DNA from: Nitrosopumilaceae archaeon
Lineage (GTDB): Archaea; Thermoproteota; Nitrososphaeria; Nitrososphaerales; Nitrosopumilaceae
Direction: 5' to 3'
Assembly: GCA_965214835.1 (NCBI GenBank)
Contig: CBDCCK010000002.1
Span: 3,136,001-3,200,000 of the forward strand
DNA: 64,000 nt
The notes under the pieces were generated by a model, which saw only the letters and a list, made by a program, of their open reading frames with translations, was not told where the DNA came from and searched no databases. Position 1 is the first letter of the stretch, and each line of letters opens with the position of its first letter. Of the stretch, positions 1-64,000 are shown one piece after another. The translations under genes and the position numbers were made by a program.

Positions 1-729
1 ATACGGCCTGGAGTTTATCAGCTCGATTCCGCAGTCGAGCAGCTCCTCCTCAAAGGCAGTGGGTCTCCACACGCCCCTGGGCGGACTCTTCTTTTTCTTT
101 GGATCCGAGCGCGCCCCGACAAAGCACTTGCCGTTGTCTGATAAAATGGTTGCAGGCGCGCCGAACTGGGCCACGGCCTGCTGCAGGACCGCCACGACGT
201 TCTCCGAGGTGGCCTCCCTGAACAGGCCCGCACCGGTCACGCACCTGGACGAATCGTCCAGAAACGTGACTAGATTGAGCCCTGCAAAGCGCGGATCCTT
301 CATAGTATGCCAGTCCACGTGCCACATGGCGTTGGAGTACCTGCGCTCAAAGCGGACGTATTTCCTAGGCTTTGATTTTGCAGGCGACGGCGTCACCAGC
401 CCGTGCTCACTCATTATCCTGTATACCTCGCAGTAGCTTATATCGTGTTGTCTTCGCAGCCTCCTGGCCGTATGGACAACGCCTGCTGCACTGTGCTTGT
501 GCTCCTCCAGAACGGCGCGCACGACATTGTCGGGAGCCGGGGCGTTCCTTTTTCTTCCCGGCCTGAGCGGCACGTGGTGCGCACCACCCGTCTTCCTGAA
601 CCGGGCGTACATCCGCTGGACGTGTCTTTTTGTGACGCCTATCTCGGTGGCCACCTCCGAGGGCCTTCGTCCCTTGGCACACTGCGTCACTGCATATCTG
701 ATCTGCTTTGCCTTGAGCCTTGCAACCAT
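1..729 (-). mobile_element. IS481-family transposase, 5' part (runs off left edge)
   Basis: Manual translation from ATG at 729: MVARLKAKQIRYAV...RFERRYSNAMWHVDWH...FLDDSSRCV...ILSDNGKCF...INSRPY; HTH plus rve motifs, frame open to the edge; homologous to 4296..5201. Confidence 0.85.
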
Positions 730-831
730 CGGTTTTCTTGATCGGTAAAGCCTAAAGTAATCCTTTGCAATCCTCTTCAAATTAGTGCGACCTAATTTTC
801 GTACAATAGACAGGATAATTTGCGATAACTA

Positions 832-1551
832 GTGCAAAAAGAGAGCTTTCCCGAGGCACAGGTCTTTGAGGTGGGAGGGGCGGAGCTGAAGAACCCGATA
901 ATATTTGCAGGATTCGTGGGTGCAGGGCTGGTGGGCCCGCTGGCAGTGGAACAGATAATCAGGGAGCTGGACATGCACGAGATAGGATACATGCGGTCAA
1001 AGTATCTGCCGCCGTCAACGGTGTTTCTCAAGGGACGGCTGCGGCATCCCTTCAGGTTCTATGCAAACAGGGAGGGCACGATCTGCGCGGTAATATGCGA
1101 GGTTACGCTAAGAATGGAGGGGCTGTACACGATAGTAGCCGAGGTTCTAGACTGGGCAAAGTCAAAGGACTCAAACGAGATAGTAATCCTGGACGGAGTG
1201 GCAAGTGATGAGCACGATGGCAGGGCATACTGCGCCGCAGAAGAGGATCTGTGCAGAGTCATGGCAGACAAGGATGTCAGCATGATCCCGCAAGGCTTCA
1301 TCACGGGGGTTCCGGGAGGAATCCTAAACGAGTGCCTTGTGCGGGAAATACGGGGGATTACGCTTCTAGTCAAGGCAGACAGGAGCCAGGCAGACCCGAT
1401 GGCCACAGTCACGCTAGTGGAGGCCGTAAACAGGATCTATGAGACGGATGTCGGCACGGCAGAGCTCAAAAAGGAGAAGATAGAGGAGTTTCATGAGCTG
1501 TCAGAAAGATACGCAGAGCACCGCGAAGAGCTGTCAGGAATGTACATGTAG
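832..1551 (+). CDS. PAC2-family proteasome assembly chaperone
   Basis: FAGFVGAGLVGPLA, RLRHPFRFY, GFITGVPGGILNEC motifs. Confidence 0.85.
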   Translation: MQKESFPEAQVFEVGGAELKNPIIFAGFVGAGLVGPLAVEQIIRELDMHEIGYMRSKYLPPSTVFLKGRLRHPFRFYANREGTICAVICEVTLRMEGLYTIVAEVLDWAKSKDSNEIVILDGVASDEHDGRAYCAAEEDLCRVMADKDVSMIPQGFITGVPGGILNECLVREIRGITLLVKADRSQADPMATVTLVEAVNRIYETDVGTAELKKEKIEEFHELSERYAEHREELSGMYM

Positions 1552-1587
1552 GCAAATTCTTTTATGCGCAGGGGGAGGGTCTTGATT

Positions 1588-2610
1588 ATGGCCCTATCCT
1601 ACAAAAAGGCAGGCGTGGATGTCTTGAAGATCAAGGACAGTCAGGCCGCAATAGGCAGGCTGATCGGGTCGACTCACAAGCTGCAAAAGATGGCAAGGAT
1701 AAGGCACGGCTTTGGACACTATGCGGGAATCGTGGAGGTTCCAGGCAGGATGTCGCTTGCAACGCACACCGACGGGGTCGGAACAAAGGTCTTGATTGCA
1801 AGCGCCATGAAAAAGTACGATACCGTCGGCATAGACTGCGTGGCAATGAACGTAAACGACATCATCTGCACAGGGGCCACCCCGATTGCGTTTGTCGACT
1901 ATATTGCTGCAAACAGAAACGATCAGGGGATTTTTACGCAGATTGTCAGGGGGCTAGTCGCAGGCGCAAAAAAAGCCAGGGTGCCAATCGTGGGGGGGGA
2001 AACGGCAGTGATGCCGGATCTCATTGCCGGAAGGGGATTCTCCTTTGATCTGGCAGGCACGGTTACAGGATACGTAGACAGGAAAAAAATGATCCTGGGG
2101 GGGTCGATAAGGCCGGGCGACGTGATCGTGGGGGCAAGGAGCACGGGACTGCACTCAAACGGATACTCGCTGGCAAGGGCCGCACTTTTGGAAAAGTACT
2201 CGGTAAGGGACAGGGTAAGGGGGGTCGGAGGCATAGGTTCGGCACTGCTGAGGCCCACTGAGATCTACGTACGGCCGGTTCTAGAGATCGTAGACAGGTG
2301 CAAGGTAAGCGGGCTGGCCCACATTACCGGAGGCTCGTTTACCAAGCTGCTGAGGCTCAAAAACATCGGCTATGAGATCGACTCGCTACCAAAAGCCCCC
2401 CCCATAATGAGGCTGATTGCAGATCAGGGGGTCAGGGACGAGGAGATGTACAGGACATTCAACATGGGGGTTGGATTCTGCGTCATCGCCCCAGGAGATC
2501 AGGCCTCAAAGATACAGTCGGTATTCAAAAAACACAAGATCCAGAGCCAGGAGATCGGCAGAATAGTCCCAAGGAGGGGGGTTACGGTAAACTCTCAAAG
2601 GATCGCATGA
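1588..2610 (+). CDS. purM: Phosphoribosylformylglycinamidine cyclo-ligase
   Basis: YKKAGVD, TDGVGTK, GGETA, GLHSNGYSL, HITGG, RTFNMGVG. Confidence 0.97.
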   Translation: MALSYKKAGVDVLKIKDSQAAIGRLIGSTHKLQKMARIRHGFGHYAGIVEVPGRMSLATHTDGVGTKVLIASAMKKYDTVGIDCVAMNVNDIICTGATPIAFVDYIAANRNDQGIFTQIVRGLVAGAKKARVPIVGGETAVMPDLIAGRGFSFDLAGTVTGYVDRKKMILGGSIRPGDVIVGARSTGLHSNGYSLARAALLEKYSVRDRVRGVGGIGSALLRPTEIYVRPVLEIVDRCKVSGLAHITGGSFTKLLRLKNIGYEIDSLPKAPPIMRLIADQGVRDEEMYRTFNMGVGFCVIAPGDQASKIQSVFKKHKIQSQEIGRIVPRRGVTVNSQRIA

Positions 2611-2687
2611 TCAGTCATGCAAAAAACATGCCATTTTTGACATGTAATCGCCTTATATTGCCCAATTCTTGAGGATAATAGGTAGAA

Positions 2688-3998
2688 TTGGCAGCAGAGG
2701 CGCACTTTATCCAGATTATAATCGGGGTCGGAATCCTGCTGTTTGCAGCCAAGCTCATGGCAGAGCTGTTCCTCAGACTAAAGCTGCCAATCGTCTTGGG
2801 CGAGCTTTTGGCCGGCATGATCGTAGGGCCGTTTGCACTAGGGGCGTTTTTGACATGGGATGGGGAACATCTGCTGAAGATAGGTCCGGAGATCAAGACC
2901 CTAGGCGAGATGGGGGCAATAGTAATTTTGTTTATGGCTGGACTCGAGATGACGCCGCGGGAGTTCCTAAAGGGCGGAAAGGCGTCGTTTACCGTGGGCA
3001 CGCTTGGCGTGGTCGTCCCGTTCTTTGCGGGACTGATGGCGTTCATGGCGTTCGGATACGACGCGCTACAGTCCATGATGATTGCCACTGCGCTGACTGC
3101 GACAAGCATCGCAATCTCAATCCAGGTCCTAAACGAGTTTGGAAAGATAAAGACCCCGGAGGCCAGGCTGATTATAGGGGCGGCAGTCGTAGATGACATC
3201 CTGGCCATAGCGGTGCTCTCGGTGGTATCGTCGATTGCCGCGGACGGGCAGGGGGTGGAGAACATAGACATCACCGAGGTCGTAATCACAATACTGCAAG
3301 TACTGGGTTTCTTTGCTGCAATGCTGATTGCGGCGGTGTTTTTGGTGCCAAAGTTCATCACGCCGAGAATATGGAAGGCAAAGGGGAGCGTCGAGGGAAT
3401 AGCGACTGCGGTGTTCTTTGGCGCGGCAGCCCTTGCAGGCTCGCTAGGGCTGTCTCCGATCGTAGGGGCGTTTGCAGTCGGCATGGCCCTGTCCACCACC
3501 AAGGTCTTTGACAAGGTAGAAAACTACATTGGAAAGGTGGGCCTGATTTTTGCTCCGTTGTTCTTTGCGATTATCGGCGCTCAGGTGGACTTTAGGACGG
3601 TGGACTTGAACATACTGACACTGAGCGGAATTGTCATCGTCATTGCAATAGTCACCAAGCTGTTCGGATGCGGACTGCCGGCAGCACTGTTCCTCAAAAA
3701 CAAGGCGCAGGGAATGCGGGTCGGCATAGGAATGATTTCAAGGGGGGAGGTGGGCCTGATCGTGGCAGGGGTCGGCGTCTCGCTCAGCATCCTCGAGACA
3801 GACGTCTACTCCACAATAGTCCTCATGGTGGCAGTCACCACAATCATCACGCCAATCTGGTTGAAGATGGAGTACAGAAAGGAGATGCATCACCGTGGAG
3901 ACGATCTGCCGGCCGCCAGGCAGGATTCAGGGGACGGCGACGATCCCACGAGCACAGAGACATCCCACGAGCCGCACCGGGCAGATCACAGGGCATAG
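2688..3998 (+). CDS. Cation:proton antiporter (CPA2/Kef-type)
   Basis: Many TM helices; LFMAGLE, ATSIAIS, GAAVVDD, MISRGEVGL. Confidence 0.92.
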   Translation: MAAEAHFIQIIIGVGILLFAAKLMAELFLRLKLPIVLGELLAGMIVGPFALGAFLTWDGEHLLKIGPEIKTLGEMGAIVILFMAGLEMTPREFLKGGKASFTVGTLGVVVPFFAGLMAFMAFGYDALQSMMIATALTATSIAISIQVLNEFGKIKTPEARLIIGAAVVDDILAIAVLSVVSSIAADGQGVENIDITEVVITILQVLGFFAAMLIAAVFLVPKFITPRIWKAKGSVEGIATAVFFGAAALAGSLGLSPIVGAFAVGMALSTTKVFDKVENYIGKVGLIFAPLFFAIIGAQVDFRTVDLNILTLSGIVIVIAIVTKLFGCGLPAALFLKNKAQGMRVGIGMISRGEVGLIVAGVGVSLSILETDVYSTIVLMVAVTTIITPIWLKMEYRKEMHHRGDDLPAARQDSGDGDDPTSTETSHEPHRADHRA

Positions 3999-4089
3999 AG
4001 TCAGGCCGGTGCCAAAAGCCCAGTCAAAAGACGGAGTGGACTTTGGCCCGAGCGGCGGGCAGTAGAACCTAAGGTGCCGCTAGAAGGGC

Positions 4090-5230
4090 TCTATAATCCA
4101 AAAAGTAGTTCACCCCTTCTCCGAGGGTCAAGTCGGTAAGGATCAGATGCACGGGCCTCATGCATGCCACTGGAAACAGGGGTGTGTGGGTCGCGCAAAA
4201 GGGCCTGGTAAATACGTCAGTCTTGCACGCCCCAACAACATGAAGCTAAAAAGTCAGGCGTACGGTGGATAGTACGCCAAAAGCAAAAGGGGGACATGAC
4301 AAACGCCCAGATAGCCGAATCCATGAACGTCTCGGTCCGCGGGATACAGAAACTGTGGGCCCGGCACAGGTCAGGCACCGTACAGGACATATCGCACCCC
4401 GCACGGATGGGAAGGCCCCAGAACGGCATGCCCGGGCGCAGGGAGCACTCGGCGGTCCTCTCGGTGCGGCCCTCCGAGCACCCGGGTGCGGCATCACTGC
4501 AGGATCTCACAAGGGAGAATACCGAGATTAATATCCCGCGACATACACTGCACGGCATGCTAAAGGACGAGGGGATGGCCAGAGACGAGCCCAACGGGCG
4601 CAGAAAACGCAGGTGGCTGCGCTGGGAGATGGAGTATTCCAACTCCATGTGGCACACCGACTGGAAGCAGATACACGGCGGAATGCACGACGGCAGGTGG
4701 TTTTTGTGCTACGAGGACGACGCATCCCGGTTCGTGACCGGATACGGCATATTTGACAACGCGACTGCAGAAAACGCCCTCAAGGTGCTCGATGAGGCCA
4801 TGCAGAACCACGGCAGACCTGCCTCCATAATGACGGACCACGGGAGCCAGTTTTACGCAAACGAACAGGGTGCAAGGAAGGGGCGCAGCAGGTTCGAGGA
4901 GAGCCTGGAGGCCCTAGGCATACGGCAGGTTCTTGCCGGGGTGCGCCACCCGCAGACAAACGGCAAGGTAGAGAGGCTGCACGGCGAGATACAGCGCAAG
5001 CTGCACGAGTTTGAGGATATCATGATGAGAACAAGCGATCCCATGGATCTGTTCATGAAATGGTACAACTACGACAGGCCCCACATGTCCCTTGACCGGG
5101 AGAACCGGGAGACGCCCGCGCAGGCATATGAGCGCAAGATGCCCCCTGCGGGCGAAACGGTCATAGATGGGCAGACCGGGGAGGAATATCATGTCAGATA
5201 GTGGGGGTGAACTACTTTTCGGATCCCACA
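4090..5230 (+). mobile_element. IS481-family insertion sequence
   Basis: Inverted repeats atccaaaaagtagttcacccc (4096-4116) / ggggtgaactacttttcggat (5204-5224); right end terminates ACA (5230). Confidence 0.85.
4296..5201 (+). CDS. IS481-family transposase
   Basis: WHTDWK, EDDASRF, MTDHGSQF, PQTNGKVERLH, YNYDRPHMSL; true start may be ATG 4240 via a 1-nt shift. Confidence 0.92.
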   Translation: MTNAQIAESMNVSVRGIQKLWARHRSGTVQDISHPARMGRPQNGMPGRREHSAVLSVRPSEHPGAASLQDLTRENTEINIPRHTLHGMLKDEGMARDEPNGRRKRRWLRWEMEYSNSMWHTDWKQIHGGMHDGRWFLCYEDDASRFVTGYGIFDNATAENALKVLDEAMQNHGRPASIMTDHGSQFYANEQGARKGRSRFEESLEALGIRQVLAGVRHPQTNGKVERLHGEIQRKLHEFEDIMMRTSDPMDLFMKWYNYDRPHMSLDRENRETPAQAYERKMPPAGETVIDGQTGEEYHVR

Positions 5231-5303
5231 TGTCGCGTATTGCCGCGCAATGCCTAAATCAGGCGTGTCGAGTTCAATTATTGGAACGCAAAAAGGATCC
5301 AAT

Positions 5304-5429
5304 ATGGTGGCGGTACCAGCAGTTCTGATTGCGATTCGGCCAGCATTAGTCTGGATCGGGCGGGCTCTGATCCACGGCCTCGTAAGCACCCCGATGAACC
5401 CGGAAGGCAGGCTTGAAACTCAGATTTAG
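5304..5429 (+). CDS. Putative 41-aa hydrophobic/amphipathic peptide
   Basis: MVAVPAVLIAIRPALVWIGRALIHGLVSTPMNPEGRLETQI in an intergenic gap; not in ORF track. Confidence 0.35.
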   Translation: MVAVPAVLIAIRPALVWIGRALIHGLVSTPMNPEGRLETQI

Positions 5430-5568
5430 TGGGGTTTTACAGCCTGAGCGCTACAAGCCCGGAACAATTCGGATTATGCTGCCTGCAGATCTGTGCGGCC
5501 ACGAGCAGGGCATGTCTGAAGCCCGCCCTGTTTGAAAGAATTTATTCCAGACAGGCTGCTAGGCATCA

Positions 5569-7155
5569 ATGTCTCAGTCCGGTACTGACTTTGAGAGGGC
5601 GTGCAGTGAAATTACGCAGAATCTGCTCCAGGTTGAAAACCCCTCAAGAAGGGCAGTCAAGGCAGAGATTAGAAAAGTCTGCTCCAAGTATTCGCTTGAG
5701 AGAATCCCAAAAAACCACGAGGTTTTGGCCAGGGCTTCAGGGGAGGATTTTGCAAGACTGAGGGCAGTCCTCCTAAAGAAGCCCGTGAAGACGGCATCAG
5801 GGGTGGCAGTTGTCGCACTGATGCCCAAGCCGTACGCATGCCCACATGGAAGGTGCTCGTACTGTCCGGGAGGAGTGGAGTTCAATACCCCGAACAGCTA
5901 CACAGGCAGGGAGCCCTCAACAGTCAACGCCATTGAAAATCAGTACGATCCAAAAGCACAGATCACATCAAAGATAGACAAGCTGGTGGCATACGGACAC
6001 GATCCTGCAAAGCTAGAGCTGGTCGTCGTGGGAGGCACGTTTCTGTTTATGCCAAGAGACTACAGGACCGAGTTCGTCAAGTCGTGCTACGATGCGCTAA
6101 ACGGGTTTGACTCTGAGACGCTGGAGGATGCAAAGGCGGCAAACGAGCACGCAGAGATTCGAAACGTGGGATTCACCCTGGAGACAAAGCCGGACTATTG
6201 CAAGGCAGAGCACGTCGATGACATGCTGGGGTACGGGGTAACTAGGGTGGAGATCGGGGTCCAGAGCCTGCAGGAGAGGGTTTACGATATTGTAAACCGC
6301 GGTCATGGTTTTGGCGACGTAGTGGAGTCATTTCAGATTGCAAAGGATTCAGGATACAAGATCGTGGCACACATGATGCCGGGACTTCCAACGATGTCCC
6401 CGCAGCAGGACATCGATGACTTTGAGAGGCTGTTTAATGATCCCCTGCTAAAGCCAGACATGCTGAAGATTTACCCGTCGCTGGTCTTGGCCGGCACGCC
6501 AATGTATGACGACTACAGATCAGGAGGCTACAGGCCGTACTCAGACGAAGACATGATCCGGGTTTTAACCGAGGTAAAAAAGATGACCCCCCGCTGGGTC
6601 AGAATCATGAGGGTTCAAAGGGAGATCTCCCCAGACGAGATTCTGGCAGGGCCCAAGTCGGGAAACCTGAGGCAGATGGTTCACAAAAGCCTGCACAGTG
6701 AGGGCCTGTCATGCAGGTGCATCAGGTGCAGGGAGGCGGGCCTGGCAGGCGAGCAGACCAATCCCGGTGAGCTGAAGATGAACAAGATAGGCTACGAGTC
6801 GTCCGGTGGAGAGGAGGTCTTTTTGTCATATGATGACGCAAAAGACAGGATCTACGGGTTTTTGAGATTAAGAAGTCCCAGTCAAAAGGCACACAGGGAC
6901 GAGATAACAGAAAAATCAACCATAGTCAGAGAGCTACACGTGTACGGAAGGTCGCTGCGGCCGGGCAGGCGGGACAGGGGCGGCATACAGCATATCGGCC
7001 TAGGCAGGAGCTTGATGAGCGAGGCCGAAAGGATATCAAGGGAGGAGCTGGATGCAGACAAGATGCTCGTAATCAGCGCCGTGGGGACAAGGGAGTACTA
7101 TCAAAGGCTGGGATATGCGCTGGAAGGCCCATATATGGCCAAATGCCTGGAGTAA
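5569..7155 (+). CDS. elp3: Elp3 tRNA U34 acetyltransferase (radical SAM + GNAT)
   Basis: CPHGRCSYCPGG, ETKPD, LKIYP, CRCIRCRE, VRELHVYG, ISAVGTREYY. Confidence 0.96.
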   Translation: MSQSGTDFERACSEITQNLLQVENPSRRAVKAEIRKVCSKYSLERIPKNHEVLARASGEDFARLRAVLLKKPVKTASGVAVVALMPKPYACPHGRCSYCPGGVEFNTPNSYTGREPSTVNAIENQYDPKAQITSKIDKLVAYGHDPAKLELVVVGGTFLFMPRDYRTEFVKSCYDALNGFDSETLEDAKAANEHAEIRNVGFTLETKPDYCKAEHVDDMLGYGVTRVEIGVQSLQERVYDIVNRGHGFGDVVESFQIAKDSGYKIVAHMMPGLPTMSPQQDIDDFERLFNDPLLKPDMLKIYPSLVLAGTPMYDDYRSGGYRPYSDEDMIRVLTEVKKMTPRWVRIMRVQREISPDEILAGPKSGNLRQMVHKSLHSEGLSCRCIRCREAGLAGEQTNPGELKMNKIGYESSGGEEVFLSYDDAKDRIYGFLRLRSPSQKAHRDEITEKSTIVRELHVYGRSLRPGRRDRGGIQHIGLGRSLMSEAERISREELDADKMLVISAVGTREYYQRLGYALEGPYMAKCLE

Positions 7156-7159
7156 AAGG

Positions 7160-8746
7160 ATGTCAGGGCAGGAAATCATTGGAAGGGGCACCTGGATAGA
7201 CAAGCTGGCCCACGAGATGGTGCAGCGGGAGAGGGATCTGGGGAGAAGCCTAGATCTGCTAAGGGTAGAGAGCGGGCTGGGGGCATCTGGAATCCCACAT
7301 ATCGGCAGCCTCGGGGATGCAGTCAGGGCGTTTGGGGTAAAGCTTGCATTGGAGGACATGGGCTACCGGTCGGAGCTGATCGCCTACTCGGACGACCTGG
7401 ACGGCCTGAGGAAGATACCGGAGGGATTCCCAGATTCGCTGGAGGAGCACATTGCAAAGCCGGTCTCCATGATTCCGGATCCCTACGGGTGCCATGACTC
7501 GTACGGCATGCACATGAGCAGCCTGCTCCTGGAGGGACTGGACAGGATGGGAGTCAAGTACAGGTTTCAAAGGGCGCTGGACACGTACAGGCAGGGCCTG
7601 CTCAAGGATCAGATCCATGAAATCCTGGTAAACAGAAAGAGAATCGGGGACCAAATCTCAGAGATGGTCGGGCAGGAAAAATACCAGAGATACCTGCCAT
7701 ACTATCCTGTGTGTGCAGGCTGTGGGAGGCTCTATACTGCAAAAGCCTACGACTATGCCGAGGACGACAGGAGGGTGATGTACCGGTGCTGCGATACCGA
7801 GATAGGCTCAAGGATCATAAAAGGCTGCAGCCACGAGGGCGAGGCAGACATTGCAAGGGATCTGGGAAAGATGGCGTGGAAGGTGGAGTTTGCGGCAAGG
7901 TGGAAGGCATTTGATGTCAGGTTTGAGGCATACGGAAAGGACATCATGGACTCTGTAAGGGTAAACGACTGGGTTGCAGGCGAGGTTCTGGGATTCCCGC
8001 ATCCCCACCACGTAAGGTACGAGATGTTCCTAGACAGGGAAGGGAAAAAGATTTCAAAGTCGTCGGGAAACGTGGTGACTGCGCAGAGATGGCTCAGGTA
8101 CGGCTCTCCAAAATCTGTATTGCTCCTGCTATACAAGAGAATCACGGGTGCAAGGGAGCTGGGGTTTGAGGACATTCCCTCGCTGATGGACGAGTACAAC
8201 GAGCTGGAGGATGTCTACTTTGGACGCATCAGGATCGACAACCGGGCAAGGCTGGCAAGGTCAAGGGGACTGTACGAGTATGTCAACCTGCTAAACCCGC
8301 CAGAGTCAGCAGATCCCCACGTAAGCTACAGGCTGCTGACTGAGCTCTCAAAAATCTTCAGGGAGGACAGGGCGTCCAGGGTGATGAAAAGGCTGATCGA
8401 CTACGGGGCAGTGAGGGAGGAAAGCCGGCATGTCATGGGACTGATTGAGCTTGCCGGAAACTATGCAGACGACTTTGGGGACGAGAGACCGGAGGTTCAG
8501 ATCGAGGGTGGCGTAAAGACGGCACTGGGGGAGCTGGCCGAAATCCTTTCTGGCCCCGATGATCCCGAGGACGTGCAGAACTCAATTTACCGGACTGCCA
8601 AAGGAAACGGCGTTGCCCCAAGGGATCTTTTCAGGGCGCTTTACCAGATAATCCTCGGAACAGACAGGGGTCCAAAAATCGGTCCGTTCATCTCAGATAT
8701 GGGGCGCCTGAAGGTGGGACGGATGATCCAGGCCCGCTTGGAGTGA
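7160..8746 (+). CDS. lysS: Class I lysyl-tRNA synthetase
   Basis: SGIPHIGS (HIGH), DDLDGLRKIP, KISKSSGN (KMSKS), GPKIG. Confidence 0.96.
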   Translation: MSGQEIIGRGTWIDKLAHEMVQRERDLGRSLDLLRVESGLGASGIPHIGSLGDAVRAFGVKLALEDMGYRSELIAYSDDLDGLRKIPEGFPDSLEEHIAKPVSMIPDPYGCHDSYGMHMSSLLLEGLDRMGVKYRFQRALDTYRQGLLKDQIHEILVNRKRIGDQISEMVGQEKYQRYLPYYPVCAGCGRLYTAKAYDYAEDDRRVMYRCCDTEIGSRIIKGCSHEGEADIARDLGKMAWKVEFAARWKAFDVRFEAYGKDIMDSVRVNDWVAGEVLGFPHPHHVRYEMFLDREGKKISKSSGNVVTAQRWLRYGSPKSVLLLLYKRITGARELGFEDIPSLMDEYNELEDVYFGRIRIDNRARLARSRGLYEYVNLLNPPESADPHVSYRLLTELSKIFREDRASRVMKRLIDYGAVREESRHVMGLIELAGNYADDFGDERPEVQIEGGVKTALGELAEILSGPDDPEDVQNSIYRTAKGNGVAPRDLFRALYQIILGTDRGPKIGPFISDMGRLKVGRMIQARLE

Positions 8747-8748
8747 CC

Positions 8749-8949
8749 ATGGCGCACGACCAGCACAACAGGGGAAGGAGGAACGGGGGGTTCTTTTTGA
8801 TACTGCTAGGGGCCCTGATCTTCATAACTGCGCCGATTTACCTGCAGGATAATCCGGAGCTTGGCATGACTGCCATAGTTTTCGGCTTTATAGTGGGGGG
8901 GATAGGGTTTTACGTCAAGTTTGTCAAGAACAGGGTAAAGGTCGGATAG
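8749..8949 (+). CDS. Small two-TM membrane protein
   Basis: Two hydrophobic segments; abuts lysS and the next gene. Confidence 0.75.
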   Translation: MAHDQHNRGRRNGGFFLILLGALIFITAPIYLQDNPELGMTAIVFGFIVGGIGFYVKFVKNRVKVG

Positions 8950-9707
8950 TGGTTTTTTTGGGATTGTTTAGCAGGAAAAAACACGAGGAGCACGTCGAGG
9001 AGACAGTCGGGAGGGAGGACACATCAAGGCAGGACGAGCTTGATGAAAAACTCAGGGACCTAGAGGAGAGGATCTCCTCAAAAACCCAGGAATTAGACTC
9101 CCTGGCAGCCAAGCTAGGCCAGGTCAAAGCAGAGTACGATGCGGCAGTTTCAAGCCTGATGTCAGTCAAAAAAGAGGCCAACGAGGAAAAAAGCCACATC
9201 GTTTCGTTGGAGAGGCAGCAAAGAGTGGCCAGGACAAGGATTGAAGACCTAGAAAAGGAATACAGGCAGGCAAAGGCAAAGTTTGGAGACATAGAAAAGG
9301 CAAAGTCGCAGCTAGAGCAGATCAACAGGGACATCAAGCACGGTAGGGAGCAGTATGGTAGGATTCAAAAAAACATTGCAGACGCACAGGCAAGACTCAA
9401 CGAAACCAGCGTAAGAAGGATAGAGGCCGAGGATCAGTACCAGGAGATCATGAAAAAAATAGACGTGGCATCAGTGGAGCTGGCAAAGAGGGCCGGGGAG
9501 GTGCCAGAACCGGAAGAAAAGGCATCCAATGCACAGGAGGATGCCCCAAAGAGCGTCGTGGAGGCTGCAAGTGCGGTAGTGGCATCAATGAAGACAAAGC
9601 TGAGCATTGCAGAAAAGGAGCTGGAGGCAGTCAGAAGGCTGCTGGAAAAGGAAAGGGAGGATCATGAAAGGACAAAAAAGGAGCTGGAAAGGCTGGGCAG
9701 GCGGTGA
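8949..9707 (+). CDS. Coiled-coil hypothetical protein
   Basis: E/K/R-rich heptads; GLFSRKK N-terminus; coupled to upstream ORF. Confidence 0.8.
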   Translation: MVFLGLFSRKKHEEHVEETVGREDTSRQDELDEKLRDLEERISSKTQELDSLAAKLGQVKAEYDAAVSSLMSVKKEANEEKSHIVSLERQQRVARTRIEDLEKEYRQAKAKFGDIEKAKSQLEQINRDIKHGREQYGRIQKNIADAQARLNETSVRRIEAEDQYQEIMKKIDVASVELAKRAGEVPEPEEKASNAQEDAPKSVVEAASAVVASMKTKLSIAEKELEAVRRLLEKEREDHERTKKELERLGRR

Positions 9708-9711
9708 TCCG

Positions 9712-9734
9712 GCCGTGTGCCGGTGCCGCACACG
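9712..9734 (+). terminator. GC hairpin after the elp3-lysS operon
   Basis: ccgtgtgc-N7-gcacacgg 8-bp stem just after stop 9707; no U-tract. Confidence 0.3.
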
Positions 9735-9959
9735 GTTGTATGATAAAGGATGCCTGTCGGACGGCATCTTGTGATCCAGGACACCCAAGGCATGTCTTAT
9801 GTAGACCAGTCCATCTACCTGCCACGGTGGAAATCCTGCCGGGTTCCACAGGTGAGTATATGCAAAGCGCCAGTATTGCCACAGGCAGCAAGAGTGGCCG
9901 TGTCCTAGCAGGCGCCCCGTGCGAAAAGCGACATGCCCGGGGCCAAGCACGGGCCACCA

Positions 9960-10390
9960 TCCATCCGTCAGACAAATAGCGGTTTTGAAGGAACAGGATG
10001 CCTTGCCGTCCTGCATGTAAGAAACGCAACCCAAAAGAAAACCATCGATCCAAAGCTAGGGCATGGACATACCAAGTCATCGGCCTTCCGGAATCGGTGC
10101 GTGGTCTACGCACACCATACTCCAAAAGCCAAAGAACATGGGGGCATGCCCTGATCAAGCAGGTAAGGCACGGGGTTCTTTCCTTGGATTCGGTGGGTTA
10201 TGGCTTGCAGAACCCTTTTTTGCAGCAGCCCGACGGATGGCGCGAGCTGCCACCTGCCGAGCCATGCATCCAAGTACCAGCAGGCTCGACAATGAAAGTC
10301 ACAGCTGGGAAGGTGCCGGGATGCCAGATTTTGTGTGCTCTTCGGATTGCGCAGGTCATTCCAGTACAGGAGGCAAAGATGCAAGATTGA
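9960..10390 (+). pseudogene. Degenerate IS5-family transposase remnant
   Basis: Fragments GLRTPYSKS and SLDSVGYGL resemble GLSRTLSKS and GDSTGFGL of the transposase at 62596..63507. Confidence 0.55.
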
Positions 10391-10398
10391 AAAACAGC

Positions 10399-10839
10399 CT
10401 AGCCAGACAGCAGTCTTTTCATCCAGACTTTGCGGATTTGATCCTCGGACATTCCCAGATCATAAAGAGGGGATGTCACCTCGCTGGCTTGATCAACTGA
10501 GACCAGCACTATATCCAGGATGTCGCTTTGTATGCCCAGCTGGTGGTAAAAGGACAGAATTTTCTCATACAATCCGCCCTTTTCCAGTACATGCCCCACC
10601 CCCCTGAACCGGTATCCCCGGCGTGACAGGGGATCAACCACGTTGATTTCCAGCTGGGGGTTGGACTGCAGGTTGGCCACGGTCTGTGGGGAGCGGATGT
10701 TTGCAAAGACCAGGTGGTCCTCGTCCCAGGCAAAGACGGTTCCCTTGGGCGACAGGTTGGGGGATCCATCGGCAGATACGGTTGCAACATACCCAAGTCT
10801 TTGCTTCAAAAGAAAGTCCCTGACGGCGTCAGCAAGCAT
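10399..10839 (-). CDS. Pyridoxamine 5'-phosphate oxidase-like FMN-binding protein
   Basis: YVATVSADGSPNLSPKG, TVANLQSNP, GYRFRG. Confidence 0.9.
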   Translation of the reverse strand: MLADAVRDFLLKQRLGYVATVSADGSPNLSPKGTVFAWDEDHLVFANIRSPQTVANLQSNPQLEINVVDPLSRRGYRFRGVGHVLEKGGLYEKILSFYHQLGIQSDILDIVLVSVDQASEVTSPLYDLGMSEDQIRKVWMKRLLSG

Positions 10840-10875
10840 GTACACACTAGGAATAATCGGTAAATAAGGATGAGA

Positions 10876-10974
10876 CTATCTCATGAATTCTGCCGCTATC
10901 CCATAAAAGAAGTAAAATGCAATTCCGCCGCCGATTATTCCCACCCAGATTGCAATGTTTTTGGCCTTGCCCAT
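10876..10974 (-). CDS. 32-aa single-TM protein
   Basis: MGKAKNIAIWVGIIGGGIAFYFFYGIAAEFMR; GAGGG upstream; manual translation. Confidence 0.65.
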   Translation of the reverse strand: MGKAKNIAIWVGIIGGGIAFYFFYGIAAEFMR

Positions 10975-11012
10975 TGTTCCCTCTTAAAAATAGGCATTAT
11001 TGAGTGTAATTG

Positions 11013-11120
11013 TCACCTGGCAGGATCATGCAGTTTTCCAATGTGCCTTGCCAGCCCAATGACGTCATCTCCAAAATCTCTGCCGCAGAACTGGCAGTCG
11101 AACCGAAGTTTGCCGGACAC
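11013..11120 (-). CDS. Mini C2H2 zinc-finger protein
   Basis: GTG start; CQFC-x13-HIGKLH. Confidence 0.65.
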   Translation of the reverse strand: MSGKLRFDCQFCGRDFGDDVIGLARHIGKLHDPAR

Positions 11121-11158
11121 TGATTGGATGCATATTTTGATGCTTAATAAATTTTGAA

Positions 11159-11332
11159 TCATCCGTAGATCAGGCAGTGCTCGCACTCGCAGCTTGGGAT
11201 TTTCTTGGCCTTTGCAAGGCAGTTCCTGTGCTGTCCGGCCTGGCACTGGACACATATATCATCTAGGTTCTCGACCTCGGTGTACTTTTTGGACTGATCA
11301 AACCCAAACCCTCCATCCTGCGGACCCACCAT
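11159..11332 (-). CDS. 57-aa Cys-rich putative metal-binding protein
   Basis: MVGPQDGGFGFDQSKKYTEVENLDDICVQCQAGQHRNCLAKAKKIPSCECEHCLIYG; manual translation. Confidence 0.7.
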   Translation of the reverse strand: MVGPQDGGFGFDQSKKYTEVENLDDICVQCQAGQHRNCLAKAKKIPSCECEHCLIYG

Positions 11333-11428
11333 GACAGGGCTCAGACCCTTCCAATATTTTTACCTCACTATAGTGTGTGCAGCTGAAAATGGATCGCTTT
11401 TTATCGAAATAGTCGCGATATGTCGAAG

Positions 11429-11767
11429 CTATGATCGATTTTCTGGTGTGTGCGCCGAGTCAGTGGAGATCGATTCTGCAATCACATCCCGCAGCTCCCT
11501 CCTGTGCTCCTCAACAAGGCCGCGAATCTCAAATGCATCAACATAGCCGCCGGCCGACGCCCGCGTTGCCTTGAGGAGATAGTGCAGCGCGCCCTCCTCG
11601 ATTTTCCCGACATAATAGCCATAAAGAAAGTCTATCGCGTTTTCGCACTTCCAGACTTGCGACGCCCCTGGAAGCGTCTGATTGATCTCTCCGGGAATGT
11701 CCCTGATGCGGTTTTTGATGTATCCGTCCAGTGATCTTCTAATCGAGGCGTCCTGAAGCAATGCCAA
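11429..11767 (-). CDS. Hypothetical protein
   Basis: Protein-like core DFLYGYYVGKIEEGALHYLL; probable TTG start at 11767. Confidence 0.75.
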   Translation of the reverse strand: MALLQDASIRRSLDGYIKNRIRDIPGEINQTLPGASQVWKCENAIDFLYGYYVGKIEEGALHYLLKATRASAGGYVDAFEIRGLVEEHRRELRDVIAESISTDSAHTPENRS

Positions 11768-11793
11768 GCTGTAGGTCTTGGTGGTTTTAAGGA

Positions 11794-11931
11794 TTAGCCG
11801 CGTTCCTCTGAGTCCTTTTTGCTGTCCCACATGTGCATGTTTCCACGAAGCATGAAAGAGCCAACTACAATCGTAACCAGCCCGGCAGCAATGAACAAAA
11901 AGAACCTGCCGATGCTTTTGATGCTTGCCAA
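11794..11931 (-). CDS. 45-aa single-TM protein
   Basis: TTG start: MASIKSIGRFFLFIAAGLVTIVVGSFMLRGNMHMWDSKKDSEERG. Confidence 0.6.
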   Translation of the reverse strand: MASIKSIGRFFLFIAAGLVTIVVGSFMLRGNMHMWDSKKDSEERG

Positions 11932-12299
11932 CCATCCTACTTGGATGGCGCAGTAATTAAACTGTCCAAGAATTCAAAAGGAGCCACGCCCGCAGCATGC
12001 TGTTGAACTGCAACAACAAGGAGGCGGGGTGCTATCACTTGGACGCAGTGCATGACGGGTGTTTTGGAAGATGTCTTGTAAGTGGCTGCAGGTGTAGGAG
12101 ATTTCAAAGATCAGCATCCATGTGAGCTCAAGTATTTTACAGGATTTCGTGATGTGGGGAATGGCTTCCGCTAGTTGCTCCATTTCCAAGGGGATGATCG
12201 GATATGCATCCATTCGGGGCTCTCCCCCGGTACCACCTTCATCCATTTGCACGGCTCCGCCCGCAGGATATGGATCTTGATTTTGTCAAAAAGGCACTT

Positions 12300-12875
12300 G
12301 GGCCACAGACGGAAGGTATTCTGGCAAGTCAGACGATGTAATCATGGAGAAAAAGTCCACAAAACCCCGAAGGGTAAAGGAACTATGAGATGATAAAATC
12401 AGGAGAAACTTGGTACCACATATGACGACGTGATGCTCCGGGTCAATGATCATGGTACGGGATATACAGATGCGGATAAAATGAATGAAAAAATACTCAG
12501 GACATTCATCAAACCAAAGCCAATACGGGCGCCGACCTAGAACAAGGGGATCAGGACACCGGCCGCACGCAAGATAATCCACAAGCTGGACGCCCTATAC
12601 GCACTGACGTCAGGACGATGGCAGCATCCAGAGCCCGCTTTCCCAGGAGTGCGGCCACATCCGTAATCAAAGGGCCTGATGCCCTGGCAGCTGCCTGGGA
12701 TGAATCTAAACACAGCAGGGGCGGCGATCCTTAGAATACAGGCAGGTTCTCAAAAAAAAGAGAGTGCGAAGAAGGCGAGGATAAAGACGGGATCTACTCT
12801 ATCTGTCTTGGAGGCAGGGTGAAAAAGACGGGGATGGGAACATTGGCAGGATCCGTAAACGTACCAATAATGTTA
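12300..12875 (+). pseudogene. Decayed virus-derived gene (possibly portal/head-protein-like) with WDESKH motif
   Basis: Frame at 12696 reads WDESKHSRGGDP*NTGRFSK; multiple stops/frameshifts; left boundary uncertain. Confidence 0.5.
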
Positions 12876-12954
12876 TAGCAACGAGCAGAAATAATTGAGG
12901 TTTTTTACGTGTAGTTATGACCTGCTTTGACTCAAAGACTTCTGCCCGTTGCTA
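12876..12954. mobile_element. MITE family A (79 bp, TA duplication)
   Basis: TIRs tagcaacgagcagaa / ttctgcccgttgcta, TA on both sides; near-identical copy at 26316..26394. Confidence 0.9.
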
Positions 12955-13783
12955 TAGCACGCAGATGGATGATGCGCTGGAACATATGGTGAAGGGTATA
13001 GCCGATCCCGAACGTCCAGAAAGAAATGCTAGACCATTCTTCAAGGCTCGTGATGCATACATTCAACTGATACATGATATTGTGGCTGAAACGATGAAGG
13101 ATGATGATGATCACATCAAAAAAATCAACGATGTGTTTGGCACATCATATACAAAGGAGACGCATGAAAAAGACCCGAAGATACTTGGTTTCAAACTTCT
13201 TGAGAAAATCCGTACAGGCGAGTTCACATCTGATATGGACGATATTTTCCCCGGGAGCCTTGAGATGGCAAGGATTTCAGGGCGTATTAACCAAGAGTAT
13301 GTAAAAGGCTGGGATGATGCCGATGTCCTATATCGTGGTACGAGGCTCAGCGAGGTCGACAACATGATTAATGATGGATTCGTTGGTAATCCCAAATATT
13401 ACAAGGATGTGTTCATTCGAACAACCACAGTTGAAACGATCAGTGATTTCTTTGCCCGCAAGAATTGGTATACTCAGAATACCGATGGCTCATTCAACGA
13501 GCCGTGCCGTATTGAGTATGACAAGGATTATCTTGAGAAGCATGTGGTGAAGCAGGGATTTGGCTTTTTCAAGACCGGTGATTCACATGAGATCGACGAG
13601 CCGCAGGGTGGAAACTTCCTGCATGAGATGGAGTTCCGATTGCCACCCTCCACACTCAAGGCCGACCCCAGCCGCATGGTACTCCATCTGGACAAGGATG
13701 TAGGCGAGGCACAGAGGGCCGTACATGCAAAGAAATACGGAATTTTTAAAAGACTTGTATACGATCTTACACGTGATGGATAA
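12917..13783 (+). CDS. Putative ADP-ribosyltransferase-fold toxin/effector domain
   Basis: VLYRG, IRTTT...FFA, HEMEFRLP = R-S/T-ExE order; alternative start ATG 12965; more AT-rich than core genes. Confidence 0.6.
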   Translation: MTCFDSKTSARCYSTQMDDALEHMVKGIADPERPERNARPFFKARDAYIQLIHDIVAETMKDDDDHIKKINDVFGTSYTKETHEKDPKILGFKLLEKIRTGEFTSDMDDIFPGSLEMARISGRINQEYVKGWDDADVLYRGTRLSEVDNMINDGFVGNPKYYKDVFIRTTTVETISDFFARKNWYTQNTDGSFNEPCRIEYDKDYLEKHVVKQGFGFFKTGDSHEIDEPQGGNFLHEMEFRLPPSTLKADPSRMVLHLDKDVGEAQRAVHAKKYGIFKRLVYDLTRDG

Positions 13784-14015
13784 ACAGCTGATACTTGCGG
13801 ATCTAAAGGCAGCCGGAGGTAACAAGACCGAGGTCTTTGACCACCTCAGGGGGTGGCTCGATATAGAGAACACACCTCAACTGGACGAGTTGTACAAAAT
13901 CATCGACGAGGCTCCGGGCCAGTGGAATATGAAGAATCCAAATACCGTCATGGCGCAGATGCGGCGCGTGTTTGGAGAGCCTCCGCCCGGCTTTGATACG
14001 AGTCCGTATGAGTAA
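13776..14015 (+). CDS. 79-aa protein coupled to the ART-like gene (candidate immunity)
   Basis: ATG overlaps upstream ORF end by 8 nt; MDKQLILADLKAAGG...FDTSPYE. Confidence 0.6.
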   Translation: MDKQLILADLKAAGGNKTEVFDHLRGWLDIENTPQLDELYKIIDEAPGQWNMKNPNTVMAQMRRVFGEPPPGFDTSPYE

Positions 14016-14121
14016 TCAGTTCAATTAAAGAAAAACACCGTTTACTATAACGGTACCGTCAATTGTTAAAGAATCCCGTGACAACACCTAGGGTTCTGTG
14101 CAATCTTCGACACCTGAAATG

Positions 14122-14251
14122 GGTGCTGTCGCCTAATTCCGCCTACCTGACTCAACCTGCACGTTTTTCTGAATTTCTGCCCTTTTGCACGCCTGATTCA
14201 TGTGGCATCCCAGCGGTTTTCAGGAATTCTGATGAATTAGGCGACAACCCC
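14122..14251. mobile_element. MITE family B (130 bp)
   Basis: tgtcgcctaattc / gaattaggcgacaacccc TIRs; homologous to 47374..47503. Confidence 0.85.
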
Positions 14252-14440
14252 GGTTCCAGGATGCCGAGGCCGTCCTGGCAGAGGCGTTTGCAGATTACAA
14301 CCAAGACAGGATCCACTCGGCGCTGGGATACATGACGCCGCACGAGTTTGCCCGGAAAATGCAGGAGGTGCCGCAAAAATGAGCGATGAGTGTGCATAAA
14401 ATGTCGCCAAAATCGTTCCTACTTACAGGGGCCCACTCCA
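14252..14440 (+). pseudogene. 3' end of an IS3-family transposase with right end
   Basis: FQDAEAVLAEAFADYNQDRIHSALGYMTPHEF; stop 14382; probable end ...ggcccactcca. Confidence 0.8.
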
Positions 14441-14613
14441 GTGGTGTATGAAAAGGGATCTTACACTGTTGCAGGTTGCATGCGCGCTTCTCATGGCGGC
14501 TAGGAGAAACCTTGCAGAATGCGGGTTTGCCGGCCCTCCGCAGTAGGGCCGCGGTGGCCTTTGAAGGGTTAGATTTCCGTCTACTGGGGATAGAATCATA
14601 GTTTAATAACAAA

Positions 14614-14946
14614 GTGGTGCCAAGTAAAACCATGACGGTAGTTGTCACAAGAATGCCGGGAGGAATAGCCCAGATATTCACGCCGGAAACAGGCAAGATC
14701 ACGTACAAATGCAAGGGCGAGACGGCACTCATGGAAATCGAGGCGTTTGGGGGTATTGTAAAGTTCAACCAAAGGGGCTCCAAGGCAATAGTTTCAGGAC
14801 CGGCAACAGAGCTGCAAGACTGCGAGGTAATCACACCCGAGGACAACAGATATCAAGAGGCCAAAAGGGCGGCGGCAGATGCGATAATTGCCTTCAAGGA
14901 GAGACAGGCTGCCCAACTTCAAAAAGAGGCCGGGGATCTCAGGTAA
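14614..14946 (+). CDS. Hypothetical protein
   Basis: 110-aa ORF, AT-rich promoter-like upstream sequence. Confidence 0.6.
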   Translation: MVPSKTMTVVVTRMPGGIAQIFTPETGKITYKCKGETALMEIEAFGGIVKFNQRGSKAIVSGPATELQDCEVITPEDNRYQEAKRAAADAIIAFKERQAAQLQKEAGDLR

Positions 14947-15237
14947 TAGCCTTCAAGGATCATGAGTGTGGTGGTCCCTCTCTGATAACGGCGGATTTTA
15001 TGATGTGCTTTGTGGGATGCGGCAATACAGAAAAGCGGCTCATAATTAAAAACCGTGTGGACATCTGGATTTTTCTATCAACCTGCCAAGCAATCTGGCA
15101 GGTGATGTGATTTTTGTGATCATTTTGATCCGTTTGGCGCATATCCGCACACCAGTGAGCCAATCGCGCCAATTGCAAATCGCCCCTCAGACTGCAGCGA
15201 TGCAGACTGCAGCAATGGGCACCCCCACAAAGATTTG

Positions 15238-15330
15238 GTATGTGGTCACGTCCCCCTGCTATCTAGGCACGAAAATCACAATCATGCATGCTGATTCGTG
15301 CCTGGCTGATGAGGGTAGGTGACCCCGTAC
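15238..15330. mobile_element. MITE family E (93 bp, IS66-like ends, 8-bp TSD)
   Basis: TIRs gtatgtggtcac / gtgaccccgtac; perfect TSD aagatttg (15230-15237, 15331-15338). Confidence 0.9.
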
Positions 15331-15504
15331 AAGATTTGCATCATCATTGCCAAATCAGGCTGTCGCGTTCTCACAATCATGCCCAGGCTGAAAGCCAGGC
15401 GGTCATCGGGCATGAGTTCTGCGTGTTTGAAAAATGCGAGATGGGACTGCACTTTGGAATGGGCGAGGAACACTCCTAGCCGGCAGGAGACGTCTCCGGT
15501 ACTC

Positions 15505-16332
15505 TCATTTTTTGCACAGGATGAGAAGATAATCTATGACGTTTTTTTCAGAGACAGCCCTCATCTTCCGGATGGACTTGTGGAGGATTTTTTCCACATA
15601 GGCAGGATATGAACCCAAAATGCTTTTTTGAATCATGGGGCGGTTCTGCTCGTAATAGTCGGCAAGCGGATCATAGACCATGGAGCCGATTTTTTCTACG
15701 TAGCATACATCAAGGCCCGCATCCCTAATTTGGGACAGCACATAGTCTTCAGAATAGTGCTCTGACGACCAGGTCATCGACAGCAGTCCTAGCTTGGCCA
15801 GGGAGAAGCCGCCTTTTGTCGCCACAGGAATTGCAATGGCAAGATATCCGTTACTTTTGAGGATCCTGAGGGATTCTGAAAGGAAGTCCCCGAGAGGCTT
15901 GAAGTGCTGTGCGGACTCGAGGGCCAAAACCCTGTCTACGGATGCGTTCCCAAGGGGGAGGGCGGTGGCCGTTGCGTTGATTCGTGAGGCGCCAGATGGG
16001 GAATGCGACAGCTGTTCAAGGCCAGTGTTTACTGAGAGGATATCAATCGGGTCGTATTCGGATCTCCATTGGGCAGCCGGTGCGCCGTATCCGCTTCCCA
16101 CGTCTAAGACCCTTTGGCCGGATGACAGCCCTGCAAGACGTCCAAGCCTGCTGCAAAGCCTCTGCTGGGCAGAGACGGGGGTGGGCGTGGTCTCATCCCA
16201 ATATCCAAAGTTAAGCATGTCTCCCCCGGCGGCCAGACGCATCAGGTCAGACAGCGAGCTGTACAGGCTCACAACGTCCTTTTCGCTTCTGCGAAAGGTC
16301 CACAGGAACAGCCTCAGGGGGTTGACCTTCAA
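15505..16332 (-). CDS. Class I SAM-dependent methyltransferase
   Basis: MLNFGYW, VLDVGSGYG, ALESAQHF; probable TTG start 16332. Confidence 0.88.
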   Translation of the reverse strand: MKVNPLRLFLWTFRRSEKDVVSLYSSLSDLMRLAAGGDMLNFGYWDETTPTPVSAQQRLCSRLGRLAGLSSGQRVLDVGSGYGAPAAQWRSEYDPIDILSVNTGLEQLSHSPSGASRINATATALPLGNASVDRVLALESAQHFKPLGDFLSESLRILKSNGYLAIAIPVATKGGFSLAKLGLLSMTWSSEHYSEDYVLSQIRDAGLDVCYVEKIGSMVYDPLADYYEQNRPMIQKSILGSYPAYVEKILHKSIRKMRAVSEKNVIDYLLILCKK

Positions 16333-16637
16333 GGTGATATAAGCAGAACCTGCCCCTATGTAATGACTGTGTTGTGCCACCGTATGCCGCTGAGATCTCC
16401 CACATGGGCATGTCCACACGGCTTAATGCATCACATCCCACAATGCCTGGGTTTTGACCTAGTGCCGGTGTTCAGTCCTCCCAATAGCTCCACACAAGAC
16501 GGCTCCAAACACAAAACAACTAAAACTAGGTTGCCTGCAGAACCGCACATAGCTGCCTGCACCACCATGAATCGGGTTACATCCATGAAGACAGGACTAG
16601 GAATAACATTAATCTAGAAGAAACACACAGGTGTGCT

Positions 16638-17150
16638 ATGCGAGTGTCATCAAAACTAAAGAAACTACTAGATAACCAAATCGCATTAGAAGCAAATGCG
16701 TCAAACTACTACCTGACCATGGCATCATGGTGTGAGTTTACCGGGTATGAGGGGGCTTCTGCGTTCTTTTTCAGCCAGTCAGACGAGGAAAGACAGCACA
16801 TGCTCAAAATCGTGCACTTTCTAAACGGCAGGGGCACCCCGGCGGAGATTCCCCAGGTCAAAAAAACCACAGACAGATTCAAGTCGCTGGAGGAACTGAT
16901 GAAGACTTCCCTCAAAAACGAGCAGGCAGTCACTGCGGCCATTACAAAGATGGTAGAGGCCGCATCCAAGGAAAAGGATCATGCGACGTTTACCTTTCTC
17001 CAGTGGTTTGTAAACGAGCAAATGCAGGAGGAGGAAAAGTTTGAGACCATCCTAAGAAAGTTCGAGCTGATTGGAAGGGACAAGCTTGCAATCAACGAAA
17101 TCGACAAGATGCTGGGAGGCATGCCTGCAGAGGCAGACCCGGCACAATAA
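16638..17150 (+). CDS. ftnA: Non-heme ferritin
   Basis: NQIALE, YLTMASW, EERQHM, FLQWFVNEQMQEE. Confidence 0.95.
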   Translation: MRVSSKLKKLLDNQIALEANASNYYLTMASWCEFTGYEGASAFFFSQSDEERQHMLKIVHFLNGRGTPAEIPQVKKTTDRFKSLEELMKTSLKNEQAVTAAITKMVEAASKEKDHATFTFLQWFVNEQMQEEEKFETILRKFELIGRDKLAINEIDKMLGGMPAEADPAQ

Positions 17151-17702
17151 TCATTTTTTGTATCTAAAGCAGCCCACAGTGTGATCATTTACCATGCCGA
17201 TTGCCTGCATCAGGGCATAGCAGATGGTGGGACCCACGAATGTGAACCCGCGCTTTTTCAGGTCGGAGCTTAGCTGTTCTGATATGTGGCTGGTTGCAGG
17301 AATGTCAGAGTGTCTTTTGAAGCTGTTCCTGATCGGCTTGTAGTCTACAAACCCCCAGATGTAGTTATCAAAGCTTCCAAACTCCTTTTGGATCTCAAGG
17401 AACTGCCTTGCGTTGTTGATTGCGGATCTGATTTTCAGCTTGTTCCTGATGATGGCCTTGTCCCTCAGCAGCCGGGAGACGTCCCTTGGGGTGTACTTTG
17501 AAACCTTGCGGGGATCAAAGCCAGAAAACGCCTTTTTGTATCCGGGCCTGCGATTCAGAATGGTGGTCCAGCTTAGCCCGGCCTGGGCGCCCTCTAGGAC
17601 AAGAAACTCAAACAGCTTGACATCGTCGTGCTGCGGGGTTCCCCACTCGGCATCATGGTACCGGATGTTGGGTCCATCACTTGCCCAGGAGCATCGCCTC
17701 AT
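17151..17702 (-). CDS. tag: DNA-3-methyladenine glycosylase I
   Basis: RCSW, YHDAEWG, LEGAQAGLSW, IIRNKLKI, GMVNDH. Confidence 0.96.
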   Translation of the reverse strand: MRRCSWASDGPNIRYHDAEWGTPQHDDVKLFEFLVLEGAQAGLSWTTILNRRPGYKKAFSGFDPRKVSKYTPRDVSRLLRDKAIIRNKLKIRSAINNARQFLEIQKEFGSFDNYIWGFVDYKPIRNSFKRHSDIPATSHISEQLSSDLKKRGFTFVGPTICYALMQAIGMVNDHTVGCFRYKK

Positions 17703-17788
17703 AGTAGGGTAACTGCAGGTTAGGATTTAAGATTTGAAAAGAAAAAAGTTGTAATAAAGATAACTTGCGTCGTCTAAATTAGATAGAG

Positions 17789-17980
17789 TTATGCCGTCTT
17801 CTTTACGTTAACAGCGCTTGGTCCTTTTGGTCCATCGCCTACTTCAAACTCTACCTTATCGCCGTCTCTAAGAAATCCATCTACGTTTGTCTTGTGTACA
17901 AAAAGATCGTCTCCTGATTCTCTCTCGATAAAACCATAGCCTTTAGTTCGGTTGAACCATTTTACGGTGCCTTGTTCCAT
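17789..17980 (-). CDS. Cold-shock protein
   Basis: [28 protein letters not shown]. Confidence 0.95.
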
Positions 17981-18094
17981 GTTGTTACTAGGCTGTAATA
18001 CTCGTCAAATATTAACTAGAGTTTTGGTGCGGCCCTGGGCGGATCGGATTTTGTTCGTAAAACCTTAAAATTTGACTCGTTTTAGGTACATTCA

Positions 18095-18742
18095 GTGTCA
18101 GGCGAGGAAAAAACCAAGGCAGGGGCAGAATCCGCGGTGCCCGAGGCCCCGCTGCGATCAGAGCCGTCGGAGGGCTGGACCGCAGGGGAGATAGCGGCCC
18201 TTGCCGAGGCGCAGGCAAAAAAGGCAGCAGAGGCAGCAGCCAGGGCAAAGGAGGCGGCGGAGGCCAAGGCGCAGGAGGAGTACGAGGCGGCGGCCAAGGA
18301 CGCATCAGAGGCGGCCAAGGACAGCGGCTTTACAAACAAGCGGGCAGGCGAGGTAATCTTCAGGAGGGAGATGGGGGAGCCGGAGTTTTGGCTTACAAAG
18401 GAGGGACTGATTCCCCCCAGGCCGGTACTTACGCCAGAGGAGGAAAGGGCAATCTCACAAAGAGTCGAGGTTCCATCCGATCAGATTCCAGTGTACAATC
18501 CAGAGCACGTGCTCAGCCCAGAGTATGCGGGGATTTCAAACTATGAGATCGGGGTCGGCCGGTTCAGGGAAGAGATAGAGGAGAACCTAGCAAGGCTGAA
18601 ATCTGATCCCGAGGCAAACGAGGATAGGATCAGGAGGGCAGAGGAGGATCTGCTCAAGATGGATACGCTGTATGAGAATTTTTACATAGGAATGAACGTC
18701 TTTCGTACCGCAAAGGGCGGAAGGGACAAGATCAGGAAATAG
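18095..18742 (+). CDS. Hypothetical protein with Ala/Glu-rich N-terminal helix
   Basis: Host-like codon usage; 8 nt upstream of hemA-like gene. Confidence 0.75.
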   Translation: MSGEEKTKAGAESAVPEAPLRSEPSEGWTAGEIAALAEAQAKKAAEAAARAKEAAEAKAQEEYEAAAKDASEAAKDSGFTNKRAGEVIFRREMGEPEFWLTKEGLIPPRPVLTPEEERAISQRVEVPSDQIPVYNPEHVLSPEYAGISNYEIGVGRFREEIEENLARLKSDPEANEDRIRRAEEDLLKMDTLYENFYIGMNVFRTAKGGRDKIRK

Positions 18743-18750
18743 GTGAGGAC

Positions 18751-19989
18751 ATGGCCGATGCAGACTTTAAGGTTTACAACGCCCGCGTAACCTTCCGCAA
18801 TGTCCCGATCCACAAGCTGTCAAAGTACCAGTTCAAGGACGTAGACGAGGTCGCATCCGAGTTCAAAAAGCTTGCAGACGTATCTGAGTGCCTGATAATC
18901 CAGACTGCAAGCAGGGTCGAGATCTTTGTCGTGACGAACCTAGGCGTCAAGGAGGGGGATCTGCTGACAATCGCAAGGATCAAGGAGATCTGGACCGGAA
19001 GGTCAGACGTGGACGAGTGGGAGGCCGATCACTTTGATCAGACGATGGAGGTATACGTAAACAGGGACGTCTATGAGAACCTGCTAAAGCTGGCGCTGGG
19101 CCTGCAGTCGGTGACCGTGGGAAAGATCGGAATCCTGGAGGAGATCAAGGCAGCAGCTGCCAAGGCAAAGGAGACGGGGGACTCTGGCAGGGTTCTCAAC
19201 AAGCTGTTTGACACGGTGATCAGGGTCTCCGGCAAGATCCGGGCAGAGACTGGCATGAGTCCGAACTGGAAGTCGATGGGGGACATTGCAGTAAAGCTGG
19301 CAGACGAGAACGCGGGAATCGACGGCAAGAAGAAGATCCTGATCCTGGGTACAGGCGAGGTTGCCGCCAGGGTGGCAAAGAGCCTCAACCGCAAGGACAT
19401 AGGATTCAGCGTCGCAAGCATGCAGATCGAGAGGGCCCAGGGCTTCTCCGAGCTGCTCAGGGGCGAGCCCGTTGACTTTAAGGATGTAGTTGCCAACTTT
19501 GACAGGTATGACATTGTCTTTGTCGCGACCACCGCGGATTATTTCATCTTGCAGCACAGCCAGATCAGGAGACAGATGGAGTCAAAAAAGACAGGTACGA
19601 TGATTCTGGACATCTCGGATCCAAGGGCGGTAAGCGAGGACGTCTCGATGAGCCCGGGGGTAAAGCTGATGTTCAGGGATCAGGTAGAGGAGCAGTACAT
19701 GGAGGTTCAAAACGAGGTCCGCTCAAAGATGCCCGCAGTCGAAAAGGCAATCGTAAAGGAGGTGCCGATACTGGAGGCATCGATGAACAGGGTACACGCA
19801 GATGCAAAGGGCGTAGACGTGTTTGCCAAGGTGGATCAGCTAAGGGAGAAGGAGCTCAAAAAGGCGCTAGAGCAGCTAGGCGATCTGGATGATGGCAAGA
19901 GGAAGGTCATCGAGGAGCTGACAAAGTCAGTTGTTGAAAACATCGTCGCGGTTCCCAGCAAGGCAAAAAAGGCCGAGGAAGAATCATAA
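18751..19989 (+). CDS. Glutamyl-tRNA reductase-like protein lacking the catalytic Cys
   Basis: HemA architecture (ILGTGE, LDISDPRAV) but QTASRVE replaces TCNRxE. Confidence 0.85.
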   Translation: MADADFKVYNARVTFRNVPIHKLSKYQFKDVDEVASEFKKLADVSECLIIQTASRVEIFVVTNLGVKEGDLLTIARIKEIWTGRSDVDEWEADHFDQTMEVYVNRDVYENLLKLALGLQSVTVGKIGILEEIKAAAAKAKETGDSGRVLNKLFDTVIRVSGKIRAETGMSPNWKSMGDIAVKLADENAGIDGKKKILILGTGEVAARVAKSLNRKDIGFSVASMQIERAQGFSELLRGEPVDFKDVVANFDRYDIVFVATTADYFILQHSQIRRQMESKKTGTMILDISDPRAVSEDVSMSPGVKLMFRDQVEEQYMEVQNEVRSKMPAVEKAIVKEVPILEASMNRVHADAKGVDVFAKVDQLREKELKKALEQLGDLDDGKRKVIEELTKSVVENIVAVPSKAKKAEEES

Positions 19990-20047
19990 TAGGAATTTCC
20001 CAAAGACATGCTGGCAAAAAACTGCACGAGGCCGCCTTGCCTTGGCA

Positions 20048-20138
20048 TAGTGCGCACATCAAAAAAAACGGATCACGTCTTTGACATGCCGTGCCTGTTT
20101 CGATAAAAAAAATATCCGGTTTTCAGCTGCACGCACCA
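20048..20138. mobile_element. MITE family D, copy 1 (91 bp)
   Basis: tagtgcgcaca ... tgcacgcacca; direct repeat of 20681..20771. Confidence 0.88.
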
Positions 20139-20202
20139 TAGGCTCCCCATACTGTGCGGCAGATTCGGGGATGATCTCGGTATGAAGTTTTGACATGTAA
20201 TG

Positions 20203-20470
20203 TCAGTCCCCGCAGTAGGCTGACTTATCGCACACCCTTAGAAACTCTATCGTGTCAGTGCTCCAGTCAGCATTGTATGTTATTCTGTATTTGCTTCCAA
20301 CATCGTACGCAAGTACTCTTTTGCTCTGTTTGTATCTGCCCAGATGCACCGGGTTTTCAGGCTCCCTTAATTCCTGTATGGCATGGCTTGCCCTTTTTCT
20401 GATTTGAGGATCAGGATTTTTGTACTGTCTGAGAAACTTTGTCTTTCTTGCAGCGTCAAGTGCTGCTCAA
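20203..20470 (-). pseudogene. RelE/ParE-superfamily toxin pseudogene
   Basis: MSST*RCKK / TKFLRQYK...YDVGSKYRITYNADWSTDTIEFLRVCDK; early TGA and frameshift; start overlaps antitoxin stop. Confidence 0.7.
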
Positions 20471-20601
20471 GTCTCTTCCTTGAGTTCTTTCATGAATTCA
20501 TCAAATGACAGTGTTTTTTTGCCTTTGTCATCTGCGTAAAACTCGTCAATATCTCTGACCTCCTCCGGGGTTAGATCATCAATAGGCCCTGTTTCTGACA
20601 C
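20467..20601 (-). CDS. Small acidic antitoxin-like protein (44 aa)
   Basis: GGAGG RBS, GTG start: MSETGPIDDLTPEEVRDIDEFYADDKGKKTLSFDEFMKELKEET. Confidence 0.7.
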   Translation of the reverse strand: MSETGPIDDLTPEEVRDIDEFYADDKGKKTLSFDEFMKELKEET

Positions 20602-20680
20602 ATGGCCTCCTCCATCCTGTTCCTAAAAAGGATTGTCGTGAGATCAGCTAGGCGAAGAGTGCCCCGGATTTGACGTCATG

Positions 20681-20771
20681 TAGTGCGCGCATCAAAAAAA
20701 ACGGATCACATCTTTGACATACCGTGCCTGTTTCGATAAAAAAAATATCCGGTTTTCAACTGCACGCACTA
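20681..20771. mobile_element. MITE family D, copy 2 (91 bp)
   Basis: tagtgcgcgca ... tgcacgcacta TIRs. Confidence 0.88.
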
Positions 20772-20883
20772 CAGTCATGCACGAATTTGCAGCTGTGGCT
20801 TTCATGCCTGCCCATCAATGGGACATGGCATCATGTAAAAAATCCAGCTTGATGTTTATATTGGGATAGCTTTCACTAGAATC

Positions 20884-21048
20884 GTGCCCAAACTGCGCTG
20901 TGCTGACTACGGATTCGAATGTGAGTTTGAATCAGACGGTGAGACTCAGAAGGTCATCGAGGAGTTTGGAAGGCACACCGAGGAGGAGCACGGCATAGAA
21001 TACTCGACAGAGGTCCTGATGCAGTTCATCCTGAGAAAACAGGGTTAG
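20884..21048 (+). CDS. Small metal-binding protein (DUF1059-like)
   Basis: MPKLRCADYGFECEF...HTEEEHG; manual translation. Confidence 0.8.
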   Translation: MPKLRCADYGFECEFESDGETQKVIEEFGRHTEEEHGIEYSTEVLMQFILRKQG

Positions 21049-21081
21049 AATGGACTTCATATGGTCCCAGAGGACTGAACC

Positions 21082-21927
21082 CTAGCCGTATGACTCGTAC
21101 TTTATGGCATAGCTGCCGTCGGGCTTTTTGTCATGCAGGGTGACGAATCCCTTGTCCCTTACGTGATCGATTACGCCGTCAATCGTGCCTTGGTATCCGC
21201 AGATGTAGATCATGGTATTCTCCGGGGTGATCTCCTCGCCGACGAGCTCCTCCAGTGCAGAGGGCTTGCCCCTTCCCTTTGGCTTGAAGAAGGACTCTAC
21301 CCTCCCCGTATGCCCGGTCCAGGAGCGGTTGAACCACTCCTTTGGCCTGCTGATTGCGGCGCGATACACAAAGTTCCACCTGTCGGCGCCCTCCTTTTTG
21401 CTGAGGTTCTCCAGGTCGGTAAATTCTTCTTTGTAGCTTAGCTCATCTACATAGCTTGCGCCGTGAAGCACGATAATCTCCCTCGTATCCCCTGTCTCCC
21501 TCAGGTGCTTTGCAAAGGCGACAAACGGAGCGATTCCGGTGCCGCCGCCGACACAGACAATCCGCCGCCTGTCCGGCTTTCCGCTTGGCAGTGCATCATC
21601 AATTGTCAGCGCGTTGCCGGTCGGCATTCCGATTCCAATCTTGTCACCCTCGCTTGCATAAAACAGCATGGTTGTAACGCGGCCGGGAAGCGGCTTTCTC
21701 ACCCACCTGATTACGAACTCAAAGTACTTTCTGTTTTCTGGGTGCGACGCTATCGAGTAGGCGCGCCTGACTATTTTATATCCCTCGGCAACGACGGGCA
21801 GAGCCAGTGTCAGAAACTGGCCGGTGATGTATTGGGGCATTCCGGCATCTGGAACGATCCTTATAATCATCAGATCCTCCCTGAGAATTCTGATGTGGGT
21901 GATTGTCGCCGGATAGTCCTTTGCCAT
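21082..21927 (-). CDS. Ferredoxin--NADP+ reductase
   Basis: RRAYSIAS, GGGTGIAPF, YICG, terminal ESYG. Confidence 0.9.
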   Translation of the reverse strand: MAKDYPATITHIRILREDLMIIRIVPDAGMPQYITGQFLTLALPVVAEGYKIVRRAYSIASHPENRKYFEFVIRWVRKPLPGRVTTMLFYASEGDKIGIGMPTGNALTIDDALPSGKPDRRRIVCVGGGTGIAPFVAFAKHLRETGDTREIIVLHGASYVDELSYKEEFTDLENLSKKEGADRWNFVYRAAISRPKEWFNRSWTGHTGRVESFFKPKGRGKPSALEELVGEEITPENTMIYICGYQGTIDGVIDHVRDKGFVTLHDKKPDGSYAIKYESYG

Positions 21928-22000
21928 AATACAGAGGTTCGTGCAACTTTGGTTAAATAGATTTCTGCTGGCCTTGATCGCAAAGAAAGAGAAAAGTGGG

Positions 22001-22423
22001 TTATTTTACGATCAGTACCGGTATGTTGGACTTGTGCATTACCTGGTTGGATACGCTTCCAAGGAACTTTTCCTTGGCGCCGCTCAGGCCCCTGGCACCC
22101 ACTACTATCATGTCGAACCCCCCTTTCTCAGCTGCGCTTACTATCTGGTCCGCAGTATGTCCGCCTCCCGTGGCATACCGGAACTTTGCGCCGGCACGCT
22201 CACACTTTTGCATTGCGGGGCCCACTGCATGTGCGGCCTTGTCCTGCGCCTGGTCTTTCATTGTCTGAGTGTATTTTATTCCAGCCAGCTTGGGTAGGTG
22301 GAAGACATAGTAGGCGGTAATTTCGGCGTCGCTTGCCTTTGCAATCGAGATTGCACGATCCAGTCCCCGCATGGAATTCGGAGAGCCGTCAACAGGTACT
22401 AGGATTTTTTCGAATTTTCCCAT
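22001..22423 (-). CDS. Universal stress protein
   Basis: KILVPVDGS, IVVGARG, LGSVSNQV, PVLIVK. Confidence 0.93.
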   Translation of the reverse strand: MGKFEKILVPVDGSPNSMRGLDRAISIAKASDAEITAYYVFHLPKLAGIKYTQTMKDQAQDKAAHAVGPAMQKCERAGAKFRYATGGGHTADQIVSAAEKGGFDMIVVGARGLSGAKEKFLGSVSNQVMHKSNIPVLIVK

Positions 22424-22623
22424 AAACGGCCAAGCGCATCGCAGTATAAAAATGATAATCACGGCAGCTGGGCAATCGGTCAGGCTAAGCACAAGGCCAA
22501 TTTTTGATCACCACTCGATCTATATGCACTCAAACCACACCTAGATTCATTTCCAGATTGAGGGCAAAATACTGCGCGACGAGCCGGCCCGCGTCATGGC
22601 CGAGTTGGGCAGAAGGGATGAGA

Positions 22624-22697
22624 GTACGAGGTCACCTACCCCCACCAGTCAGGCACGAATTAAATGCATGATTGCGATTTTCGTGCCTAGCTAGCAA
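22624..22697. mobile_element. Family-E MITE, right end truncated
   Basis: gtacgaggtcacctaccccc...ctagctagcaa, closely matches 47278 copy. Confidence 0.8.
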
Positions 22698-22893
22698 CCG
22701 CAAGCAGATCAGCAGGGTCCGCGTCAGGGTGGAGCACCACATAGGGCGGCTCAAGAAGTACGACATCCTGACCATGCCGTTTGGCGGAACCGCCAGGGAT
22801 CTCAATTATTTCATGCAGGTAATTACGGGTCTTGAGAACCTCAAGGCGATACTGAAAAAGAAAGGGTGCTACGGCCACCTGCTTGAGATATAG
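22698..22893 (+). pseudogene. C-terminal fragment of IS5-family (DDE_Tnp_4-like) transposase
   Basis: ISRVRVRVEHHIGRLKKYDIL. Confidence 0.75.
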
Positions 22894-23076
22894 CGTACGG
22901 TGGCACGAGCCGCCTTTCTTATGACTTGACAACAGGGCACATCACCGTGCTGCAAGGCCGCGCACATCCTTTTGACATGAACCGATTTTTGTGCGCGTCA
23001 TGACATGTCCGCATGCGGTAGCTTGATCTGATCGATACATCCACGCCCGGAAAACCCCGCGGAGTTTTTAATCCCG

Positions 23077-23164
23077 GTCGATTACGCATAAGGTCTAATC
23101 GGTTCAGATCCGGGATTATTACGAACAAATTCGCCTCATTCAGGTCGATTACGCATAAGGTCTA
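23077..23164. mobile_element. Nested family-C MITE ends
   Basis: Two successive gtcgattacgcataaggtcta ends; 23096-23164 matches the body of 26159..26240. Confidence 0.8.
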
Positions 23165-23382
23165 GTAGCTACTGCGGTATTGTCACATTCCGTCCTGTCT
23201 ATCCACAGATCCGGCGAATCCAGCTGGTACTCTATGCCTTCGATGGGGGTAGGACGGCTGGTCTGCTGCAACACATGGCAGCGTGGATCGGCACAGTCAA
23301 AGATTCCAAATGCGTCCTGGCCATATGCAACAATACACAGTGCAAAGACTGCAAAAAACAAAACGGGAAGCTTGGTCATCAT
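23149..23382 (-). pseudogene. Secreted protein truncated by family-C MITE
   Basis: Signal peptide MMTKLPVLFFAVFALCIVAYGQDAFG; last codons and stop come from the MITE. Confidence 0.65.
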
Positions 23383-24383
23383 TTTACCAACAAGCTGTTA
23401 AAGACGGGCAGCAGCTCATCAAGCGTGTGATAACGTGAATTTACGCTCATCAATGTATGTTCATCATGATGGAAGATAATGAAGGCACGATAGTGATTCA
23501 GAGCATTTCCGCCCTCAAATGCAGCTACCGTTTTCCCGTCACGCGTCATCTCCCTAAAACCCTCCCCGTAGTTGCCGTACTGGGAACCAAAAACTTCTTT
23601 GATATGTTCTATCGTATCTTCAATCTCGTCAAGAGGAACAACCTTATACTCGGCCCAAACCACAAATCCCTCGGAGTGCTTCAATTCGTAGTTAGTCACG
23701 TTTTCATTTAATACAAAGGTAGTCGGAACAAACTGTATCTTCAGGCTGCAGTTGCCTGAAGGGTAACAGGTATTGTCTGCATACAGCAGTCGCTGTCCGT
23801 CGGGAATGTATGTGGGCATCCAGTCCTCAATGTGGAACCCTGCTCCGGGGGTTATGGAGTATTTTTCATGCTGCGTTGCAGGCAGTCTTATCAGGTTGTC
23901 GGGGCCGACATCGTTGGGGGTTATGTCGCTGTCCATGATCGTTTCATAGTAGGGCCACGGGGGAGGGTATCTTGCAAGTGCGGGTCTTTTGATCTCCCGC
24001 CCGTCATCGACAAACTCCACGGGAGACGAGGCACTCAGCACCACAAAGCCGTCGACTTCTCCGGCATCGGGGCCGTCGATGCTGCTGTCGCCTCCGGCTG
24101 CTGCCTCCTCCGGCTGCTGCCGGTCATGGCGTTCTGCTGCCTGTGCTACCGGCACCCATCCCTTTTGCAGCAGTTTTTGCACCGAGCCCTCGCTGATGCA
24201 GGCAGGCGTTCCACGCGTGGTCTCCATCAACGTCTTTGAATCCCGGCACTGTATCTCGTGTATCGGCACCCCAGCCTCATGCTGTGCCATCGGAGACGGC
24301 ACCTCTGCCGTTGCACCGAGCGACAGCATGCCCGCGCCTGCGACAAGGAGCAGTGCAAGAGCGACCGCTACCGCATTCATCAC
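23379..24383 (-). CDS. Secreted protein with N-terminal two-Cys 'PPLKQ-like' module
   Basis: Signal peptide then SPMAQHEAGV..IQC..PAC..GW; same module in serpin 60957..62369. Confidence 0.8.
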   Translation of the reverse strand: MMNAVAVALALLLVAGAGMLSLGATAEVPSPMAQHEAGVPIHEIQCRDSKTLMETTRGTPACISEGSVQKLLQKGWVPVAQAAERHDRQQPEEAAAGGDSSIDGPDAGEVDGFVVLSASSPVEFVDDGREIKRPALARYPPPWPYYETIMDSDITPNDVGPDNLIRLPATQHEKYSITPGAGFHIEDWMPTYIPDGQRLLYADNTCYPSGNCSLKIQFVPTTFVLNENVTNYELKHSEGFVVWAEYKVVPLDEIEDTIEHIKEVFGSQYGNYGEGFREMTRDGKTVAAFEGGNALNHYRAFIIFHHDEHTLMSVNSRYHTLDELLPVFNSLLVK

Positions 24384-24414
24384 CTTTCCTCAATACTGAA
24401 ATATTTAAGTGATC

Positions 24415-24557
24415 CAGAGAGTTGGTTCGAAATTAGCAGATTCTGATTATTTGTGAAGGAGTATGCATGAAACAGCTCCAAACATCAACAAAATGCAGAT
24501 TATCTGTGAAATTACTTGAAAAATTCATACGATTTCTAATTTCAGCTCACCTCTCTG
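24415..24557. mobile_element. Possible MITE with imperfect CAGAGAG termini
   Basis: cagagagttggttcgaaattag / ctaatttcagctcacctctctg; left end recurs at ~28969-28997. Confidence 0.5.
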
Positions 24558-24569
24558 CGTACTCCACGT

Positions 24570-25394
24570 TTTCCTAGTCATATCTGTGATTCGACCTCCA
24601 AGCTAAAAAAGTGTGCATTGCAGATCGTTCCTTCTTTTTTGGGATCCGCACCAGCAGGATGCGACCACGTCCACATGGACGAGACGGGGATGCCGTGCAA
24701 CGGCAGGAGCGGCCATATGTGGGTGACAGTGGGCGTCAAGGACGGCGCGCACATGGTGGCGACTGACAGCAGGAGGGCATCCGTACTCAACGAGCACTTT
24801 TCATACGTGCCCAGGGTCGGGGTGACCGACGGATACCCCAGGTACGAAAAGTTCTTCGGCAGGAACCGGCAGCGGTGCTGGGCCCACATTGTCCGGGTGG
24901 CAGGCGCCCAGGGTGAAAAATCGGACTCCCCGGAGGTCTGCGACGCAGGCAGGCGCCTCAGGGAGCAGTTGCACCACGCCAAGGGACTGGGCCGCCGGAG
25001 GGAGCCCGGCAGCGCAACAGGCTGGTGGCAGGGACGCGCGAGCTGGCCGCCGCATACAGGAAGGAAGGATGCGGCAGCTATGCCACAAAGCTTGACAACG
25101 CCTCGGAGTTTCTCTACACGTTCACACTGCATTCTGGGATGGATCCCACCAACAACCTAGCCGAGCGCACGTTGAGGCCCGGCGTGATCGCGCGCAAGAT
25201 ACGGTTCGGACTGCGGGCGGGCAGAAGATGTTCGGCAACATATCGACGTGCATCGTGACATGGCGCCTCCGGGGGTACAACGTGGCGGACATGATCATGG
25301 ACGCGCTGGTTGTCTTGGCAGATGAGATTCGGGCCGGACTGAAAAGGTACAACGTGGCGGACATGATCATGGACGCGCTGGCCAAAAACCCCGG
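24570..25394 (+). pseudogene. IS66-family transposase remnant, frameshifted
   Basis: VHMDETG, VTDGYPRY, QRCWAHIVR, PTNNLAERTLRPGVIARKI spread over several frames. Confidence 0.88.
25274..25381. repeat. 36-bp direct duplication in IS66 remnant
   Basis: ggtacaacgtggcggacatgatcatggacgcgctgg at 25274-25309 and 25346-25381. Confidence 0.9.
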
Positions 25395-25484
25395 ATACGC
25401 GGTCATCTGCCCCTAGCAATCATGTACGGATCTGCATGCAGGTGTGATTTTCATGCCTAGACGGCGGGGGGTCGTGACTTCAAC
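25395..25484. mobile_element. Degenerate family-E MITE-like sequence at the end of the IS66 remnant
   Basis: atacgcggtcatctgcccctagcaatcatgtacggat...tttcatgcctag...gtgacttc. Confidence 0.6.
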
Positions 25485-25496
25485 TCTAGGCAGGGG

Positions 25497-25553
25497 CTAT
25501 CCTGTTACGATCTCCTCTGGGGTCAGGTCGTCGACCTGCTCTGTCTTGGGCAT
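25497..25553 (-). pseudogene. Truncated paralogue of the 20467 antitoxin
   Basis: MPKTEQVDDLTPEEIVTG* shares DDLTPEE. Confidence 0.55.
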
Positions 25554-25598
25554 GTCCTATGTTGCAGTCTTCCTGCTTTTAAGGATGGCTGATCCGCT

Positions 25599-25723
25599 CA
25601 GTCTTCCCAAATGGAACCCGGCTCACGGCGGTGCAGGCGGCAGCGTGCGGCGGATCTGCATACAACATAATCTGAATTGCGTCAAACTTGGAGTCGCTTT
25701 ACATGGAACTTTTGGAAAGGCTG
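25599..25723. mobile_element. MITE family F (CAGTCTTCCC termini)
   Basis: cagtcttcccaa ... ttttggaaaggctg; related to 29035 and 54578 copies. Confidence 0.65.
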
Positions 25724-25796
25724 TTTAGATCCTGTGTCCGTCTCCGGCTGATTTCTCCGTGTTGGTTGCCGGCCGATCTCACAGATTCATCAAGTC

Positions 25797-26126
25797 TTAT
25801 TGTCTGATCCCTGATTTGTAAATTAAGAATGCGCCTATTCCGATTATCACATATAGTGCTAAGGATAACCCCGTATTGTGAAGACACCAGTCTAACTCTG
25901 CCAATGACCCTCCAAATACCTCAAGAAAATGATCTGAGCGTAAATGACATTGAATGGCAAACTCATGAACTGTTTGAAATCTGCCCGGATTGTACGGTTG
26001 AAGAGAAAATATAATTCCAGCTATCATAGATCCTGCCCCTACAAAAAACAATTTTTTACGCTTCATATCAAAATAAAAAAAGATTATGTAATATTCGTTA
26101 CCGAATATTGAATTGAGTAGTGCCAA
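25797..26126 (-). CDS. AT-rich small membrane protein
   Basis: Hydrophobic N- and C-terminal segments; start may be internal MKRKK. Confidence 0.55.
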   Translation of the reverse strand: MALLNSIFGNEYYIIFFYFDMKRKKLFFVGAGSMIAGIIFSLQPYNPGRFQTVHEFAIQCHLRSDHFLEVFGGSLAELDWCLHNTGLSLALYVIIGIGAFLIYKSGIRQ

Positions 26127-26158
26127 GAATCTTCTGGATTATCATAATCTTGGCCTGT

Positions 26159-26240
26159 TAGACTTTATGCGTAATCGATTCAGATCTAGGATTGTTACGA
26201 ACAAATTTGCCTTATTCAGGTCGATTACGCATAAAGTCTA
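26159..26240. mobile_element. MITE family C (82 bp)
   Basis: Perfect 20-bp inverted repeat tagactttatgcgtaatcga / tcgattacgcataaagtcta. Confidence 0.9.
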
Positions 26241-26315
26241 ATATGATAAAGGGCAGCTATGTGTGCGGTTCAAGTCCTGCATGGTTCGTGTGATTGTCGA
26301 CACAAGAGTGTTTTA

Positions 26316-26394
26316 TAGCAACGAGCAGAAATAATTGAGGTTTTTTACGTGTAGTTATGACCTACTTTGACTCAAAGACTTCTGCCCGTTGCTA
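26316..26394. mobile_element. MITE family A, copy 2
   Basis: One visible difference from 12876..12954; TA on both sides. Confidence 0.9.
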
Positions 26395-26858
26395 TAATTG
26401 GCTGGCGTCATGAACTGTTACATGATATCCTAGATCATCGGATTCCAGTTCTTGATACCTTGCATCTTGTTCACAGCCAATGTTGTTTCCACTCTTGCAG
26501 TCAGCGACGGTCACATGTAACAATTTTCCATATACGGCAACAACAATTCTCGCAATCGGCCTTTTGATGAATGTTCCTCATCTCCATACTTTGGATAAAT
26601 CACGCTTTCCAAATGATCCATAAAGTCCCTCCGTGTTTCTACTTTGGGGCCTAGAGCTCGTTGCTGACAGCACTTTTCACCACGGTTTAATTCTAGGGGT
26701 GTTTTATAATAGATGCCAGCACTCGCCCTCAAATGCAGCAGCTGCCCGAAGCAGGCAGTCCCCCCGAAGACGCACCAGTACGAAAATCCGCCAAATCATG
26801 GGTGATTTGCCACCAAGATTCAAAAAAACTGATAAACCCATGGTTAGGATTTCAGTTG

Positions 26859-27209
26859 TTGACGGAATTTATCCACGAGCCCTACTCCAGGGTTCATGTA
26901 AGGGATGTGATCAAGCTTACACTAGATGATCTCATCACCATGATGTCGACCCTGGAGTCAGGTACCGCATACTGGGCAGACGGCGTTCTTTTTGCCAGTT
27001 TTGCAATGACTGACTCGGAGGAGCTTGCAAAAAAGGAGATTGGCGGGGAGACCTACGTAGATAAGATCATATTTACAAGGCACGAAAGGTTCTCAAAGAC
27101 GATAAAGTCGTCTACAAACCTGGAGATCGGCGTTCTCAACGTACAAAAAAGCGGCCTGTACAGGGATCTTATCGCATGGCTAAAGCTGCAGCCGATATGG
27201 AATCAATAG
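26859..27209 (+). CDS. Hypothetical protein
   Basis: MTEFIHEPYSRVHVRD...AYWADGVLFASF; probable TTG start. Confidence 0.75.
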   Translation: MTEFIHEPYSRVHVRDVIKLTLDDLITMMSTLESGTAYWADGVLFASFAMTDSEELAKKEIGGETYVDKIIFTRHERFSKTIKSSTNLEIGVLNVQKSGLYRDLIAWLKLQPIWNQ

Positions 27210-27296
27210 TGCAAGGCCGCCGCCCCGACCAGCAGTCGTGAATCTACATGCGGCCGTGATTTTCATGCCTGGCCAGCAGGGGAGGTGGCCCCATGC
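27209..27296. mobile_element. Highly degenerate family-E MITE
   Basis: gtgcaaggccgc...gtgattttcatgcctggccagcagggg...gtggccccatgc. Confidence 0.6.
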
Positions 27297-27343
27297 GCCC
27301 AACAGCCAAAAATCCTTTTAGATTAGAAGGATGTTGACATCCT

Positions 27344-27742
27344 ATGAGCCAGTCAAAACCAATATCAGAGGTTCTAGTAAAAGACGTAATGTCGACTAGG
27401 CTGGTGACGGTTCCAGGCGACACCACCGCACTGCAGGTTGCAAAGATGATGGAGCACGGAAACATCGGCGCGGTGTTTGTCAAAAAGGGCGATGTCCCGG
27501 CCAGCATAATCACGGACAGGGACTATGCTACGCGAATAGCGGTCAACGGCAGCAGCCTTGATACCGCAGTGGAGGGACTGGCATCCTACCCGCTGATAAC
27601 GGTGAGGCCCGACGACTCGCTAGTGGCCGCAGCAAAGATAATGAGGGATAAAAAGATCAGAAAGCTTGCCGTCAGGGATAACGGCCGGATCGTGGGCATC
27701 ATAACGTCGACAAACATAGTAAACCAGGTATCACAAACCTAG
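27344..27742 (+). CDS. CBS-domain pair protein
   Basis: VKDVMS, IITDRD, KIRKLAV, IVGIITS. Confidence 0.93.
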   Translation: MSQSKPISEVLVKDVMSTRLVTVPGDTTALQVAKMMEHGNIGAVFVKKGDVPASIITDRDYATRIAVNGSSLDTAVEGLASYPLITVRPDDSLVAAAKIMRDKKIRKLAVRDNGRIVGIITSTNIVNQVSQT

Positions 27743-27793
27743 TCTTTTTGCATCCTTGATGCCATGACGAAATTATATTAACAAGAGTGTTCA

Positions 27794-27931
27794 ATGTCAT
27801 ACATGTCAGAAGGCAATCCATCATGTCCATATTGCGACTCGATATTTGACACCAAGGAGGATCTCTCAAAGCACATCGACAGGATACACGGGGACTCTGG
27901 GGTACTAGAAGGCAGCACAAAGAGGAACTGA
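27794..27931 (+). CDS. Mini C2H2 zinc-finger protein (45 aa)
   Basis: CPYCDSIFDTKEDLSKHIDRIH; manual translation. Confidence 0.8.
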   Translation: MSYMSEGNPSCPYCDSIFDTKEDLSKHIDRIHGDSGVLEGSTKRN

Positions 27932-27932
27932 G

Positions 27933-28310
27933 TCAGTCGGTATAGAAGGAGTCTGGAAACTCGGCTCTTCGCCAGTCCATCAGGCGGTTGAAGGTCTGCA
28001 AATAGTCCTCGGACTTGGTGGTAATGTGGACGTGTGCATCAAACTCCTCGCACCGTCCCTCAAAGATTACGGTGCACTGTCTTTTGAACAGTGGGACGGT
28101 TACGCCTATCTTTCGTATTGACTCGAATTTGTAGGAACCCACTTGCAAAAAGGCCCCAGAAACGGACACGTCACTTGGTTCCCGGTTTTTGTTGTAGGAG
28201 GCTATCTCGTCCTGGCGCGCCCGGGTCCATTGGGGGGCATCAGGCGGCCACCTGTGTATGTGTGTCTTGTGAGCTACAAAACCAAAGTCAGACCCGGTCA
28301 ACGGGAACAC
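27933..28310 (-). CDS. Hypothetical protein
   Basis: 125-aa ORF with AT-rich promoter-like upstream sequence. Confidence 0.65.
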   Translation of the reverse strand: MFPLTGSDFGFVAHKTHIHRWPPDAPQWTRARQDEIASYNKNREPSDVSVSGAFLQVGSYKFESIRKIGVTVPLFKRQCTVIFEGRCEEFDAHVHITTKSEDYLQTFNRLMDWRRAEFPDSFYTD

Positions 28311-28340
28311 GGAGAACTTCCTGCTATAAATTAACTAGGA

Positions 28341-28640
28341 TCAATACCTTGATTTCTTGACAGTCGCGGTCCGTTTTTGCGAGATCACCAGGCCTCGCTT
28401 GGAGCGGGACTTGGCAACCTTGCCTTCCTTGGAGGCAGGAGTCTTGCCGGAGCGCCTGGCCGCCCTCTTTGCACCTATGCGAATCTTTTGGCTTTTCCTG
28501 CTTGCGTCAATTTGTGCGAGAGTTGGTCTGCGCCTTCTAGAGCCTTTTACCTGGTGACTTTTTTCATGCATGCTTACTCGATGGAACGTATCCATGGTTC
28601 CCCTCCAGGAGAACTTGCATTCCGGGCAGCTCCACCTCAT
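28341..28640 (-). CDS. C2H2 zinc finger plus highly basic tail
   Basis: MRWSCPECKF...MHEKSH then K/R-rich tail. Confidence 0.65.
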   Translation of the reverse strand: MRWSCPECKFSWRGTMDTFHRVSMHEKSHQVKGSRRRRPTLAQIDASRKSQKIRIGAKRAARRSGKTPASKEGKVAKSRSKRGLVISQKRTATVKKSRY

Positions 28641-29034
28641 TACAGTCCCATGTGAAACACAGTATAAAACAAGTTTGTTTTTGATAGTCTGTTGCACAAC
28701 CTTGGTTTTAGGCACAAAAAATTAGCCGTTTTTACGCGTTCAGGCACGGTTATGCAACAAGCTAATGAAGTGGGAGCGTTTTTCAAAGAAATTGCAAATC
28801 TTCTAGCTCAATCAAGCGGAAGTCAACTTTGTTCAAGTGGTGTTCATTCTGTTCAAGCATATACTGAAGGAACATTAGAAATTCATTACCACATAGACAA
28901 TGTTGGACAAGAAATACGAATTACAGACCACTGTGTCATCCCCCACTCCTAATTTTACACCCATGCCTGAGAGTTGATTTGAAATTAGCAAATTCTGTAC
29001 AACATCAGGTTCTATTTAAACCGGTCAGGGAACT

Positions 29035-29155
29035 CAGTCTTCCCAGAAGTAACCGACTTGTGGAGGTGCAGGAAGCGACATGCGAATCTGCAGGCGCCCT
29101 TATTTGAATTGTTTCGAGCCGGGGATAATTTGACGTGGTACTTCTGGGAAGACTG
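29035..29155. mobile_element. MITE family F (121 bp)
   Basis: Perfect 17-bp inverted repeat cagtcttcccagaagta / tacttctgggaagactg. Confidence 0.85.
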
Positions 29156-29220
29156 CCATATGAGGCAGATTCTAATTGGCACCACAGGACCGCTTAGATG
29201 GGAGCGGACGCCGTTTGGAT

Positions 29221-29832
29221 CTATGTCCCGTGGATTTCACTGCCGTACTCCCTTTCTATTGCCGAGCTTGACAGCGCTGGAATCGGCGACTGCAGCCTGG
29301 CCACGGTCACTCCCAGGTTGATCTTTTTACAGCCGTCAATGATTGATCTCTCCTGGTGCGCCTGATCATATCCCAGCGCGATAATCTGCGGCCTTATCAG
29401 GTCTACCGTCTTGAAGATATCAGAGTCATCGCCCACTACTGCGGCATCAACTATCCCCAGTGCGTCCACAAGGAGCCTTCTTTGATCCTGGTTGTGCAAC
29501 GGCCTGCGCTTTTTCATCCTTACCGCGGTGCTGTCTGTCGCTATGACTACCACCAGGATGTCCCCCAGCTTTTTTGCCTCGTTTAGCGTGTGTATGTGGC
29601 CCGGATGGATTATGTCAAAGACGCCCCCGGCCAGGACGATCTTTAGCATCCCCCTGCCCTTGGCTGAGATTGATCCCGCGCCCGGCTCTACCAGTCCCCC
29701 GGACTCTAGGCCTTCCAGCGACTTGGCTGCCTCCGGCCCGGCATGCCTTTTCTCAAGGACGTCTCCCAACTCCTGTCCCGTCAGGCCCGCGATGTACAGC
29801 GACGACAGGGCCTCCCTTTCCTCCCGGTTCAC
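29221..29832 (-). CDS. Cytidylyltransferase-family FAD synthase (RibL-like) with N-terminal extension
   Basis: GGVFDIIHPGHIHTLNEAK, IIALGYDQ, LSSSAI. Confidence 0.85.
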   Translation of the reverse strand: MNREEREALSSLYIAGLTGQELGDVLEKRHAGPEAAKSLEGLESGGLVEPGAGSISAKGRGMLKIVLAGGVFDIIHPGHIHTLNEAKKLGDILVVVIATDSTAVRMKKRRPLHNQDQRRLLVDALGIVDAAVVGDDSDIFKTVDLIRPQIIALGYDQAHQERSIIDGCKKINLGVTVARLQSPIPALSSSAIEREYGSEIHGT

Positions 29833-29870
29833 GTACTAGTACACGGCCCGCCCATTCATTAACTCATCGA

Positions 29871-30908
29871 CTACATTTTTGGATCTATGCCCCTGGCCAT
29901 GCGTAGCGCGTCGACTAGGCCGTCTGCATACCCTATGCTCAGGACTGCAACCTCGTCTTTTCCCTCCTGCAAGAACAGCTCCGCGTCCCTGATGTACAGC
30001 TCCGCGTTCTCTATGACCGGCCCAAACTCCTTTGAGCCCTCATAATGCGGCGCGATCTCCTTCAGCGCCTCTCTGACCATCGGGACATATTTTTCGATCA
30101 TTTGCGAGGAGATCTTTTTTGCAGCATCCGAGTTGTTGCAAGGCTCATCCAAGCACCGCGTCAGCGCCCTCAGCGCGTCGGCCTCCGTAAAGTGCATCCT
30201 GCCCGGGATGATTATTGCATGCGGGGGGCCTCCAAAGTCCGTCTCTGCCAGCCTGGAGACCCTGCCCGATATGATGCCCTGATCCCTGAGCCCGATCCGC
30301 GACGCCACTATTGCAAACGTCTCTGAGCCGATCACCTTCCGCATCTGGCCCCGCTCTGCCCCCAGAAGGTGCCCCAGCGCCGTTTTTGGATCCAAAAAGA
30401 GATCCCTGTCCTGGTCGTACTCTAGCAGCAGTACGGTGTGGTTTCCCTCAATGAGGTTCCTATATACTATGTAGTATGGCGTAGTCACCGACGCGGGATC
30501 ATCCATGACCGTTGCAATGCGTCCGACCTTGTAGTAGTGTAGGCCGCATTCCCCTATCATGGAGGTGATCGACGAGGCGCCGTGGACCGTGCCGGTCTTG
30601 ATTCTGCCCTCCAGCGCTCTGATCCTCAGCTCCACGTGCGTGGTCGCAATGTACGGATCCCCGTATGACAGCAGGGCGACCTTTTTCACTTTTGCGTTTT
30701 TTAGGATCTCGCCTCCGTCCTCGACCGTCCACCTTCTTGCAAGCCTGAACTCCCCCCTGACATGCTTTTTTATCCTCGAGAGCTCCGCCTTGGCGACAGG
30801 ACTGGTAAACTGCTCCAGGTATACGAGATCTGCCTCCTCGATTATCCTCAAGCCCTCAACGGGGATCGAGTCATAGCCTGAAATCCCGGTTCCGACAAAC
30901 CAGAGCAT
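29871..30908 (-). CDS. dph5: Diphthine synthase with C-terminal DUF357-like domain
   Basis: MLWFVGTG, YLEQFTS, GDPYIATTH, GLHYYKVG; C-terminal IGYADGLVDAL. Confidence 0.92.
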   Translation of the reverse strand: MLWFVGTGISGYDSIPVEGLRIIEEADLVYLEQFTSPVAKAELSRIKKHVRGEFRLARRWTVEDGGEILKNAKVKKVALLSYGDPYIATTHVELRIRALEGRIKTGTVHGASSITSMIGECGLHYYKVGRIATVMDDPASVTTPYYIVYRNLIEGNHTVLLLEYDQDRDLFLDPKTALGHLLGAERGQMRKVIGSETFAIVASRIGLRDQGIISGRVSRLAETDFGGPPHAIIIPGRMHFTEADALRALTRCLDEPCNNSDAAKKISSQMIEKYVPMVREALKEIAPHYEGSKEFGPVIENAELYIRDAELFLQEGKDEVAVLSIGYADGLVDALRMARGIDPKM

Positions 30909-32038
30909 TATTTCCTCTGCATCTTTTTGTCGTGAAGTCGCTTGAGGTGCTGCAGCGTCCTTTTGAGCACCTCGATTCCCCGGAGATACTCGTCAATGGA
31001 GACCCTCTCGTCAACCGTATGCGCCTGGTGCGGATCCCCCGGGCCGTATGTTACCACCGGAATGTTCAACTGGTTGCCGATTACGTTCATGTCCCCGGTT
31101 CCCGTCTTTCTGATCAGCATGGGCCTCGTGTCCTCCACATCTAGGATTCCCAGGGTGAACGCGCGAACCAGGGGCGAGCTGTGCGGTGCCTCGAAGGGCT
31201 CGGTCTCATCCAGTATAGAGTAAAACGCCTCTACCTCCCTCTCCCTTGCAATCTCGCTTACCGCGCCTGCGATTTTTTCCTCCACTGCCTTGCAGTTCAT
31301 GTCGACGGGGATCCGGATGTCCACAGTCGTCTCGCATTCTTTGGGCGTTACATTGTGGCTGGTTCCTCCCTTGATCTCGGTTATGGTGGCAGTCAGCAGC
31401 ATGCCCTTTTTGCGATCTGCCTGGCCGGACTCTAGCGCGTCCTTGAGCCTTGCTGCAAACAGGGCGGACTCTTCGATTGCGTTTTTTGCCAGCCACGGCG
31501 CGCTGGCATGCGCGCTGTCCCCCACACTGATCCGCAGGCTGATTGCCAGGCGCCCCTTGTATGCAATCGTGACCTGCTTTAGCCCGCTTGGCTCCCCAAA
31601 AATGGCATAATCGACGTCCAGATCCTGCTTTACTAGGTTCTTGATGCCGGCCGCGTTTCCCTCCTCGTCCACTGCGCCAACAAACAATACCGTCCCGCTG
31701 TTGTTCTGTACTGCGGCTGCGGCAAACAGCATTGCCATCAGCGGCGCCTTTGCATCCGAGGCCCCCCTGCCGTAAAGGACGTCCCCCTCCCTCCTTACCC
31801 TGATCTTACCGGGCACTACGTCCATGTGTCCGCACAGCATGATCTTAGGCGAGCCCGAGCCCTTTCTTGCCAGGATGTTTCCCACCTCGTCAATCCTTAT
31901 GTCCTCAAAGCCCAGATCGTCACACTTGTCTGCAAGAAACTCCGCCATCGGCTTTTCACAGAGTGACGGCGTGTACAGGCGAAGGGACTTTTCAAGCATC
32001 TTTACTGCGAATCTGGGAGTTACGGCAAAGGTGTCCAA
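30908..32038 (-). CDS. lysK: [LysW]-lysine/ornithine hydrolase (M20)
   Basis: CGHMDVVPG, GRGASDAK, DEEG, GEPSG, GTGDMN; in LysW cluster. Confidence 0.9.
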   Translation of the reverse strand: MDTFAVTPRFAVKMLEKSLRLYTPSLCEKPMAEFLADKCDDLGFEDIRIDEVGNILARKGSGSPKIMLCGHMDVVPGKIRVRREGDVLYGRGASDAKAPLMAMLFAAAAVQNNSGTVLFVGAVDEEGNAAGIKNLVKQDLDVDYAIFGEPSGLKQVTIAYKGRLAISLRISVGDSAHASAPWLAKNAIEESALFAARLKDALESGQADRKKGMLLTATITEIKGGTSHNVTPKECETTVDIRIPVDMNCKAVEEKIAGAVSEIAREREVEAFYSILDETEPFEAPHSSPLVRAFTLGILDVEDTRPMLIRKTGTGDMNVIGNQLNIPVVTYGPGDPHQAHTVDERVSIDEYLRGIEVLKRTLQHLKRLHDKKMQRK

Positions 32039-32040
32039 CT

Positions 32041-32892
32041 TTATCCCTCCGAGCCCAGCGCATAGTCGATCATCATCGAGGGAATGTCCACCTCGCAGAC
32101 CCTGACGGTGTTCTTGTACTCTGTCGTGTTGTTTACCTCGTGTACCACCAGTCCCCTCTCGTCGCTCTCCATCAGATCCACGCCCACTATCTGTCCCTGG
32201 ACTGCGTTTTTGGCCTTGACACATATATCTTCCATCTCCCCCGTGACCGGGCAGGGCTCGGCCCTTCCCCCCAGCGCCATGTTGGTCTTCCAGTTGCCGT
32301 CGCCTGAGTTGCGGTATATTGCGGCGGCAACCTCGTCTCCCACCATGATGGCCCTGATGTCCCGGGGCGGCCTTTGGACGAACTCCTCCAGGTAGTGGAT
32401 CTGGTAGATCGGGTACATTTTTTCCCGGCCCTCGATGATTCCGTCGGCCGCCTCCCTGTCGTTTAGCTTGGAGATCAGCCTGCCCCAGCTTCCCACCGTC
32501 GGCTTGATTACCATCGGATATCCCTGCGAGTCAAGGGAGTCCAGCGCCGCATCCTTTGAGAATGCCACTGAGGCATACGGCGTGGGAACCCCGGACTTTT
32601 TTAGCAGCATGTGTGTGAACAGCTTGTTTCCTGCAAAGATTCCCGTGTTCAGGCAGTTAATCACGTTTACTCCCATGCCCTCCAGTGCCGCCGTCGAGTG
32701 CAGGTTTCTGTAATAGCTTACGCACCTTTGGAGGACCGGGCCATAGTCGTCTGGGACTTTTTTGTCCAGCTCCAGGGACAGTTTTTTGCAGTCTATGGCC
32801 CGTATGCCGACGTCCTTTTTCCTGCCGGCCTCCAAGAGGGCCTTTTCCTCCCATCGGATTGTATCATAAAGGACAGAGACTCCAGCGGTCAC
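32041..32892 (-). CDS. lysX: RimK/LysX-family ATP-grasp ligase
   Basis: IKPTVGSWGR, RDIR, WKTNMALGG, HEVNNTTEYK; GTG overlaps lysW stop. Confidence 0.9.
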   Translation of the reverse strand: MTAGVSVLYDTIRWEEKALLEAGRKKDVGIRAIDCKKLSLELDKKVPDDYGPVLQRCVSYYRNLHSTAALEGMGVNVINCLNTGIFAGNKLFTHMLLKKSGVPTPYASVAFSKDAALDSLDSQGYPMVIKPTVGSWGRLISKLNDREAADGIIEGREKMYPIYQIHYLEEFVQRPPRDIRAIMVGDEVAAAIYRNSGDGNWKTNMALGGRAEPCPVTGEMEDICVKAKNAVQGQIVGVDLMESDERGLVVHEVNNTTEYKNTVRVCEVDIPSMMIDYALGSEG

Positions 32893-33056
32893 TGCCCCCA
32901 ATCCTCGCCGACCGTTTGGGCAGGCTTTAACTCAAAACCGTCTCCTGACTTTGCAAGCTCAAAGCTTGCGCCGCATTCCGGGCAGGTAACGATTTCCCCC
33001 TCTAGCGCATCGCCTGGGATTGAAATTGCCGCGTCGCATTCGTCACAAGTTGCCAT
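32889..33056 (-). CDS. lysW: LysW carrier protein ending EDWGQ
   Basis: MATCDECDAAISIPGDALEGEIVTCPECGASFELAKSGDGFELKPAQTVGEDWGQ; manual translation. Confidence 0.92.
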   Translation of the reverse strand: MATCDECDAAISIPGDALEGEIVTCPECGASFELAKSGDGFELKPAQTVGEDWGQ

Positions 33057-33067
33057 GCTGTATCTCC

Positions 33068-34243
33068 TTACTGACCGTGTTTGTCATCACTTATCTTCTT
33101 TTCTAGCCTGTCCTCTAGCGGGATTTCCAAAAGATCGCCCATCCTCAGGTTCTTCAGGCCCGCCGCAATGGATCTTGCATGCTCGTCATTTTTGTCCAGC
33201 CCCAGCAGCGTCATCAGGTAGGACGCGCCCGTCTTTCCGGCAAGCTCCCCAAATACAATCCTCCTCCTGTTGCCTACCACCCTCGGGGGAATCGGCTCAT
33301 ACGCTGCCGGGTTTCTCAGGATTGCGGCAAGATGCGTGCCTGCCTTGTGCTTGTATGCCGACATGCCCACGACCGGCTTTGAGTCATATGGCCTGACTGT
33401 GGTGTACTCCTCAATCAGCCTTGAGAGATCCTGCAGCATGTCCAGCCTAAAGTCGTTTGGCGACTTGTAGAGGTATGTCAGTGCGACTGCCACCTCCGCC
33501 AGCGCGGGAATTCCAGTCCTCTCCCCGATTCCGTCGATGGTCGTGTGGATCTGATCGGCGCCCGCATCGCATGCAGCAAATGCGTTTGCCAGCGCAAAGC
33601 CGATGTCGTTGTGCACGTGTGCGTCAAGCGGAACGTCGATTACGCCCCTCACCTTCTTGACAAAGTTGTACATTCCAACGGGCCTCATAATCCCCACGGT
33701 ATCCGGAAGGCTGATTCGATCCACCCCTGCATCCTCAAGCGCGCTGCATACTTTAAGCAGGAATTCCGGCTCCGCCCTGCTTCCGTCCTCGACGGTGAAT
33801 CTGATCCTCAGCCCGTGCGACTTTGCGTACTCTACCGTCCCGACCGCCCTCTCCAGCGCCTCCTCCCTTGAGATCCGGAGCTTGTCCCTGAGGTGTATGT
33901 CAGAGACCCCCAGGTATGCGGCGGCCCACTTTGTATCGCACCTCAGCGTTGTGTCTATGTCCTCCCTGAGCGCCCTCCCGTGCGAGACAATGTCTGCGCG
34001 CAGGCCCTGCCGGATTATTGTCTTGGTCGCCTCCTCGTGATCCTTGGAGACTATGGGGGAGATCTCGATTTGATCAACTCCGAAATAGTCCAGCATCCAC
34101 GCAATCTGTATCCTCTGCTTGTTGGTAAACGACACTCCCGGGTGCTGCTCGCCCTCGCGCAGCGTGCTGTCAAGCACCCTGATCCTTTTTGGATTCTCGT
34201 CATACCCGTTGTACAGGTCTGCATAGTGGTTTGGCTCCATCAT
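33068..34243 (-). CDS. Homocitrate synthase (DRE-TIM family)
   Basis: DSTLREGEQ, HVHNDIG, GIGERTG, HKAGTH; inside Lys/Arg cluster. Confidence 0.85.
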   Translation of the reverse strand: MMEPNHYADLYNGYDENPKRIRVLDSTLREGEQHPGVSFTNKQRIQIAWMLDYFGVDQIEISPIVSKDHEEATKTIIRQGLRADIVSHGRALREDIDTTLRCDTKWAAAYLGVSDIHLRDKLRISREEALERAVGTVEYAKSHGLRIRFTVEDGSRAEPEFLLKVCSALEDAGVDRISLPDTVGIMRPVGMYNFVKKVRGVIDVPLDAHVHNDIGFALANAFAACDAGADQIHTTIDGIGERTGIPALAEVAVALTYLYKSPNDFRLDMLQDLSRLIEEYTTVRPYDSKPVVGMSAYKHKAGTHLAAILRNPAAYEPIPPRVVGNRRRIVFGELAGKTGASYLMTLLGLDKNDEHARSIAAGLKNLRMGDLLEIPLEDRLEKKISDDKHGQ

Positions 34244-34358
34244 ACAGATATCGGTGCCAGGCCTTTGAAATATAAACATAATTGTGCCAAATTCGCCGGT
34301 ATTTCGCCAAAACGATCCGAATACAGGCAAAAAACATGGGTCGCATGCGATACTCGTC

Positions 34359-34778
34359 TTACTTTACCTTTCTTAGGATTATCACGGTATTGGTATCCAT
34401 AACGCCCGAGATTTTTCTTAGCGCGTCAATCGAGGAGTTGATCTCAGAGATGCTCGTGGCGCTAATGATTACCGTGATGTCATACTGCCCCGTGATTTCA
34501 TAGACCGTCTTTACGCCGTCTAGCGCCGTAAGCTTTGAGGATACCTTTGCAGTGTCCGTTGACGAGTCTACGGAGACCAGGACGATGGCGCTAGTCGCGT
34601 TCTCCTCGCCCAGCTCAATCGTGAACTTGCTGATGGTGTTGTTGTCTACAAGGTTTTTTACCCTCCGCCTGACTGCCGATTCTGAGAGCTTTAGCCTCTT
34701 GCCTATATCCACAAACGACTCCCGTGAGTCGTTTTTCAGGTATCCGATGATTCTCTCGTCGATCTTATCCTTGTACAC
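34359..34778 (-). CDS. lysM: Lrp/AsnC regulator LysM
   Basis: LSESAVRRRVKNL HTH, VYEITGQYDI. Confidence 0.88.
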   Translation of the reverse strand: MYKDKIDERIIGYLKNDSRESFVDIGKRLKLSESAVRRRVKNLVDNNTISKFTIELGEENATSAIVLVSVDSSTDTAKVSSKLTALDGVKTVYEITGQYDITVIISATSISEINSSIDALRKISGVMDTNTVIILRKVK

Positions 34779-35946
34779 TTTTCCTCTGCTCCTCGTTGGC
34801 AAATAACACGTCCAGTATTTCTAAAGCTTTCGACACGTCCTCTTCTGTGATTACCAGCGGCGGGAGCAGCCGGAGTATGTTGCGCCCAGAGTAGAGTAGC
34901 ATCAGCCCGCGGTTTATCCCGTCAAGCAAAATATCCCTGACATCGAGTTTCAGCTCTACTCCGATCATCAGTCCCTTGCCCCTTACCTCCCTGATCAGGT
35001 CGTGTCTCTCCTGCAGCCCCCGGAGCCCCTCCATGAGCCTGTCCCCCATCCGCTCCGAGTTCCCGATCAGCCCGTCCTGCGTGATTGCCGTCAGTGCTGC
35101 AGTTCCTGCCGCACAGGACAGCGGGTTGCCCCCGAAGGTCGACGAGTGCTCGCCCTTTTTCATTGCGCTCAGAATTTCAGACCTTACCAGCGTCGCCCCC
35201 ATCGGAACCCCGCCTGCGATTCCCTTTGCCAGGCACAGTATGTCCGGAACCGTCTGCCAGTGCTCTGAGGCCCACAGCCGGCCCGTCCTTCCCAGTCCCG
35301 CCTGGATCTCGTCAAAGATCAGCAGGATCCCCTTCTCGTCGCAAATCCTCCTTGCCTCCTGTAAGAACCCGTCCGGCGCGACGTGGATTCCGCTCTCTCC
35401 CTGTATCGGCTCCATTATGACAAAGCCGGTCTCCTCGGTGACTGCGTCCCTTAGCGCGCCTGCATCCCCAAACGGGGTAAATTGCGGCGCCTCTACGAGG
35501 GGTGCGAATGCCTTTTTGTACTTTGGGTTAAATGTCAGCGATAGCGCCCCCATGGACTTTCCGTGGTAGGATCCCCTCATGGCTATCATGCCTTTTTTGC
35601 CGGTATACCTTCGCGCAAACTTTAGCGCCGCCTCAATGGCCTCGGCGCCGCTGTTGTTGAGATGGACCTGATCCAGTCCCTTTGGTGCAAGCCCCATCAG
35701 CGTCTCAAGGAACTCCTCGCGCGTCTTGTTGTAGACGGAGCTGTGTACCGTGATGATTTTGTCCAGCTGCTCCCTGATTGCGTCGGCCACCCTCTGGTTT
35801 TTGTGTCCGACTAGGGCGACCCCGTATCCCCCCATGCAGTCGACGTACTCCCTGCCGTCTGCATCCCACAGGCGGGCCCCAAGGCCCCTCTCCACCGTAA
35901 CCGGGAAGCGCTGGTACAGGTTTCCCATGTATTGATCCTCAGTCAT
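34765..35946 (-). CDS. lysJ: [LysW]-semialdehyde aminotransferase
   Basis: NSGAEA, EPIQGE, DEIQAG, LAKGIAGG, TFGGNP. Confidence 0.92.
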   Translation of the reverse strand: MTEDQYMGNLYQRFPVTVERGLGARLWDADGREYVDCMGGYGVALVGHKNQRVADAIREQLDKIITVHSSVYNKTREEFLETLMGLAPKGLDQVHLNNSGAEAIEAALKFARRYTGKKGMIAMRGSYHGKSMGALSLTFNPKYKKAFAPLVEAPQFTPFGDAGALRDAVTEETGFVIMEPIQGESGIHVAPDGFLQEARRICDEKGILLIFDEIQAGLGRTGRLWASEHWQTVPDILCLAKGIAGGVPMGATLVRSEILSAMKKGEHSSTFGGNPLSCAAGTAALTAITQDGLIGNSERMGDRLMEGLRGLQERHDLIREVRGKGLMIGVELKLDVRDILLDGINRGLMLLYSGRNILRLLPPLVITEEDVSKALEILDVLFANEEQRKSVQG

Positions 35947-36743
35947 TTTTTAATTACCGTGCAGCTATCCTGCGCTATTGCCGTTGATATAGGATTTTCC
36001 CTCTGCCCGCTCCCGATCAGCGCGGTGGACACCCCCATGTCTAACGCCTCCGTTGCTGCCAGAATCTTCTTCTCCATTCCCGGTCCGATCTTTGGGCGGA
36101 TTTGCCTTGCCTCCTCTAGCGACAGGCCTGTGACTAGCCTGCCGTCCATCAGCAGCCCGTCCACATCTGTGATGAACAGCACCTTGTCTGAGCCCACGCT
36201 TCCTGCCACGTATGCTGCAGCCCGGTCTCCGTCCACGTTGAGAAAGTCCGACTCTTCGCTCATGGCTATGGGTGAGATTACCGGGACAAGCCCCTGATCC
36301 AGCAGCAACCTGACGAGCTTTGAGTTTACCTCTGTTATTTTGCCTGTATACCCGCCATCAATTGCCTGCTTGCGCCCCTTTTCGTTGACGATTAGAAGCT
36401 TCTTTTTTCTGTCTGCCCTCATCACCCGTGCATCCATCCCCGACAGCCCGATCGCGTTGATCCCGTGCTTTTGAAGCATCCTGACAATGTTTTTGTTGAC
36501 CCTGCCGGACATTACCATCGTAAAGATCTCCGAGGTCTCCTTGTCCGTGTACCTGCTTTTGATTCCGCTCGGGGACGTTACAAACCGCGGCTCCTTTCCC
36601 AGCTGTCCCGATACCCGGGTCACCTCCTTTCCCCCGCCGTGGACCAGGATAACCCCCTCCTGCTCTGACACCCTTTTGATGTCCTCCATCGTTGACTCGT
36701 GGAGGCCGTCGACGACGCTTCCTCCGATTTTGATCGTGATCAT
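35943..36743 (-). CDS. lysZ: [LysW]-aminoadipate/glutamate kinase
   Basis: IKIGGS, VHGGG, LNVDGDRAA, TDVDG. Confidence 0.92.
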   Translation of the reverse strand: MITIKIGGSVVDGLHESTMEDIKRVSEQEGVILVHGGGKEVTRVSGQLGKEPRFVTSPSGIKSRYTDKETSEIFTMVMSGRVNKNIVRMLQKHGINAIGLSGMDARVMRADRKKKLLIVNEKGRKQAIDGGYTGKITEVNSKLVRLLLDQGLVPVISPIAMSEESDFLNVDGDRAAAYVAGSVGSDKVLFITDVDGLLMDGRLVTGLSLEEARQIRPKIGPGMEKKILAATEALDMGVSTALIGSGQRENPISTAIAQDSCTVIKK

Positions 36744-36745
36744 TT

Positions 36746-37792
36746 CTATACCGGCGTCAGGGGCGTATACCGCAGTCCGTCCATCTCGTCGAATCCTGCC
36801 ATGACATTCATGTTTTGAATGGCAGAGCCTGCGGCGCCCTTCATCAGGTTGTCTGATGCCGAGATTGCAACTAGCCTGCCGTTGTCCTCGTCCAGGTCAA
36901 ATCCTATATCGCAAAAGTTTGAGCCCACTAGGAACTTTGGATCCGGGAATTTGTAAAGTCCTTTTTTATCACGTATGAGGCGCACAAACCTCTCCTCGCC
37001 GTAGGCCCTGCGGTATAGCCTCCATATCTCCTTTTCATCCATGTCCCCGTCTACAAACGTGTGGTTGGTGCAAAGGATTCCCCTCACTACGTCCACGGCA
37101 TGGGGGCTCATTGAGACCTTGATGTCCCTGCCTGCAATCTCGCTTAGCTCCTGCTCGATTTCCCCGGTATGCCTGTGCTTTGCCGGCTTGTATGGACGGA
37201 TTACGCCTGCCCTCATTGCATGCGCCGTACCGGAGCCCGAGCCTGCGCCAGACGAGCCGATCTTTGAGTCAACGACAATGTGATCGGTGTCGATTAGATT
37301 TTCCCTGACCAGCGGGGCCAGTGCGAGCATCGAGGTCACGGCCATGCATCCCGGGCATGAGACCAGCCGTGCTTTTTTGATTTCCTCCCTGTGCAGTTCC
37401 GGAACGCCGAAGACCGACTTTGGCAGATAGTCGGGGTGCGGATGCTCCCATCCATACCACTTGTCGTATGCCTCCGGCCTGTGCAGCCTGTAATCCGCAC
37501 TGAGATCGATGATTTTGACCCCCCTGTCATACAACGCCTTTACGATTTCCGTGGCAGTGCCGTGTGGGACAGCGGTGAAGACCAGGTCGCAGCTGTCCGA
37601 GAGCCTGTCATAGTCCAGCTCCGAGAAGGTCATATCCGTAAAGCCCTTCAGGCTAGGCTGCACCCTGTGAAGATACTCCCCCACATGCTGCCTTGAGGTC
37701 ACCGCCGTGATCTCTGCCTTTGGGTGGTTTATCAGGAGGCGCAGCGTCTCTCCGCCCACGTAACCTGATGCCCCGACGACGCCTACCTTCAT
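36746..37792 (-). CDS. lysY: [LysW]-phosphate reductase (LysY/ArgC)
   Basis: GASGYVGGE, DLSADYRL, SCPGC, DNLMKGAAG. Confidence 0.92.
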   Translation of the reverse strand: MKVGVVGASGYVGGETLRLLINHPKAEITAVTSRQHVGEYLHRVQPSLKGFTDMTFSELDYDRLSDSCDLVFTAVPHGTATEIVKALYDRGVKIIDLSADYRLHRPEAYDKWYGWEHPHPDYLPKSVFGVPELHREEIKKARLVSCPGCMAVTSMLALAPLVRENLIDTDHIVVDSKIGSSGAGSGSGTAHAMRAGVIRPYKPAKHRHTGEIEQELSEIAGRDIKVSMSPHAVDVVRGILCTNHTFVDGDMDEKEIWRLYRRAYGEERFVRLIRDKKGLYKFPDPKFLVGSNFCDIGFDLDEDNGRLVAISASDNLMKGAAGSAIQNMNVMAGFDEMDGLRYTPLTPV

Positions 37793-37820
37793 GATATACT
37801 CCACCGATATGCAGTATAAT

Positions 37821-38678
37821 TTATTTCCTGACCTGGGATAGGGCGTACTGTACCATTTCCTTTGGTATGTTCCTTTTGGAGACTCTTGCAAGTCCTTTGA
37901 ACTCCACCGTATTGTTTACCTCGTGTACTACAAGTCCCCGATCCCCGTCCTCCATCATGTCTACTCCCAGGATTCCCCCGCCTACCGCCTCTGACGCCCT
38001 TATTGCAAGATCCTCCAGCTCCGGCGTGACCGGGCACATCTCGGGCTCTGCGCCCAATGCGATGTTTGTGGTAAACCCACCCTCGGATCTCCTATACATT
38101 GCCGAGACCACCTGGTCTCCCACCGTAACTGCCCTGATGTCCCTGGGTGGCCTCTGAATGATTTCCTGCAGGTAAAAGATTCTATCGTGCGGGCCGTCAT
38201 TGATTTCCCGCATTTCAAGCACCGCATCCGTGGTGTCCGCGTCCCTCAGCGGGACGACTCCCCGTCCCCAGCTTCCGATCACCGGCTTTATCACCAGCGG
38301 ATACCCGACCCTTTCCAGGTTCTCCTTTGCCGCGCTGGCAGTAAATGAAAAGTATGTCTTGGGCGTCGGGACGCCCCCCTTCTTTAGCAGCAGCGACATG
38401 AACATCTTGTTTCCGCAGCTGCTTGCAACGGCGAAGCTGTTGACCACAGGAACCCCGAGAAACTCCAGCGCCGATGTGAAATGCAGTCCCCGGAAATAGC
38501 TGACACACCTTTCCAAGACGACGTCCCCGAAATCAAAGTCGTCCCTTTTGCTGTCCGTGCTGATTTGCGTGGTTTTGGCGTCAATTGCCCCCGTATCGTG
38601 CCCAAGCCCCAGGGCCTCCTTCTGAAGCATCTTCTCCTCAGACCTCAGCCGGTCAAACACGATGCGGACCCTTGACAT
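37821..38678 (-). CDS. argX: Second LysX-family ligase (ArgX-like)
   Basis: KPVIGSWGR, TNIALG, HEVNNTVEFKG; downstream of the EDWGE carrier and argG. Confidence 0.8.
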   Translation of the reverse strand: MSRVRIVFDRLRSEEKMLQKEALGLGHDTGAIDAKTTQISTDSKRDDFDFGDVVLERCVSYFRGLHFTSALEFLGVPVVNSFAVASSCGNKMFMSLLLKKGGVPTPKTYFSFTASAAKENLERVGYPLVIKPVIGSWGRGVVPLRDADTTDAVLEMREINDGPHDRIFYLQEIIQRPPRDIRAVTVGDQVVSAMYRRSEGGFTTNIALGAEPEMCPVTPELEDLAIRASEAVGGGILGVDMMEDGDRGLVVHEVNNTVEFKGLARVSKRNIPKEMVQYALSQVRK

Positions 38679-38845
38679 TACTCTCCCCAGTCTTCGCCTA
38701 CGCTTTCTGCTTCCTTTAGCTCCACGCTGGATCCTTGCTTCTTTGCGATCTCATAGTCTGCACCGCAGTCCGGGCAGGATACGATCTCGCCTACGGCTGC
38801 GTCATCTGGGATTGCCATATCTGCGTCACATTCTGGACAGTTCAT
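38678..38845 (-). CDS. lysW: LysW/ArgW carrier protein ending EDWGE
   Basis: MNCPECDADMAIPDDAAVGEIVSCPDCGADYE...VGEDWGE; manual translation. Confidence 0.93.
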   Translation of the reverse strand: MNCPECDADMAIPDDAAVGEIVSCPDCGADYEIAKKQGSSVELKEAESVGEDWGE

Positions 38846-40041
38846 GCTTTTGTTCGCCTTTTCTTTTGTAATTTATTAGCTTCTGTTGTCTGGATTCCCC
38901 ACAGTTCCACGAATCCCTTGGCCAGCCTCTGGTCAAACGTGGAGTCCTTTCCATATGTTGCGGTCCTGTGGCTGTAAAGCGAGTTACTTGACTTTCTGCC
39001 TGCCACCCTCACTCCTCCCCCGAATAGCTTGAGCCTGACCCTGCCGGTGACCGTACTCTGGGCCCGCTCTATGAACCCGTCTAGATCCGCACGAAGCGGA
39101 TCCTCCCAGAGTCCCGAGTACACCAACCAGGCCCACTCGTCGTCGATGACGGGCTTTAGCTTGTTTTGGTGCTTGGTATGGACCATCTTCTCCAAGTCCG
39201 CATGTGCCTCAATCAGGCACGTGGCCGCAGGCGTCTCGTACACCTCGCGGGACTTTATCCCCACCACCCTGTCCTCGATATGATCAGCGATTCCAACTCC
39301 CGCATCTCCTGCCTTCCTGTTAAGATGCTCAATCAGCCTGACAGGCTCCAGTCTTTTTCCGTCGACGGCGACCGGAACCCCCTTTTGAAAGTCTATTTCT
39401 ATGTATGTAGGCCTGTCTGGAAGATTTTTTGTCCTTACCCAGATGAATGCGTCGTCTGGCGGCTCGTTGAGGGGATCCTCCAACACTCCCCCCTCTATTG
39501 CACGCCCCCAGAGGTTTTGGTCAATGCTGAATTTTTTTGCAACGCTATCAATCCTGATCCCGTGCCTGCCTGCAAACTCCAGCTCCGTAGTCCTGTCCAG
39601 ATTCAAATCCCGAATCGGCGCAATTATTGGCAGGCTGGAGCCGGACATCAGGGTCAGATCAAAGCGCACCTGGTCATTTCCCTTGCCGGAGCATCCGTGT
39701 GCCAGTGCCGTGGCCTTTTCCTTCTTTGCGACTTCAAGTACCTTGCTTGCGATTAGCGGCCGCGCAAGCGCCGTTGCCAGGCAGTATTTTTTCTGGTATA
39801 ATGCGTTTGCCTTGATTGACGGATGGATATATTCCCTGACAAACTCCTTTCGTGAGTCAATCGTATGGTGGCTTTTGACGCCAAGCCGCCTTGCCTTTTG
39901 CGCAATTGTCTTATAGTCGTCTTGCTGGCCCACATCCACCGTAACTGTGACCACGTCCATGTCATGGTTTTCCTGCAGGTACTTGACGACCACCGATGTA
40001 TCCAGTCCTCCGGAGAATGCCAGTACCGCTTTTTCAGTCAT
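38842..40041 (-). CDS. argG: Argininosuccinate synthase
   Basis: LAFSGGLDTS, AHGCSGKGNDQVRF, GIKSREVYE. Confidence 0.97.
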   Translation of the reverse strand: MTEKAVLAFSGGLDTSVVVKYLQENHDMDVVTVTVDVGQQDDYKTIAQKARRLGVKSHHTIDSRKEFVREYIHPSIKANALYQKKYCLATALARPLIASKVLEVAKKEKATALAHGCSGKGNDQVRFDLTLMSGSSLPIIAPIRDLNLDRTTELEFAGRHGIRIDSVAKKFSIDQNLWGRAIEGGVLEDPLNEPPDDAFIWVRTKNLPDRPTYIEIDFQKGVPVAVDGKRLEPVRLIEHLNRKAGDAGVGIADHIEDRVVGIKSREVYETPAATCLIEAHADLEKMVHTKHQNKLKPVIDDEWAWLVYSGLWEDPLRADLDGFIERAQSTVTGRVRLKLFGGGVRVAGRKSSNSLYSHRTATYGKDSTFDQRLAKGFVELWGIQTTEANKLQKKRRTKA

Positions 40042-40296
40042 GGAATAGTTGACCGACCGTAGATTCGAATTTATCTTTTGTGCTATCCGCGTTGAAGGTG
40101 CGTTGCCATTCCCTATGGCCGCTGTTTGGGGTTTGATGCGCAGGACTCCATGCGTGTGCAGTCATGAATGGATGAAGGTACGACCCCAGAGGCGGGATTC
40201 TGGCTGCACATTTTCAACTGCTGGGCAGGCCACGGATTTTTCATAGCTTGAGCTAAAATTCGATCATTATTTATCCGCCAAATATAACGCTGTTTT

Positions 40297-41316
40297 ATGA
40301 GCATACGATCAGTGGTTGTTGTGGGAATTGCAGGCATGGCCGTGCTCGGAGTGGCAGCATCCGTGCTCAGTGCAGACCCTGCGCAGCCCGGGGAGCGGAT
40401 CAGGGTTGCGTACTTTCCAAACGTGGGCCATGCCATACCGATAGTGGGCATAGAGGGGGGGATCTTTGAGGACTATTTGCCCGAGACGGAAATCCAGGCC
40501 AGAATCTTTGATAGCGGGCCGCAGGTAATCGAGGCCCTGTTTTCAGACTCTATCGATATTGCATATGTTGGCCCCGGGCCTGCAATCAACGGATACCTTA
40601 ATTCGGAGGATGGAAACATAAGGATTCTGTCTGGCGCTGCAAGTGGCGGGGCCAGCTTTGTAGTCCACCCCGACTCCTTTGAGGATGGTTTTGGTTTTGA
40701 CGGGAAAAGAATTGGCGCCCCCCAGATTGGAAACACCCAGGATGTCTCATTGCGCCATTATCTGGCAGAGAACAACCTAAGACCTGCAGAAATGGGCGGC
40801 TCCGTCATAGTTTACAACATACCCAATCCCGACATTTACACGCTGTTTGTCAAGGGGGATATTGATGGCGCTTGGGTGGCCGAGCCCTGGGCCACCATAC
40901 TGGAACATGATCTTGGCGGGATCCGGCTGTTCCATGAGGAGGAGCTTTGGCCGGACGGCAAATTTGCGTCTGTCCTGCTTGTCGCAAATACGGACTATGT
41001 GGAGAGGAATCCGGAGGTAATCCGACTGTGGCTAGAGGCACACGACTGGGCTGCCGGGCGGATTAACGCAGACAAAAAGGAAGCAGGCAGGATTTTCAAC
41101 AGCTTTTTGGTTGATTACCTGGGCCAGGGACTAGACGAGCAGATAGTCGACGTGTCCCTGTCCCACATCGAGATTACATCCGATCCCCTGGAGGACTCGG
41201 TTCATATTTTTGCACAGCGTGCCGACGGCCTGGGGTATCTGGGAAGAGGCAGCTACAATTTGTCTGGAGTTTTTTACAACACGGGCTCAAATCCTGATTC
41301 TGGAGGCAGTACCTGA
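40297..41316 (+). CDS. ABC substrate-binding protein (sulfonate/taurine/nitrate family)
   Basis: N-terminal anchor; AYFPNVGHA, AYVGPGPA, PQIGNTQD, WVAEPW. Confidence 0.9.
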   Translation: MSIRSVVVVGIAGMAVLGVAASVLSADPAQPGERIRVAYFPNVGHAIPIVGIEGGIFEDYLPETEIQARIFDSGPQVIEALFSDSIDIAYVGPGPAINGYLNSEDGNIRILSGAASGGASFVVHPDSFEDGFGFDGKRIGAPQIGNTQDVSLRHYLAENNLRPAEMGGSVIVYNIPNPDIYTLFVKGDIDGAWVAEPWATILEHDLGGIRLFHEEELWPDGKFASVLLVANTDYVERNPEVIRLWLEAHDWAAGRINADKKEAGRIFNSFLVDYLGQGLDEQIVDVSLSHIEITSDPLEDSVHIFAQRADGLGYLGRGSYNLSGVFYNTGSNPDSGGST

Positions 41317-42081
41317 TTGACCAAGCTGGAGGCCAAGGGCATCACAAAGTACTTTTCGCACGAGTCCCACAGGCTCAAGGCCCTGGGCGGCGTCAATCTG
41401 AAGGTAGAGTCAGGCGACTTTGTATGCCTGGTGGGCCCGTCCGGATGCGGCAAGTCCACCTTTTTGAGGATTGTAGCCGGACTGGAGAGTCCTGACGGTG
41501 GACAGATTCTGTTTGATGGCAGGCCCGTTACCACCACGGGTCCCGAGCGGATCATGGTGTTTCAGGAGGGCGCGCTGTTTCCGTGGCTCAAGGTCCAGGA
41601 TAACGTGGAGTTTGGGCTAAAGATGGCAGGAATTCCCAGAAGAGAGCGTGCCAAGATATCCAACCGGTATCTGGACATGATGCAGCTTGCAAAATTCGCA
41701 GACTCGTACACCTACCAGCTATCTACAGGAATGAAGCAGCGTGTTGCAATAGCCCGTGCCCTCGTCATGGATCCCGATGTGCTGCTGATGGACGAGCCGT
41801 TTGCCTCACTTGACGTGCAGACAAGGGACCTGTTGCTGGTCGAAATGCAGCTGATCTGGGAGAAGACAAAGAAGACAATCCTGTTTGTAACGCACAACGT
41901 TGCCGAGGCTGCAGTATTGGGAACCAAGGTTGCAATATTTAGCAACAGGCCATCTGTCATCAAAAAGGAGGTAGACAATAACTTTCCCAGGCCCAGGGTC
42001 TCCGAGGACGAATCCCTTCTGAGATTCCAGCATGACATCCTCGCTGAGCTGCGTCCGGAGGTTAAAAAAAGCAGGGAGTGA
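41317..42081 (+). CDS. ABC ATPase (TauB/SsuB-like)
   Basis: GPSGCGKST, LSTGMKQR, LLMDEPF. Confidence 0.95.
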   Translation: MTKLEAKGITKYFSHESHRLKALGGVNLKVESGDFVCLVGPSGCGKSTFLRIVAGLESPDGGQILFDGRPVTTTGPERIMVFQEGALFPWLKVQDNVEFGLKMAGIPRRERAKISNRYLDMMQLAKFADSYTYQLSTGMKQRVAIARALVMDPDVLLMDEPFASLDVQTRDLLLVEMQLIWEKTKKTILFVTHNVAEAAVLGTKVAIFSNRPSVIKKEVDNNFPRPRVSEDESLLRFQHDILAELRPEVKKSRE

Positions 42082-42088
42082 GGCATGG

Positions 42089-42847
42089 TTGAGAAAAAAC
42101 TTTACGTACCACAGGATTGCGTTTTACATCGGGATGATTGCCGTCTGGCAGGCAGTTGCCATGGCAGGAATCTGGCCATCAAATGTCTTTCCGTCCCCCT
42201 ACGAGGTTGCAGAGGACTTGGCGTACAGTGCGGCAGACGGAAGCCTGTTCTACGGAATTGCCACGAGCATGTGGAGGCTCCTAGTAGGCCTTGCAATTGC
42301 AATAGGCGGGGGCATAATTTTAGGCGTGTTTATGGCCAGAGTCGAGGTCGTAAACCAGACTGTGGGATCGCTGGTCTTGGGACTGCAGTCTGTTCCATCA
42401 ATTGCATGGGTACCGCTGGCAATTCTTTGGTACGGGCTGTCTGATGCGGGGATTATCTTTGTTGTCGCCATTGGCGCGATATTTGCAGTGACAATCAACA
42501 CATACACGGGAGTCAAAAACATCGATCCGCACTTTATTGAGGCCGCACGAAACATGGGGGCCAAGGGCGGACAGCTAATCACCAGCGTGCTGCTGCCTGC
42601 CGCATTTCCCTACATGATCTCCGGATTCAAGCAGGGCTGGGCGTTTGCATGGCGGGGCGTGATTGGCGCAGAATTGCTGTTTGCATTTTTGGGACTGGGG
42701 CACTTGCTTTATGCAGCGCGCTCACTGACTGATGTCTCCCAAGTCATTGCAATAATGCTTGTGATCATGGTAATTGGCCTGCTGGTAGATGGTGTGGTCT
42801 TCAAGAGACTGGAGGATAAGGTAATGTCTAGGTGGGGACTGCGATAG
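42089..42847 (+). CDS. ABC permease (TauC/SsuC-like)
   Basis: PSIAWVPL, EAARNMGA, GAELL; probable TTG start. Confidence 0.93.
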   Translation: MRKNFTYHRIAFYIGMIAVWQAVAMAGIWPSNVFPSPYEVAEDLAYSAADGSLFYGIATSMWRLLVGLAIAIGGGIILGVFMARVEVVNQTVGSLVLGLQSVPSIAWVPLAILWYGLSDAGIIFVVAIGAIFAVTINTYTGVKNIDPHFIEAARNMGAKGGQLITSVLLPAAFPYMISGFKQGWAFAWRGVIGAELLFAFLGLGHLLYAARSLTDVSQVIAIMLVIMVIGLLVDGVVFKRLEDKVMSRWGLR

Positions 42848-42999
42848 TCGCACTGTCTTGGGGATAGTGAAGGCGGACATCTCCCGGAGCTCATGCAGGC
42901 AGGCAAAGACAATTCCGAGAACTGATCGAATGCACAGTACCCGCATAGCCTGACGTCTTCTTTTTCCATACTCATAAAAGACAGTCAGTTTTATCCCTC

Positions 43000-43962
43000 A
43001 TGGTGGAAAAAGAGCCGTTCCTGGATGCCATAAAGCGCAGAGTCATGCTGTTTGACGGTGCAATGGGTACCGAGATTCAAAAAAATGATCCAAGGCCAGA
43101 AGACTTTCCTGACGGCAGGGACGGCTTTAACGACGGCCTAGTATTGACCCGTCCAGAATGGATAAAACAGATTCATAGAAGCTATCTTGACGCAGGGGCT
43201 GACTGCATAGAGACCAATTCCTTTGGCTCCAACAAAATAAAGCTAGATGAATATGGGTTCGGAGATCAGACCATTGAGTTTAACAAAAAGGTGGCGGCGC
43301 TTGCAGTGAAAGTCTGCTCCGAATACCCCGGCAGGCCCAGATATGTCATCGGTTCCATGGGGCCTTCGGGATACCTGCCAAGCTCCAATGATCCTGACCT
43401 GGGACAAATGCCGCTAGATGAAATTCGCAAGGCCTTTGAGCTACAGGCCGGGGGCCTGATTCTAGGGGGGGTCGATGCGCTGCTGATCGAGACCAGCCAG
43501 GATATCTTGGAGGTCAAGCTTGTAATTGAGGCATGCCACAATGCAATGAGCAAGGCCGGCAAGAAGGTTCCGATCATTGCAAATGCCACGCTGGATCAAT
43601 ACGGAAAGATGCTCCTTGGCACAAACATCCAGGCCGCATACACCACCGTATCTGACATGGGAATTGACGTCTTTGGCCTCAACTGCTCGACTGGGCCAGA
43701 TGAGATGGCTCCCAGCATAAGATGGCTTGACGAGCAAAGGGGGCACGATCTCCTGGTGGTTCCCAATGCAGGCATGCCCGAGAACGAGGGAGGCCAAGCA
43801 GTATACAAGATGCGGCCTGCAGACATGGCAAGGTCCCTAGGCGACCTGCTGGGCAGCTATAACAAGATCAGAATCATCGGCGGATGCTGTGGAACAAACC
43901 CAGAGCATATTCGCGCACTGAGAAGGGTAATTGACGAAAAGGCAGGCCCTGCCAAGGGTTAA
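43000..43962 (+). CDS. metH: Methionine synthase, homocysteine-binding module (split MetH)
   Basis: DGAMGTEIQ, GLNCSTGP, PNAGMP, IGGCCGT. Confidence 0.93.
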   Translation: MVEKEPFLDAIKRRVMLFDGAMGTEIQKNDPRPEDFPDGRDGFNDGLVLTRPEWIKQIHRSYLDAGADCIETNSFGSNKIKLDEYGFGDQTIEFNKKVAALAVKVCSEYPGRPRYVIGSMGPSGYLPSSNDPDLGQMPLDEIRKAFELQAGGLILGGVDALLIETSQDILEVKLVIEACHNAMSKAGKKVPIIANATLDQYGKMLLGTNIQAAYTTVSDMGIDVFGLNCSTGPDEMAPSIRWLDEQRGHDLLVVPNAGMPENEGGQAVYKMRPADMARSLGDLLGSYNKIRIIGGCCGTNPEHIRALRRVIDEKAGPAKG

Positions 43963-43994
43963 GTATTTAGAAAAATCCCGGCAAAACTAGGTAA

Positions 43995-46490
43995 TTGACA
44001 GTTCCCAGAGTAAGCTCCGCATTAAAGGCCGTAGACCTAAAACAGGAGCCCGCGCCGCTGATAATCGGCGAGAGGATAAACACGCAGGGCTCCCGCAAGG
44101 CAAAGGATCTTGTCCTAAATGACGACTTTGACGGACTGATCGACTTGGCCCGTGATCAGGTAGACGGCGGGGCGCACTGCCTTGATGTCTGTGTGGCCAC
44201 GACTGAGCGCGCAGATGAAAAAGAGTTCATGGTACGCCTTGTCAAGCGACTCAGCCTAGAGATTGATGCCCCGCTGGTTATCGACTCTACTGATCCGGAC
44301 GTCATCGAGGCCGCAGTCCGGCAGATTCCTGGACGGCCAATCATCAATTCCATCAACCTGGAGGGCGACGGAAGCCGCTTTGCAAGTCTTGCGCCAATCA
44401 TGGCAAGGTACGGGGTTCCCGCAGTGGCACTGTGCATCGGTCCCAAAGGAATGGCCAAAACCCCTGATGAAAAGCTGGAGACTGCAAGACTGCTCTATGA
44501 GGCCGGAAGGGAATACGGCCTAAGGCCCGAACAGTTCGTCTTTGATGTCCTGACATTTACCCTGGCAACGGGGGAAAAGGAGTTTCTAAACGCAGGAATC
44601 AGCACCCTTGAGGGAATCAAGATGGTCAAGGAGGCGTTTCCGACATCCTATACCGTGCTAGGGCTAAGCAACATCAGCTTCGGCCTAGTCCCGTATGCCA
44701 GAAGGGTTCTAAACTCTGTATTTCTGTACCACGCAGTAAGGCACGGGCTGGACTCGGCCATCGTAAACTCCAAGGAGATTGTCCCGTACGGTGAGATCGG
44801 TGAGAGGGAGCGCAAGCTGGCCGAGGATCTCATCTTCAACGCCGGCCCCGACGCACTATCAGACCTTATCTCCCACTTTGAAAAGATATCCCCCAATGCG
44901 CATGACTCTGCCAAAAGGGTCGAGGTGAACCCCGGCTGGCCTGCGGGAAGGCGCGCCAACTTCAGAATCGTAAACCGCCTAAAGGACGGAATTGAAAACG
45001 ACGTGGTGACCGCAATCGCAGAGAAGATATCAAAGACGGATTCCCTGTCCGGCGGGGAGTCCCTCTCACTGAACGAGCCAAAGGAGGCCACGCATGAGGG
45101 GGCCATTGCCACCCTGAACGAGGACCTGCTGCCTGCCATGAAGGAGGTCGGCGACAAGTTTGGCGCAGGGGAGCTGATCCTGCCCTTTGTCCTCAAGTCC
45201 GCCGAATGCATGAAGGCCGCAGTTGCCGAGCTTGAAAGGTACCTGCTAAAGGAGGAGGGCTCCACCAAGGGAAGGCTGGTTCTGGGAACAGTGTATGGAG
45301 ACGTCCACGACATTGGCAAAAACCTAGTCAAGACAATCTTTGAGAATAACGGCTATTCCGTGTATGATCTAGGAAAGCAGGTTCCGATGCAGGAGTTCCT
45401 GGACAAGATAGACGAGGTGGACGCCGACGCAGTAGGGCTGTCCGCGCTGCTGGTATCCACGTCAAAGCAGATGCGGTTCTTCGTAGAACACGCAAGGAAA
45501 AGCAGCATGGAAATTCCGATTCTTTGTGGCGGTGCTGCGATTAACACAAACTACATCAACAGAATTGCAAAGGAGGGCGGAATCTACGAGCCCGGCGTGT
45601 TTTACTGCAATACGATGTTTGACGGCCTCAAGACGATGGACAGGCTGGTATCTGGTGAAAGACGCGAGCTGTTAAAGGCCTGGAGGGAAAGACTGGAGAG
45701 CTGGAAGGACACCCCTGCCCCAAGGGGCCCTGACTCGGAGATCCCAAGAAGCGCAGTCGTGCCCGTCGATGCGCCCGTTCCGCCAAGAGTAGGCATTCCA
45801 GTACGGCTGGGTGCATCGGAGATAGATGCCGACGCAGTCTGGGGCATGATTGACAAAAAGTCCCTGTTCAAGCTATCCTGGGGACTGCGGGGCAAGGCAG
45901 GACGGGAGCAGGAGGAGGAGCACGAGAGGCTGTTTGCAGAGTGGAAGAAACGGGTGGTGGCAGAAGACCTGTTTGAGCCCTCCGCGGTATACGGATACTT
46001 TAACTGCCATGCGGAAAAAAACAGGCTAATAGTGGATCATCCCGCCGGGGGATCTCTTACGTTTGACTTTCCACGCTCTGCGAGGCCAAAGCACCTCTGT
46101 CTTTCAGACTACTTTGGACGCGATGACATTGTGGCGTTTCAGGCAGTCACCGTCGGCAGCAGGACGGCTGACATCATAGAGCGGTGGAACAGGGAGGACA
46201 GGTACACCGATGCGTACTATTTGCACGGCCTGGCAGTGGAGTTTGCAGAGGCAATGGCAGCATGGATCAATCAAAGAATCAAAGACGAGATAAAGATCTC
46301 TGGCGGGGGGCTACGTTACAGCTGGGGCTATCCGAGCTGTCCGGACGTCATGCAGCACAGGCTTGTCTGGAAGCTGCTTTCCCCGGAGGAATCCGGCATG
46401 ACTCTGACCGAATCAGGACAGATCGTGCCGGAGCAGTCGACTGCGGCCATAGTGGTTCACCACCCTGATGCCGAGTACTTTATGCTCTAG
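43995..46490 (+). CDS. metH: Methionine synthase, pterin/cobalamin/reactivation modules (split MetH)
   Basis: IIGERIN, GDVHDIGKNLV, RYSWGYPSCP. Confidence 0.93.
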   Translation: MTVPRVSSALKAVDLKQEPAPLIIGERINTQGSRKAKDLVLNDDFDGLIDLARDQVDGGAHCLDVCVATTERADEKEFMVRLVKRLSLEIDAPLVIDSTDPDVIEAAVRQIPGRPIINSINLEGDGSRFASLAPIMARYGVPAVALCIGPKGMAKTPDEKLETARLLYEAGREYGLRPEQFVFDVLTFTLATGEKEFLNAGISTLEGIKMVKEAFPTSYTVLGLSNISFGLVPYARRVLNSVFLYHAVRHGLDSAIVNSKEIVPYGEIGERERKLAEDLIFNAGPDALSDLISHFEKISPNAHDSAKRVEVNPGWPAGRRANFRIVNRLKDGIENDVVTAIAEKISKTDSLSGGESLSLNEPKEATHEGAIATLNEDLLPAMKEVGDKFGAGELILPFVLKSAECMKAAVAELERYLLKEEGSTKGRLVLGTVYGDVHDIGKNLVKTIFENNGYSVYDLGKQVPMQEFLDKIDEVDADAVGLSALLVSTSKQMRFFVEHARKSSMEIPILCGGAAINTNYINRIAKEGGIYEPGVFYCNTMFDGLKTMDRLVSGERRELLKAWRERLESWKDTPAPRGPDSEIPRSAVVPVDAPVPPRVGIPVRLGASEIDADAVWGMIDKKSLFKLSWGLRGKAGREQEEEHERLFAEWKKRVVAEDLFEPSAVYGYFNCHAEKNRLIVDHPAGGSLTFDFPRSARPKHLCLSDYFGRDDIVAFQAVTVGSRTADIIERWNREDRYTDAYYLHGLAVEFAEAMAAWINQRIKDEIKISGGGLRYSWGYPSCPDVMQHRLVWKLLSPEESGMTLTESGQIVPEQSTAAIVVHHPDAEYFML

Positions 46491-46504
46491 CTCCAAAACA
46501 GGGG

Positions 46505-47239
46505 TCAGATCCCGTTTTCTAGGAACTCCCTTAGCGAGGCAAAGTCGTTTGGCGACGTAATCAGCACGTCCCCTGCAATGCCGTGAATCTGCCTTACAAA
46601 GTCCACAAAGTTCTCCCGGTATGACCCCAAGTCCAGGCTCAGGAACTCGGCTGACCTTTCGTTTTTTATCGATGGGTGCAAGATGATCGGGATTACTGAG
46701 AATCCCTCCAAGTTCGCAACCAGATCCCTTACCTGTCCGGCCGACTGGATCACCTGGGTCATGAATCCCTTTGGATTTGCCTCTTTTTTCCTCTCGATTT
46801 TGCCATAGTCTGGCTTGTTTGAAATCGACAGATACAAGTCAATCTCCGAGCCAAACCCCTCTTCGTGCAGTCTTTTTGCAACCCGGCTTGGAACCTGGCC
46901 CGAGTCCGGACCTCCGCCCTCCGACGGATCCCCCATCAGTATGAGGATCCCGGAAAATCCAATCTCGATGCACTCGCTGACGTACTTTCGGATTTGCTCC
47001 TCCGTCCTTTCCCTGACCCTGAGGCTTGCCGTAAGTGAGATGTCTGGAATCTCGTTTTTGATGACTCTTCCCACCTCTATTGGCGAGACTCTTTGGGATC
47101 CCAGCACGTTTTCAGTCAGGTGAATCGCATCACAGCAGCCAGTGATTGATTTTATCCTTTCAACAAACTTTGATGTGGATTCCTGCAAGTCTGCCCCCGG
47201 CAGAATCTTCGGGGGGTTTGCCTCGTATCTAACCGTCAT
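46505..47239 (-). CDS. Methylenetetrahydrofolate reductase-like protein
   Basis: YEANPPK, ILMGDP, FMTQ; converges on metH. Confidence 0.75.
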   Translation of the reverse strand: MTVRYEANPPKILPGADLQESTSKFVERIKSITGCCDAIHLTENVLGSQRVSPIEVGRVIKNEIPDISLTASLRVRERTEEQIRKYVSECIEIGFSGILILMGDPSEGGGPDSGQVPSRVAKRLHEEGFGSEIDLYLSISNKPDYGKIERKKEANPKGFMTQVIQSAGQVRDLVANLEGFSVIPIILHPSIKNERSAEFLSLDLGSYRENFVDFVRQIHGIAGDVLITSPNDFASLREFLENGI

Positions 47240-47277
47240 AATGTTATCTAAAAACCCTCAGTTAAAACGTATGAGGT

Positions 47278-47369
47278 GTACGAGGTCACCTACCCCCGCC
47301 AGTCAGGCACGAATTAGCATGAATGATTGTGATCTTCACGCCTAGCTAGCAAGGGACGTGACCACATAC
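47278..47369. mobile_element. Family-E MITE with 8-bp TSD tatgaggt
   Basis: gtacgaggtcac ... gtgaccacatac; right TSD restored after removing the family-B copy. Confidence 0.88.
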
Positions 47370-47373
47370 TATG

Positions 47374-47503
47374 GGGGTTGTCGCCTAATTCACCTGTCTG
47401 GCCCAATCTGCGCGTTTTTCTGAACTTCCGTCCCTCCTGCACGCCTAGATCCAGATGGCGTCGCATGGTTTTCAGAAATTCTGATGAATTAGGCGACAAC
47501 CCC
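47374..47503. mobile_element. MITE family B with 9-bp TSD catactatg
   Basis: ggggttgtcgcctaattca / tgaattaggcgacaacccc; TSD 47365-47373 and 47504-47512. Confidence 0.92.
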
Positions 47504-47519
47504 CATACTATGAGGTCAC

Positions 47520-47888
47520 CTTCCCGTAAGGTTTACCTCCAGAAACAGTCTTGCCAATCTGTTCCGGCGTGACCTCGGCGATCATCTGCTGCGCCCTTTC
47601 CCTCTGCTCCATGAGGGGATCTGCTGCCTCGCTCTGATCCAGGTGCTCCTCGGAGCGGCCAAATGACTGGCGCATCTCGGCCACCGGTACCTCAGGCAGC
47701 ACACCCTTGGTGGTGTACCGGGCCTCCATGCTTCCCTTGCGTCCCATGAAGAACACCCTAAAGTCGTGTGCCATCTTGCCCTTGGCCTCTGCTATGAGCA
47801 GCTGCGTGTAAGTACGCGCGCAGCACGTACGGCCTCCAGAGAGGTGATCCGAAATCAGAAGCCGTGCGAATCTTTCAAGTGATTTCAC
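47520..47888 (-). pseudogene. C-terminal remnant of a tyrosine integrase
   Basis: RTYTQLLIAEAKGKMAHDFRVFFMGRKGSMEARY: box II MG(H>R)...Y. Confidence 0.7.
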
Positions 47889-47981
47889 GTACGAGGTTAC
47901 GTCCACCTGCTGGCTAGGCATGGAAATCATAACTGTACATGCCAATTCGTGCCTGATTGGTGGGAGCAGGTGACCACATAC
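47889..47981. mobile_element. Family-E MITE
   Basis: gtacgaggttac ... gtgaccacatac; body matches 15238 copy. Confidence 0.85.
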
Positions 47982-48193
47982 CTTGCATCTTAGGTATGCT
48001 GTCTAGTCCCTGCTATATACTGACTTGTGATCGCCTACATAGAGGAAGGCGTTTTTAACCCGTGTTCAGAAGTGTCACACAAAACGGCACCAAATCCGAA
48101 ACGACTCAAATCAACTCGCCTGCAGGTTCGCATGTCGCCGCCACGAGGCGAGTATGCCTAAGAAGACTAAGAAAAAGAGGAAAGAAAATAGGA

Positions 48194-49567
48194 CTAGATT
48201 CCTAGTTTTGCTGCGATTTCGGCTGCACGTTCGTCGGTGTATAATCCGTGTAAGTTGATCATTGGATGATCAATGCTGTTTTTGCCCATTGGTGGGATTG
48301 CATCACTCGGGTTGCCTAGTACGTATGCATAGGACGGAACCGCCTCTTGGATAGCTCCCTTCTCTAGCAATCCTGGGTTTAATCCGAATGGATCGCCTAC
48401 AACTATGATTGATGCCCCGCCTGAGAATATTGCGGCATAGTCGTGGTTAAGCGGGACATAGATTCCAGGATGATCAAAGATGACATCTGCAATCATGTTT
48501 TGTGAGCCGCCCAACAACCATGTTTCGGTACCTTGTGCCTGAACTCTGTTGCCCTGTACAACCCTGTCGATGATCTCACCAACAATGTGCCAAAAGACCG
48601 GCTCGTTTCCTTGGTTTTGAACAAAGAATCTTACATGCTGGCCCTCTTCAACGAACAGTAGCTGTGACTGATATTGTTTCAAGTCCGCACTATCCCAAGG
48701 CTGTGCAATGAAGATGTTCTTGTCTGCATCGCCGTTAACGAGTTCGTCATGGGTATCGTTTGGCGTGTAGCCAAATGCCATACCGTTGACAACTGTCTGC
48801 GATGTCTGGTGTGCCATCATGGCATCCTTGTCATAAGAGCCATCCTCTGTCAAATACAACTGGGTGTATTGAAGTTGGAACTCTAATGCGTCTGCACTGT
48901 GGAATTGCCTGTCTAGGACAACCTCACCGTTTTCAACGGCAGTACCGTATGACATTACCTTTTTGTAGCCGTCAATCGGGTCTACAATCGCAATGCCGTA
49001 CATTCCTTGGAGAACGTGTCTGTCCATATCAGCCACATCGACACCGGAGCAGTGGTATTTGAAAACACCAGGTACCTCGGCGATGTAACAGTATGATTCA
49101 GATTCTCCCGGATATACTGCGCCGAAGTTCTGTCCAGATATTTGAGATGCATGCATGTCGTTACCGTGTGGAAGTAGTTCACCTTCCGGAACGGTAAGTG
49201 TCATCTTGACAACATCACCCTGCGTGACTCTAAGTGTCGGTCCTGGGACCTGTCCGCTAAAGGTCATGGCGTTGTATGTCTCACCTGTCATTGTAGGTAA
49301 TTGAACACTCTCGCCGGTAACGTCGAATTCTACTACATTACGGCCGGTGGTATCAATCATGGCACAGTCGGTATCTGCAAATGCTTGTGGCATAACAAGT
49401 TCTAAGCCGCCCATGTTGTGGATTTTGGTCACCGCGTCTGCGTCCATTTTGGACACGTCCAATGATGAGCCTCCAACCTGGGAGTGTGTGTATGTGCTTC
49501 CGAATAGCGTAGCTGCCATTACTGCTACAGCTGCAACAGTAAACATCATGCTGTAACGCTTATTCAT
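48194..49567 (-). CDS. nirK: Copper-containing nitrite reductase (thaumarchaeal type)
   Basis: Signal peptide; GQVPGPTLRVTQGD, HGNDMH, KYHCSG...HVLQGMYG, FWHIVGE. Confidence 0.9.
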   Translation of the reverse strand: MNKRYSMMFTVAAVAVMAATLFGSTYTHSQVGGSSLDVSKMDADAVTKIHNMGGLELVMPQAFADTDCAMIDTTGRNVVEFDVTGESVQLPTMTGETYNAMTFSGQVPGPTLRVTQGDVVKMTLTVPEGELLPHGNDMHASQISGQNFGAVYPGESESYCYIAEVPGVFKYHCSGVDVADMDRHVLQGMYGIAIVDPIDGYKKVMSYGTAVENGEVVLDRQFHSADALEFQLQYTQLYLTEDGSYDKDAMMAHQTSQTVVNGMAFGYTPNDTHDELVNGDADKNIFIAQPWDSADLKQYQSQLLFVEEGQHVRFFVQNQGNEPVFWHIVGEIIDRVVQGNRVQAQGTETWLLGGSQNMIADVIFDHPGIYVPLNHDYAAIFSGGASIIVVGDPFGLNPGLLEKGAIQEAVPSYAYVLGNPSDAIPPMGKNSIDHPMINLHGLYTDERAAEIAAKLGI

Positions 49568-49588
49568 TGATCCGAGGTTTGTACCAGC

Positions 49589-49598
49589 CTATATAATA
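49589..49598 (-). promoter_or_regulatory. Probable TATA box of nirK
   Basis: TTATATA on minus strand ~23-29 nt upstream of ATG, consistent with a leaderless transcript. Confidence 0.55.
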
Positions 49599-49616
49599 AT
49601 TCCCTTCATTGGCAAG

Positions 49617-49707
49617 GCATGAGGTTGCCTTCCCCTAGCAACTAGGCACGAATTGGACGTAGTCGTGATCTTCGTGCCCTAGCCAGCAGGGAGACGTGGC
49701 CTCGTGC
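49617..49707. mobile_element. Degenerate family-E MITE between nirK and fumarase/aspartase
   Basis: gcatgaggttgc...aggcacgaatt...gatcttcgtgcc...gtggcctcgtgc. Confidence 0.75.
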
Positions 49708-49772
49708 ACTAGTAAAACACGGAGCAAGAATGTCTAAAAACATTGAATACGGGCAGGTATGACTAAGCCATT

Positions 49773-51134
49773 ATGAGGTACAGGGTTGATCGTGACTCGC
49801 TTGGGGATGTAAAGATTCCAGATGATGCATATTATGGACCATTTACAGGCAGGGCAGTAAGGCAGTATCATGTGACAGGTACCAAGGCACACCCCAACCT
49901 GATCCGGGCATTCGTAATGATAAAGCGTTCGGCAGCAGTTGCCAACATAAAGTCAAAGGCCATCAGTACAAAGCAGGGAAGGGCAGTCGTTCGGGCCTGT
50001 GATAAGATCCTAGCAGGGGGATTCGTTGATCAGTTTGTGGTCGATGCGATCAACTCCGGTGCAGGAACCGCATTTAACATGAATGCAAACGAGGTTATTG
50101 CAAACGTGGCACTAGAAATACTACACAAGAAAAGGGGCGCATATGAGCATCTGCACCCAAACGATCATGTAAACATGTCCCAGTCAAGCAACGATACGTT
50201 CCCGACATCAATGCATGTAGCTATCTTGATGAATCTGAGGGAGGCGGTTCCCGCAGTTGATGCCTTGATAAAGTCACTGACAAAAAAGGCAAGGCAGTTT
50301 TCTAGCTACAAAAAGATTGGAAGAACGCACCTGATGGACGCGCTTCCGGTGACCCTTGGAAGCGAGTTTGCAGCCATTGCCACGTCAATCACAAAGGCAA
50401 GGAATGCAGTTGTGGCATCACAGAAGGAACTAGAGTACGTGGCTTTGGGGGGAACTGCGGTGGGAAGCGGCGCCAACACGCCAAAGGGATACAGGAAGGC
50501 GGCCATCGCAGAGCTAGGAAGAATCTCAAAGCTGCCACTAAAGCCTGAGAGGGACATGCAGCACGGCCTGCAAAGCAGGTTTGCAGTGGCAAGCACCTCG
50601 GGCGCGCTTAGGAACCTGGCCTTGGAGATCAACAAGCTTGCAAACGACATAAGACTGATGGCATCGGGTCCGGTTGCAGGGCTGTCAGAGATAGGGATAC
50701 CGGCAGTACACGCAGGCTCCTCCATCATGCCCGGAAAGGTGAATCCGTCGCTTGCCGAATGCATGAACATGATCTGCTTTGGCATTATCGGAAATGACGC
50801 CGCAGTCGCGCATGCGGCGCAGGGGGGGCAGTTTGAGCTAAACGTAATGCTGCCAGGGATGTTAAAATGCATATTAGAGTCAACGGACATGCTAAAGAAC
50901 TTCCTGCCGATCTTCTCTGCAAATCTCATCGACGGGCTGACGGCAAACAGGGATAGGCTCAGGGCAGACATTGAAAACAGTCCCGTAATTGTGACGCTGC
51001 TCGCCCCGAAGATCGGCTATTTAAAGTCGGCAGAGCTGTTCAAGGAGTCGCTCAGGACCGGAAAAACCATCAAGGAGCTCGTGGTAGAGGAGAAACTCAT
51101 GGGCAGCAAGGAAGTGGATTCCTTGCTTGGATAG
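49773..51134 (+). CDS. Class II fumarase / aspartate ammonia-lyase
   Basis: HPNDHVNMSQSSND, KIGRTHLMDA, GSSIMPGKVNP. Confidence 0.92.
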   Translation: MRYRVDRDSLGDVKIPDDAYYGPFTGRAVRQYHVTGTKAHPNLIRAFVMIKRSAAVANIKSKAISTKQGRAVVRACDKILAGGFVDQFVVDAINSGAGTAFNMNANEVIANVALEILHKKRGAYEHLHPNDHVNMSQSSNDTFPTSMHVAILMNLREAVPAVDALIKSLTKKARQFSSYKKIGRTHLMDALPVTLGSEFAAIATSITKARNAVVASQKELEYVALGGTAVGSGANTPKGYRKAAIAELGRISKLPLKPERDMQHGLQSRFAVASTSGALRNLALEINKLANDIRLMASGPVAGLSEIGIPAVHAGSSIMPGKVNPSLAECMNMICFGIIGNDAAVAHAAQGGQFELNVMLPGMLKCILESTDMLKNFLPIFSANLIDGLTANRDRLRADIENSPVIVTLLAPKIGYLKSAELFKESLRTGKTIKELVVEEKLMGSKEVDSLLG

Positions 51135-51137
51135 GAC

Positions 51138-52406
51138 ATGGCAAAAATATGGGTGGAGGCGTACGGGTGCTCTGCCAGCTTTGCAGACTCTGAGATGATT
51201 TCCGGCCTGATTGTAAATGGGGGACACGCGCTAGTCGAGAGTCCGTCGGATGCGGACCTGAGCGTGGTGGTGACCTGCTCCGTAAAAGATGCCACTGCAA
51301 ACAAGATGATTCACAGGATCAAGACCCTAAAATCCAAGCCGCTAATCGTTGCAGGCTGTCTGCCAAAGGCCGAAAGGCCGACCGTCGAGAGGTTTTCAGA
51401 TAACGCCAGCATGCTAGGCCCCAACTCGCTTGGAAAGACGCTCGAGGTCATTGAGGCGACCCTGAGGGGGGACAGGCTTGTAATGCTAGAGGACACGGAC
51501 GTCTCAAAGGCTGGACTTCCCAAGGTCAGGCTCAATTCCGCGGTCGGGATTGTGGAGATTGCAAGCGGCTGCATGAGCGAGTGCACATTCTGCCAGACAA
51601 AGATCTCCAAGGGAGACCTACAGAGCTACCGCCCGGGGGACATTGTCAGACAGGTAAGGTGCGAGATTGATGACGGATGCAGGGAAATCTGGCTGACGTC
51701 AACTGACAACGGATGCTATGGGCTCGATATCGGAACGAACCTGCCGGAGTTGATTGGCGCAGTGGCGGGGATTCCCGGCGACTTTATGATCAGGGTGGGC
51801 ATGATGAACCCAATGTACATGCCAAGAATCAGAGAGTCGTTGATTGACTCGTATGACAGCCGCAAGGTCTACAAGTTCCTGCATGTTCCGGTGCAGGCGG
51901 GAAATGACAGGGTTCTAGGCGAGATGAGGCGCGGGCACACGGCTGGAGCGTTCAGGGATGTCGTGACGAGGGTGAGGGAAAGGTTTCCAGAGTTTACCAT
52001 CTCAACGGACATAATAGTGGGCTTTCCGACTGAGACCCCGCAGGACTTTGAGGACACAGTAAGACTACTAGAGGAGACTAGGCCGGACATTGTCAACCTG
52101 TCAAGATACAGCAGAAGGCCCGGAACCGAGGCCGCGCAGTGGGAGCAGGTAGGCATGGGGGAAGTAAAAAGAAGAAGCAGAATAGTCGCAGACCTGGCAA
52201 ACAGGATTTCACTGGAAAGCAACCAGAGATGGGTCGGCTGGAAGGGCAGGGTGTTGTTTGATGAAAAGACCGGCGACGGTATAAAAGGCCGTAATTTTGC
52301 ATACAAGCCAGTCTTTACGGACGACAGGGTGGAGATCGGGCAAAGCCGCACGGTGGAGGTCACCGATGCGACCACGCACAGCCTGATCGGCAGGATCGCA
52401 AGCTAA
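51138..52406 (+). CDS. tRNA t6A37 methylthiotransferase (archaeal MtaB-type)
   Basis: YGCSAS, GCMSECTFC radical SAM motif, C-terminal TRAM domain. Confidence 0.9.
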   Translation: MAKIWVEAYGCSASFADSEMISGLIVNGGHALVESPSDADLSVVVTCSVKDATANKMIHRIKTLKSKPLIVAGCLPKAERPTVERFSDNASMLGPNSLGKTLEVIEATLRGDRLVMLEDTDVSKAGLPKVRLNSAVGIVEIASGCMSECTFCQTKISKGDLQSYRPGDIVRQVRCEIDDGCREIWLTSTDNGCYGLDIGTNLPELIGAVAGIPGDFMIRVGMMNPMYMPRIRESLIDSYDSRKVYKFLHVPVQAGNDRVLGEMRRGHTAGAFRDVVTRVRERFPEFTISTDIIVGFPTETPQDFEDTVRLLEETRPDIVNLSRYSRRPGTEAAQWEQVGMGEVKRRSRIVADLANRISLESNQRWVGWKGRVLFDEKTGDGIKGRNFAYKPVFTDDRVEIGQSRTVEVTDATTHSLIGRIAS

Positions 52407-52479
52407 AACTTTTAGATCGGGAATTTGATTAAAGCTACGTAAGAAGGTTTTTTATGCAAATCCGAGAACAGACATTGCT

Positions 52480-53427
52480 ATGAACTTTGAATTAAAGGAA
52501 CCAGTATTGGTAGTAGGATTGGGCGGCGTAGGCTCAAAATTAGCAACAGAAGTCAAAAAATCACTAGAATCAGACTGTCTGCTCATCAGCAGCGACCAAA
52601 ATGATCTGAGCGGGGAAAAGGCAATCAAGATAGACACGGATTCCATTGTCAACCCCTCCTCACAGACCATTCGTGGGTTTGCACTCGAGTCAGCAGACCG
52701 GATCAGGGAGCAGATTTCAGGCTATTCCAGCATAATCATGATGGCAAACCTTGCAGGCAGGGCAGGCTCGGCCATCGCCCCGGTGGTATCCTCAATATGC
52801 AAAGAAGGAGGCAAGAACCTGGTATCGTTTGCAGTCATGCCGTTTAGGTATGAAAGCGACAGAATCTTTGCCTCAGGCACGTCATTGAGACGTGTAAAGT
52901 CAGACTCGGCATGTACTGTAATCGTCGACAACGACGCAATGCTGGAAAGCAACCCCGATCTGACCTCCAAGGAATGCTATGACATTGCAAACTCGGCAAT
53001 CCTGCACATGGCCGGGTCACTAAAATCAAGCCAGATCCCTAATGAAGCCAATGTCCTAACTGCAGCCAAAGGCAATCAGGACATCGAGTCATCACTAAGG
53101 GATTCGCTAAAAATGCTTTACGAAAACGCCTCGCCTGGCAGCGTAAAGGGCTCAATCATCCATGTTTTGGGTGGAGAAAACGTACCGGTTGGAATGATGA
53201 AGACCATTTCCAGCCTTACGCAGGGGGTTATAGGCGAGTCAGCATCTGTAGGAATGTCTTCGGTAGAGTCTGAAACAACAGGCATCGTCATGCTGTCTAC
53301 CGTTCAGGGACAGACAAAGTTTGACCGCTATGATCCACTTGGAAGCATTCCGGCCGAGAACACATTGGACTGGGATTATCCGGATTGCAGCTATGACTGC
53401 AAGCTAGACATGTATCAGTTAGAATAG
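52480..53427 (+). CDS. ftsZ: Divergent thaumarchaeal FtsZ/tubulin-family protein
   Basis: VVGLGGVGSK, LAGRAGSA (altered signature loop), MPFRYE, IVDND. Confidence 0.8.
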   Translation: MNFELKEPVLVVGLGGVGSKLATEVKKSLESDCLLISSDQNDLSGEKAIKIDTDSIVNPSSQTIRGFALESADRIREQISGYSSIIMMANLAGRAGSAIAPVVSSICKEGGKNLVSFAVMPFRYESDRIFASGTSLRRVKSDSACTVIVDNDAMLESNPDLTSKECYDIANSAILHMAGSLKSSQIPNEANVLTAAKGNQDIESSLRDSLKMLYENASPGSVKGSIIHVLGGENVPVGMMKTISSLTQGVIGESASVGMSSVESETTGIVMLSTVQGQTKFDRYDPLGSIPAENTLDWDYPDCSYDCKLDMYQLE

Positions 53428-53436
53428 ACGATAACT

Positions 53437-54372
53437 TTATTCTGGCTTTTCTTCTTTCTTTGCCTCGGACTCTTCCTGCTGCTCTGCCCTCTCCTGGTCG
53501 CTCTTTAGCTCGGACTCTTCCTGCTGCTCTGCCCTCTCCTGGTCGCTCTTTAGCTCGGACTCTTCCTGCTGCTCTGCCCTCTCCTGGTCGCTCTTTAGCT
53601 CGGACTCTTCCTGCTGCTCTGCCCTCTCCTGGTCGCTCTTTAGCTCGGACTCTTCCTGCTGCTCTGCCCTCTCCTGGTCGCTCTTTAGCTCGGACTCTTC
53701 CTGCTGCTCTGCCCTCTCCTGGTCGCTCTTTAGCTCGGACTCTTCCTGCTGCTCTGCCCTCTCCTGGTCGCTCTTTAGCTCGGACTCTTCCTGCTGCTCT
53801 GCCCTCTCCTGGTCGCTCTTTAGCTCGGACTCTTCCTGCTGCTCTGCCCTCTCCTGGTCGCTCTTTAGCTCGGACTCTTCCTGCTGCTCTGCCCTCTCCT
53901 GGTCGCTCTTTAGCTCGGACTCTTCCTGCTGCTCTGCCCTCTCCTGGTCGCTCTTTAGCTCGGACTCTTCCTGCTGCTCTGCCCTCTCCTGGTCGCTCTT
54001 TAGCTCGGACTCTTCCTGCTGCTCTGCCCTCTCCTGGTCGCTCTTTAGCTCGGACTCTTCCTGCTGCTCTGCTTTAGGAGTTTCAACGGTAGGCTTTACC
54101 ACCTCTTCGGCACCTTCTTCATATCTGGAAACTAAAACATAGCCGTCTTCAGTATTGGACATTCTGACTCTAATTTTTCTTGGAGGGCTCCGCATCCCTT
54201 TTGACCAAACTTGATGTGCTACATCTTCCTCAATTTTGATTTCTTCTGCTTTCATATGGTGACGGGCAAATTCTTTGATCATGTTAATTGCTCTTTTAGC
54301 CCGCTGGTTGTCAGGGGAAAGCAATACCTTGCCTAGATTAATCGTATAAATTCGTTCTAATTCCTGTGACAT
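53437..54372 (-). CDS. rpl31e: 50S ribosomal protein L31e with tandem-repeat C-terminal extension
   Basis: ERIYTINL, RAKRAI, VWSKG..PPRKIRV; follows rpl39e. Confidence 0.93.
   Translation of the reverse strand: MSQELERIYTINLGKVLLSPDNQRAKRAINMIKEFARHHMKAEEIKIEEDVAHQVWSKGMRSPPRKIRVRMSNTEDGYVLVSRYEEGAEEVVKPTVETPKAEQQEESELKSDQERAEQQEESELKSDQERAEQQEESELKSDQERAEQQEESELKSDQERAEQQEESELKSDQERAEQQEESELKSDQERAEQQEESELKSDQERAEQQEESELKSDQERAEQQEESELKSDQERAEQQEESELKSDQERAEQQEESELKSDQERAEQQEESELKSDQERAEQQEESELKSDQERAEQQEESEAKKEEKPE
53464..54072. repeat. 45-bp perfect tandem repeat, 13.5 copies
   Basis: Unit ctcggactcttcctgctgctctgccctctcctggtcgctctttag encoding AEQQEESELKSDQER. Confidence 0.97.
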
Positions 54373-54531
54373 CTAACCTATCTCCACGTCTGTACTTCTC
54401 CAAGCTCTGCGTTTTGGATTTGTACGAACGCCTCGCTTGGTTTTGAGAATAACCCAAGCCGGTACCGATGAGGTCTGCTTTACTTTCTTTATCAGTCGGA
54501 TTTTTCTTGGAGATGACTTTCGTGCGCCCAT
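54373..54531 (-). CDS. rpl39e: 50S ribosomal protein L39e
   Basis: MGARKSSPRKIRLIKKVKQTSSVPAWVILKTKRGVRTNPKRRAWRSTDVEIG; manual translation. Confidence 0.93.
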   Translation of the reverse strand: MGARKSSPRKIRLIKKVKQTSSVPAWVILKTKRGVRTNPKRRAWRSTDVEIG

Positions 54532-54577
54532 ACAAGGGCAAGACATGAGGAGCTCTTTTTAAATGAATCTGAAATTC

Positions 54578-54699
54578 CAGTCGTCCCAAGTGTACCTGAC
54601 TCATGGGGGGTGCCGACGGCCATATGCGGATCTACAGGCAGACTAGTTTGAAGTGTTTCGGGTTTGGGGCCGCATTATGGGGAACTTTTGGGAAGACCG
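54578..54699. mobile_element. Degenerate family-F MITE
   Basis: cagtcgtcccaa ... aacttttgggaagaccg; another family-F-like end starts at 54705. Confidence 0.65.
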
Positions 54700-55077
54700 G
54701 ACTTCAGTCTTCTCAGGCGTACGCCATAAAACGATTCCAAACCTGACACGGTTTACCACACCCAAGCGATGAAACCCCCACACGTTTGAATCCCATCAAG
54801 ATGCTCACCGTATCAACGGATGCGTCGGCTTAAAATTGTTTTGGATTGCGTTCTACCAATACGCGACAAGAGCCTTGCCCCCTCCGGAAGATACCGCGCG
54901 GAATGCGCGGCAGCAAAGGCCCCGGCAGGCAGTGCCGCCTGTGGGGCATGCCGGCAGTCACAAATCCTTCAATGTCATCGTCCGTTTGCAGGGGCGTCTG
55001 ATCATGAAACACTTCGAGAATCCTTACTGGCCAGTACAGGATCTTGCCGCAGGCCGGGCCCGCCGTGATCGCACAAG

Positions 55078-58000
55078 CTAGCCGAGGCCCGCCGCATGCA
55101 GCAGCCGCACCTGCCGGGCCGACAGCTCGGCGCCGTACACGCGCAGCTCGTCAAGCACCGAGTCGATCCTGTCGGGGTCCCCCCAGCTGGTGGTCCTCAC
55201 CGTAAACGCATGGTCGTTTGTCGTGTCGCCTGCCAGCCCCTGGCCCCTGCGGAAGTGGTCATAGTCCCGGTGCTCGCCGTCGATATACGCGTTCAGTCCC
55301 TCCTTTGCGCCCGAGCCGTCGTACGTGAATGCGATATGGTGCCAGGCGCCGTCTGACATGTTCATGTGTTGCGGTGTATGCACGTTTATGAACGTGGAGT
55401 TGTCGTGTATCGAAAGCAGGACCCTGTTGGGCGCCCCTCCCCATACCCACACGTACGAGCCGGTATGGCCGAACGACTCTGCCTTGGACATTATCATGGT
55501 GCTGCCGTTGACGGGCGCATCCTGCCTGAGCCAGAACGCAATGCTGAACGGGTCGGTCCGCCCAAAGTCAAAGTCGGCCTCCCCCGCGAGGGTGACGTTC
55601 GTAGAGCCGTCAAGCTGCAGCCCCCTGCCTATCCTGCCCTCCACGTATGAGATACCCCCTGCAGCCGTGCCGTTGTTGTCCCCTGTGATATCTGCCAAGC
55701 TGCCCTCAAAGGACAGGCCTGCCACGAGCTCCTCATAGGGGGCCGTTACGGTCACGGGATCGGCGATCGTGACCCGTATGCCGCCCATCGGACTTCCGTC
55801 CCCGTCCACTAGGCCTACCCTGAACGTGCCTCCCGCGTCTGCGTCGTCGGCGATCCTCAGCAGTATCGTATACTGGGAGCCGGGCGCGTTGATCGTGTGA
55901 TACCTCACGTCGTATGAGGAGCCTGCGTGGTTGTCAAGTTCCATCGTGCGGCGCCGCTGCCCGGGAAAGTCAGTGCATACGGTCGTGCCGCATGCAGAGT
56001 CATCCGCGAGTCCCCCAAAGTCGTCCACCGTAAGCGAGTCGCTGTATATGGCAAGGGCGTCGTGCTGGTGCCTTGTGCCATCAAGGGTCACGGTATACTC
56101 GAATGTCTGTCCCGGAAATATCCTGTCGGGGCCCGTGATCCTCCAGGTGGTGTCCCCGTCCGTTACCGTCCTCGTGGACGGCGGCATCACCGTTACCGGT
56201 ATGCCTCCCACCGGGTTGTAGCTGGCGTCCAGCATGCCGACTGTGGCCTGCGCCCCCGCCGGCGCGTCGGCTGCCGGCTGCAACAGTATGGTGTGGCTGG
56301 ATCTGGACTTTTTCATCTTGTTGTGCATGGCAGTATACGGCGAGTCCTCGTCACTGGCTATCTTGTACGTGTTGTGCTTTTGTTCGGGAAACCCCGCGCA
56401 CAATATAGTCTGGCAGTCTGCATCGGGATCATGCCATCCGAGGTACCGCGTATCCGGCGCAGCGCTGTACACGGCAAGGGCCTCCTCCCTGGGCCTCGCC
56501 CCGTCCTCGAGGGTTACGGTATACTCGAAGGTCTGCCCCGCGAATATCCTGTCCGGGCCCGTGACGCTCCACGTGGACCGGCCCGTGCTCACGGTCTGCG
56601 AGACGTCCAGGATGGCGTCAGATGCGTCCACGTGTATGATAAACCAGTCCCGCAGCGAGTTTGCAGAGCCGTCTGTCGCCATACATGACACCTCGGTGAA
56701 TCCGGGCGCAAACGTCGATCCTGACTCGTGCGTGCATGATACTGCCACGGCCCCATCTACGAGGTCTGTAGCTGTAGGCGCATCGTAGCTGACTTCCATT
56801 CCCCGGCCCGCCGGATCATCCACGGATATATTGCGCAGGCCGGAGATGGCAGGCGGCGTCGTATCCTGTATCGTAACGGTCTGGGCGGCAGTCGCCTCGT
56901 TGCCAGAGGAATCGGCGGCAGTCCACGTTACCGTGGTGTTGCCGAGCGGGAACGATTCCGGTGCGTCGTTTGTGATTGTGGGGCTGGGATCGGCAATGTC
57001 AGACACGGTGGGAGTCCCATAGTCGCCGGCATTCAGGATTGTCATGATGCCGGCAGCCTCGGCCGTATGATCGGCGGGTGCTGTGATGCTCGGCGGCGTG
57101 GTGTCCTGTATCGTCACGGTCTGTGTGGCCGTGGCGGCATTATCGGAGGAATCCGTGGCAGTCCATGTCACTATGGTGTCGCCGAGCGGGAACGATTCCG
57201 GTGCGTCGTTTGTGATTGCCGGGTCGGGATCGGCAGTGTCGGTGGCCGTGGCCTGACCTATTGATATTATACTCAGCACGCCGGAAGCCTCGGTTGTGAC
57301 ATCTGGCGGTGCGGTTATGCTCGGCAGTGTCGTGTCCTGTATCGTAACAGTCTGGGTGTCAGTGGCCGCGTTGCCCGAATCATCCGTGGCAGTCCACGTG
57401 ACTGTCGTGCTACCTAGGGGAAACGATTCCGGTGCGTCGTTTGTGATTGCCGGGTCGGGATCCAAGTTGTCGGTGGCCGTAGCCTGCCCTATGGATGTTA
57501 CAGTCAGCACGCCGGAAGCCTCGGTTGTGACATCTAGCGGTGCGGTTATGCTCGGCAGTGTCGTGTCCTGTATCGTAACAGTCTGGGTGACAGTCGCCAT
57601 GTTGCCAAAGTCATCTGTGGCAGTCCATGTCACTATGGTGTCGCCGAGCGGGAATGACTCTGGTGCGTCGTGCGTGATGACAGGATCGGGATCCAGATTG
57701 TCGGTGGCAGTGGCCTGCCCTATTGATATTGTGGTCAGCACGCCGGTGGCCTCTGCTGTATGGTCAGCAGGCGCCGTGATGCTCGGCGGCGTGGTATCTT
57801 GAACCGTAACAGTCTGGGTGGCAGTGGCCGCATTGCCCGAATCATCTGTGGCAGTCCATGTGATTACCGTGTCGCCTAGCGAGAACGACGCGGGTGCGTC
57901 GTTTGTTATTGTGGGGTCGGGATCGGCAATGTCGATGGCAGTGGCCTGCCCTATGGATGTCACGGTCAGCACGCCGGTGGCCTCTGCGGTACGGTCGGCA

Positions 58001-60564
58001 GGCGCCGTGATCCAGGGCGGCGTGGTGTCCTGTATCGTAACAGTCTGGGTGGCAGTGGCCGTGTTGCCAAAGTCATCCGTGGCAGTCCACGTGACTGTGG
58101 TGTCGCCTATGGGAAACGACTCTGGTGCGTCGTTTGTTATCGCCGGGTCGGGATCCAGATTGTCGATGGCAGTGGCCTGCCCTATGGATACGGCAGTCAG
58201 CACGCCGGTGGCCTCGGCCGTGACGTCGGCGGGCGCGGTGATTACGGGGTCAGTCGTGTCCGAGGGTCCGCCTCCGTCACTTTCCATGACTGCAACATTG
58301 TCTATCTCGACGTGCTCGCTTGAGGAGCTGGACTTTGCCACGAACCTGATCTTTGCGGTGTCCTCCGTGATGTCCAGGGACAGGGACTCGCTGCTCCACG
58401 AGCCGCTGTCCTCGCGGTTGTTGTGGGTATAGCTTGCAAGATTGATCCAGTTGGTTCCATCTGCAGAGTACTCTACAAACAGGCCCTCCCCGGCATCGAC
58501 GCTGGAGTCAACGAACCTGTCAAAGGAGACGGTCAGCGCGTCCTGCGTGTCAAACGTCGAGGATGTCGTGGCGATGCAGTCAGTGTCGCAGTTGCTCGAT
58601 ATGAGCGCCTGGTTTGTCCGGCTGTTCTCGCCGGGCACGTCCTCGTCGGGGTCCCCGATCTCCCAGTCAGAGTCGCCGGACAGGTCCCACTTTGAGAGGT
58701 CCGACTCAAAGTCGTCTGCGAACTCCGTGACCGGGACGACGAGGTCGTATGGGAACTTGTCTATCCCGTGCGTGCTTGCCAGGGTGTACGGCTCGCCGAT
58801 GGCAGTCGTCAGCGTCCCGTCGGAGCTCACGGTGATGGTGTAGAATCCGGTCTCCGGCGCGTCAAACACGACGAACTCGTTGTTCTGGACGTCAGAGTCG
58901 CTCGTCCTTGTCACGCCGTTGGGAAACGTCACCGCCAGGTCATAGTTGTGGTACTGGCTTGGAAGCTGGATGTGGGGGCTGCCGATTGGAAGGGTGGGCG
59001 ACAGTACCGTGCCTCTCGGATGCACCAGCCAGGACAGCAGCACCTTTACCTGCTCGCCTGCGCCTGCGTAGATCCTGTACGAGTTTGCATCAAAGTCGCC
59101 TGAGCTTTGGTCGTACAGGACGTTCGGGTACTGGTTGTCGTTGGCATAGTCAAGTGATCTCGTTGCGTTGAGTATGCCAAAGCCGTACCGGTTCATGGTA
59201 TCGTATATCCCGGCCCTCCGGTTATCATAGTCTGCTGCCGTCGCCGGCGTGTCTGCCTGCCAGTCTGCGCCGAGCAGCAGTGCGGACTTTATCTCCAGAT
59301 GCCGGTAGTCCGGCTGCTTTTCTAGGATCAGGGCACTGGCGCCTGCCACAAAGGCGGTGGCAAAGCTCGTGCCGCTGTCTATTTCATAGTCACGGTTTAT
59401 CATATTTCTGCGATCTGCGGCCCGTGCAAGGTCAAGATCTACGCCGATTGCGGTTATCTCGGGCTTTATTCTGGGTGAGTCGCCGCCAGGGGTGTTGAAC
59501 TGGGCAGGTCCGGGAACGCTGTCACTCCACAGGATTCTGTCCTTGTCGACTGCACCTGCGCTGATGTAGTTAAAGCCGCATGCCAGCTTCTGTATGTGTG
59601 GCGGGGGAAACGCCGCCGTGTTATCTGGTTTGTTTCCGATGGCCATGGAAAAGCTCAAGCCCTCGTGTACCGCCCTGTCGGTGACAATGGTGAGGGCAGA
59701 ATAGTCGTTGCATCCATAACTTTCAGTATTTGCCAGTATTGAAAGTGCCACAGTGATATCGCTGGTCATCATCTCATCAAGTGCCCTGGCAAAGGTATTT
59801 TTTGCCACGGAACTCTCACCCACGTGAGTCACGCCAGCTAAGCGAGCGTCGTGTATCATGGAGTCTGGTGCCATCCCCGCCATTGCGGGGTTGGTGCTGT
59901 TGGATGCTATGACTGCGGAAGTCGAAGTGGCACGGTTGGTACCGGCCAGCAGTGAAGCATTAATGCATTGGAGTTGGGTGCATAGGAGCGAGGCAGCATT
60001 CTTGTTTTGCAGATCAGGGTGTGTAAAATCCGTGCCCGTACCAATCAGTCCAACGGTGATCTCCCTGCCAGTATACGGATACACGTCGGAGCCTACGTTG
60101 GTGGCGCCAACTACGGCCTTGGCCTGCGCCAGTGTCAGTGCCGGCGGTAGTCTTGACGGTGATGCCGACGATGTCATTTCCCCATGTCCGTCTCCAAGCT
60201 TGTAGACGTGATCATAGCCTGCCAGCTCCGCTATCCTGTTCACCGGGACGTCGGCGATGAGAAAGTCCAGGCTCTTTGACTTGAATATGTCCCGCGAGCC
60301 CATCTCCCTTAGCGTTTGCTCCAATCCGTCTTCGTATCCGTCATCTGTGACTATTATTACGGAATGTGCAGCCAGTGTTGCGTTGTCCGAACTGTCTGCC
60401 CTTCCATGCGATGTCATGTTCTGCATGTGCTGGATCTTTTCATAAAAGCCGTCATCGAACTTGTACAGGTTGTCTTGTACCTCACCTGACTCTGAGAATG
60501 ACAAAGCCGGAACGGAGAGCAAGACTGGCAGCAGGATGGCAAGACATGCGACTGCTTGGTTCAT
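55078..60564 (-). CDS. Giant secreted protein: S8 subtilase-like domain, 7 HYR-like repeats, two unassigned repeats, C-terminal LamG-like domain
   Basis: Signal peptide; THPDL, IKPEITAIG, SGTSFAT; DTTPPxITAP repeats; WHHIAFTY..LDELRVY. Confidence 0.88.
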   Translation of the reverse strand: MNQAVACLAILLPVLLSVPALSFSESGEVQDNLYKFDDGFYEKIQHMQNMTSHGRADSSDNATLAAHSVIIVTDDGYEDGLEQTLREMGSRDIFKSKSLDFLIADVPVNRIAELAGYDHVYKLGDGHGEMTSSASPSRLPPALTLAQAKAVVGATNVGSDVYPYTGREITVGLIGTGTDFTHPDLQNKNAASLLCTQLQCINASLLAGTNRATSTSAVIASNSTNPAMAGMAPDSMIHDARLAGVTHVGESSVAKNTFARALDEMMTSDITVALSILANTESYGCNDYSALTIVTDRAVHEGLSFSMAIGNKPDNTAAFPPPHIQKLACGFNYISAGAVDKDRILWSDSVPGPAQFNTPGGDSPRIKPEITAIGVDLDLARAADRRNMINRDYEIDSGTSFATAFVAGASALILEKQPDYRHLEIKSALLLGADWQADTPATAADYDNRRAGIYDTMNRYGFGILNATRSLDYANDNQYPNVLYDQSSGDFDANSYRIYAGAGEQVKVLLSWLVHPRGTVLSPTLPIGSPHIQLPSQYHNYDLAVTFPNGVTRTSDSDVQNNEFVVFDAPETGFYTITVSSDGTLTTAIGEPYTLASTHGIDKFPYDLVVPVTEFADDFESDLSKWDLSGDSDWEIGDPDEDVPGENSRTNQALISSNCDTDCIATTSSTFDTQDALTVSFDRFVDSSVDAGEGLFVEYSADGTNWINLASYTHNNREDSGSWSSESLSLDITEDTAKIRFVAKSSSSSEHVEIDNVAVMESDGGGPSDTTDPVITAPADVTAEATGVLTAVSIGQATAIDNLDPDPAITNDAPESFPIGDTTVTWTATDDFGNTATATQTVTIQDTTPPWITAPADRTAEATGVLTVTSIGQATAIDIADPDPTITNDAPASFSLGDTVITWTATDDSGNAATATQTVTVQDTTPPSITAPADHTAEATGVLTTISIGQATATDNLDPDPVITHDAPESFPLGDTIVTWTATDDFGNMATVTQTVTIQDTTLPSITAPLDVTTEASGVLTVTSIGQATATDNLDPDPAITNDAPESFPLGSTTVTWTATDDSGNAATDTQTVTIQDTTLPSITAPPDVTTEASGVLSIISIGQATATDTADPDPAITNDAPESFPLGDTIVTWTATDSSDNAATATQTVTIQDTTPPSITAPADHTAEAAGIMTILNAGDYGTPTVSDIADPSPTITNDAPESFPLGNTTVTWTAADSSGNEATAAQTVTIQDTTPPAISGLRNISVDDPAGRGMEVSYDAPTATDLVDGAVAVSCTHESGSTFAPGFTEVSCMATDGSANSLRDWFIIHVDASDAILDVSQTVSTGRSTWSVTGPDRIFAGQTFEYTVTLEDGARPREEALAVYSAAPDTRYLGWHDPDADCQTILCAGFPEQKHNTYKIASDEDSPYTAMHNKMKKSRSSHTILLQPAADAPAGAQATVGMLDASYNPVGGIPVTVMPPSTRTVTDGDTTWRITGPDRIFPGQTFEYTVTLDGTRHQHDALAIYSDSLTVDDFGGLADDSACGTTVCTDFPGQRRRTMELDNHAGSSYDVRYHTINAPGSQYTILLRIADDADAGGTFRVGLVDGDGSPMGGIRVTIADPVTVTAPYEELVAGLSFEGSLADITGDNNGTAAGGISYVEGRIGRGLQLDGSTNVTLAGEADFDFGRTDPFSIAFWLRQDAPVNGSTMIMSKAESFGHTGSYVWVWGGAPNRVLLSIHDNSTFINVHTPQHMNMSDGAWHHIAFTYDGSGAKEGLNAYIDGEHRDYDHFRRGQGLAGDTTNDHAFTVRTTSWGDPDRIDSVLDELRVYGAELSARQVRLLHAAGLG

Positions 60565-60956
60565 GCCTTAAGATTATCATGGTGTTTTATAAAAGACGTT
60601 TGCATGGGGCGCAGGTAATCGGCTGGGCCACCCCGGTTTTCAGCCATGCCCAAATCATCTTGCAACAAGATTCGTGCCTGCATGTTGCAACGACCTTGAC
60701 CTCTCACAGGTGCAGTCTTCCCAGATATGACTCACGGATGCACCGGAGGATGGTGTTCGGACAGCATGCTGGGCAGCGGTGAGGTCGGGATCGCACGGAT
60801 AAGTGATTGTCCAAGCTGGGCACCACACACATGACGTAGATCAAGGCGGCCAGGGCGAGCCGTTGCCTGCCGGGATAGCTGTGCATCCATAGTCTGCAGC
60901 GGCCGTGCAGGACAGCGTGTGCCGGCACGCCCACATGTGGCGTACCATGTGCCGGC

Positions 60957-62369
60957 TCACCTGCCGCTCTGGGACGGGTCGGACAGCCTTCCGATGAACA
61001 GTATGTTGCCCGTCTCCATGTCCTGTATGACAAAGACAAACGGGTGGTCTGCTGTAAACGTCGGAGGCCCTGACGAACTAGATGCTATTATAGTTGTGGC
61101 CCCGGCCTCCGTCCCCTTTTCGTTTACGTTTATGAACGCCTTGTGGACTGCGTCTGACACGTGCAGCCGCTCGTCCCCGGCGATGCCAGAAAGGTCGGCC
61201 CCCTCGCCAAAGATCGAGGTCACGCCCATCGCGGACAGGTCCTCTCTTAGATTGTACGAGATGTCAAGGCTGAATCTTGGAAAATAGACCTGCAGTATTT
61301 TATCTACAAGATCTCCCTTCCACTCCTCGAGGCTCTCGGCGCTCAGCATCCCCTCCAGCTCGCCTATCCCGCCCTTTTCGTTTGGCAGCAGTACTAGCAT
61401 GGAGATGCGGTCGCCCACGTACGGCATCTCAAGGATCTGGTGCGTGCCCACGTTTGCGTGCCTGTAGCCAACATCCTTTGTGTACATCATCGGAACCGTT
61501 ACCTTTTTGTCGGGGGTCGCCCAGAACGGGTAGTCCTCGATGGTACTGCCTCCGCCAAACGTGTTCACCCAGTCGCCCTTGAAGTATACTGTATTCGTTA
61601 TGACCAGCGGCGTTGCGGCGCCGACGGAGCCGGGCGCCATGACCTCTTTTATCCTGCCGCCGGTGTTATCTGACACCCACCCGTTAATCGTCTTGACCGC
61701 GTCACCGGACCCAAAGTCCACCATCTCCACGCCGCTGTCGTAGTATATCCTTGCGGTCTGCACGTACTCCTCTAGCGGCTCGAGCCATTCTGCAAGCCAC
61801 AGTGCGTTTGCAACCGACAGCCGGTACTCTGTGTCGGGCCTGTTCAGATCCACCATTGCCGAGCCAAACTGCAGGCGTTTTTCCTCCGGAAACCCGAACG
61901 CATCTGTGAGCTCGTCCCTCGTGTCGCCCCCCGCCCCCTCGTGTGCGAGTGCAAAGGCGCTGGAGATGCTCCACGGTGAGAATACGATGTTTTTGCCCTC
62001 CTGCCTGGCTACGTGTGAGTAAAAGTCGACTGCAAAGTCGTTGTTTGCTGACACGATCCCAGAATAGTCCGAAATCTCGACTGGCACCAGGCCGCCGGCC
62101 TGCAGCAGCAGGTGCGTGGACTCGGCGGTGCCGGCATCTGGTATAGTTACGGTCCACCCCATCCTTTCTGCAGTGTTATCCCTCACGCATACTGCGCCGC
62201 CGGTGTCGCGCACGACCAGCACGAGCCCCTCCCTGCACAGGACCCCGTCGGGAGAGACGCCGGCTGCAAGCTGCTTTAGCGGGGGCGGTGGCACCTCTGC
62301 GTGCGCGGTGGCAGCGGCAGCTGCTGCCAGAACGAGGAAAAGTCCTGTTACGGCAAGGCGCCTGATCAT
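60957..62369 (-). CDS. Secreted serpin
   Basis: NIVFSPWSI, INGWVSDNTGGRI, NTVYFKGDW, VNEKGTEAGA hinge, FTADHPF, ILFIGR. Confidence 0.95.
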   Translation of the reverse strand: MIRRLAVTGLFLVLAAAAAATAHAEVPPPPLKQLAAGVSPDGVLCREGLVLVVRDTGGAVCVRDNTAERMGWTVTIPDAGTAESTHLLLQAGGLVPVEISDYSGIVSANNDFAVDFYSHVARQEGKNIVFSPWSISSAFALAHEGAGGDTRDELTDAFGFPEEKRLQFGSAMVDLNRPDTEYRLSVANALWLAEWLEPLEEYVQTARIYYDSGVEMVDFGSGDAVKTINGWVSDNTGGRIKEVMAPGSVGAATPLVITNTVYFKGDWVNTFGGGSTIEDYPFWATPDKKVTVPMMYTKDVGYRHANVGTHQILEMPYVGDRISMLVLLPNEKGGIGELEGMLSAESLEEWKGDLVDKILQVYFPRFSLDISYNLREDLSAMGVTSIFGEGADLSGIAGDERLHVSDAVHKAFINVNEKGTEAGATTIIASSSSGPPTFTADHPFVFVIQDMETGNILFIGRLSDPSQSGR

Positions 62370-62413
62370 GGCAGGACTACGGACATGTTTCTAAAAAGGC
62401 TACCGCCGCGTGT

Positions 62414-63607
62414 GGGGTTGTCCAATTTTTTTCCGCAGGCTGCCAATTTGCCCCCGATATAGGCAGTCTCAGACGGCAATATAGAGCACTTGGCGGCCCC
62501 GGACGGCCAGAACGGCGCATACAGCAACGCAAATATCCATGCAGGCCATACCTTACGGTAGTGTTGCGGTCCAACAGTACGGGATTTGTGATGATTTACA
62601 CCGTAAGGTTGTAGCACAACACGCGAGCGAACAGCTCTACAGTGATGGTTCCGTCCAGCTTTGCACGCAGGACGGATCCAGCCCTTTCCTTCATTACCGA
62701 GAACAGGGACTCTGCCTGGCTCCTCTTGTGATAGGCCTGCCAGAACTCGTCTGGCCTGTCACGCAGCCACTGCAGCATCCTGGCCCGGGCGCCAAACCCG
62801 CGTGGCTTTTCATGCCCCTTTGCCGGCTTTATGACAGGTCCGCGGCCGCTCTTTGCAATCAGCTCGCAGTTTTTGTACGAGTCGTATGCCGAATCCAGCG
62901 CCACGATTCCGTATCCGCCCTTGGGGATGCGGCTCATCATGCGGGCAAACTCCGGCGAGTCCCCCGACGTGCCCGGCGTGGCCTCAAATGACAGTATCTT
63001 GCCCCCGATTGCAGCAATTGCGTGCAGTTTTGCAAAGTCGTGTCCGGTCACCTCCCCATGTTTTGCGTGGCTCCAGCTCTTGTACTTGCGGAGGCCGAAT
63101 CCCGTCGAGTCGCCGTGCAGGTCCGCTATGCGCTCGCCTTCGGACATGGCCAGTACGACCTCGTCCATAAAGTCCTTGCCCATTCTCCAGAGCATGGTCA
63201 TCCTGTTGTGCAGCGTCGACTTGGAGAGCGTACGACTCAGGCCGCATCTCCTGAGATCGTCCGGGTTTGACTCCAGGTGCGTGACCATCCTCCTGTAGGA
63301 CAGGCGATTCTCGATTCTGAGGATCGCAATGCGTATGGCAGACCACGCAAGGCCGGCATCGATTCCCGTTTCGGCGGCCATCTTCTTGGCCACCCTGCGT
63401 ACGATCTTTCCCAGGTTCCTCCTTGTCCTCTTCTTGCGGGAGCTCTCCTGCCTGCGCTTTTGCTCGTAAAGGCGGTTATAGTCCGTGTCCTTCCTGTTGT
63501 TGCTCATTGGGATATCCAGGATCGGCAGATCAAAATCATTTTCGGCGCCGTGCGCTCATGATCTATAAGCTTGTCGGTCGTTTTGCGGAAATTTTTTGGA
63601 CAACCCC
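62414..63607 (-). mobile_element. IS5-family insertion sequence
   Basis: Imperfect 24-bp TIRs ggggttgtccaatttttttccgca / tgcggaaattttttggacaacccc; no TSD visible. Confidence 0.85.
62596..63507 (-). CDS. IS5-family DDE transposase
   Basis: GDSTGF, KLHA, LDSAYDS, YHKRSQAESLFSVMK. Confidence 0.9.
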   Translation of the reverse strand: MSNNRKDTDYNRLYEQKRRQESSRKKRTRRNLGKIVRRVAKKMAAETGIDAGLAWSAIRIAILRIENRLSYRRMVTHLESNPDDLRRCGLSRTLSKSTLHNRMTMLWRMGKDFMDEVVLAMSEGERIADLHGDSTGFGLRKYKSWSHAKHGEVTGHDFAKLHAIAAIGGKILSFEATPGTSGDSPEFARMMSRIPKGGYGIVALDSAYDSYKNCELIAKSGRGPVIKPAKGHEKPRGFGARARMLQWLRDRPDEFWQAYHKRSQAESLFSVMKERAGSVLRAKLDGTITVELFARVLCYNLTV

Positions 63608-63625
63608 GATTACGCATAAAGTCTA
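63608..63625. repeat. Solo right end of family-C MITE
   Basis: gattacgcataaagtcta, identical to 26223-26240. Confidence 0.8.
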
Positions 63626-64000
63626 ATATTCTCAAATGATCTGATGATAACCAAAGAATGATTAAAAATATCATGAATCTTGAGGGGCAAAAAGTTCAAA
63701 AGATTCCGAGACGTGTAGTACATCGTGACAGGATAGAAAGGGAAATAGCCAATACCCTCAGATTTTGTAAACTCCGTGTTTTCATGGTCATTTGACTCCT
63801 GTCATGATTCTTGACATTCCTCCGTACATGATATTATGATTTTAAAATTGGTTATCTGTGGTTAATGATAGCCCGTGGATGGTTGGTTTTATCTCGTCGG
63901 CTTAGCTATGGTATGGAGTCTGAGGAAGTTCTTCATTCAGGTAGGACTCAAGGGGCTGGGACGGCTCTGACGTCCCAGAAGGTTGTCGGGGGTCAAGGGC

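Follow-up and report, generated by a model that had tools for sequence, protein, structure and literature searches.

The described systems that the present locus most resembles combine an ADP-ribosyltransferase (ART) domain with a partner protein or with a phage carrier. The Rhs/T6SS ART toxins of the TreTu-TriTu and TreX-TriX pairs, beside which Tre1-Tri1 is another toxin-immunity pair of the Rhs/T6SS type, share with it a small ART-fold domain, a small gene located directly downstream, whose product is here predicted to lie over the catalytic face, and orphan C-terminal fragments with partner genes. The present locus differs from TreTu-TriTu and TreX-TriX in its archaeal host, in having neither a Rhs, PAAR or T6SS carrier nor any sequence similarity to these toxins, and in its partner, which is a 79 amino acid (aa) protein of a new family. 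The DarT-DarG and ParT-ParS pairs are built on the same logic of two genes, one for an ART-fold toxin and one for its antidote, and a further likeness to them is the defence-island-like neighbourhood of a related gene array in Nitrosopumilus sp. UBA526 (described below); here, however, the toxin gene comes first, the motif is R/ExE and not the DarT set, and PADLOC gives no match. Assignment to DarTG was rejected, the 79 aa partner having no macrodomain and belonging to no Pfam, NCBIfam or PADLOC family. [quoted passage not shown] S/T ... ExE arrangement, and a weak match to Alt-like proteins was obtained in BFVD (E 2.8e-3), whereas there is no sequence match and no head-gene context at the present locus; Alt is not known to have an immunity partner. 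ART domains are also carried by polyvalent proteins of phages and by MuF polymorphic toxins from temperate phages (PMC5576092 and PMC5512222), and some homologues of the present enzyme resemble these proteins in carrying two cargo copies. Unlike in the MuF toxins, no MuF domain was detected in the 10 homologues scanned, no phage record matched P0012 or P0009, and the gene described here is free-standing in a cellular neighbourhood; membership in this class was rejected.

The locus lies in a stretch of 64,000 nucleotides (the window) from Nitrosopumilaceae archaeon GCA_965214835.1 (contig CBDCCK010000002.1, positions 3,136,001–3,200,000 of the forward strand), and all coordinates given below are positions in the window unless marked C2. 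We see an even chance that its two overlapping genes, ORF A and ORF B, constitute an ART toxin with a protein antidote. ORF A would be an NAD+-using ART of the R-S-E type, and ORF B, a small helical protein that is probably translationally coupled to it through the 8-nt overlap, would cover its cleft and hold it inactive in the producing cell; through such inhibition the pair would act as a toxin-antidote (immunity) module.

The overlapping ORFs A and B and the fold of ORF A

ORF A, as listed, extends from 12917 to 13783 on the forward strand (288 aa; stop codon TAA at 13781–13783) and contains VLYRG (residues 137–141), FIRTTT (166–171), FFA (178–180) and HEMEFRLP (236–243) in this order. ORF B follows on the same strand (13776–14015, 79 aa), with its start overlapping the stop of ORF A by 8 nt; its frame also opens earlier at an ATG at 13725 (96 aa), and homology among the copies of ORF B begins at the Met at 13776. 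No stops precede the terminators of the ORF A frame (from 12965) and the ORF B frame (272 + 79 codons), the chance of 272 open codons being 2.2e-7 from the local composition, and the 312 codons of upstream DNA at 11936–12872 contain 13, 11 and 10 stops in the three forward frames. The ordered motifs, the overlapping 79 aa ORF and the stop-rich upstream DNA on which the original prediction was built are all confirmed in the sequence.

The N-terminal half of ORF A (residues ~17–130, with native sequence from about codon 14) is predicted to be helical, and its C-terminal ~160 residues (~130–288; 13304–13780, forward strand) are predicted by structural modelling to adopt the ART fold, a split beta-sheet whose NAD+ cleft is bordered by strand 1, strand 2-helix and strand 5, in which R140 (VLYRGT), the T169–T171 strand (FIRTTT) and E237-x-E239-x-R241 (HEMEFRLP) would be placed along the cleft. 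A domain-only model of this region (pLDDT 89.9, pTM 0.86) was compared with 48,161 chains, 156 of which were matched at Z ≥ 2, and the top 50 entries belong nearly all to the ART superfamily, one clearly unrelated entry being a cytidine deaminase (Z 3.4). The best match is KptA (Z 6.9, rmsd 3.1, 91 residues aligned), and the others include DarT1 (Z 6.4), DarT (Z 6.2, within a range of 6.1–6.4 for DarT matches), Tpt1 (Z 6.2), TreTu (Z 5.7), TreX (Z 5.5), LT (Z 5.3), PltA (Z 5.1), Scabin and pertussis toxin (both Z 5.0), ParT (Z 3.5) and an SPN-type NADase; a model of full-length ORF A gave the same fold matches. With Z at most 6.9, these scores are of middling height; in the PDB, Foldseek recovered the same families with a best E value of 0.032 and none ≤1e-3.

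In an alignment of 14 sequences, K203, E237, E239 and R241 are invariant and R140, T142, E146, Q230 and G231 are at least 90% conserved, and all of the residues conserved in the family are intact in ORF A. Two features of the R-S-E clade are present, viz. the aromatic-Arg feature of strand 1 (L-Y-R-G-T in ORF A) and the [Q/E]-x-E of strand 5, which follows an ARTT-type loop (E237/E239 in 14/14 sequences). The S-T-S position on strand 2 reads F-I-R-T-T-T in ORF A, with Arg168 at the place of the classical first Ser; in the family as a whole this first position is variable (S, C, P or R), the later T/S alone being retained. A same-genus copy (G003) reads FYRGTS, LSTS and EAETRIP, and two of the three added G036 copies have no E-x-E and may, judging from this difference, be inactive. 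The fold model and the conservation across the 14 sequences both support the ART with an R ... [S/T] ... ExE pattern that had been predicted for ORF A.

Homologues exist for both ORFs, although no family above noise was found for either of them in Pfam, PHROGs, PADLOC or NCBIfam. Neither sequence nor profile searches of the PDB yielded a credible match (best E 0.06, syntaxin, and 0.1, Lmo0066); a word-index search recovered only ORF A itself with ORF A as the query and only P0008 and ORF A with an alignment; the ESM Atlas contained no match ≥0.9 for ORF A; and there was no match in JGI metagenomes. A search of genome contigs returned one locus with P0016 as the query and none with a 4-row alignment. 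The ART module family is sparse and is found in three forms: free-standing genes of ~220–350 aa followed by a small ORF; C-terminal cargo of 370–900 aa proteins, encoded on metagenome contigs of 48–126 kb, behind a junction motif (KHPR..G.F or W.T..G..F.) and sometimes present twice per protein; and, in the same-genus relative G002, a module behind a Laminin_G_3 domain, which lies upstream of the ART one frameshift away.

Linkage of ORF B to ART genes and its predicted contact with ORF A

ORF B is found by tblastn at five loci of the genome and is open at all five. Four of these loci lie directly behind A-like C-terminal sequence, and at the fifth an insertion of ~3 kb separates the A-like sequence from ORF B. 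The four loci other than the one described here retain just a stub or a truncated piece of ORF A, and one of the four further B copies is without a start owing to an insertion. The core of B is open in 6/6 copies and the A-B overlap is kept in 5/6; in G002, an ART ORF is followed by B with a 4-nt overlap. The retention of B beside stubs of A at four loci is what is expected if the toxin could be lost and the antidote was kept. Substitution patterns are also constrained in both genes, pN being well below pS in pairs of B (0.30–0.51 vs 0.63–0.84) and in pairs of A (0.36–0.44 vs 0.65–0.72). Homologues of ORF B are detectable in this genus only. A third conserved gene, or its tail, follows in frame after ORF B and ends in the same junction motif, and it is not explained by a simple two-gene model.

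When residues 120–288 of ORF A were co-folded with ORF B, the median score was 0.71 (runs 0.80, 0.55 and 0.71), compared with 0.00 for the best of three controls; at least 39% of the contacts were common to all three runs, with a partner pLDDT of 74 or more. Of the 80 solved complexes used for calibration, 58 attained the mark, as did 2 of 110 mismatched pairs; these counts are only roughly valid for the present case because our own alignments were used. The interface on A comprises residues 142–146, 159–164, 168, 178–189 and 221–224, adjoining R140, the strand equivalent to STS and the loop preceding ExE, and that on B comprises residues 22–35, including the invariant W27. ORF B is hence predicted to lie on the catalytic face of ORF A, the scores being model confidence and not a measurement, and the co-folding proposed earlier for the two ORFs has in this sense come out in favour of binding. 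For a comparison with type II toxin-antitoxin modules, in which a co-transcribed antidote protein neutralises the toxin by binding it, the pertinent observations are the overlap kept in 5/6 copies and this predicted contact.

The same layout is found in other members of the Nitrosopumilaceae. A contig of Nitrosopumilus sp. UBA526 holds a tandem array of two ART genes together with an orphan C-terminal fragment, each of the three followed by an ORF of 51–55 aa (two with an 8-nt overlap), and the array adjoins two DNA methyltransferases and an AlwI-type endonuclease in a restriction-modification island. No homology of these small ORFs to ORF B was detected (hhalign probability 0.7%). Among 401 genomes of the family, 20 ART places were found in 11 genomes, and 13 of the 20 have a same-strand ORF of 35–146 aa starting −29 to +5 nt from the stop, against a baseline of 426 of 1767 long frames (24%) that was drawn from the present genome only, the 20 places being paralogous and non-independent. 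The pairing of an ART gene with a small overlapping ORF recurs, as far as gene layout indicates, across genera, and the linkage of a coupled small gene to ART genes that had been predicted is found elsewhere in this genome, in G002 and in UBA526. A hallmark of polymorphic toxins, a small gene directly downstream together with orphan modules of toxin tip and partner, is thus present (four more loci, and UBA526).

Carriers, viruses and the decayed upstream zone

The original prediction placed the pair in a thaumarchaeal provirus, behind a MuF- or portal-type carrier. The cassette is flanked by housekeeping genes (viz. Elp3, LysRS, PNPOx, a methyltransferase, ferritin and a glycosylase) and by no virus genes, leaving the provirus unsupported, and the other four copies also lie among cellular genes. 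No virus hallmark gene was found near any of the five copies or near the G036 and UBA526 loci, where the contexts are cellular or of the defence-island type, and the window contains no Rfam families and no tRNA genes, and hence no tRNA integration site. The MuF/portal carrier is likewise unsupported: no such domain was detected in the ORFs of the window or in the 10 homologues scanned (Pfam, PHROG), no trafficking domain was identified within the window, and the sole carrier domain identified is the Laminin_G_3 domain of G002.

A viral past could nevertheless take another form, in which ORF A is the relic of a virion-delivered host-takeover enzyme, carried as cargo at the C-terminus of a virus protein packaged in the head, in the manner of phage T4 Alt or of MuF/polyvalent-protein ARTs, ORF B, together with gene C, is simply the virus gene that follows, or helps in packaging, and is no inhibitor, and the cassette is a leftover of old integrations. 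The C-terminal position of the ART in the long distant homologues on metagenome contigs, behind junction motifs and sometimes twice, is consistent with such an origin, as are the BFVD matches (three at E ≤ 1e-3), which include a 1390 aa phage head-morphogenesis protein (E 6.4e-4) and, at E 2.8e-3, Alt-like RNA polymerase ARTs. By language-model features, which provide a lead only, the first 300 residues of P0013 are similar to prohead-protease clusters (0.91–0.93). The fusion of ARTs to head-packaged proteins is also a described theme (PMC9503650 and PMC5576092). The 'virus-type' character in the original prediction is hinted at by these BFVD and prohead-protease similarities and goes no further. 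We nevertheless consider this origin rather unlikely, since besides the missing hallmarks and MuF/portal domains there was no match to P0012 or P0009 among 50,697 phage records (tblastn) and none in IMG/VR with P0009, P0012 or the 4-row alignment, neutral decay of a provirus would not leave the core of B open in 6/6 copies with A lost, and the co-fold sets B on the catalytic face.

The upstream DNA retains traces of a former carrier. Positions 12678–12758 read DALAAAWDESKHSRGGDP, a stop codon and NTGRFSKK; the motif as far as NTGRF occupies 12678–12749 on the forward strand, with a TAG at 12732–12734, and is out of frame with ORF A. This stop-riddled reading has also been given as AAWDESKHSRGGDP, a stop codon and NTGRF. 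The pattern occurs three times genome-wide and its reversed form not at all, it matches the end of G002 gene C (E 1e-4, 16/35 identical), and related motifs of the form KHPR..G.F stand ahead of the ART domain in P0004, P0007, P0008 and P0009, four of 11 distant homologues. Motifs of this type may be associated with phage head proteins; nothing relevant to such a link was found in the literature among the 10 of 51 matches listed. The genome has one further ORF with WDESKHSR, whose C-terminus is hydrophobic and unrelated; the 'polymorphic' character claimed for the locus is hinted at by this ORF. After subtraction of the MITE described below, the gap from GRF to Met17 is ~45 codons, compared with 45 aa in the open frame of G002; this agreement with an intact relative indicates that the carrier was formerly fused to ORF A, and it bears out the predicted joining and later decay of the upstream part. 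The junction would have been WDESKHSRGG..GRF.

The remainder of the decayed zone is less readily assigned. A possible remnant of the carrier frame at 12397–12663 (forward strand; in-frame TAG at 12538, ending at TAA 12664) is a weak assignment, its similarity to gene C of G002 being not significant (E 0.26), and the read-through pieces upstream have no homologue in 40 relatives, one paralogous motif excepted. A dispersed repeat at 12125–12265 has seven other genome loci matching in all frames (tblastx of 11936–12875 against the genome), and contig depth goes up there in 4/4 public runs. Immediately downstream of ORF B, a high-copy dispersed repeat at 14084–14335 has a depth of hundreds to thousands in the three deeper runs (X1, X5 and X7) and of tens up to about 100 in X8; loose contig ends are numerous at 14125–14255, and its sequence also abuts the B copy at C2:3124048.

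The 5' end of ORF A is occupied by a MITE of 83 bp (12874–12956; TATAGCAACGAGCAGAA ... TTCTGCCCGTTGCTATA), which holds a TGA stop and the ATG at 12917, so that the first 13–14 codons of ORF A as listed are transposon sequence; comparison of the flanks shows that native sequence picks up just ahead of Met17 (12965). Should the terminal TA represent a target duplication, the element adds 81 nt and the frame is kept. It has 8 other full-length copies in the genome at 96–99% identity and ~29 shorter end matches. The upstream part has been severed by the stop, a frameshift and this in-frame MITE, which now provides the first ATG. The MITE also contains AAATAATT, about 27 nt 5' of the ATG. Contigs of the public runs break at the MITE, where depth is in the thousands; those of X1 and X5 equal the window sequence outside repeats, and neither a MITE-free allele nor an intact carrier was seen in the contigs of the four runs over 11900–14400, which break at repeats.

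With the genome full of MITEs and decayed copies, ORF A may be a recently orphaned relic. The fuller form of this explanation, that A and B are both without present function, A being open because the split from the carrier is recent and the ATG of the MITE being accidental, draws on the destroyed carrier, the MITE in the 5' end, the numerous MITEs in the genome and the clear decay of the other four copies. It is in our judgement fairly improbable, in view of the absence of stops from 272 + 79 codons next to DNA with 10–13 per frame, the intact family-conserved residues of A, the low pN relative to pS in both genes and the occurrence in other genera of ART genes that are free-standing, comparable in length and followed by a small ORF. 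Those free-standing genes indicate that the loss of a carrier need not inactivate the module.

Possible module exchange, chemistry and significance

An extension of the toxin-antidote reading, which we regard as decidedly unlikely, is that the junction motif [W/F]-D/E-E-S-K-H/V-x-R-G-G..G-R-F marks a point at which an ART-plus-antidote module is swapped between three vehicles in ammonia-oxidising archaea (viz. virion or other large cargo proteins, Laminin-G surface proteins and free-standing toxin-antidote pairs), with orphan B genes as stored immunity. If true, the arrangement would correspond, in archaea, to the orphan arrays of CDI/Rhs systems, immunity against ARTs delivered by viruses or kin would come from the scattered orphan B genes, and the motif at the end of the gene after B would serve as a homology arm for the next swap.

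That the ART fold of ORF A serves another chemistry (an NAD+ glycohydrolase, or a DarT/KptA-type nucleic-acid ADP-ribosyltransferase/phosphotransferase, and no protein-arginine transferase) is highly doubtful: KptA/Tpt1 and DarT, not R-S-E enzymes, head the structural matches, an SPN-type NADase is among them, two basic residues next to the ExE, K203 and R241, are invariant and the STS serine is not conserved, yet the Z scores of KptA/DarT and of R-S-E toxins differ by ~1 or less and are effectively tied, the KptA histidine and arginine set is absent in that form, and R-S-E protein transferases are marked by the combination of a strand-1 Arg and an invariant E-x-E.

Little has so far been charted of the conflict systems in ammonia-oxidising archaea. 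The ART family and the partner family described here are both absent from curated libraries (Pfam, PHROGs, NCBIfam and PADLOC), and their pairing appears to recur across genera, including array and orphan arrangements. If the pair is inactive, it represents a clear case of differential decay in a MITE-rich genome; if it is active, it would join a small number of toxin-antidote pairs in the phylum whose chemistry is defined and would provide a handle on the movement of such modules between carriers.

The ADP-ribosyltransferase-like ORF A

Our analyses have confirmed, within the window (G000:C2:3136001-3200000 of the 3.22 Mb source genome), the two overlapping open reading frames (ORFs) described in the original prediction: ORF A, listed at 12917-13783 and encoding 288 aa, and ORF B, which encodes 79 aa from an ATG at 13776 to a stop at 14013-14015. 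A contains the motifs VLYRG (residues 137-141), FIRTTT (166-171), FFA (178-180), and HEMEFRLP (236-243). Each forward frame has 10-13 stops over 11936-12872. No stop interrupts the frame of A (from 12965) or that of B; at local composition, 272 open codons would occur by chance with a probability of 2.2e-7.

A was unrecognised by every curated library searched, and an exhaustive phmmer search with it against 1.84 billion cluster representatives (cut-off E<=1e-3) yielded 14 proteins, including A itself, one paralogue and a protein from the same-genus relative G002. The remaining 11 homologues comprise 4 of 222-333 aa and 7 of 372-904 aa in which the domain is C-terminal; the ADP-ribosyltransferase (ART) domain is doubled in three (P0004, P0008, and P0012). 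Residues K203, E237, E239, and R241 are invariant in the 14-row alignment, and R140, T142, E146, Q230, and G231 are conserved at 90% or above. The full-length model of A (pLDDT 76.5) is helical up to about residue 130 and alpha/beta beyond, and the domain-only model has a pLDDT of 89.9 and a pTM of 0.86. A structural search against 48,161 representative chains gave Z>=2 for just 156, and the top 50 entries are nearly all from the ART superfamily, including KptA/Tpt1, DarT, TreTu, TreX, LT, PltA, Scabin, pertussis and diphtheria-type toxins, PARPs, ParT, and Arr. ART identity is stated in the titles of about three quarters of these 50, most of the others are recognisable as ART-fold, and the single clearly unrelated entry is a cytidine deaminase (Z 3.4). 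Hence, the middling fold-match scores notwithstanding (best Z 6.9; best Foldseek E-value 0.032), the predicted ART fold of A is well supported by the domain model and these matches, and the ART-like assignment originally proposed is supported.

The assignment of A to the R-S-E clade rests on motifs: the strand-1 Arg and the invariant ExE are present, the STS serine is absent, although a copy in G003, another member of the genus, has LSTS. In the ART literature, ExE is associated with arginine-specific protein transferases. The structural matches to KptA and DarT allow a different activity, and A may instead have a nucleic-acid target or act as an NADase.

ORF B as a candidate partner of A

B belongs to no family in any library searched, and its detectable relatives are limited to four paralogues in the source genome, two proteins apparently from other close-relative assemblies, and G002. 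Among 151 family genomes, convincing matches were found only in the source genome (five places) and G002 (one place), with weak matches (E 5.7e-4 to 0.01) in three more. In five of the six copies, A-like sequence extends up to or past the start of B before reaching its stop; in the sixth, at C2:3124048 on the window's own contig, a repeat and a ~3-kb insertion lie between them. The three ORFs in this insertion (L017:4400-5679 (+)) encode 217, 117, and 99 aa; by eye, the 99-aa product is a putative RelE/ParE-type toxin. A whole ART domain beside B is kept only in the window copy and G002. The remnants of A consist of the last ~125 residues, including HEMEFRM, at C2:2944357, ~48 residues at C2:968415, and ~25-30 residues at C2:942395 and C2:3127261. 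For the B copies pN is 0.30-0.51 against a pS of 0.63-0.84, and for A 0.36-0.44 against 0.65-0.72; synonymous sites are thus near saturation, which makes the copies old, and the lower pN in both indicates that A and B remained coding through most of the time over which they diverged.

Co-folding of A (residues 120-288) with B scored 0.80, 0.55, and 0.71 in three runs and 0.00 in three controls, with at least 39% of contacts in common between runs and a partner pLDDT of at least 74; in calibration, 58 of the 80 solved complexes attained this mark, as did 2 of the 110 mismatched pairs, counts that are rough here (own alignments). The predicted interface involves residues 22-35 of B, including the invariant W27, and, in A, residues 142-146 (beside R140), 168 (on the STS-equivalent strand), 178-189, and 221-224 (the loop before ExE), so that B would face the catalytic side of A. 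The models thus support A-B binding and, together with the recurrent overlap or abutment, uphold the earlier view of B as a coupled partner.

Junction motif, MITE and carrier

The listed ATG of A (12917) is located within a MITE of 83 bp with terminal inverted repeats (12874-12956), at which public-run contigs are interrupted and depth is in the thousands. Eight further full-length copies of this MITE (96-99% identical) and ~29 shorter end matches are present in the genome; one of these full-length copies lies inside the window, at 26313-26396, and is 98.8% identical to it. Should the terminal TA represent a target duplication, the net gain is 81 nt, which keeps the frame but introduces a TGA. 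With the MITE removed, the frame of A reads on upstream as ...GEKDGDGNIGRIRKRTNNV followed by STQMDD..., to a stop at 12782.

Further upstream, one frame (12678-12758) reads DALAAAWDESKHSRGGDP, a stop, and NTGRFSKK. In G002 a single open frame runs from GGDPANPGRFSEK into the ART domain, with 45 aa between the motif Phe and the Met aligned with Met17 of A; the same interval in the window, minus the MITE, is 134 nt (~45 codons), out of frame. The sequence comparison supports a former joining of this upstream part to A, and the G002 open frame and matching spacing identify the lesions as a TAG at 12732 within the motif, a single net frameshift and the MITE insertion, a refinement of the decayed carrier initially proposed. 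The tail of gene C, a third gene of G002, is similar to the window motif segment (E 1e-4), and nothing was identifiable by homology in the DNA further upstream.

The junction motif pattern occurs three times in the whole genome (its reverse, never): in the window, immediately downstream of a further copy of B (C2:3123784), and at C2:2004118, where an unrelated hydrophobic C-terminus of 109 aa follows. This last ORF (WDESKHSR; G000:C2:2004035-2004163 (-), L018 and L030) has two to three likely membrane spans in its C-terminus, and its upstream frames are also broken. In the distant homologues P0004, P0007, P0008, and P0009, [W/F]-x-E-x-[K/E]-H-[P/K]-R-x-x-D-G-x-F lies ~100-170 residues ahead of LYRGT; most others have W-[IVR]-T-x-x-G-x-x-[IV]-F in its place.

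Gene C (~95 aa) comes after B in G002 and at C2:968551, in the same frame and beyond a 41-nt spacer; it ends in a AAAFDESKVNRGG-type sequence, the same motif that precedes A (degenerate, SDTDESKVNC, at C2:968551). The spacer (CCAAAAGACACAAAAGGCA..ACATACACAATAATTCTGATG) is identical at 39 of 41 positions between L006:1534-1578 (G002) and G000:C2:968749-968793, despite flanking coding DNA saturated at synonymous sites, and may be a promoter or other regulatory element. At C2:3123997 just one in-frame stop separates B from the motif downstream of it, and the B tail resembles the C tail in the window and at C2:942493. In G088, another family genome, a small ORF after ART contains IDESKTARK, and the small ORFs that follow ART genes at G088:C137 and G088:C260 (L041, L051) share MRWMWKPDRKKVEAAVDKAVSELQIDESKTARK, which places a DESK-type motif within the partner ORF itself. 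Since the motif recurs at the end of C, after B and in the G088 small ORF, the ancestral unit may have been carrier C, junction and ART, then B, with this unit repeated in tandem; such a layout would be similar to the orphan arrays known from polymorphic toxins of bacteria.

The ORF upstream of ART in G002 has a Laminin_G_3 domain (E 5.8e-18), one frameshift from GGDPANPGRF; at least one carrier in the genus is thus of surface type and not a virus head protein, and the MuF-type carrier originally proposed is not supported. A Laminin_G_3 domain, of the kind present upstream of ART in G002, is also encoded in the window, at the C-terminus of a 1828-aa protein (55078-60564 (-)) that has a subtilase domain and seven HYR domains and adjoins a serpin (60957-62369 (-); E 1.9e-106). 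The leads to a virus origin of the cassette are weak. They comprise hits in BFVD to lipothrixvirus proteins (E 1.5e-4), to a head-morphogenesis protein of 1390 aa (E 6.4e-4) and to Alt-like ARTs (E 2.8e-3), together with a resemblance, by language model, between the N-terminus of P0013 and prohead proteases. The cassette is flanked by housekeeping genes (viz. Elp3-like radical SAM enzyme, class I LysRS, PNPOx-like protein, methyltransferase, ferritin, and 3-methyladenine glycosylase), and no virus genes, tRNA genes or Rfam families were found near it in the window, so that the provirus setting is not supported. A 301-aa ORF at 4296-5201 (+) has an rve integrase core domain (E 3.3e-12) and is probably an IS transposase.

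ART genes across the family and their significance

A profile search of 401 family genomes located the ART domain at 20 places in 11 genomes (source genome counted) from 6 of 27 genera, a patchy distribution. At 13 of these 20 places the ART stop has a same-strand ORF (35-146 aa) starting -29 to +5 nt from it, compared with 426 of 1767 long open frames (24%) by the same rule in the source genome; since some of the places are paralogous and a single genome supplies the baseline, the comparison is supportive and does not amount to a formal test. The clearest parallel is a contig titled Nitrosopumilus sp. UBA526 (L031:1-12493). A 51-aa ORF begins in the last 8 nt of its first ART gene (177-1223; E 4e-15 to A); the second ART gene, C-terminally truncated, has a 55-aa ORF 80 nt downstream; and an orphan ART C-terminal fragment likewise shares its last 8 nt with another 51-aa ORF. 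The array adjoins a D12 methyltransferase, an AlwI-type endonuclease and an N6/N4 methyltransferase, with a Fic/DOC protein further on, and resembles a small defence island set between ribosomal protein genes; two runs of N lie within the array. No relationship between the UBA526 small ORFs and B was detectable, as is usual for antidote genes, and they accordingly provide no independent evidence on B.

Another family contig, G036:C14 (L012:11811-14005, L013:8648-10930), carries three divergent ART-family genes. Two, possibly inactive, are missing ExE, and one shows a C-Y-W-R-T..G..I-C-F junction motif. The small ORFs after them are related between both loci (LP.YVIET..G.KKITF and DDP.FYEKLE motifs).

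PMC9503650, PMC5576092, PMC5512222, and PMC8651126 provide background on this topic. The reading we favour, to which we give an even chance, is that A would be an R-S-E-type ART toxin kept in check by the small B protein capping its cleft, that this toxin-antidote pair would have been retained after loss of its carrier, and that at other loci the antidote would persist longer than the toxin. The interest of the pair lies mainly in that the families of A and B are both uncatalogued and that the conflict systems of this host group are little known.

What the first reader, a model, noticed from the sequence alone, without database searches (positions are those of the whole stretch)
32041..33056. 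LysW carrier ending in Gln (EDWGQ) coupled to its own LysX
Seen: two LysW/LysX pairs; the argG-side carrier ends EDWGE, the homocitrate-synthase-side carrier ends EDWGQ (CAG TGA, overlapping the lysX GTG). Knowledge: LysX/ArgX ligate aminoadipate or glutamate to the gamma-carboxyl of the terminal Glu, which Gln lacks. Inference: this carrier needs deamidation, uses the alpha-carboxyl, or has a non-carrier role while the EDWGE copy serves both pathways. I recall the Q variant in other Thaumarchaeota, which would make it a conserved, unexplained variant.
Basis: partly seen in the sequence, partly recalled or inferred. Interest (0 to 1): 0.7.

Follow-up and report, generated by a model that had tools for sequence, protein, structure and literature searches.

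The report
Lysine carrier protein ending in glutamine
A small carrier protein for lysine synthesis is encoded with a terminal glutamine where the textbook version needs a glutamate; this spelling is conserved in several archaeal lineages and is sometimes the only carrier present, so an undescribed activation step or chemistry must exist.

Summary
On the minus strand, lysW (32889..33056) ends GEDWGQ (CAG TGA) and overlaps the GTG of lysX. A second pair near argG ends GEDWGE. It is not a sequencing error: contigs from 4 runs of 2 studies are identical, and 113 of the 120 best homologs end in Q.

In 401 genomes of the class, a Q-ending motif occurs in f1 (Nitrosopumilaceae) 219/223, f3 (Nitrososphaera-like) 78/78, f2 6/10 and f5 1/4. 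It occurs in 0/85 genomes of 16 other families.

Q and E have swapped at least 9 times on both carrier paralogs. In 53/78 f3 genomes, every motif hit ends in Q. Caldarchaeum and two further families have one LysW, ending in Q, with two LysX-family ligases, no argJ and no lysA. So Q-ended carriers must work, and the "non-carrier" reading fails.

Only E or Q is seen at the terminus. A Natrinema E54A carrier is dead (PMC10433800). I therefore favour a Pup-like pro-carrier whose gamma-amide is converted once, by LysK, LysX or another amidase, over alpha-carboxyl ligation. No experiment exists. The searchable literature does not mention it.

The parts
32889..33056 (-). lysW, lysine-side amino-group carrier, 55 aa, zinc ribbon (CDEC...CPEC), ends GEDWGQ
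   Evidence: NF041070 87.8 bits against a cut-off of 75
32892..32894 (-). terminal Gln codon CAG, where characterised carriers have Glu. Its last base is the first base of the lysX GTG
   Evidence: identical in contigs of 4 runs from 2 studies
32041..32892 (-). lysX, ATP-grasp ligase, 283 aa from the GTG. It carries the GSWGR motif. Its specificity signature is I-I-M-NT, with N at Tt position 258 as in the LysX type
   Evidence: TIGR02144 312.8 bits against 275.6; alignment to PDB 1uc8/3vpd; motif definitions from PMC12998189 and PMC10433800
30908..32002 (-). lysK, M20 [LysW]-lysine/ornithine hydrolase and candidate gamma-amidase. The start is inferred at the Met where the HMM match begins. 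The mechanical ORF runs on to 32224
   Evidence: TIGR01902 262.3 bits against 163.1, matching residues 76-428 of the 438-aa ORF
33068..34330 (-). homocitrate/isopropylmalate-synthase family gene immediately upstream of lysW-Q
   Evidence: TIGR02146 364.5 bits, below its cut-off of 413.55; NF002085 406.9 bits
34359..34802 (-). LysM-like Lrp/AsnC regulator
   Evidence: NF040947 178.1 bits against a cut-off of 180
34765..35946 (-). lysJ/argD aminotransferase, the only copy in the cluster, presumably shared by both carriers
   Evidence: TIGR00707 413 bits
35943..36743 (-). lysZ/argB [LysW]-aminoadipate/[LysW]-glutamate kinase
   Evidence: NF010662 292.5 bits against 194
36746..37891 (-). lysY/argC reductase. 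The HMM match starts at residue 34 of the ORF
   Evidence: TIGR01850 406.8 bits
37821..38678 (-). argX-type LysX-family ligase. Its signature is V-M-I-GL, with G plus a hydrophobic residue at 258/259 as in the ArgX type
   Evidence: TIGR02144 299.5 bits. Signature read by eye against the alignment and the motif table
38678..38845 (-). second carrier (ArgW-type), 55 aa, ends GEDWGE
   Evidence: (NF041070 91.7 bits)
38842..40041 (-). argG-like gene (argininosuccinate synthase) upstream of the E-ended carrier
Evidence: ORF.

Best explanation
The Q-ended LysW is a working amino-group carrier that is translated as a pro-form. Its terminal gamma-carboxamide cannot be phosphorylated by the ATP-grasp ligase. 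It is therefore converted once to the reactive gamma-carboxyl or gamma-acyl-phosphate.

There are three candidate routes for that conversion:
- Hydrolysis by LysK, which already cleaves the gamma-glutamyl amide bond of LysW-Lys and LysW-Orn.
- Phosphate-assisted reversal inside LysX or ArgX.
- An unidentified amidase.

After the first LysK-catalysed release the carrier cycles as the ordinary Glu form. This parallels Pup, which in some actinobacteria is encoded with a C-terminal Gln and is deamidated by Dop before PafA ligates it through the gamma-carboxylate.

What is shown: the sequence, its conservation, its recurrence, and that Q-ended carriers are the only carriers in some genomes. What is inferred: that attachment still occurs at the gamma position, that a conversion takes place, and which enzyme performs it.
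For: 1. It must be a carrier.
- G159 (f3; 1 contig, 99% complete) has one LysW over the cut-off, and it ends in Q.
- G410 and G424 (Caldarchaeum by source names), G417 and G431 (f35) and G555 (f50) each have one LysW ending EDWGQ, inside lysZ-lysW-lysX-lysJ clusters.
- Across the 11 genomes checked, argJ was found in 0/11, lysA over its cut-off in 0/11, two or more LysX-family ligases in 10/11, and LysK in 11/11.
- In f3, 53 of 78 genomes show only Q-ended motif hits. This comes from comparing by hand. Six genomes were verified by sequence.

2. The side chain still matters.
- Of the 150 best representatives of a LysW profile, 124 carry the [DE][DE]W[GAS]x tail: 110 end in E, 14 in Q, and none in any other residue. 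Six further variants (EDFGE x2, ESWGE, EDWDE, EDYGE, ETWGE) end in E, and one (FDWGQ) ends in Q.
- K, A, G, V and D are also one mutation from Glu but are not seen.
- The Natrinema argW(E54A) strain is an arginine auxotroph (PMC10433800, passages).

3. Q and E interchange easily, with one shared set of downstream enzymes.
- There are at least 6 changes on the LysW-type paralog and at least 3 on the ArgW-type paralog within the order.
- There are at least 4 further origins outside the class.
- No LysX or ArgX alignment column tracks the carrier's terminus over 7 contrasts.

4. There is precedent. PupQ is deamidated by Dop using a catalytic phosphate (PMC8599861, introduction). The ligase PafA itself has depupylase and transfer activity (PMC5358908, abstract).

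5. lysK lies next to lysW-Q/lysX here and in G159, G184, G122, G156 and G399.
Against: - No deamidase is identified.
- The genome has no Dop/PafA (PF03136) or CheD (PF03975) homolog.
- From my own knowledge, M20 hydrolases normally bind a carboxylate on the leaving amine, which ammonia lacks.
- I know of no ATP-grasp enzyme shown to run the reverse amide-to-acyl-phosphate step.
- A mere pro-form gives no reason to keep Q. Yet 0 changes were seen at the first base of the Q codon in 78 Nitrosopumilaceae loci, where about 2.6 C/G changes would be expected at a neutral C/G site (P(0) about 0.08). That is weak and not significant.
- No mass-spectrometric or RNA evidence was available (one search listed no RNA run).
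- The primary structural papers on LysX/LysW were not held, so contacts of the terminal residue could not be checked.
Confidence: 0.58

Rival explanations
1. Alpha-carboxyl ligation. With Gln at the end, LysX phosphorylates the only free carboxylate, the alpha-carboxyl, and makes an ordinary peptide bond to aminoadipate, as RimK does on ribosomal protein S6. The Gln stays throughout the cycle, and LysK acts as a plain carboxypeptidase.
For: - LysX belongs to the RimK family of alpha-L-glutamate ligases (TIGR00768 274.8 bits; RimK structures among the PDB hits).
- The alpha-carboxylate is the only carboxylate on a terminal Gln.
- It would give a reason to retain Q (0 changes in 78 loci).
Against: - Only E or Q is found at the terminus. 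If the side chain were idle, other residues should appear.
- The Natrinema E54A carrier, which keeps its alpha-carboxylate, does not support growth (PMC10433800).
- One set of LysZ/Y/J/K here would have to accept both an alpha-linked and a gamma-linked intermediate.
- The terminus flipped at least 9 times in the order without any tracking change in LysX or ArgX.
Confidence: 0.18
2. Non-carrier or regulatory copy. In this genome the Q-ended protein cannot be loaded. It acts as a decoy or regulator of LysX, and the EDWGE copy serves both lysine and arginine synthesis.
For: - This genome does have an E-ended copy 5.8 kb away.
- In Sulfolobus one carrier serves both pathways (PMC12998189, introduction).
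Against: - Orthologs of this same paralog are the only carrier in G159 and G399.
- Both paralogs end in Q in G184, G122, G156, G185, G278, G333, G070, G153 and G208.
- Single Q-ended carriers exist in Caldarchaeum, f35 and f50.
- The gene keeps its translationally coupled position between homocitrate synthase and lysX, and scores above the LysW cut-off.
Confidence: 0.05
3. Other chemistry. The amide is used directly, for example as an imidoyl-phosphate or amidine intermediate, or an internal acidic residue of the EDWG tail is the attachment site in Q-ended carriers.
For: Nothing direct. It is simply not excluded by sequence data.
Against: I know of no precedent among ATP-grasp ligases. E51 and D52 are invariant in E-ended carriers too, so they do not distinguish the two forms.
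Confidence: 0.08
4. Sequencing or assembly error, or a private allele.
For: None.
Against: - Contigs of 4 runs from 2 studies are identical.
- 113 of the 120 best homologs end in Q.
- 305 of 401 genomes of the class carry the Q-ending motif.
Confidence: 0.005

Closest known systems
LysW/ArgW amino-group carrier proteins of Thermus thermophilus, Sulfolobus, Thermococcus kodakarensis and Natrinema gari
   Same: A zinc-ribbon protein of about 55 aa with an acidic tail. It is encoded directly upstream of a LysX-family ATP-grasp ligase that carries the GSWGR motif, in a cluster with lysZ/Y/J/K. It scores above the NCBIfam LysW cut-off.
   Different: The characterised carriers end EDWGE, and the gamma-carboxyl of that Glu is the attachment site (PMC10433800, passages). 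This one is encoded EDWGQ, which has no gamma-carboxyl.
Pup with a C-terminal Gln, deamidase/depupylase Dop and ligase PafA of actinobacteria
   Same: [quoted passage not shown] Some lineages encode Gln and others Glu at that position. In Pup the Gln form is deamidated by the same enzyme that later cleaves the gamma-glutamyl amide bond (PMC8599861, introduction).
   Different: There is no homology. LysW is a zinc ribbon, LysX is ATP-grasp rather than glutamine-synthetase-like, and LysK is an M20 metallohydrolase. The genome has no PF03136 homolog. Deamidation of LysW has not been shown.
RimK and ribosomal protein S6 (alpha-L-glutamate ligation)
   Same: LysX is a RimK-family enzyme. RimK acts on the C-terminal alpha-carboxylate of a protein (PMC10375531, abstract as listed).
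   Different: Characterised LysX and ArgX enzymes use the gamma-carboxyl. Use of the alpha-carboxyl by this LysX is only a rival hypothesis.

Membership tests
LysW/ArgW amino-group carrier protein (NCBIfam NF041070; Pfam PF21344) | Sequence match above the curated cut-off | tested here: met
   87.8 bits against a cut-off of 75, matching residues 2-55 of 55
LysW/ArgW amino-group carrier protein (NCBIfam NF041070; Pfam PF21344) | Zinc-ribbon Cys pairs | tested here: met
   C-x2-C and C-x2-C are invariant in the alignment of 17 carriers (C3, C6, C24, C27 in the numbering of the first sequence)
LysW/ArgW amino-group carrier protein (NCBIfam NF041070; Pfam PF21344) | C-terminal EDWGE motif whose terminal Glu supplies the gamma-carboxyl for attachment | tested here: not met
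   The encoded tail is EDWGQ. By sequence it is a homolog, but as encoded it does not meet the biochemical definition. I therefore file it as a variant, not as a standard member
LysW/ArgW amino-group carrier protein (NCBIfam NF041070; Pfam PF21344) | Encoded next to its LysX/ArgX ligase and the lysZ/Y/J/K set | tested here: met
   4-base overlap with lysX, lysK downstream, and lysJ/Z/Y within 5 kb
LysW/ArgW amino-group carrier protein (NCBIfam NF041070; Pfam PF21344) | Covalent loading with aminoadipate or glutamate | not testable with these tools
   Needs biochemistry or mass spectrometry
LysX (TIGR02144, RimK-family ATP-grasp ligase) | Match above the cut-off, and the GSWGR motif that recognises the carrier tail | tested here: met
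   312.8 bits against 275.6. GSWGR is present in the alignment to 1uc8 and 3vpd. The motif's role comes from PMC10433800
LysX (TIGR02144, RimK-family ATP-grasp ligase) | Five-residue specificity signature (LysX type F-I-T-NS, ArgX type I-Y-V-GF) | tested here: inconclusive
   The Q-side ligase reads I-I-M-NT and the E-side ligase reads V-M-I-GL. Only positions 258/259 clearly sort them as LysX-like and ArgX-like
Pup-type pro-form system (PupQ, Dop, PafA) | Gln encoded at the position of the ligation-competent C-terminal Glu | tested here: met
   This is a likeness in how it works, not membership
Pup-type pro-form system (PupQ, Dop, PafA) | Dop/PafA-family enzyme present | tested here: not met
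   PF03136: 0 matches in the 99.95%-complete genome, while the control genome Corynebacterium gave a hit

The most novel reading that the evidence does not exclude
The Gln form is never hydrolysed first. LysX or ArgX, with bound ADP and phosphate, reverses its own second half-reaction on the terminal carboxamide, with ammonia as the leaving amine. It then captures the resulting gamma-glutamyl phosphate with aminoadipate or glutamate. This is a Dop/PafA-like transamidation by an ATP-grasp enzyme. Freshly made carrier would be loaded without net ATP use, and Q would be a selected state rather than a tolerated one.
Probability: 0.15. Interest if true: 0.85.

Novelty: new variant of a known kind. 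Interest (0 to 1): 0.72.

Why it matters
In every characterised case, the LysW pathway is defined by attachment to the gamma-carboxyl of a C-terminal Glu. Here that residue is encoded as Gln in nearly all Nitrosopumilaceae, the main marine ammonia oxidisers. It is encoded as Gln on one or both carriers in Nitrososphaera-like genomes, and on the single carrier of Caldarchaeum.

So lysine synthesis, and in some lineages arginine synthesis as well, depends on a step that current pathway reconstructions omit. The published Nitrosopumilus maritimus model simply gap-fills the LysW route (PMC6038301).

The case is a second, independent example of the Pup Q/E dimorphism, in an unrelated carrier-ligase-hydrolase trio. 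It can be tested directly with cultured strains and a handful of recombinant proteins.

Tried and rejected
- **Sequencing error.** Rejected.
- **E copy serves both pathways.** Rejected as a general account.
- **Co-variation of LysX/ArgX with the carrier terminus.** Seven E-versus-Q contrasts gave no column with a consistent change. This is uninformative about which enzyme converts Q.
- **Test for selection on the Q codon.** In 78 Nitrosopumilaceae loci there were 0 changes at the codon's first base. The 64 four-fold sites averaged 14.5 changes, but C/G transversions averaged only 0.47 per site. That is about 2.6 when conditioned on C/G occupancy, giving P(0) about 0.08. Not significant, so no claim of selection is made.
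- **Known protein-glutamine deamidase families in the genome.** PF03136 and PF03975 each gave 0 matches.
- **RNA evidence.** No RNA holder was listed. All reads laid were contigs.
- **Pattern false positives.** The degenerate stop TRR also matches TGG. The second hit in G120 and the f30 and f37 hits (CAGTGG) are not termini. The Q hit in G437 and the DEWGQ hit in G460 were not confirmed as LysW.
- **Papers not held.** The primary papers PMC5076833, PMC4281745 and PMC4858999 were not held. Horie 2009 and Ouchi 2013 were not available either. What I say about them is recalled or taken from papers that cite them. They or their supplements could mention Gln-ended homologs. Supplements were not consulted.

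Full report
**What is in the window.**

On the minus strand the genes run as follows:
- argG (38842..40041)
- a 55-aa LysW-family carrier ending GEDWGE (38678..38845)
- a LysX-family ligase (37821..38678)
- lysY/argC, lysZ/argB and lysJ/argD
- a LysM-like regulator
- a homocitrate-synthase-family gene (33068..34330)
- a second 55-aa carrier ending GEDWGQ (32889..33056)
- lysX (32041..32892, GTG start overlapping the carrier's TGA)
- lysK (30908..about 32002)

Both carriers pass the NCBIfam LysW cut-off and both ligases pass the LysX cut-off. The 99.95%-complete genome has no third LysW.

I aligned the ligases to T. thermophilus LysX and read the published five-residue specificity signature (PMC12998189, section read). 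The ligase beside the Q carrier reads I-I-M-NT, with LysX-like N at position 258. The one beside the E carrier reads V-M-I-GL, with ArgX-like G plus a hydrophobic residue. This fits a lysine-side and an arginine-side pair, though only positions 258/259 are clear. Contigs from four runs of two studies reproduce the CAG codon exactly. One of those studies may be the window's source.

**How widespread the Q terminus is.**

Of the 120 best database homologs of the Q carrier, 113 end in Q (112 GEDWGQ, 1 GDDWGQ), 1 ends GEDWGE and 6 have unrelated tails.

I searched 401 genomes of the class (400 plus the window's own) for the EDWG[E/Q]-stop motif. 380 of them have a hit. The Q-only form of the motif is distributed as follows:

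| Family code | Genomes with a Q-ending hit |
|---|---|
| f1 | 219 of 223 |
| f3 | 78 of 78 |
| f2 | 6 of 10 (all six of genus g26) |
| f5 | 1 of 4 |
| 16 other families | 0 of 85 |

These tallies include five unpublished genomes: G132, G231, G282 and G326 in f1, and G364 in f3. Without them the counts are 215/219 and 77/77. Names attached to public contigs and proteins identify f1 as Nitrosopumilaceae and f3 as Nitrososphaera-like. Family and genus codes are the tool's own, and other groups are unnamed.

**Two paralogs, both of which flip.**

I extracted 100-odd carrier-ligase pairs from 66 genomes. They show two carrier paralogs in this order:
- A LysW type with the tail ...KPAQVVGEDWG-.
- An ArgW type with the tail ...KPAE.VGEDWG-.

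On a tree of the partner ligases the terminal residue changes at least six times on the LysW type. It is gained on the f1+f3 stem, in f2 g26 and in G174. It is lost in f3 g36, in G346 and in G131/G353.

It changes at least three times on the ArgW type. It is gained on the f3 stem and in G070/G153/G208. It is lost in G138/G170.

In genera g36 and g48 of f3 the pattern of this window is reversed: the ArgW type has Q and the LysW type has E. I compared and 13 genome by genome, by hand. In f3, 53 of 78 genomes have only Q-ended hits (30 with two hits, 23 with one), 25 have Q plus E, and none has E only. One f3 genome, G120, has a second "Q" hit that is a TGG false positive of the pattern.

**Q-ended carriers that stand alone.**

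- G159 (one contig, 99% complete) and G399 have a single LysW over the cut-off, ending in Q.
- Outside the class, a phylum-wide motif search followed by HMM searches and inspection found one LysW per genome, ending EDWGQ, in G410, G424 and G576 (f29), G417, G431, G570 and G621 (f35) and G555 (f50). These lie in lysZ-lysW-lysX-lysJ clusters.
- G545 (f55) has one Q-ended and one E-ended carrier.
- Source names place f29 in Candidatus Caldarchaeum, where 13 of 14 homologs end in Q.

I checked eleven genomes: G000, five from f3, two from f29, two from f35 and one from f50. argJ was found in 0 of 11. lysA was over its cut-off in 0 of 11, although the five f3 genomes have a sub-cut-off hit of 237-255 bits. 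Two or more LysX-family ligases were found in 10 of 11. LysK was found in 11 of 11, mostly beside lysX.

These genomes have the Sulfolobus arrangement of one carrier with LysX plus ArgX, except that the carrier ends in Gln. A Q-ended carrier must therefore be functional, unless these organisms are auxotrophs.

**What the terminus tolerates.**

A profile of 17 carriers, searched against 1.84 billion representatives, gave 1454 hits. The best 150 were visible. Among them:
- 124 have the [DE][DE]W[GAS]x tail: 110 end in E and 14 end in Q, from very different sequences. No other residue occurs.
- Seven more have variant tails. Six end in E and one (FDWGQ) ends in Q.
- The remaining 19 are fragments, read-throughs or unrelated.

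Lys, Ala, Gly, Val and Asp are also one mutation from Glu and are not seen. In Natrinema gari an E54A carrier gives arginine auxotrophy (PMC10433800, passages read). The side chain therefore still matters, and only the amide isostere of Glu is accepted.

**Mechanism.**

A carboxamide cannot form the acyl-phosphate that ATP-grasp ligases use. I considered three readings.

1. *Conversion of the gamma-amide.* The Gln is a pro-form that is converted once. After the first LysK-catalysed release the carrier is Glu anyway. LysK is the economical candidate, because its normal reaction is hydrolysis of a gamma-glutamyl amide on this very residue, and it is always present. LysX or ArgX is the bolder candidate, by analogy with Dop's phosphate-mediated deamidation and PafA's reverse activity (PMC8599861, introduction; PMC5358908, abstract). 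This reading explains several things: why a single nucleotide change has been viable so many times, why no ligase column co-varies with the terminus, why one set of LysZ/Y/J/K serves Q and E carriers side by side, and why only Q substitutes for E.

2. *Alpha-carboxyl ligation in the RimK manner.* This would explain why Q is retained. It fits poorly with the E/Q exclusivity, the E54A result and the repeated flips.

3. *A non-carrier role.* This is excluded as a general account by the genomes whose only carriers end in Q.

I put these at about 0.58, 0.18 and 0.05. The remainder goes to other chemistry.

**Points against my preferred reading.**

- No deamidase is identified.
- The genome lacks Dop/PafA and CheD homologs.
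- From my own knowledge, M20 enzymes usually need a carboxylate on the leaving amine.
- A pro-form gives no reason to keep Q. The hint of constraint is 0 changes in 78 loci where about 2.6 would be expected (P about 0.08), which is not significant.

**Novelty.**

The string EDWGQ occurs in 0 papers of the searchable library.
- "LysW" with "deamid" found one general review of modification sites. I saw only the listing.
- "Amino group carrier protein" with "C-terminal" and "glutamine" found one unrelated Streptomyces preprint. I saw only the listing.
- "LysW" with "Thaumarchaeota" found three papers. Of these I read passages of the N. maritimus metabolic model. It adopts the LysW route without comment on the terminus (PMC6038301).
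- The 2025 evolutionary study of the pathway contains neither "Gln" nor "glutamine" (PMC12998189).

The primary structural and discovery papers were not available, and supplements were closed, so a passing mention elsewhere cannot be excluded. I rate this a new variant of a known kind. It is a homolog of LysW that fails the family's defining residue as encoded.

**Verdict.**

The variant is real, conserved, recurrent and necessarily functional. Its activation chemistry is unknown and can be tested directly.

Noticed in passing
loci L010, L104-L107, L110, L111, L118, L119, L121 (genus g12 of f1): In all 10 genomes of genus g12 the ArgW-type carrier is not followed by a LysX-family gene, unlike in other genera. 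In three of them (G070, G153, G208) this detached carrier has switched from E to Q.
   Followed up: partly
G159:C1:2015167-2023134 and G399:C55 (f3 genera g27 and g42): These Nitrososphaera-like genomes have lost the ArgW-type carrier. G159 keeps two LysX-family ligases about 5 kb apart, and G399 showed only one. The single remaining carrier ends in Q.
   Followed up: partly
G156, G184, G399, G122, G159: All five f3 genomes checked have a lysA-like PLP decarboxylase scoring 237-255 bits, below the TIGR01048 cut-off of 297.9. The window's genome and the Caldarchaeum, f35 and f50 genomes have none. Whether it is a diaminopimelate decarboxylase was not examined.
   Followed up: no
protein P0144: A 1052-aa protein matches the LysW profile in 13 separate stretches, that is, a long array of LysW-like zinc ribbons. 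It lacks the EDWG tail.
   Followed up: no
window 33078..33115: In runs X5 and X6 extra short contigs pile up in the spacer between the homocitrate-synthase-family gene and lysW. One contig has a loose end at 33078. This suggests strain variants of that spacer in those samples.
   Followed up: no
window 30908..32224: The mechanical ORF for lysK is 438 aa and overlaps the end of lysX by 184 bases. The family match begins at residue 73-76, so the real start is probably the Met near 32002.
   Followed up: partly
whole genome G000: At 3.22 Mb the genome is large for Nitrosopumilaceae, where most sampled genomes are 1.1-2.5 Mb. Its genus g1 spans 1.6-4.3 Mb.
   Followed up: no
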